Positions 1 to 20,812 of a DNA stretch of 20,812 nucleotides are shown here, one piece after another. The translations under genes and the position numbers were made by a program. The first letter of the stretch is position 1. The number at the start of each line of letters is the position of its first letter. The stretch comes from Candidatus Magasanikbacteria bacterium CG10_big_fil_rev_8_21_14_0_10_36_16. GTDB lineage: Bacteria; Patescibacteriota; Patescibacteriia; Magasanikbacterales; UBA922. The stretch covers positions 1 to 20,812 of the forward strand of contig PFBU01000025.1 of assembly GCA_002773185.1 (NCBI GenBank). Reading direction: 5' to 3'. The notes under the pieces were generated by a model, which saw nothing but the letters and a program-made list of their open reading frames with translations, did not search any database and had not been told where the DNA came from.

Positions 1-164
1 AACTTCGAGGATTTAGCAATAAGACTATAAAAAGTTATCTGTATTATACACAGGAATGCCTAAGGTTTGCAAGAGTTGGCGCAAGTGAAATAACATCAAA
101 GATAGTAAGAGACTAATTCAAATATTTAGTCCCACCAAAAATACCATTAAGCCAAAATTTGTAA
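1..164 (+). pseudogene. Possible remnant of a tyrosine-recombinase (XerC/D-like integrase) N-terminal core-binding segment. It enters from the left edge, is interrupted by TAA at 114-116 and ends at TAA 162-164.
   Basis: Frame 3 reads LRGFSNKTIKSYLYYTQECLRFARVGASEITSKIVRD*FKYLVPPKIPLSQNL*. The G-x-S-x-x-T-I-x-x-Y...F-L-x-F...I-x-x-x-I pattern resembles integrase SAM-like N-terminal domains. No catalytic domain follows. Confidence 0.3.
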
Positions 165-175
165 TCTATAAAAAT

Positions 176-202
176 AAAAAAGCAACTTGGAAGTTGCTTT
201 TT
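176..202. terminator. Bidirectional rho-independent terminator between convergent transcription units
   Basis: AAAAA-AGCAACT-TGGA-AGTTGCT-TTTT: 7-bp stem (181-187/192-198), 4-nt loop, A-run on one side and T-run on the other. Confidence 0.6.
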
Positions 203-222
203 GTAATTTAAATATTTTTTTA

Positions 223-882
223 TTAGTTGAATTCTAGAGTTTGTATTAGCTTGTTTTTGAGTTCAGTACAATCAACTTTTGATTTTGTAATAAAATTATA
301 GTTATCATCAACACAGTCACCTTCAATGATAAGCCATTTACTATTCATCCTCGTAGGGTACTCTCCTCCAGCTGAGCACATGTCAAAGTCATTTTTGAAT
401 TCACCCATTGTCTTGTAGTTCATTTTGTTTGGCAAAACTGTAAGTTTGTAGTGGTTACCTTGACCATCACCAGTAAAATCAAATTGGTAAACAATTTTAT
501 TTGTACCTTGGAAAGTCGATAACAAATTTTCAAAATAATTTTCTGGATGGGTTGATCCGCAGTCAGATTCTAGTGATTTTAAACCTTCTGCTGTATAATC
601 AAAAGGCACAATTTCTTTTTTAACTGTAGCTGGTACGCCATCCAAAGAATAAAATAATGGATCTGTTGAACTTACAGATGTGGCTTCTTGTAGTTTATTT
701 TCTGTAGTCTGTAGATTGGTATCCAAATCTGCTTTTTCTTGTTGTAGTTTAGCTACATCATTTTTGAGAGAAGCATTTTGTATTTGCATAACCGCTGAAG
801 TATCTTTTGCTGATATATTTTGTAGGAAGTAGAGTGTTCCTAATCCTGCTACACTAAACAAAAGCACAACTAAATTATCCAA
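223..882 (-). CDS. Hypothetical membrane-anchored protein: N-terminal TM helix, coiled-coil-like Q/K/L segment, Cys-containing C-terminal domain. Start is uncertain (TTG at 882; see the ATG at 941 in findings).
   Basis: 219-aa ORF. The hydrophobic N-terminus is LVVLLFSVAGLGTLYFL, followed by LKNDVAKLQQEKADLDTNLQTTENKLQE. No family recognised by eye. Confidence 0.65.
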   Translation of the reverse strand: MDNLVVLLFSVAGLGTLYFLQNISAKDTSAVMQIQNASLKNDVAKLQQEKADLDTNLQTTENKLQEATSVSSTDPLFYSLDGVPATVKKEIVPFDYTAEGLKSLESDCGSTHPENYFENLLSTFQGTNKIVYQFDFTGDGQGNHYKLTVLPNKMNYKTMGEFKNDFDMCSAGGEYPTRMNSKWLIIEGDCVDDNYNFITKSKVDCTELKNKLIQTLEFN

Positions 883-1075
883 ATGTAAAGTGGTGTGTGT
901 GATTTGCTTTCTACAGGTGTAAAATTATTTTGTTCGTCCATATTTTTTTTAGTTAATTAAAAGATACTTTTATATTATACACTATTTTCTTATAATTTTG
1001 AAGTTTTTTAAATTAATCTAAAAATTTTTAAAAGATTCCTCCTGTATTATTATTATTTTTTTAGCTTAACTACTG

Positions 1076-1603
1076 TTAGTCTAGGTGCACAATTTTTTTG
1101 GGATCAAAGACGTGTTTTTTGCCATAAATAGCTAGTCCATAGTTGATATATTTTTGTTTGTTGATATCAAGACCGTGCCATCTTTTTTTGAGTTCTTTGT
1201 ATTTGAGGAAAACTGTTTTGAATGATGATGGGTCAGCAAAATAAATTTTGTGGGCATCATAGCCAATAGCTACCACATAATGACTGTCGTCCCAGTCATC
1301 TTCTGATTTTATTTCTTGTTTATTGGCCCAGGCTTGGACGACCATTATGACGGGTATGGCCTTATCAATAAAAGATTTTACTTCGGCAATGTCCATAGTT
1401 TTGGCTAGGTACTTTAGTCCATATTTTTCCACGGTGTTTATAATACCTTGGATAGTGGTGCCTTTTCTATCAGTTTTGGAAGCAGACATTATTTCGTCTT
1501 CGCGTACTTCAAAGCCATAATAGACCAAAACTGATTGAAGAGCACTAGCTCCACAGTCGTAATCATAGGTCTGGCGTAGATTGGGGAAAATTAGTGTTTT
1601 CAT
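1076..1603 (-). CDS. Standalone peptidase C39-like cysteine protease (bacteriocin-leader-processing family fold)
   Basis: Q-x5-C in LRQTYDYDCGASALQSVLVYYG, His in DDSHYVVAIGYD and Asp in YFADP give the Gln/Cys/His/Asp arrangement typical of C39 peptidase domains. No ABC transporter domain is attached. Confidence 0.8.
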   Translation of the reverse strand: MKTLIFPNLRQTYDYDCGASALQSVLVYYGFEVREDEIMSASKTDRKGTTIQGIINTVEKYGLKYLAKTMDIAEVKSFIDKAIPVIMVVQAWANKQEIKSEDDWDDSHYVVAIGYDAHKIYFADPSSFKTVFLKYKELKKRWHGLDINKQKYINYGLAIYGKKHVFDPKKIVHLD

Positions 1604-1691
1604 ATAGCTATGTAGTTATTATTTTGGTAGCTATATTATACCTGTTTAAGTTTGTTTTTTCCAATAAGCACACTTCTTTTATTTTTTATGG

Positions 1692-2381
1692 CTAAATCAA
1701 GCCAAAAATTTTGAAAGCAATAAAAATCTGAGCGATATCAGCAAAAATGTGGACATACCAGCAAGAAAACAGGTCTTGGTATTTTTTGAAGATATAATTC
1801 ATGATAAGGGCATAGACTGTAAGACCAAAAGTTGCTAGTAGAAAAAAACCAAGGTTGAACCAATTGTAATAAAACATCACATGGTGAAAGGAAAAGGCGA
1901 TACTTGTAATAAGATACGCTTGCCAAGGCTTGATAAGTTTGTCTAACTTGGCAAAGAGAAATCCTCGCCAAAAATATTCTTCTAGAAGCGAATTGAAAAT
2001 GATGATATAGAGTCCGATAAAGATTAAATTAGTTAGATTTATGTCTATTAGACTACTCAGCTTATCTGTAATGGTATTGATATCTAAAAAATTTTTGAAA
2101 ATAAAAAAACTGGTTAGATAAATTCCTGCTAGGAAAAGTCCTAAAGACGTTAGCCTCAAAATATTTTTTTTGAAAATACTAAAATGAAAATTTTGGCATA
2201 AGGCTTGTTTCCAAGATTTTTTTTCACTCCACATCGCAAAAATGATAGGGGAGAGAAAGACTAGTTTGTAGAGAGAAGAAAAGAAATAATTGTTTGGCAA
2301 AATTTCTCTACTTAAGACAATTATAATTGGTGGAAAAATTATTAGACTAAGTAACATCAGTAGTTGTTTTTTGTGGGTCAT
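1692..2381 (-). CDS. CPBP family intramembrane glutamic protease (CAAX protease / Abi, bacteriocin self-immunity family)
   Basis: Polytopic hydrophobic protein with EEYFWRGFLF (EExxxR motif), FSFHH (FxxxH motif) and a third His in WYVHIFAD. Confidence 0.85.
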   Translation of the reverse strand: MTHKKQLLMLLSLIIFPPIIIVLSREILPNNYFFSSLYKLVFLSPIIFAMWSEKKSWKQALCQNFHFSIFKKNILRLTSLGLFLAGIYLTSFFIFKNFLDINTITDKLSSLIDINLTNLIFIGLYIIIFNSLLEEYFWRGFLFAKLDKLIKPWQAYLITSIAFSFHHVMFYYNWFNLGFFLLATFGLTVYALIMNYIFKKYQDLFSCWYVHIFADIAQIFIAFKIFGLI

Positions 2382-2528
2382 ACTTTCTTATTTTTTTATA
2401 ATATAATCATACCATTTTTTATACATTTTCAGCAACTATTTTTGGTCATTTTTTGCAGGAAATTTTGCTACAAAAACAGTGTTCAGATCTTTCTATTTCA
2501 TTTCCACAGTTATTCCCCAAGCTAGCAC

Positions 2529-2557
2529 TTGACTTGTTTTGTTTTTTAGTTTATAAT
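2529..2557 (+). promoter_or_regulatory. Near-consensus sigma70-type promoter upstream of tuf (TTGACT-17 nt-TATAAT)
   Basis: TTGACT at 2529-2534, exactly 17-nt spacer, TATAAT at 2552-2557. It lies about 220 nt upstream of the tuf ATG. Confidence 0.6.
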
Positions 2558-2775
2558 CACACCGCATAATTTTTATGTATTTTTTGCTCTAAAGAGCAAT
2601 ATTATTTATCCCGCCCAAGGCGGGCGAGTAGCTAGATTACAACATTTCGTTGTGGTATAAAGTACTTGCTATTCCACGGTTTTAAGTGGAAAAGTTTATT
2701 AAAATATTCAAGGTCGCTGGACACAAATCTAACTGGGCCATCCCATGTTAGAGCGGCCAAAGCTACCATAGTAAT

Positions 2776-3966
2776 ATGGCAGAATTTCAAAGAACCAAGG
2801 TTCACGTTAACGTTGGTACAATTGGTCACGTTGACCATGGTAAGACTACTCTTACTGCAGCTATCTTGAAAGTAGCGTCAGCACATGGTCTTATTGCACA
2901 AAACAAAGATATTAGTGCTATCGACGCTGCTCCAGAAGAGCGCGAACGTGGTATTACTATTGCTACAGCTCACGTTGAGTATGAGACTGAAAAACGTCAT
3001 TATGCTCACGTAGATTGTCCAGGCCATGCTGATTATGTCAAAAACATGATCACAGGTGCCGCTCAAATGGACGGTGCTATTCTTGTAGTGTCAGCCGCCG
3101 ACGGCCCAATGCCTCAAACTCGTGAACATATCTTACTTGCTCGTCAAGTTGGTATACCTAGAATTATTGTTTTCTTAAACAAAGTTGATCAAGTATCTGA
3201 CCCAGAACTTATTGATTTAGTTGAAGAAGAAGTAAGAGATTTACTCAAAAAATACGAATTTCCTGGAGACGAAACACCTATCATCCGTGGTAGTGCTCTA
3301 AAGGCTCTTGAAAATCCAAATGATCCAGAAGCTTCAAAACCAGTTATGGACTTGCTGAATGCTTTGGATACTTATTTTCCAGATCCAGTTCGTGCTTTGG
3401 ACAAAGATTTTTTGATGCCTATTGAAGATGTCTTCTCTATTGAAGGACGTGGTACAGTAGTTACTGGTCGTATTGACCGTGGTGTTGTCAAGATTGGTGA
3501 TGAAGTATCTATTGTTGGTATGTCTGAAGAGATTGCCAAAACTACTGTTACTGGTATTGAAATGTTTAACAAGAATTTAGCACAAGGTCAAGCTGGTGAC
3601 AACGCTGGTATCCTTCTTCGTGGTACTAAGAAAGAAGATGTCCAACGTGGTCAAGTTTTGGCTAAGACTGGCACTATCACTCCACATACTGAATTTGAAG
3701 CTGAAGTGATTGCACTTACCAAAGAAGAAGGTGGACGTCACAAACCTTTTTTCAATGGTTACAAACCTCAATTTTATATTCGTACAACGGATGTAACAGG
3801 TGATGTAACTTTGCCAGCTGGCACAGAAATGGTTATGCCAGGAGACACTGTTAATTTAACAATCAAACTTATCGTTCCAGTAGCTATTGAAGAAAAAGTA
3901 CGTTTTGCTATCCGTGAAGGTGGTCGTACTGTTGGTGCTGGTGTAGTAACTAAGATTATCAAATAA
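2776..3966 (+). CDS. tuf: Elongation factor Tu
   Basis: 396 aa with [10 protein letters not shown] (G1), DCPGHADY (G3), NKVD (G4) and full-length EF-Tu domains II/III. Confidence 0.99.
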
Positions 3967-3977
3967 AATCATTGCTC

Positions 3978-4009
3978 TCAAGCCTCCGGTATTACTATCG
4001 GAGGCTTGA
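3978..4009 (+). terminator. Strong stem-loop just after tuf: partial terminator or mRNA-stabilising hairpin, with no U-tract
   Basis: TCAAGCCTCCG (3978-3988) pairs perfectly with CGGAGGCTTGA (3999-4009), giving an 11-bp stem and a 10-nt loop. It is followed by AGTATATG rather than a T-run. Confidence 0.5.
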
Positions 4010-4032
4010 AGTATATGTAAAATTATTCAATT

Positions 4033-4386
4033 ATGTCTGACAATGCAAACAATACAAACAATAAAGCAGAGAATAAAGTAGAGAACAAATTACGTATCAA
4101 AATCCAATCTTATGATAACAAGATTATTGATATTGCTACCAAGACTATTATTGATACAGCTGAGAGAAATGGTGTAAAAGTAGTTGGTCCAGTACCACTT
4201 CCTACCTCTATCAATAAATACAGTGTGAATCGTGCTACCTTTGTCCACAAGACTGCTCAAGAACAATTTGAGATGCGTACTCATAAACGTCTTATTGATA
4301 TTTTGAATCCATCACCAAAAGCCATTGATGCCTTAATGAATTTGAATTTGCCAAGTGGTGTGGATATTGAAATAAAGATGATTTAA
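4033..4386 (+). CDS. rpsJ: 30S ribosomal protein S10 (about 18-aa N/K-rich N-terminal extension)
   Basis: [39 protein letters not shown]...[10 protein letters not shown] matches S10. Position after tuf also fits. Confidence 0.97.
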
Positions 4387-4461
4387 TATCTGTTCATAAA
4401 AGTTGTTCATATAGTACTTTAAAAATGTTATCAGGTTGGGGATATATCAGGAGTATTATCC

Positions 4462-4490
4462 TTGACATTTTGTTTTGTTTGCGTTAAACT
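4462..4490 (+). promoter_or_regulatory. Promoter-like element inside the rpsJ-rplC spacer (TTGACA-17 nt-TAAACT)
   Basis: TTGACA at 4462-4467, 17-nt spacer, TAAACT at 4485-4490, about 335 nt upstream of rplC. Confidence 0.4.
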
Positions 4491-4826
4491 AGTCACGTTA
4501 CTAATTTATACATTATTTAGACACATTACAACTTGTTTCAAAACAGATAAGATCTAGAGCTAAATAAAGCTTAAGAAAACATCTGAAAGTAGAAAAAGTT
4601 GTTTAGGTGGAGGTTTTCATTACATATCAATTAATCGCCTTACAACCAGTTTTTGGTCTTGAAGGCTAGAGATGATTAAAACAAACAATTGTTTGTGGTA
4701 TTCATTTCTAGTTTTTTTATTACGAAAAAAGGTGTGTTACTAAAGTCGTCTATATTGTCCCTGATAATAGATATTCAGTCACATGGAAACGACCAGTCGA
4801 AATAGCACCTTCTCGCAATTTATATT

Positions 4827-5618
4827 ATGAAATTTATTATAGGCAAAAAATTAGACATGACACAGGTCTTCCGTGAAGATGGTGCTGTAGTTCCAGTAAC
4901 CAGAATTCAAGCCGGACCTTGTACTGTTACCAAGGTTAATACCGTGGAAAAAGACGGAGTAAAATCAGTCCAAATTGGTTTTGGTGTACAAAAATTGTTC
5001 AGATTGCGTAAACCAGAAAAAGGACATTTGAAAGGTATTGCTATTGAAGGTAACCAAAACTTTACTGTGCGTAACTTACATAATTTCAAAAATGATAGTG
5101 ATTTGAAACGTGGCGATGTCTTTACAGTTAATATTTTTGAAAAGGGAGAGAAAGTTCAAGTAACTGGTAACTCTAAAGGTAGAGGATTCCAAGGTGTAGT
5201 CAAACGTCATGGTTTTCATGGCTCTCTAGCTTCTCATGGTCACAAAGATCAATTGCGTATGCCTGGTAGTATTGGCGCTGGTGGAGTACAACATGTTTTC
5301 AAGGGTACACGTATGGCTGGTCATATGGGCGATGTTCAAATCACTGTTAAGAATTTAGAAATAGTAGAATTACATCCAGAAACCAATGAAATTTGGGTTA
5401 AGGGTGCTGTACCTGGGGCTAGAAATGGATTATTGTATATATTCACTGGTGTTGGACAAATTGTCCCTCAGGTTGAAGTTGTAGAAGAAATAAAAGCTGA
5501 AGGAATTGTAGAACCAAAAATTGAAGAGGCCAAAGAAGAAGTAGTTGTAGAAGAGCCAGTTTTAGAAACAAAAGAATCAGCCACTGCAGAAGCTAAGGCT
5601 GACAAGGAATCTAAATAG
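4827..5618 (+). CDS. rplC: 50S ribosomal protein L3 with about 50-aa acidic E/V/K-rich C-terminal tail
   Basis: MKFIIGKKLDMTQVF...SKGRGFQGVVKRHGFHG matches L3. The tail is VEVVEEIKAEGIVEPKIEEAKEEVVVEEPVLETKESATAEAKADKESK. Confidence 0.97.
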   Translation: MKFIIGKKLDMTQVFREDGAVVPVTRIQAGPCTVTKVNTVEKDGVKSVQIGFGVQKLFRLRKPEKGHLKGIAIEGNQNFTVRNLHNFKNDSDLKRGDVFTVNIFEKGEKVQVTGNSKGRGFQGVVKRHGFHGSLASHGHKDQLRMPGSIGAGGVQHVFKGTRMAGHMGDVQITVKNLEIVELHPETNEIWVKGAVPGARNGLLYIFTGVGQIVPQVEVVEEIKAEGIVEPKIEEAKEEVVVEEPVLETKESATAEAKADKESK

Positions 5619-5626
5619 TTTTATAT

Positions 5627-6262
5627 ATGACAAAAGTTGCAATGTACAATAGTAAAGGTGAAGCAGTAAAAGATCTTGAATTGAGTGAGGCTGTTTTTGC
5701 CACACCTATCAACAAAGAAACTGTTCATCAAGTATTTGTAGCAATGCGTGCCAATGCTAGACAGCCTTGGGCTGATACCAAAGATAGAAGTGAAGTTTCT
5801 GGTGGTGGTCGTAAACCTTGGAAACAAAAAGGTACTGGCCGTGCTCGTCACGGTTCCAATCGTTCTCCAATCTGGAGTGGTGGTGGTATCACTTTTGGAC
5901 CTTTGAGTGATCGTAATTACAAACAAAAAATAAACAAAAAAGTTAGAAATCTTGTTACTAGAATGTGTTTGTCTGACAAAGTTTTGGATAATAAAATGCT
6001 AGTCTTAGACAAATTTGATTTTGAAGGAAAGACCAAAGACATGGTTACTTTAAGTAAAAAACTATTCAAAGAAGTTCGTAAGACATTGGTAGTCTTGACT
6101 GATGTTAATGCGCAGGAAGCTATCAAATCTCTACGTAATATCAAAGCTTTTGACATTGTCAGGGCAGAAGATGTCAACGTGTTGGATTTATTACAACATC
6201 AATATTTGCTTATTTCCGAAGATGGTGTAAAATTTTTAGAAAATCGTTTAACAAAAAAATAA
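5627..6262 (+). CDS. rplD: 50S ribosomal protein L4
   Basis: GGGRKPWKQKGTGRARHGS motif and operon position. Confidence 0.97.
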   Translation: MTKVAMYNSKGEAVKDLELSEAVFATPINKETVHQVFVAMRANARQPWADTKDRSEVSGGGRKPWKQKGTGRARHGSNRSPIWSGGGITFGPLSDRNYKQKINKKVRNLVTRMCLSDKVLDNKMLVLDKFDFEGKTKDMVTLSKKLFKEVRKTLVVLTDVNAQEAIKSLRNIKAFDIVRAEDVNVLDLLQHQYLLISEDGVKFLENRLTKK

Positions 6263-6282
6263 TTTAGTTTTTAGATATTTAT

Positions 6283-6687
6283 ATGGGTTTACTTGATAAG
6301 TGGTCAAAAAAAGAAGACAAAGAAACAAAAGACACAGTTGAAAAAACTAAAGGTGCTGTTAAGACTGCTGAAAAAACAAAAAAGGTAGTCGCTTCTTTCA
6401 AAGGTTCAGCTTATCGTGTAATTCTAAAACCTTTGGTAAGTGAAAAAGCTAGTACTGCTGAAATGTCTGGCAGATATACTTTTTTGGTAGATGCTAGAAA
6501 CAATAAAACAGAAATCAAACAGGCAATCAAACAAATTTATGGTATAATGCCTACTAATGTTAGTGTAATGAATTTTGAAGGTAAACGTACTCGTTCTGGT
6601 GCTTTGCCTGGCAAAAGAACAGATTTTAAAAAAGCGATAGTGACTTTACCAAAAGGACACACTATCAGTATTCATGAAGGTGTCTAA
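6283..6687 (+). CDS. rplW: 50S ribosomal protein L23 with about 40-aa K/E/T-rich N-terminal extension
   Basis: YRVILKPLVSEKASTAE...TEIKQAIKQIYG...VSVMN is the L23 core. The only upstream in-frame ATG is at 6283. Confidence 0.93.
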   Translation: MGLLDKWSKKEDKETKDTVEKTKGAVKTAEKTKKVVASFKGSAYRVILKPLVSEKASTAEMSGRYTFLVDARNNKTEIKQAIKQIYGIMPTNVSVMNFEGKRTRSGALPGKRTDFKKAIVTLPKGHTISIHEGV

Positions 6688-6699
6688 TTAATAAAAACT

Positions 6700-7551
6700 A
6701 TGGCAGTTAAAAAGTACAAACCAACAACTCCCGGTCGACGCCACTCTAGTGTTCAAGATTTTTCTGATATCACAAAAACTAAACCAGAAAAGTCTTTGAT
6801 TAGTACTATGAACAAAAAAGCTGGTAGAAACAATACTGGAAAGATTACCATACGTCATCGTGGGGGCGGTACTAAACGTTTTTATAGACATATTGATTTT
6901 GCTCGTATTAATTTTGATTCACCTGTTAATGTTGTTGCGATTGAGTATGATCCAAATCGTGGACCTCGTATCGCTCTTGTAGAAGACGCTGACAAAAACA
7001 AATCATACATCTTGGCTGAAAGTAAAATGAAAGTAGGAGATGTTGTGGTATCCTCAAAAAACAAAATTGAAGCTAAACTAGGTAATCGCATGCCTTTGGA
7101 ATTTATCCCATCAGGTCTAAACGTTTACAATGTTGAAATGGAGCCCGGTAAAGGTGGACAAATGGTTCGTGGTGCTGGTAATGCTGCTCAACTCATGGTT
7201 ATTGAAGGTAAATATGCCCAATTGAAATTACCATCTACTGAAGTAAGAATGTTTGCCAAAGAATGTATGGCTACTGTTGGACAATTGAGTAATTCAGATT
7301 ACAAACTTGTACGTTGGGGTAAAGCTGGTAGAATGAGATACAGAGGTATCAAACCTACAGTAAAAGGTAAGAATATGAACCCGGTTGACCATCCTCACGG
7401 TGGTGGTGAAGGTCATAGTCCTATTGGTAACAGAAAAGGTCCTCGTACTAAATGGGGTAAAGCTGCTCTAGGTGTGAAGACTCGTCGTCCAAAACAATCA
7501 AGTGATAAATTTATAGTTTCAAGAAGAAAAAGTAGTAGAAAGAAAAAATAG
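6700..7551 (+). CDS. rplB: 50S ribosomal protein L2
   Basis: MAVKKYKPTTPGRR...VDHPHGGGEGHSPIG matches L2. Confidence 0.98.
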   Translation: MAVKKYKPTTPGRRHSSVQDFSDITKTKPEKSLISTMNKKAGRNNTGKITIRHRGGGTKRFYRHIDFARINFDSPVNVVAIEYDPNRGPRIALVEDADKNKSYILAESKMKVGDVVVSSKNKIEAKLGNRMPLEFIPSGLNVYNVEMEPGKGGQMVRGAGNAAQLMVIEGKYAQLKLPSTEVRMFAKECMATVGQLSNSDYKLVRWGKAGRMRYRGIKPTVKGKNMNPVDHPHGGGEGHSPIGNRKGPRTKWGKAALGVKTRRPKQSSDKFIVSRRKSSRKKK

Positions 7552-7717
7552 AACACAAATCTTAACACTAATCAGCACGAATAATAAATAAAACATTCGT
7601 CTAAAAAGTGTTAGGAAAGTGATATAAAAATAAATTATTAAATTATTAAAAAATTAACCACTTGTTTACAAATTGTTAAAAAAAGATTAGTGTAAATTCG
7701 TGTTAAAATTCGTGTTC
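7551..7717 (+). repeat. Structured rplB-rpsS spacer: three direct copies of AACACnAAT on the left, three inverted copies on the right, AT-rich centre
   Basis: Left units are at 7552-7560, 7564-7572 and 7575-7582. Inverted right units are ATTAGTGT 7686-7693 and ATTCGTGTT at 7696-7704 and 7708-7716. GAACAC 7551-7556 pairs with GTGTTC 7712-7717. There is also a local nested hairpin at 7563-7613. Confidence 0.7.
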
Positions 7718-7719
7718 CT

Positions 7720-8034
7720 ATGTCTAGAAGTTTAAAAAAAGGACCTAACGTTGATCCAAGATTGCTTGAAAAAATCAAGAAATCTCAAGATGCTGGCGAC
7801 AAAAAGCCTATCAAGACTTGGTCTCGTGCTTGTACAATTACTCCTGAAATGGTTGGTATTAACTTTTTAGTACACAACGGTAAAGATTTTTTGGAAGTGT
7901 TTGTGGATGAAAATAAAGTCGGACATAAGCTTGGTGAATTTTCCCCAACTCGTAAATTTAGAGGACATGGCGGAAAGATGGCCAAAGAACAAAGTAAGCC
8001 GACAACTCCAGTAGCTCCAGTAACAAAAAAATAG
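7720..8034 (+). CDS. rpsS: 30S ribosomal protein S19
   Basis: [19 protein letters not shown]...[16 protein letters not shown] matches S19. Confidence 0.97.
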
Positions 8035-8061
8035 TTTTTCTAAAAAAGCATTAACCAATAT

Positions 8062-8544
8062 ATGAAAGTACAAACAAAAGCACAATTAAGATTTTTACGA
8101 ATAACTCCTCAAAAGGTAAGATTGGTGGCTGGTTTGGTTCGTGGTATGGAAGTGAGAAAAGCTTTGGATCAATTACAATTTAGTAGTAAACAAGCAGCTA
8201 TTCCTGTCAAGAAATTGATTGAATCAGCTGTAGCCAATGCTATTCACAATGATCACGTCAAAGAAGATACTTTGAAGATTGAAACTATTTTTGTCAATGA
8301 AGGTTCAGTATTGCGTCGTTGGATGCCAAGAGCTATGGGTAGAGCAACTCCTTTGCGTAAAAAGAGTTCTCATATTACTGTTGTCTTGACGGGTGAAGCT
8401 GATGAAACAAAAAAAGAAGTAAAATCCGCCAAAGGCGGATCCGTCTTTGACGGAAAAGAATCATTATCCGTTAAAGGTTCAACTGATAAAGAAAAAGTTG
8501 TTGAAAAAAATAAAAAAGAAGTTACTAAAAAAACTAAAAAATAA
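8062..8544 (+). CDS. rplV: 50S ribosomal protein L22 with about 45-aa K/E-rich C-terminal tail
   Basis: LRITPQKVRLVAGLVRGMEVRKALDQLQFS...RATPLRKKSSHITVVL is the L22 core. The tail starts near TGEADETKKEVKSAKGGSVFDGKE. Confidence 0.96.
   Translation: MKVQTKAQLRFLRITPQKVRLVAGLVRGMEVRKALDQLQFSSKQAAIPVKKLIESAVANAIHNDHVKEDTLKIETIFVNEGSVLRRWMPRAMGRATPLRKKSSHITVVLTGEADETKKEVKSAKGGSVFDGKESLSVKGSTDKEKVVEKNKKEVTKKTKK
8422..8460 (+). repeat. GC-rich double-hairpin module, copy 1 (inside the L22 tail)
   Basis: ATCCGCC-AAA-GGCGGAT (8424-8440, 7-bp stem) is followed immediately by TCCGTC-TTT-GACGGA (8440-8454, 6-bp stem). By hand alignment, 33 of 39 nt are identical to 13858-13896. Confidence 0.8.
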
Positions 8545-8565
8545 TTAGATACTAAATCATTAATT

Positions 8566-9255
8566 ATGGGTCACAAAGTACATCCACAAATTCATAGAAC
8601 AGGTATCTTATTTCCTTGGGCTTCACGCTGGGTAGGAAAAAGAAACTATGCGCAGTACCTAGAATATGATATAAATATTAGAGAGTATTTGAAGAAGAAA
8701 TTTAAAGATGCTCAAATTGATTCCGTATTTATTGAACGTGGTCCAAAAAATATGACTATCACTATTTTTGCTGCCAAACCTGGTGTGATTATCGGACGTG
8801 GTGGTCAAGGTCTTGATGATTTACGTAAAGATATTGAAAGAAAATTTTTGAAATTAGCAGTAAAAGTAAAATTGAGTATTCAAGAAGTACGTCAGCCATC
8901 TCTTTCTGCGGAAATTATTTCACAAAACATTGCCAAAGATATAGAAAATCGTGTAGCTTTTAGACGTATCATGAAGCAGACTATTGAAAAAGTTATGTTG
9001 GCTGGAGCAAAAGGTGTTAAGATTACTTTGGCTGGACGTCTCAATGGTGTAGAAATTGCCCGTCGTGAAACTCTTTCCAAAGGCAAAATTCCACTTATCA
9101 CTATTAGAAGTCATGTTGAATATGCTGGTAATACTGCTCGTACTTTGTACGGAGCAATCGGAATCAAAGTTTGGGTTTATAAAGGTGAATCTTTTGAAAT
9201 GATTGATAAATTAGTTGATAAAAAAGAAGATATTAAGAGAAAACCTAAGAAATAA
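8566..9255 (+). CDS. rpsC: 30S ribosomal protein S3
   Basis: [14 protein letters not shown]..., KH-type [17 protein letters not shown], and operon position. Confidence 0.97.
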
Positions 9256-9256
9256 T

Positions 9257-9670
9257 ATGTTGTTACCAAAAAAAGTAAAACACAGAAAATGGCACAAGCC
9301 AAGACGTCGTAACAAAGGTGAAGCTACTAGAACTAACACTGTTGCTTTTGGAACTTTCGGTCTTAAATCTACTACTCATGCTTGGGTGACTTCTAGACAA
9401 ATTGAAGCTAGTCGTCGTGTGCTTACTCGTTATGTTCGTCGTGGTGGAAAAATTTGGATTCGTGTTTTTCCAGATAGACCAATGACTAAAAAAGGTAGTG
9501 AAATGCCGATGGGTAAAGGTAAAGGTACTCCTGACCATTATGTAACTACAATTAAACCTGGTACAGTATTATTTGAAATGGCTGGTATTACAGAAGAGCA
9601 AGCTCGTGAAGCAATGACTAGTGCTACTCACAAATTACCAATCAAAGGCATGTTTGTTATTAAACAATAA
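9257..9670 (+). CDS. rplP: 50S ribosomal protein L16
   Basis: [21 protein letters not shown] is the canonical L16 N-terminus. The ATG at 9257 follows the rpsC stop (9253-9255) directly. The 9215 start in the ORF track overlaps rpsC and adds non-homologous residues. Confidence 0.95.
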
Positions 9671-9690
9671 AAAGCAATTTTACGATAAAT

Positions 9691-9912
9691 ATGGATTACA
9701 AAGAATTGAAAATTAAAAGTCTAGGAGCCTTAGAAGAACTATTGGCTGAAAAGAGAGACCTTGTAAGAAGTTTGCGTTTTCAAGCTAGTGAAAATCAGCT
9801 TAAAAAAGTAAGCTCAATCCGTAAAGAAAAGAGAAATGTTTCTCGTATTATGACTGCTATCAAGAATTTGAAAAATCCTGCTAAACAAGGTGATAATAAT
9901 AAAACAGAATAA
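9691..9912 (+). CDS. rpmC: 50S ribosomal protein L29
   Basis: KELKIKSLGALEELLAEKRDLVRSLRFQASENQLKK matches L29, and the position fits. Confidence 0.93.
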   Translation: MDYKELKIKSLGALEELLAEKRDLVRSLRFQASENQLKKVSSIRKEKRNVSRIMTAIKNLKNPAKQGDNNKTE

Positions 9913-9920
9913 TTAATTTT

Positions 9921-10175
9921 ATGTCCGATACTAAAAAAACACAACATAGAAATTTTGAAGGCGAAGTAGTTAGTGTTGCTGAAAACAAGACTATTCATGT
10001 TATTGTCAAAACTACCAAAATGCATCCAAAATATCGTAAGCAATATGTTGTTAGTAGAAAGTTTGCTGTACATGATGAACATTCTCGTGCAAAATTGGGT
10101 AATTTGGTTACTTTTGTAGAATGTCGTCCTATTAGTAAAACTAAAAAATGGACATTAGTAAACATTATTAAATAA
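9921..10175 (+). CDS. rpsQ: 30S ribosomal protein S17
   Basis: FEGEVVSVAENKTIHVIVKTTKMHPKYRKQY...VTFVECRPISKTKKW matches S17. Confidence 0.96.
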   Translation: MSDTKKTQHRNFEGEVVSVAENKTIHVIVKTTKMHPKYRKQYVVSRKFAVHDEHSRAKLGNLVTFVECRPISKTKKWTLVNIIK

Positions 10176-10193
10176 AACAAATTGAAGTATTAG

Positions 10194-10261
10194 ACATTCG
10201 AATTACGAATACTTGCGAATCTACGAATTCGAAAATTCGGAAGCATTCGTAATTCGAATGT
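10194..10261 (+). repeat. Perfect 17-bp inverted repeat forming a 68-nt hairpin in the rpsQ-rplN spacer, packed with CGAAT/ATTCG words
   Basis: ACATTCGAATTACGAAT (10194-10210) is the exact reverse complement of ATTCGTAATTCGAATGT (10245-10261). The inner hairpin is CGAATT-CGAA-AATTCG (10224-10239). Confidence 0.85.
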
Positions 10262-10294
10262 AAAGCAATAAAAACACTTTAATATAATTTCAGT

Positions 10295-10666
10295 ATGATT
10301 CAACACAGAAGCATGTTAAAAGTAGCAGATAATAGCGGAGCCAAAAAGCTCATGTGTATTCGTGTACTTGGTGGCTACAAAAAAAGATACGCTAGAATTG
10401 GCGATATCATCACTTGTTCTGTCAAAGAATCAATCCCTCGTGCTCAAGTTAAAAAAAGTGAAGTAGTCCATGCTGTAATCGTTAGACAAAGAAAAGAATT
10501 ACGTAGAACTGATGGTACTTATATTCGTTTTGATGAAAACTCTGCTGTGATAATTGACAAAAATACCAAAGAACCAAAAGGTACGCGTATTTTTGGACCT
10601 GTGGCTCGTGAACTTAGAAACAGAGGTTACAAAAAGATTGTTTCTTTAGCTCCAGAAGTCCTATAA
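10295..10666 (+). CDS. rplN: 50S ribosomal protein L14
   Basis: [27 protein letters not shown] matches L14. Confidence 0.98.
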
Positions 10667-10692
10667 GGATTAAGAAATAAGAATTAAGCAAT

Positions 10693-11013
10693 ATGAAAAT
10701 AAAAACAGGTGACAAAGTAAAGATTTTGAGTGGCAAAGACAGTGAAAAAACTGGCAAGGTTCTTCAAGTACTAAAAAATAAATTAACTGATAAAGTATTT
10801 GTGGTAGTAGAAGGAGCCAATATACTCAAAAAACATTTACGTGCCGGAAGAAAAGGTGAAAAAGGACAGATTATTGAATTACCTGCACCTATTGATATGA
10901 GTAATGTAATGCTTATTGATAGTAATTCCAAAAAACCAACACGTGTTGGCTACAAAATAGAAGGTGAAGAAAAGAAACGTGTGGCCAAAGTGAGTGGGGA
11001 ATTTATTGATTAA
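10693..11013 (+). CDS. rplX: 50S ribosomal protein L24
   Basis: The KOW motif MKIKTGDKVKILSGKDSEKTGKVLQV and the position fit. Confidence 0.95.
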   Translation: MKIKTGDKVKILSGKDSEKTGKVLQVLKNKLTDKVFVVVEGANILKKHLRAGRKGEKGQIIELPAPIDMSNVMLIDSNSKKPTRVGYKIEGEEKKRVAKVSGEFID

Positions 11014-11027
11014 TTTCTATAAAAATT

Positions 11028-11573
11028 ATGAAACCAGAATTGTACAAAATTTATAAAGAAACAGTAGTACCTGCTTTGAAGGTTGAATTAGGTTTGAAAA
11101 ATATCATGATGGTACCTAAGATTGAAAAGGTTGTGTTGAATATTGGTTATGGTCGCAATACCAAAGACAAAGCTTTTATAGAAAGACTAGAAAAAACTTT
11201 GACTTTGATTTCAGGTCAAAAACCTGTTCATAACAAGGCTAAGAAATCTATTTCTAACTTCAAAATTAGAGAAGGTATGGAAATCGGAGCTTCTGTCACT
11301 TTGCGTGGTGCTAAAATGTATGAATTCTTGTATAAATTGGTAAATCTTACTTTTCCTCGTGTGCGTGATTTTAGAGGTTTAGATCCAAAAAGTTTTGATG
11401 GTAAAGGTAACTTTACTATGGGTTTCAAAGAGCAATTAGCTTTTCCTGAAATTTCTGGTGAATCAGCTGATAATATCCATGGTTTACAAATTATTGTAAA
11501 TACTACTGCTGGAAACAATGTAGCTGGTATGGCCTTATTGAGTCATATGGGTTTTCCTTTTAGAAAGAAATAA
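11028..11573 (+). CDS. rplE: 50S ribosomal protein L5
   Basis: VPKIEKVVLNIGYG...TLRGAKMYEFLYKLVNLTFPRVRDFRGL matches L5. Confidence 0.97.
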   Translation: MKPELYKIYKETVVPALKVELGLKNIMMVPKIEKVVLNIGYGRNTKDKAFIERLEKTLTLISGQKPVHNKAKKSISNFKIREGMEIGASVTLRGAKMYEFLYKLVNLTFPRVRDFRGLDPKSFDGKGNFTMGFKEQLAFPEISGESADNIHGLQIIVNTTAGNNVAGMALLSHMGFPFRKK

Positions 11574-11585
11574 TAAATAATAATT

Positions 11586-11774
11586 ATGGCAACTCAAGCG
11601 CAAAAAGCAAAAACATTTGTACATAAACCAAAATATTCCAGTCGTATTGTGAATAGATGTTGGAAATGTGGTCGTAAACATGGCTACATGCGTAAATTTG
11701 GTCTATGCCGTATTTGTTTTAGAGAATTGGCTAATCAAGGAATGATTCCAGGTGTTAAGAAATCAAGTTGGTAA
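11586..11774 (+). CDS. rpsN: 30S ribosomal protein S14, short zinc-binding type Z
   Basis: 62 aa with [20 protein letters not shown] (CxxC-x12-CxxC) and ending KKSSW. Confidence 0.96.
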
Positions 11775-11828
11775 TTTTTTAAATAAATAATTTAATTATA
11801 AAATAATAATAAATAATTATATATCACT

Positions 11829-12218
11829 ATGATGACTGATCCAATCGCAGACATGCTAACGCGAATTAGAAACGCTCAGAAGGCTAGAAAGCCTGTTATT
11901 GAGTTACCTTTTGCTAAGGTAAAATTTATGATTGGAAAAATTTTATCAACTAATGGTTATGTGGATGAAGTTACTAAGGTGGAAGGTCCAAAACCTACCC
12001 TTACTATTGTCCTAAAATACCATGGTAAAGTACCAGCTATCACTTCTATAGATCGTGAAAGTAAACCTGGTCATAGGGTATATCGTAAAGCAGAAGAAAT
12101 GCCTAGTGTTTTGAATGGTTTTGGTATGGCTATTGTCTCTACCTCACAAGGTATGATGACTGCCAAAGAAGCTAAAGAAAAAGGTATTGGTGGTGAAGTG
12201 ATTTGTTCTGTTTATTAG
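11829..12218 (+). CDS. rpsH: 30S ribosomal protein S8
   Basis: MMTDPIADMLTRIRNAQKA matches S8. The start could be either ATG, at 11829 or 11832. Confidence 0.97.
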   Translation: MMTDPIADMLTRIRNAQKARKPVIELPFAKVKFMIGKILSTNGYVDEVTKVEGPKPTLTIVLKYHGKVPAITSIDRESKPGHRVYRKAEEMPSVLNGFGMAIVSTSQGMMTAKEAKEKGIGGEVICSVY

Positions 12219-12257
12219 TAAGTTTTAAAAAAAAGATTATCAATGTAAAATATTATT

Positions 12258-12803
12258 ATGTCACGTATCGGAAAACAAGTTATTAGTATTCCAGCTGGAG
12301 TTACAGTCAACGTCAATGATGCTCGCGTTGAAGTAAAAGGTCCAAAAGGAACACTAGTAAGACAATTGAATGAAAAAGTAAAAGTAACTATGGCCGATGG
12401 TGCTTTGACTGTGGATGTACAAAATAAAGAAGACAAAGCTGAGAGATCTCTTTGGGGTACTTTTGGTGCTCATTTGAAAAATATGATTGAAGGTGTAACA
12501 ACCGGTTTCAAAAAAGAATTAGAACTGAATGGTGTTGGTTTCAAAGTTGCTATGAAAGGTAAAGATCTGCAATTAGAAGTAGGCTTTTCTCATCCAGTAA
12601 TTTACAAAATGCCAGATTCAGTTGTAGCTAAGGTTGACAAAAATGTTATTACTCTAGAATCATACGACAAAGAAATGCTTGGTAGTACTGCTTCAGAAAT
12701 TAGAGCGATCAAAAAACCAGAACCTTACAAAGGCAAAGGTATTAAATATATTGACGAAATAATCAGACGTAAAGCTGGTAAAACTGCTACTAAAGGTGAA
12801 TAA
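12258..12803 (+). CDS. rplF: 50S ribosomal protein L6
   Basis: MSRIGKQVISIPAGVTV...LELNGVGFKV...GFSHPV matches L6. Confidence 0.97.
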   Translation: MSRIGKQVISIPAGVTVNVNDARVEVKGPKGTLVRQLNEKVKVTMADGALTVDVQNKEDKAERSLWGTFGAHLKNMIEGVTTGFKKELELNGVGFKVAMKGKDLQLEVGFSHPVIYKMPDSVVAKVDKNVITLESYDKEMLGSTASEIRAIKKPEPYKGKGIKYIDEIIRRKAGKTATKGE

Positions 12804-12807
12804 TAAA

Positions 12808-12871
12808 CACTGATTACATTGATTTTAAAAGATTACACAGATTATAAATTGTGTAATGTAAAAATTCAGTG
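12808..12871 (+). repeat. Imperfect long hairpin in the rplF-rplR spacer, built from GATTA-type words
   Basis: CACTGA (12808-12813) pairs with TCAGTG (12866-12871). The inner 8-bp stem is ATTACACA (12832-12839) with TGTGTAAT (12850-12857). AACAC (12806-12810) and GTGTT (12897-12901) bracket the spacer. Confidence 0.65.
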
Positions 12872-12910
12872 CAATCCAAAAAAACAGTATAAATCCGTGT
12901 TAATAAAAAT

Positions 12911-13282
12911 ATGAAAAATACAACAGCACAACAAAAAAGATTACGTCGTCATATGAGAAGTCGTTCTCGTATGCAAGGTACAGCTACTATTCCACGTATT
13001 AGTGTCTTTCGTAGTTTGCGTGGTATGCAAGCTCAGATTGTGGATGATGATAATGCCAAAGTATTGACTAGTGTAAATAGTAAAAAAGATTTTGATAAGG
13101 CAGAAGACGTAGGTGAAAGAAAAGGAAAAATTGCCATTGCTTTTGTTTTGGGTAAAAAATTAGCTTCTAAAGCTAAAGAGTTAAACATTTCAACAGTTGT
13201 TTTTGATAGAAGTGGTTACAACTATCATGGGCGTGTGAAAGCTTTGGCCGAAGGTGCTAGAGAAAACGGTCTCAAGTTTTAA
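12911..13282 (+). CDS. rplR: 50S ribosomal protein L18
   Basis: RRHMRSRSRMQGTATIPRISVFRSLRGMQAQIVDD...FDRSGYNYHGRVKALAEGARENGLKF matches L18. Confidence 0.97.
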   Translation: MKNTTAQQKRLRRHMRSRSRMQGTATIPRISVFRSLRGMQAQIVDDDNAKVLTSVNSKKDFDKAEDVGERKGKIAIAFVLGKKLASKAKELNISTVVFDRSGYNYHGRVKALAEGARENGLKF

Positions 13283-13308
13283 TTTTGTTAAAAAACTAAA
13301 TTTTGTAT

Positions 13309-13998
13309 ATGTCAAAACCTCAAGGTAACAACAATAAAAGACAAAAACCTAGAAAAGAAAAACCAGAGTTTGATCAAGCTATTGTAGATTTAGCGCGTGT
13401 TACTCGTGTTACAAAAGGTGGAAAACATCTTAGTTTTCGTGCTCTAGTTTTGATTGGTGACCGTAAAGGTAAAGTTGGCTATGGTGTTGAAAAAGGTGCT
13501 GATGTTCAAATTGCTGTTGATAAAGCTGTTAGACAAGCTCAAAAAAATATGATTTTTGTTCCTTTTGATAAGAAAACTATTCCTCATCGTGTGGAAGCTA
13601 AATTCAAAGCTGGCAAAGTAATGATCAAACCAGCCCCTCAAGGCTCTGGTATTATTGCTGGAAGTTCTATTCGTACTGTGCTTGAACTTGCTGGTGTACC
13701 AAATGCTTCTGCTAAAATGCTTGGAAAATCAAACAACAAAATTTCTAATGTCAAAGCTACTTTTGCTGCCTTGAGTTCTTTCAAACGTGAAGCTATTGAA
13801 AAATCAAGAAAATCTAGAGAAAGAGTAGAAAAAAATAAAGTACAACAAATTGAAGTAAAATCCACTCAAGGCGGATCCGTCTTGAGCGGAAAAGAATTAG
13901 ACTCTGCTAAAGTTTCAGCTGACAAAAAAGAAGTTGTTGAAAAAAAAGTTGCTAAAAACGACTCTAATCCGTCATTTGTCGGATCAGAAAAAAAATAA
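13309..13998 (+). CDS. rpsE: 30S ribosomal protein S5 with about 65-aa K/E/S-rich C-terminal tail
   Basis: ARVTRVTKGGKHLSFRALVLIGDRKGKVGYG...GSGIIAGSSIRTVLELAGV is the S5 core. The ATG at 13309 is preferred over the in-frame TTG at 13303 given in the ORF track. Confidence 0.95.
   Translation: MSKPQGNNNKRQKPRKEKPEFDQAIVDLARVTRVTKGGKHLSFRALVLIGDRKGKVGYGVEKGADVQIAVDKAVRQAQKNMIFVPFDKKTIPHRVEAKFKAGKVMIKPAPQGSGIIAGSSIRTVLELAGVPNASAKMLGKSNNKISNVKATFAALSSFKREAIEKSRKSRERVEKNKVQQIEVKSTQGGSVLSGKELDSAKVSADKKEVVEKKVAKNDSNPSFVGSEKK
13858..13896 (+). repeat. GC-rich hairpin module, copy 2 (inside the S5 tail), with a degenerate third core copy at 13967-13984
   Basis: AAATCCACTCAAGGCGGATCCGTCTTGAGCGGAAAAGAA aligns to 8422-8460 in the same reading frame (KSTQGGSVLSGKE vs KSAKGGSVFDGKE). 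ATCCGTCATTTGTCGGAT at 13967-13984 repeats the core in a different frame. Confidence 0.8.
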
Positions 13999-14007
13999 AA
14001 TATATAT

Positions 14008-14448
14008 ATGACATTATCTCCATCTACCCTTTCTTCAAAAAGAGTAAAGAAAAATACAAAAAGATTAGGACGTGGTAATGCCTCTGGTAAAGGTAATTAT
14101 TCAGCACGTGGCTTGAAAGGACAAAGAGCTCGTTCTGGTGGTAAAGGTGGTCTTTTACGCCATGCTTTCAAAGCTCAATTACAAAAAGTACCAAAACTTC
14201 GTGGTTTCAAATCACAAGCTTTCAAAGAAGAAACAGTGACTTTGGCTCAATTGCAAAAAGTAGCTGTGGAGGGCGTAGAAGTTACCCCATTTTTCTTAAA
14301 AAAACTTAGAGTTATTAGAAGTACTAAGAGAGGTGCCAAGATTGTAGCTGGTGGTGAACTTACTAAAAAAATTATCCTCAAAAATTGTCTAGCTACCAAA
14401 AAAGCGGTTGAGATGATAGAAAAAGCTGGTGGAAAAATTGTTTTTTAA
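14008..14448 (+). CDS. rplO: 50S ribosomal protein L15
   Basis: KRLGRGNASGKGNYSARGLKGQRARSGG matches L15. It starts 9 nt after the rpsE stop. Confidence 0.97.
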   Translation: MTLSPSTLSSKRVKKNTKRLGRGNASGKGNYSARGLKGQRARSGGKGGLLRHAFKAQLQKVPKLRGFKSQAFKEETVTLAQLQKVAVEGVEVTPFFLKKLRVIRSTKRGAKIVAGGELTKKIILKNCLATKKAVEMIEKAGGKIVF

Positions 14449-14541
14449 AATATCAACTTGATATAAAATTCTAAGTGCTTTATATTTATTTATAGAGAAA
14501 TAGCCTTTTTTATCTGATTACACCATTAAGAGCACTTTACA

Positions 14542-14745
14542 ATTCACCTAATTTCTAATTACTAATTTCTAATAAAATTCTTAATTTGATAATAATAAAC
14601 TTTTAGAATTTTATTTGCAGATTTGTATGTAACTTGGGAAATTAAATTTAATCTTTGATTTTTAGGGAACAATTGGTTTGTGGAGTATTTGATTAGAAAT
14701 TAAAAATTAGTTGAATTAGAAATTTAAATTTGAAAGTGGGTGAAT
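14542..14745 (+). repeat. Long-range inverted repeats in the 357-nt rplO-secY spacer
   Basis: ATTCACC (14542-14548) pairs with GGTGAAT (14739-14745). AATTTCTAAT occurs twice (14550-14559, 14564-14573) opposite ATTAGAAATT twice (14692-14701, 14715-14724). A separate 7-bp stem joins AAGTGCT 14473-14479 and AGCACTT 14531-14537. Confidence 0.7.
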
Positions 14746-14805
14746 AACATGTTTGTTTTGGACTTTCTTTCACTTAAAATTAAACATTCTTTATCTTAAA
14801 ATATT

Positions 14806-16077
14806 ATGTGGGAAAAAATAATGCGTATCTGGAAAATCAAGGATCTTAGAAAAAGAATCCTTTTTGTCATGTTTTTGTTTGTGATTTTTCGTTTTACTGC
14901 CCATATTCCAGTTCCAAGTATTGATACGGCTAATTTGGCTAAATTTTTGGAGGGTAACCAAGTTTTGGGACTACTCAATTTGTTTTCAGGTGGTACTATG
15001 GAGAATTTTTCTATAGTCATGCTTGGTATTGCTCCATATATCACTGCTTCTATTATTTTTCAATTGTTGGGTATGGTCATCCCTAGTCTGGAAGAATTGA
15101 CCAAAGAAGGGGAGAGTGGTCAACAAAAAATAAACATGTACACTCGTATTACCACAGTTCCTCTAGCTTTCCTACAATCTTTTGCTATGATCAAATTGTT
15201 GAGTAATTCTCAGTATGAAATTTTTGGAGGATTAGATTTGTATAGATATATTTCTATCATGATCATGATTACAGCTGGTACTATTTTCTTGATGTGGATT
15301 GGTGAGCTTATTTCTGAAAAAAAAATTGGCAATGGTATATCTTTACTTATCTTTGCTGGTATCGTGGCTGCTTTACCAAAAGCTTTAACACAAGCTGTTA
15401 TCAACTATGATCCTTCACAACTATATATGTATATGATGTTTTTGGTTATGTCTATCGTAACTGTGGTAGCGGTAGTCGTCATCAATGAAGGACAAAGAGA
15501 TATTCCTGTTAGTTATGCCAAACAAATTCGTGGTAATCACGTCTTTGGTGGTAACACAAGTCATCTACCTTTACGTTTGAATATGGCTGGAGTTATTCCA
15601 ATTATCTTCGCTATTTCTGTAGTTTTATTTCCTTCGATGATTGCTCAGTTTTTTGTCAATGGCAGTGGTTTCATGGCTCGTGTGTCTCAAGCAACTATTG
15701 CTATTTTCAATAATCAACTTATTTATGGCATCATTTATTTTATCTTAGTATTTGGTTTTACTTATTTCTATACTGCTGTTATTTTTCAACCACAAAAAAT
15801 GGCTGAAAACTTACAACAACAAGGTGCCTTCATTCCTGGTATTAGACCTGGCAAAGAGACAGAGAAATATTTGCAAGACACTATGAGTAAGTTACTTTTT
15901 TCTGGAGCCTTATTTTTGGGTGTGATTGCTATTCTACCTCTCATTGTCCGTGCTTTGACTGGTTCACAATCACTCGTGATTGGTGGTACTAGTTTGCTTA
16001 TCGTCGTCAGTGTAGCGATTGACTCAGCCAAGCAGATTGAATCTCAAATCAAGATGCATGAGTATGACCGTGTATAA
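14806..16077 (+). CDS. secY: Preprotein translocase subunit SecY
   Basis: 423-aa polytopic protein with LFSGGTMENFSIVMLGIAPYITASIIFQLL and GISLLIFAGIV, both typical of SecY. Position after rplO fits. Confidence 0.97.
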   Translation: MWEKIMRIWKIKDLRKRILFVMFLFVIFRFTAHIPVPSIDTANLAKFLEGNQVLGLLNLFSGGTMENFSIVMLGIAPYITASIIFQLLGMVIPSLEELTKEGESGQQKINMYTRITTVPLAFLQSFAMIKLLSNSQYEIFGGLDLYRYISIMIMITAGTIFLMWIGELISEKKIGNGISLLIFAGIVAALPKALTQAVINYDPSQLYMYMMFLVMSIVTVVAVVVINEGQRDIPVSYAKQIRGNHVFGGNTSHLPLRLNMAGVIPIIFAISVVLFPSMIAQFFVNGSGFMARVSQATIAIFNNQLIYGIIYFILVFGFTYFYTAVIFQPQKMAENLQQQGAFIPGIRPGKETEKYLQDTMSKLLFSGALFLGVIAILPLIVRALTGSQSLVIGGTSLLIVVSVAIDSAKQIESQIKMHEYDRV

Positions 16078-16140
16078 GTATTGATTCCACCCTAGGCGGA
16101 CAAGTTAGACAGACATTACACTTAAAATTTATATCAAAAC

Positions 16141-16162
16141 AATCCTCCAAAGAGGGTTTTTT
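16141..16162 (+). terminator. Weak rho-independent terminator after secY
   Basis: AATCCTC-CAAA-GAGGGTT forms a stem of about 7 bp including one G-U, followed by TTTTTT. Confidence 0.5.
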
Positions 16163-16174
16163 GTTATTATAGTA

Positions 16175-16203
16175 TTGAAGAAAGTCTTATTTTGTGCTAT
16201 AAT
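16175..16203 (+). promoter_or_regulatory. Promoter of the fic module (TTGAAG-17 nt-TGcTATAAT, extended -10)
   Basis: TTGAAG at 16175-16180, 17-nt spacer ending in TGC, TATAAT at 16198-16203, 14 nt before the small-ORF ATG. Confidence 0.6.
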
Positions 16204-16216
16204 GTAGGTATTAATA

Positions 16217-16381
16217 ATGATGAATATGAAAAAACAAAATATCAAAAAAATCACAAAAAAGGATATCCAAAAAATTGTAGCCAATTCTTCAAAATTGGAA
16301 GGTTTAAGTTTGTATAAAGCAAAAAAAAATAGTAAAGCTATTAAAATTTTGAAAAAATATGGGAGGGCTTTCTCGATATAA
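16217..16381 (+). CDS. Small VbhA/FicA-like antitoxin (class I Fic inhibitor), 54 aa, absent from the supplied ORF track
   Basis: My translation is MMNMKKQNIKKITKKDIQKIVANSSKLEGLSLYKAKKNSKAIKILKKYGRAFSI. It contains the inhibitory (S/T)xxxE(G/N) motif as S-SKL-E-G. It overlaps the Fic ORF start by 23 nt, which fits translational coupling. Confidence 0.75.
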   Translation: MMNMKKQNIKKITKKDIQKIVANSSKLEGLSLYKAKKNSKAIKILKKYGRAFSI

Positions 16382-16973
16382 TACAGGCGATGCTGGCTTA
16401 GTTGAGCAGGGAGTGTTAAAAAATAAACTGAATATTATTGATAGTCAAGTATTGTCTGATATAGAGACTATTTTGCTCAATGATAGTTATGATTTTTTTA
16501 TAAATAGGTTACAGAATAAGGGTCTCGTTTTTGATGTGAAGCTGGTATTTGATATTCATAAATTTTTTTTGGGAACATTATATAGTTGGGCAGGCTCTAT
16601 ACGAAAAGTCAATATTTCGAAGGGCGAAAGTTTTTTTGTGCCTTCTGTTTATATACCAAATGCCTTGGATTACTTTGAAGGAATTCTCAAAAAGAATATG
16701 CCTATAAAGGGCGATAACAAATCAATAGTAGTCAAAAAAATAGCTTTGATTGCTTGTGAATTCAATGTCATACATCCATTTAGAGAAGGAAATGGCAGAA
16801 CGATTCGTTTGTTTATAGACTTGCTTTTGTTAAGTATTGGATACAAAGTGGCCGATTATAGTCAAGTGTCTGTAAGAAATTATATAGAAGCTTCTATTGC
16901 TGGCATGAATAAAGATTATAAGCCAATGGAAAAGGTGTTGCGTAAAGTACTAAGTATTCAAAAAACTCGTTGA
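16359..16973 (+). CDS. Fic-domain toxin (FicT/VbhT-like AMP-transferase, class I)
   Basis: It carries the canonical Fic motif HPFREGNGRTIR (HxFx[D/E]GNGRxxR) and an N-terminal GVLKNKLNI segment typical of Fic/Doc proteins. I found no internal SxxxE(G/N) inhibitory helix. Confidence 0.9.
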   Translation: MGGLSRYNTGDAGLVEQGVLKNKLNIIDSQVLSDIETILLNDSYDFFINRLQNKGLVFDVKLVFDIHKFFLGTLYSWAGSIRKVNISKGESFFVPSVYIPNALDYFEGILKKNMPIKGDNKSIVVKKIALIACEFNVIHPFREGNGRTIRLFIDLLLLSIGYKVADYSQVSVRNYIEASIAGMNKDYKPMEKVLRKVLSIQKTR

Positions 16974-16979
16974 GTTTAT

Positions 16980-17008
16980 TTGCTAGATTTTGTTACTTTT
17001 GCTATAAT
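16980..17008 (+). promoter_or_regulatory. Probable native promoter of the large surface-protein gene (TTGCTA-17 nt-TGcTATAAT), now separated from it by the IS
   Basis: TTGCTA at 16980-16985, 17-nt spacer ending in TGC, TATAAT at 17003-17008. It lies 37 nt upstream of the IS insertion point. Confidence 0.5.
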
Positions 17009-17037
17009 AAAGAAAATTTAAATAAATTATTTTAATC

Positions 17038-17045
17038 TAATTTTA
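17038..17045. repeat. Left copy of the 8-bp target-site duplication TAATTTTA
   Basis: Identical 8-mer directly abutting both IS ends (17038-17045 and 18076-18083). Confidence 0.8.
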
Positions 17046-18075
17046 GGCTTAATAGACAAAATGGGTGCCTAAAAAGTTCAATATGTGACATAATATAGCA
17101 ATATATTTAACTATTTTTATTATGCTATATAAAAAAAGTGTCCAAAATGTAATTTGAACACAGTTATTAAGAAAGGGAAAAGAAGAAATGTTCAGAGATA
17201 TCTATGTACAACATGTAAACATTCATACCAAAACAAAAGAAGATCAAAACGAACAAACAAGAAGCTACTAAAAGAATATGTCTGGCAACGCCAGACATAT
17301 GGTGACTTAGCTAGTAAGTACAATAGAAGTACCAAATGGATACAAAGGAAACTAGATGAAGCAAAAGTCAAATCAGTAGTAAAGATAAACAAAAAAGAGT
17401 TAGTATTAGTAGTTGATGTAACCTTCTTTACAAGAACAAAGGGATTATGTGTTTTTAGAGAGCCAAACTTAAAAAAGAATGTCTGGTGGAAAAAAGTTAA
17501 AGTAGAAAATACAGATATTTATCTACAAGGAAAAAAACATCTAGAGAAGAATGGATTTGTTATTAGAGCTGTGATTTTAGACGGTAAACGGGGTGTTAGA
17601 GAGGTGTTTAGTAGTATACCAGTACAAATTGTCATTTCCATCAAACGCAGATAATTGAGCGCTATTTAACTACTAAACCAAAACTAGAAGCTAGTAAAGA
17701 ACTTAAAAATATTATTACAATATTAACCAAAACAACTGAACAGTTGTTTACAGAAGAATTAAGTAATTGGTATAACCAATGGGAAACTTTTCTAAAAGAA
17801 AAAACCACCAATCCTGAAACAGGAAGGTGGTGTTATACTCACAAAAGAGTTAGATCTGCTTACCGAAGTTTAAAGACTAATTTACCTTATTTATTTACTT
17901 ACCAAAAGTATCCTGAATTAAAGATACCTAATACAACTAATTCTCTAGATGGATATTTTAGTAGATTAAAAAAATTACTTAATGTTCATAGTGGTCTTAA
18001 TGAAAAACGTAAGTTCAAAATCATTGTTGAAATACTAAAAGGTAGAAAATAAGCACCCATTTTGTCTATTAACCC
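17046..18075 (+). mobile_element. 1030-bp insertion sequence with 23-bp terminal inverted repeats (1 mismatch) and a degenerate DDE-type transposase. Family unresolved: Zn-finger N-terminus, IS256/Mutator-like catalytic signatures.
   Basis: IRL is GGCTTAATAGACAAAATGGGTGC (17046-17068). The reverse complement of IRR (18053-18075) is GGGTTAATAGACAAAATGGGTGC. The element is flanked by the 8-bp direct repeat. Confidence 0.88.
17122..18052 (+). pseudogene. IS transposase split into three frames by two -1 frame breaks (near 17131-17138 and 17628-17632)
   Basis: ATG 17122 gives MLYKK. After the A7 run, the -1 frame continues KCPKCNLNTVIKKGKRRNVQRYLCTTCKHSY (CxxC...CxxC) up to ...FSSIPVQI. The next -1 frame continues CHFHQTQIIERYLTTKPK...IPNTTNSLDGYFSRLKK. 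The DG-x-RG...Q-x-C-x-FH and TTNSL(D/E) patterns resemble IS256/Mutator-type DDE transposases. Confidence 0.75.
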
Positions 18076-18083
18076 TAATTTTA
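18076..18083. repeat. Right copy of the 8-bp target-site duplication TAATTTTA. Its last base is the A of the downstream ATG.
   Basis: Identical to 17038-17045 and immediately follows IRR. Confidence 0.8.
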
Positions 18084-20812
18084 TGTTTAGAAAAAAGTTT
18101 TTATATTTTTATATTTTTATATTTTTAATTTTTGGTTTGTTTTTGTCAGGTTTGGTTTATTCTACTTGGTCAGAGGATGGAATTCTTACTGTAGATTCAC
18201 CTTCTATCAATGAATATGTAGGGACTGGCGTTGACTTGTCTGGCAGTTATGCTGTTTTGGGTACATATCCTTCTTTTGGTTCATCAAAAGTGGCTTATTT
18301 TTTTGAAACTGATGGTAGTACTTGGTCACAAGTGGATTCTGTGACAACAAGTACGGCTACTGATTATTTTGGTGAGAATGTTGGTATTTCTGGTGATTAT
18401 GCTTTGGTTAGTGATTATAATGATCTTGAAAATGGTGGGCAATCTGGAGCTGTTTTTGTATATAAACGTAATGGTAGTAATTGGGATGAAATACAAAAAT
18501 TTGGTGCTAGTGATCCCCATAATACTGATTTTTTTGGTGATGAACTATCTATGGTTGATAATTATGCTGTGATTGGTGCTTATAGAAATGATTATGATCC
18601 TGCTGGTCAAAATTTATTATCAGAAGCTGGAGCTGCCTATATTTTTTCTCGTACAGGTGATGTTTGGACAGAAGAACAAAAGATAACACCAACTTCCTCT
18701 GATAGGGGTGCTGCGGATTGGTTTGGTAGAGCTTTGGACGTTACAGAAGATGGAAATTATGTAGTAGTTAGTGCTTATAATGATGATGATACGGTTGCTG
18801 GGTCTGGTTCATTATTTATTTTTCATAGAGAAAATGGTACATGGATACAAACTGATAAGTTGCATGCGAGTACTCCTGCAAATAATGAGTATTTTGGTAG
18901 ATCTGTGTCTATTGCAGACTCTGGTGATTATATTATTGTCGGAGCTGATGGTAATGACGACAATGGTAGTAATGCCGGTGTCGCATATATCTTTTCACGT
19001 AGTGGTTCTGCTTGGGCACAACAAGCGATGGTGACTTCTACTGATATCGCTGCTGGTGATGGGTTTGGTTATAGTGTTTCTATGTCAGCTGATGGTAGTT
19101 ATGCTACAGTCAGTACTCCAAATAATGACAGTTACAATGGGGCTGTTTACGTATTTTCACGCAGTGGTTCTACTTGGACACAAACTGAAAAATTAACTTC
19201 AAGTCCATCTACAGCAACTAGTTTTGGTTGGGATATCCAGTTAGATAAAACTAACGACAAACTAATTGTTGGTGCTCCTGATTATACGACTAGTACTTTT
19301 TCTTCTGCTGGTGGTGCTTATATTTTATCAATGGCTTCTGTTCCTATTGCTCCTACATTTGGAAGTGTTACTGTTGCTAGTAGTTCCATTAGTTTTTTTT
19401 GGGATACTGTTGCTGATGCTTCTTATTATACAGTTTCTTCTACCGCTGCTAGCTCTGAGACAACTTCTGATACTAGTTATGTTTGGACTAGTGGGATTTC
19501 ACCAAATACAGAGTATACTTTTCAAGTTAGCGCTACCAACGCATCAGATCAAGAAGGTGAATACTCAAGTGCTACAACTACATACACCAATCCGGCTAAA
19601 CCTTTGAGTCTCTCAGCTGTAGCCAATGGTCAAACGTCTGCAAACTTGTCTTGGTCTGCAAATAATAATCCAACAAATACAGTATATAAAATATATAGTG
19701 GAAGTACTTTGTATGGTAGTACCACAAGTACCAGTTATACCGTAATTGGTCTTACTGCTGGTACAAGTTATACTTTTACAGTAAGAGCAATATATAATTC
19801 AGACAATACTAGTTATGTAGAGTCAGATAGTAGTGGTAGTATCACTACTGCGGCCATAGCAAATTTTGTAATTTTGACTTTGAGTAATGATAATGCTACA
19901 CCTAGTTATCAATTTTTGAGTAAGTTGGGTGAGGTGCATACTGCTGTAGTTGACGATATCATTGATGATGGGGGTACTTTGAAAGCACAACTTACAATAC
20001 ATTCAAATCCAGTAACAGTAACTTTGGCAGCCGGTGAAAGTCAAAATATTGATACAAATGGTAATGGTAGTAATGATATGACAGTAACAATGAATAGTGT
20101 TAGTTCTGGTTCTACTAATTTTACTTTAACATTTTTATCAGCTGGAAGCTCAAAAATTTATGATAACCCTCCAAAAGAGATAGAAGGTATAAAAGCAATA
20201 ACCATAAATAATTCAGCCCAAACAACAGATAAACAAAAAGTAAACTTAAACTTCAATGTAGAAAATGCCGAATTAATGGCAATAGCTAATAACGCTGAAT
20301 TTGAAGATGTTTCTTTTGAAAAATATAACTCAACAAAAGATTGGAAACTAACCGAAGGAAATGGTCTAAAAACAGTTTACGCTAAATTTAGGTCCGCTCA
20401 AGGTGGGACAATAATCTATTCAGCTCAAATAATCCTCACCGGACAAAATACTGACGCAAAAGATGAAGTAGTAATAGAAACAATAAATGATAATACTAAT
20501 TGTCCACTAATAAAAGAACAAGCATATAAGACAACAACAAATAAGACAGTATATTATATAACAAGTAACTGTACTAAGAGAGCCTTCCAAAGGTCAGATA
20601 TTTACTTCACTTACTTTACATCTTGGAAAGATGTAAACCTAACAGATAGTAAGACTCTAAACCTAGTAGCAAATGATAATCTAGGCTTCATGCCATGGGG
20701 ATCAAAATATGATCCAAAATATGGTGCTCTAGTAAAGACTGTCACAGACCCAAAAGTCTATCTACTACTCAACAACAACAAATACTGGATTACTAATGAA
20801 AACGTCTTCAAC
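18083..20812 (+). CDS. Large secreted/surface protein, 5' partial (>909 aa, no stop before the window end): signal/anchor, 7 FG-GAP-like beta-propeller blades (about 18212-19330), 2 fibronectin type III-like domains (about 19340-19588, 19589-19849), further beta-rich domains
   Basis: I translated frame 2 from ATG 18083 to 20812 by hand and found no stop. The N-terminus is MFRKKFLYFYIFIFLIFGLFLSGLVYS. Seven repeats follow the pattern [DE]-[YFW]-FG-x-S/V...GDY-x-VVGA...AG-x-AY-[IV]-F-x-R-x-G-x-W. FN3-like segments contain S-x-SFFW...YY and LSWSA...YKIY...GLTAGTSYTFTVRA. It is not in the ORF track because it runs off the window. Confidence 0.88.
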   Translation, partial: MFRKKFLYFYIFIFLIFGLFLSGLVYSTWSEDGILTVDSPSINEYVGTGVDLSGSYAVLGTYPSFGSSKVAYFFETDGSTWSQVDSVTTSTATDYFGENVGISGDYALVSDYNDLENGGQSGAVFVYKRNGSNWDEIQKFGASDPHNTDFFGDELSMVDNYAVIGAYRNDYDPAGQNLLSEAGAAYIFSRTGDVWTEEQKITPTSSDRGAADWFGRALDVTEDGNYVVVSAYNDDDTVAGSGSLFIFHRENGTWIQTDKLHASTPANNEYFGRSVSIADSGDYIIVGADGNDDNGSNAGVAYIFSRSGSAWAQQAMVTSTDIAAGDGFGYSVSMSADGSYATVSTPNNDSYNGAVYVFSRSGSTWTQTEKLTSSPSTATSFGWDIQLDKTNDKLIVGAPDYTTSTFSSAGGAYILSMASVPIAPTFGSVTVASSSISFFWDTVADASYYTVSSTAASSETTSDTSYVWTSGISPNTEYTFQVSATNASDQEGEYSSATTTYTNPAKPLSLSAVANGQTSANLSWSANNNPTNTVYKIYSGSTLYGSTTSTSYTVIGLTAGTSYTFTVRAIYNSDNTSYVESDSSGSITTAAIANFVILTLSNDNATPSYQFLSKLGEVHTAVVDDIIDDGGTLKAQLTIHSNPVTVTLAAGESQNIDTNGNGSNDMTVTMNSVSSGSTNFTLTFLSAGSSKIYDNPPKEIEGIKAITINNSAQTTDKQKVNLNFNVENAELMAIANNAEFEDVSFEKYNSTKDWKLTEGNGLKTVYAKFRSAQGGTIIYSAQIILTGQNTDAKDEVVIETINDNTNCPLIKEQAYKTTTNKTVYYITSNCTKRAFQRSDIYFTYFTSWKDVNLTDSKTLNLVANDNLGFMPWGSKYDPKYGALVKTVTDPKVYLLLNNNKYWITNENVFN

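What the first reader, a model, noticed from the sequence alone, without database searches (positions are those of the whole stretch)
8422..8544. The same GC-rich double-hairpin DNA module forms part of the C-terminal tails of two different ribosomal proteins (L22 and S5)
L22 (8422-8460) and S5 (13858-13896) share a 39-nt segment that is 33/39 identical by my hand alignment. It is read in the same frame in both (KSAKGGSVFDGKE vs KSTQGGSVLSGKE). About 60 nt of further similarity follows (S.K.S.DK..VVEK). In L22 the segment folds into two adjacent perfect hairpins, ATCCGCC-AAA-GGCGGAT and TCCGTC-TTT-GACGGA, and these are strikingly GC-rich for this genome. A third, degenerate core copy (ATCCGTCATTTGTCGGAT, 13967-13984) lies at the very end of rpsE in a different reading frame, which argues for selection or spread at the DNA/RNA level rather than the protein level. 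Related TCC-nCC-nAA-GGCGG hairpins occur non-coding at 2610-2624 (tuf leader) and 16086-16100 (just after secY). The closest precedent I know is the Rickettsia palindromic elements, which insert in-frame into genes. Here the element would be extending universally conserved r-proteins.
Basis: partly seen in the sequence, partly recalled or inferred. Interest (0 to 1): 0.7.

Follow-up and report, generated by a model that had tools for sequence, protein, structure and literature searches.

The report
In-frame 30-nt palindromic repeat element
Two ribosomal protein genes of an uncultivated Magasanikbacteria (CPR) bacterium carry decayed copies of a 30-base double-hairpin DNA element that I could not find described, and that sits in frame inside many unrelated genes of uncultivated bacteria.

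Summary
The core is a diverged member of a dispersed family with consensus TCCGCC-AAA-GGCGGA-TCCGCC-TCN-GGCGGA: 30 nt, two GC hairpins, and a near-palindrome around GGATCC.

Of the 101 sites in long ORFs, about 88% are read as S-A-K-G-G-S-A-S-G-G. Hosts include AlaRS, GyrB, UvrB/C, MutL, the CCA-adding enzyme and ribosomal proteins L23, S19, S3 and L4. Nothing is conserved beyond about 3 nt of flank.

A covariance model built only from those metagenome copies scores the L22 copy at 53 bits (E 4e-13) and the S5 copy at 33 bits (E 1e-7).

The further ~56 nt of L22/S5 similarity is unique to this genome. I read it as a local segmental duplication between the two K/E-rich tails. It has since drifted neutrally (2 synonymous versus 12 nonsynonymous codon changes).

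The nearest relatives lack the module in both genes. The "third copy" and the two non-coding hairpins are not significant members.

The mode of spread is unknown. I found no description in the literature I could search. I rate it a new variant of the RPE/REP kind.

The parts
8062..8544 (+). rplV (ribosomal protein L22), 160 aa. The core ends near residue 113; the K/E-rich C-terminal tail is encoded from about 8401.
   Evidence: ORF and translation. Pfam Ribosomal_L22 on the identical protein. The last ~30 nt of the tail are conserved with L021 and L022.
8425..8454 (.). Element copy 1 (30-nt core): TCCGCC-AAA-GGCGGA-TCCGTC-TTT-GACGGA, read as S-A-K-G-G-S-V-F-D-G. It differs from the consensus by a compensated GTC/GAC pair in hairpin 2.
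   Evidence: Family model R1 hit at 8421-8458, 53 bits, E 4e-13. Two perfect hairpins, -17.1 kcal/mol, z -4.1.
8411..8510 (+). Tail segment of rplV that is duplicated in rpsE. It comprises the element core plus about 56 nt downstream.
   Evidence: the repeat finder family D1, 100 nt at 81%. Flank-only BLAST with the core masked: winL22 versus winS5, 56 nt at 80%, E 3.5e-9. No similarity to the flanks of 124 other element sites.
13309..13998 (+). rpsE (ribosomal protein S5), 229 aa, with a K/E-rich C-terminal tail.
   Evidence: ORF and translation. Pfam Ribosomal_S5 and S5_C.
13861..13890 (.). Element copy 2 (30-nt core), more decayed: TCCACT-CAA-GGCGGA-TCCGTC-TTG-AGCGGA, read as S-T-Q-G-G-S-V-L-S-G. 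It folds as one long hairpin because the loops CAA and TTG are complementary.
   Evidence: R1 hit at 13857-13894, 32.9 bits, E 1e-7. MFE -18.3 kcal/mol, z -4.4.
13847..13946 (+). Tail segment of rpsE that is paralogous to 8411-8510.
   Evidence: The GAAGTAAAA just upstream is ancestral, being shared with the rpsE of L022.
13968..13983 (.). Single imperfect hairpin TCCGTC-ATTT-GTCGGA near the rpsE stop, read in another frame. It may be the relic of a half element; this is not established.
   Evidence: 5 of 6 pairs. R1 9.6 bits, E 0.19. Fold z -2.6. The region is absent from L021 and L022.
16086..16100 (.). Hairpin TCCACC-CTA-GGCGGA, 9 nt after the secY stop. It is one mismatch from a canonical half element but is not significant as an element.
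   Evidence: R1 8.2 bits, E 0.43. Fold z -0.2. A similar hairpin lies about 30 nt after secY in L041.
2611..2625 (.). Hairpin CCCGCC-CAA-GGCGGG in the tuf leader, downstream of a strong promoter-like site at 2529-2557. It is a marginal, half-element-like match.
   Evidence: R1 hit at 2606-2644, 14.8 bits, E 0.0075. Fold z -2.3.

Best explanation
The GC-rich core shared by the L22 and S5 tails is a pair of decaying copies of a short dispersed DNA repeat. Its canonical form is a 30-nt near-palindrome, TCCGCC-AAA-GGCGGA-TCCGCC-TCN-GGCGGA. That is two 6-bp GC hairpins placed head to tail around a central GGATCC.

Shown. The family is scattered through many unrelated genes and spacers of uncultivated bacteria. 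Most hosts are CPR-like and some are not. The element adds a clean ~10-residue insertion to conserved proteins. With the commonest loops (AAA, TCT) its length of 3 x 10 nt and its lack of stop codons in all six frames mean it never breaks a reading frame. About 88% of coding copies are read in the phase that gives a flexible S-A-K-G-G-S-A-S-G-G linker. Copies concentrate at protein termini, in loops and in disordered tails, including ribosomal protein tails.

Inferred. The element spreads as non-autonomous mobile DNA, using a trans-acting enzyme that recognises the hairpins. Selection then removes copies in disruptive phases or positions.

In this genome. One copy landed in the pre-existing K/E-rich tail of one ribosomal protein. 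A ~100-nt stretch of tail containing it was then copied into the tail of the other gene, 5.4 kb away in the same operon. Ectopic recombination or gene conversion seeded by A-rich microhomology such as GAAGTAAAA is the likely route (inferred). Both copies have since drifted without constraint at the protein or the stem level.
For: Family and membership.
- Those contigs hold 124 distinct sites. The left arm TCCGCC was not part of the pattern, yet it is present in 105 of 124. Nothing is conserved beyond about 3 nt of flank.
- Model R1, built from 117 of these copies, scores the window L22 copy at 53 bits (E 4e-13) and the S5 copy at 32.9 bits (E 1e-7).

Coding behaviour.
- 101 of 124 sites lie in ORFs of at least 100 aa. 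About 89 of those are in the SAxGGSAxGG phase, 66 forward and 23 reverse.
- Hosts by Pfam include AlaRS (two), UvrB, UvrC, MutL, GyrB, ArsA, CCA-adding enzyme (two), a class II aaRS, a ComM-like protein and a subtilase.
- AlaRS of L150 aligned to PDB 9jdn shows a 10-residue gap exactly at the element.
- S3 of L175 has an extra loop that 12 other S3 proteins lack.
- 26 of 101 sites lie in the first tenth of the ORF.

Ribosomal-protein hosts elsewhere: L23, S19, S3, L4 and L22.

Lineage specificity.
- The nearest genomes, L021 and L022, lack the module in both genes.
- So do the S5 tails of the other ~35 related loci checked.
- Of the 120 nearest L22 clusters, only the window's own carry it.

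Segmental duplication. With the core masked, the only non-orthologous flank similarity among 126 sites is winL22 versus winS5.

Neutral decay. 14 codons differ, 2 synonymously and 12 nonsynonymously. Differences by codon position are 7/5/6.

Dispersed repeat. There are 6 to 8 extra copies, beyond the sites that seeded retrieval, in 372 kb of element-bearing loci. Flanking 8-nt direct repeats are in excess, 10 of 123 against 0.55 expected.
Against: - No transposase or other mobilising gene was identified.
- The copy number in this organism is unknown, because only about 28 kb of its genome is reachable.
- At four orthologous sites the stems are 94/96 identical, the loops 16/24, and the coding flanks 78-88%. 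That looks like purifying selection on the stems, or homogenisation between copies, rather than junk.
- Near-invariance of the stem sequence across hosts of 31-66% GC, including non-CPR hosts (L207; proteins with T9SS tails), is not how lineage-specific REP-like elements behave.
- The flanking direct repeats vary in length (8-14 nt) and are seen in only a minority of sites. They are not clean target-site duplications.
- L023 has a canonical copy at the same relative position in its L22 tail. An old insertion followed by many losses is therefore not excluded.
- The direction of the L22/S5 copying is unknown.
Confidence: 0.62

Rival explanations
1. The double hairpin is a host-functional nucleic-acid signal kept by selection, not selfish DNA. 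It could be a binding or processing site on DNA or mRNA for a protein these bacteria share, for example an mRNA stabiliser or processing site within operons, or a recombination or repair site. Coding copies would persist because the signal is needed there.
For: - Stems are 94/96 identical at four orthologous sites whose flanks are only 78-88% identical. The loops vary (16/24).
- The third position of the Ser codon in loop 2 drifts freely (TCT 34, TCC 29, TCG 17, TCA 10), while synonymous positions within the stems do not change.
- GTC/GAC compensated variants occur in L184, L199 and the window L22 copy.
- About 5% of retrieved sites lie in S10-spc operons.
Against: - The positions share no logic. 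Copies lie at N-termini, in internal loops, at C-termini and in spacers, in both orientations.
- The nearest relatives of the window organism do without it.
- The two window copies drift neutrally, stems included.
- Density is low, about 1 per 50 kb even in element-bearing genomes.
- The strong bias in reading phase shows that the cost at the protein level shapes where copies survive. That is the pattern expected of an intruder.
Confidence: 0.2
2. The L22 and S5 tails each received an independent insertion of the element. No segment was copied from one tail to the other.
For: - Both copies follow the same 9-mer, GAAGTAAAA. That 9-mer pre-exists in both tails of the relative L022, so it could be a preferred target.
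- Elsewhere the element recurs at identical sites in diverged orthologues, for example AlaRS in L144 and L150.
Against: - The 56 nt downstream of the core are 80% identical between the two tails (E 3.5e-9). They occur at no other element site and not in the L021 or L022 tails.
- Both copies share the derived change TCCGTC in arm 3.
Confidence: 0.08
3. The shared tail is an old protein-level motif, or a convergence of low-complexity K/E/G/S-rich tails. It would be conserved because the peptide matters on the ribosome.
For: Both segments are read in the same frame, and both lie in r-protein tails, which are K/E-rich throughout this clade.
Against: - Nucleotide identity (81%) exceeds amino-acid identity (19/31).
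- There are 12 nonsynonymous against 2 synonymous codon differences.
- GC-rich codons are fixed in a 33% GC genome.
- The motif is absent from the tails of the other 118 of the 120 nearest L22 clusters and from about 35 related S5 genes.
- The same 30 nt occur in unrelated proteins and in non-coding DNA.
Confidence: 0.02
4. The element is an uptake-signal-like sequence, comparable to the DUS of Neisseria or the USS of Haemophilus. It would accumulate through biased DNA uptake and recombination in naturally competent CPR bacteria.
For: The core sequence is fixed whatever the coding context. It shows a phase bias, sits in permissive parts of proteins, and is shared across related and unrelated hosts. 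This resembles what is known of USS and DUS in coding DNA (my own knowledge).
Against: - Density is one to two orders of magnitude too low. There are 2 decayed copies in 20.8 kb here, 3 significant loci among about 27 CPR-like S10-spc loci, and about 1 per 50 kb in element-bearing loci.
- Copies appear as 30-nt insertions, not as point-mutational matches.
Confidence: 0.05
5. The module is an assembly, adaptor or chimera artefact.
For: The element is a perfect-looking palindrome with a BamHI site at its centre, which resembles a synthetic linker. One related contig, L220, is a chimera or recombinant.
Against: - The window sequence is identical in 20 contigs from different samples and different assemblies (JGI, and ENA contigs named k141_ and NODE_).
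- Copies are internal to contigs, in frame, and flanked on both sides by the same conserved gene.
- Orthologous copies differ in their loops.
- A copy is present in an NCBI MAG, L023.
Confidence: 0.01

Closest known systems
Rickettsia palindromic elements (RPEs)
   Same: Both are short palindromic repeats that invade coding as well as non-coding DNA and are tolerated in frame inside housekeeping genes (PMC1166351: 728 RPEs in R. felis, 85 within ORFs). In both cases the hosts have small, reduced genomes.
   Different: - RPEs are roughly 100-150 bp and confined to Rickettsia (my own knowledge). This core is 30 nt and occurs across many CPR-like and some non-CPR hosts.
- About 81% of these sites are in ORFs, against about 12% for RPEs in R. 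felis.
- I made no sequence comparison with RPE consensus sequences.
REP / REPIN elements mobilised by RAYT transposases
   Same: Both are GC-rich imperfect palindromes of 20-40 nt that form hairpins. A REPIN is a doublet of two REPs, loosely like the two hairpins here. Both are non-autonomous and dispersed.
   Different: - REPs are extragenic, species-specific, high in copy number, and carry a GTAG or CGTC tag at one end (PMC3733652).
- This element has no such tag (flank consensus tTT...AAa). It is mostly intragenic and modest in copy number. Its stem sequence is the same across very different hosts.
- No RAYT gene was identified.
GC clusters of yeast mitochondrial genomes (and the 'byp' elements derived from them)
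   Same: Both are short, GC-rich, palindromic mobile elements in AT-rich, compact genomes, and both can land inside protein-coding genes (PMC4478555 for GC clusters as mobile DNA; byps from my own knowledge).
   Different: These are organellar and eukaryotic. Byps are bypassed by the ribosome. Here the strong phase bias argues that the element is translated.
[quoted passage not shown]
   Same: The coding DNA has dyad symmetry, so that both strands encode a similar peptide. The distribution across distant microbes is punctate and suggests horizontal spread (PMC2996958).
   Different: PARCELs are 25-residue units in tandem arrays within ORFs that lack an assigned function, many with membrane-targeting sequences. 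Here single 10-residue insertions lie in housekeeping proteins and in spacers.
DNA uptake sequences (Neisseria DUS, Pasteurellaceae USS)
   Same: In both, a fixed nucleotide motif is kept in coding DNA with a preferred reading phase and in permissive protein regions (my own knowledge).
   Different: Uptake sequences occur about once per kb and arise mainly by point mutation and recombination. This element is one to two orders of magnitude sparser and appears as a discrete 30-nt insertion.

Membership tests
Dispersed 30-nt double-hairpin element (consensus TCCGCC-AAA-GGCGGA-TCCGCC-TCN-GGCGGA; defined here) | Significant score against a covariance model built only from independent (metagenome) copies | tested here: met
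   L22 copy 53 bits, E 4e-13. S5 copy 32.9 bits, E 1e-7. Canonical copies score 55-64 bits and degenerate ones 25-45 bits.
Dispersed 30-nt double-hairpin element (defined here) | Four 6-nt arms with 3-nt loops, 30 nt in all, central GGATCC | tested here: met
   L22 copy: 22 of 24 stem positions are canonical, and the two changes compensate each other. S5 copy: 19 of 24. Both have 3-nt loops and GGATCC.
Dispersed 30-nt double-hairpin element (defined here) | When coding, read in the S-A-x-G-G-S-A-x-G-G phase | tested here: met
   The window copies read SAKGGSVFDG and STQGGSVLSG. About 89 of 101 coding copies elsewhere use this phase.
Dispersed 30-nt double-hairpin element (defined here) | Membership of the three further hairpins (13968, 16086, 2611) | tested here: inconclusive
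   E = 0.19, 0.43 and 0.0075 against R1. They are half-element-like only.
Rickettsia palindromic elements | Length of about 100-150 bp with a palindromic fold over the whole unit | tested here: not met
   The conserved unit is 30 nt, with no conservation beyond about 3 nt. The 100-nt shared segment in the window is not palindromic beyond the core.
Rickettsia palindromic elements | In-frame residence in ORFs of housekeeping genes without disruption | tested here: met
Rickettsia palindromic elements | Sequence similarity to the RPE consensus families | not tested
REP / REPIN-RAYT | Conserved GTAG or CGTC tetranucleotide tag at one end (PMC3733652) | tested here: not met
   The flank consensus is tTT upstream and AAa downstream, with no such tag.
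REP / REPIN-RAYT | Extragenic location | tested here: not met
   101 of 124 sites lie in ORFs of at least 100 aa.
REP / REPIN-RAYT | A cognate RAYT (Y1/HUH transposase) gene in the same genome | not testable with these tools
   Only fragments of at most 14 kb of each host genome were retrievable. I made no genome-wide gene inventory.
DNA uptake sequences | Density of roughly one per kb in the genome | tested here: not met
   Two decayed copies in 20.8 kb. About 1 extra copy per 50 kb in element-bearing loci. Three of about 27 CPR-like S10-spc loci.
Intrinsic terminator | GC hairpin followed by a T-run on the transcribed strand | tested here: not met
   On the + strand the hairpins are followed by A-runs. 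The scan calls terminator-like sites only on the antisense strand, at 8442-8422 and 13989-13962.
CRISPR repeat | Regularly spaced array of repeats with unique spacers | tested here: not met
   Sites are solitary in nearly all loci. At most 2 or 3 scattered copies occur per locus.
Any Rfam family | Match at the gathering threshold | tested here: not met
   No hit in the window at gathering threshold. The only weak hit is sub-threshold, Ref84 at 29.5 bits against a threshold of 52. Nothing was found at the L023 copy.

The most novel reading that the evidence does not exclude
The element is not just tolerated junk. It would be a sequence-invariant 30-nt palindrome shared across bacterial phyla (CPR and non-CPR hosts, 31-66% GC), whose stems are kept under purifying selection even inside essential genes. 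On this reading it is the recognition site of a horizontally shared machinery that has not been described. That could be a new kind of hairpin-targeting mobile system that writes a fixed 30-nt unit into genomes and leaves 7-8-nt periodic target duplications. Or it could be a conserved DNA- or RNA-level signal that these reduced genomes need.
Probability: 0.2. Interest if true: 0.9.

Novelty: new variant of a known kind. Interest (0 to 1): 0.8.

Why it matters
If the family is real and undescribed, it would be a second clear case, after the Rickettsia RPEs, of palindromic DNA colonising protein-coding genes in frame. It differs from RPEs in three ways. The unit is far smaller. It is spread over much of the uncultivated bacterial world. 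Its sequence is almost invariant between hosts.

It also explains a recurring "SAKGGSASGGK" insertion that will otherwise be mistaken for protein features in CPR proteomes, alignments and structure predictions. It gives a simple DNA marker, namely a pattern and a covariance model, for tracing horizontal exchange among CPR and their neighbours. It also raises a testable question about which enzyme recognises the hairpins.

For this window the point is narrower. Ribosomal protein tails in CPR are evolutionarily plastic. They accept selfish DNA, and segments can be copied from one tail to another.

Tried and rejected
1. A protein search with the L22 tail alone found no candidates. A search with a 42-column profile of 67 element-bearing peptides gave 100 candidates, none scoring. 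Both outcomes reflect limits of the tool, not evidence. Two earlier attempts failed on parameters. As a result no full S5 homologue search was run. The S5 evidence rests on about 35 genome loci.
2. P0002/L220 looked like an "empty site" in a 99%-identical L22. At the nucleotide level it is identical to the window up to about nt 320 of rplV and identical to L022 after that. It is a recombinant or an assembly chimera at low coverage, and I discarded it.
3. I tested whether a larger composite element surrounds the core. There is no flank similarity among 126 sites except between orthologues and between the two window tails.
4. I compared the long-hairpin (cruciform) fold with the two-hairpin fold by covariation. 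The stems are almost invariant, so neither fold is supported beyond 2 compensated cells. Loop positions do not covary.
5. I looked for clean target-site duplications. There is an excess of flanking direct repeats and of period-7 structure, but lengths vary and only a minority of sites show them. The result is inconclusive.
6. I looked for presence in cultured or curated collections. There is no match in 7.3 Gb of plasmids, 2.3 Gb of GenBank phages or 28 Gb of E. coli genomes, and only 2 IMG/VR contigs match.
7. Rfam gave nothing. There are no tRNAs in the window.
8. Literature searches with the peptide, the DNA string and several keyword sets found only BamHI cloning primers and papers on other repeat families.
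Full report
**1. Context**

The window is an S10-spc ribosomal protein operon running tuf, S10, L3, L4, L23, L2, S19, L22, S3 ... L18, S5, L15, SecY, at about 33% GC. The exact L22 and S5 proteins occur on many metagenome contigs of at most 28 kb. The nearest labelled genomes are Candidatus Magasanikbacteria and other Patescibacteria MAGs: L021 at 86% and L022 at 83% identity in L5. The organism is therefore an uncultivated CPR bacterium.

**2.

- rplV is 8062-8544 and rpsE is 13309-13998.
- The 39-nt cores are 33/39 identical and are read in the same frame.
- The similarity extends without gaps over 100 nt at 81% (8411-8510 versus 13847-13946). This is the longest direct repeat in the window.
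- The tail-versus-tail local alignment scores 63, against 14.9 +/- 2.8 for resampled sequence.
- GGCGGATCCGTC occurs only at these two places.
- The L22 copy folds into two adjacent perfect hairpins (-17.1 kcal/mol, z -4.1).
- The S5 copy folds better as one long hairpin (-18.3 kcal/mol, z -4.4), because its loops CAA and TTG are complementary.
- All 20 independent strain contigs carry identical modules, so it is not an assembly accident.

**3. Relatives**

The nearest genomes, L021 and L022 (86% nucleotide identity in the rplV core), have K/E-rich tails of similar length in both genes but lack the GC-rich module. The last ~30 nt of the L22 tail are conserved. The GAAGTAAAA just upstream of the S5 copy is ancestral.

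Of the 120 nearest L22 clusters, only the window's own carry the motif.

A much more distant Magasanikbacteria genome, L023 (L22 core 53% identical), has TCCACC-AAA-GGCGGA-TCCGCC-TCT-GGCGGA at the same relative place in its L22 tail, but nothing in S5. That was the lead to a wider family.

An apparent "empty site" protein, P0002, proved to be a recombinant or a chimeric contig, and I discarded it.

**4. A dispersed family**

None of the 119 fetched contigs came from the window's own population, so the true number is higher. Those contigs hold 124 distinct sites, in hosts of 31-66% GC.

| Feature | Result |
|---|---|
| Consensus | tTT-TCCGCC-AAA-GGCGGA-TCCGCC-TCt-GGCGGA-AAa |
| Left arm (not in the search pattern) | TCCGCC in 105 of 124 |
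| Conservation beyond the core | none past about 3 nt |
| Flank similarity, core masked | only orthologue pairs and the two window tails |
| Loop 1 | AAA, GAA or CAA |
| Loop 2 | mostly TCN, third position varying freely |

Stems are nearly invariant, so covariation cannot decide between the two-hairpin fold and a single long hairpin. The compensated GTC/GAC variant of hairpin 2 recurs in L184, L199 and the window L22 copy.

**5. Behaviour in genes**

- 101 of 124 sites lie in ORFs of at least 100 aa.
- About 89 of these are read as S-A-x-G-G-S-A-x-G-G (66 forward, 23 reverse). About 9 read as PPKADPPxAE and about 3 as RQRRIRLWR.
- Hosts are unrelated housekeeping and other proteins. They are AlaRS (two), UvrB, UvrC, MutL, GyrB, ArsA, CCA-adding enzyme (two), a class II aaRS, a ComM-like ATPase, a radical-SAM/methyltransferase fusion, a subtilase and other proteins with T9SS-type tails, a solute-binding protein, a TraG-like protein, PMT_2 and ABC1.
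- Against solved AlaRS structures the element is a clean 10-residue gap: LEFF[S-AKGGSASGGN]SKGH versus LEFFR----------QRGH.
- In the S3 of L175 it is an extra loop that 12 other S3 proteins lack.
- At 30 nt the element never shifts the frame. With the commonest loops (AAA, TCT) it has no stop codon in any of the six frames (read from the sequence).
- Sites are enriched at N-termini, with 26 of 101 in the first tenth of the ORF. Several follow the ATG directly.
- Ribosomal proteins are repeated hosts. The sites are the L23 N-terminus (L112), the S19 C-tail (L136), the S3 C-tail (L174), inside S3 (L175), the L4 C-tail (L197) and the L22 tail (L023). One copy lies in the L15-secY spacer (L129).

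**6. Membership of the window copies**

A covariance model built from 117 metagenome copies, with no window sequence, gave these scores:

| Site | Bits | E-value |
|---|---|---|
| L22 copy | 53 | 4e-13 |
| S5 copy | 32.9 | 1e-7 |
| tuf-leader hairpin | 14.8 | 0.0075 |
| Hairpin near the rpsE stop | 9.6 | 0.19 |
| Hairpin after secY | 8.2 | 0.43 |

The last three are marginal or not significant. Canonical copies score 55-64 bits and degenerate ones 25-45 bits.

**7. Distribution**

- Among 80 labelled S10-spc loci (1.03 Mb), only the CPR-like loci L023, L033 and L042 have significant hits.
- Most element-bearing contigs that also carry r-protein genes are CPR-like. L207 has r-proteins closest to non-CPR references, and several hosts have T9SS sorting domains. 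The family therefore reaches beyond CPR (inference).
- In 372 kb of element-bearing loci there are 6 to 8 further copies beyond the seeds. That is roughly 1 per 50 kb, or tens per genome. The estimate is rough and biased.
- There is no match in curated plasmids, GenBank phages or E. coli genomes, and only two IMG/VR contigs match.
- Rfam has nothing.
- Full-text searches for the peptide, the DNA string and keywords found no description.

**8. What happened in this window**

The canonical unit is 30 nt, yet L22 and S5 also share 56 nt downstream of it at 80% identity (E 3.5e-9 with the core masked). That stretch is found at no other element site and not in relatives. Both copies also share the derived TCCGTC in arm 3.

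The simplest reading is one insertion into a pre-existing tail, followed by the copying of a ~100-nt tail segment into the other gene. Microhomology in the A-rich tail DNA probably seeded it, since GAAGTAAAA is present in both tails of L022.

Since then 14 codons have changed, 2 synonymously and 12 nonsynonymously, with differences spread evenly over codon positions (7/5/6). Amino-acid identity is 19/31 against 81% nucleotide identity. The stems of the two copies are no better conserved than their flanks. These are relics drifting neutrally, not a conserved peptide.

**9. Mechanism: shown and inferred**

Shown:
- A dispersed repeat conserved at the nucleotide level.
- Discrete 30-nt insertions.
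- A phase bias.
- A preference for permissive protein regions.
- Lineage-specific presence.

Inferred:
- Spread as non-autonomous mobile DNA through an enzyme that recognises hairpins.
- Selection filtering for the harmless Gly/Ser/Ala phase.

Hints about the mechanism:
- Flanking 8-nt direct repeats are in excess, 10 of 123 against 0.55 expected and a maximum of 4 in controls.
- Period-7 structure in the flanks is elevated, 0.320 against 0.266.
- Both signals are irregular and unexplained.

Against a purely selfish reading:
- At four orthologous sites the stems are 94/96 identical, the loops 16/24 and the flanks 78-88%.
- The stem sequence is the same across very different hosts.

I therefore keep a functional-signal rival at about 0.2.

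**10. Comparison with known systems**

- In behaviour the element is closest to the Rickettsia palindromic elements (PMC1166351). It is much shorter than RPEs and is not confined to one genus.
- It lacks the GTAG/CGTC tag and the extragenic habit of REPs (PMC3733652).
- It resembles yeast mitochondrial GC clusters (PMC4478555) and, in its dyad-symmetric coding, PARCELs (PMC2996958).
- It is far too sparse for an uptake sequence.

I file it as a new variant of the kind "short palindromic repeats that live in frame in genes", and not as a member of any named family.

**11. Verdict**

The element is real and RPE-like in behaviour. Its unit is 30 nt. The long L22/S5 similarity is a local duplication. 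Three of the five claimed copies are unproven, and mobility is inferred. Interest is high, because the window led to a widespread element that I could not find described.

Noticed in passing
L223:201-782, L224:201-698, L225:201-677 (L22 genes of other Magasanikbacteria; proteins P0075, P0016, P0006, also P0005, P0018, P0019): A second recurrent motif, S-A-S-A-K-A-T-A-D-K, occurs in L22 tails. It is encoded by another GC-rich hairpin, TCCGCy...AAA...GCGGA (-10 to -12.5 kcal/mol). P0075 has two copies. It may be a related or a second in-frame hairpin family.
   Followed up: partly
L220 (ENA contig NODE_47894, 1.7 kb, coverage 2.5): This contig is nucleotide-identical to the window up to about nt 320 of rplV and identical to L022 from there on. 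It is either a natural recombinant between two co-occurring Magasanikbacteria or an assembly chimera.
   Followed up: partly
L160:6082-6119 versus L178 (orthologous gene, about 88% identical): The element sits at the same site, but the loops are AAA/TCG in one and AGA/TTT in the other (SAKGGSASGG versus SARGGSAFGG). That looks like an in-place flip of the palindrome plus one substitution, or else three loop substitutions. The stems are untouched.
   Followed up: partly
Flanks of element sites, e.g. L139:2947-2984, L110:4127-4164, L113:695-732, L158:910-947, L106:172-209: A minority of copies sit inside short tandem arrays of locus-specific 7-8-nt units (CTAATTT, CAGAAGT, TAAATGT ...), or between 8-14-nt direct repeats. 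Both are in significant excess over controls. I have no explanation.
   Followed up: partly
window 14449-14805 (L15-secY spacer, 357 nt): This spacer is unusually long. It holds CTAATTT/CTAATTA heptamer runs (14545-14575) and inverted counterparts (14684-14710). They resemble the heptamer flanks of element copies in L139, L164 and L207. In L129 a canonical element lies in this same spacer.
   Followed up: no
window 10167-10288 (S17-L14 spacer): A 122-nt imperfect palindrome (61-nt arms, 72% complementary) built from ACGAAT/ATTCG-type units lies inside the r-protein operon.
   Followed up: no
window 4387-4826 (S10-L3 spacer, 440 nt): This is a very long gap inside the S10 operon. It contains a promoter-like site, TTGACA-17-TAAACT, at 4462-4490. 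Its content is uncharacterised.
   Followed up: no
window 16086-16100; L041:11567-11581: A TCCACC-NNN-GGCGGA hairpin lies 9 nt (window) and about 30 nt (L041) after the secY stop in two CPR loci. In the window it comes before the terminator-like hairpin at 16141-16158. It is not significant as an element and may be a conserved 3' structure.
   Followed up: partly
window 8442-8422 and 13989-13962 (minus strand): The consensus scan calls terminator-like sites on the antisense strand at the L22 element and at the hairpin near the rpsE stop, because the hairpins are followed there by T-runs. They could stop antisense transcription. This was not tested.
   Followed up: no
L207:9229-9243 and L207:10112-10126: In a non-CPR contig, two solitary half hairpins TCCGCC-TCA-GGCGGA lie in r-protein operon spacers. 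They share about 35 nt of upstream flank (CCTCGCTTTGCTCGG..AATTAAAAATTCA). This looks like a different, larger intergenic repeat that uses the same hairpin.
   Followed up: no
Element sites at N-termini, e.g. L142:33-70 and 774-811, L161, L211, L128: Many copies lie 5-12 codons after the start codon, and several follow ATG directly (M-S-A-K-G-G-S...). A hairpin that folds at -24 kcal/mol (36-nt consensus) at that position should affect translation initiation.
   Followed up: no
window 8418-8506 (minus strand): A sub-threshold Rfam match to Enterococcus sRNA Ref84 (29.5 bits against a gathering score of 52, E 0.045). Nothing comparable is found at the L023 copy, so I treat it as chance.
   Followed up: yes
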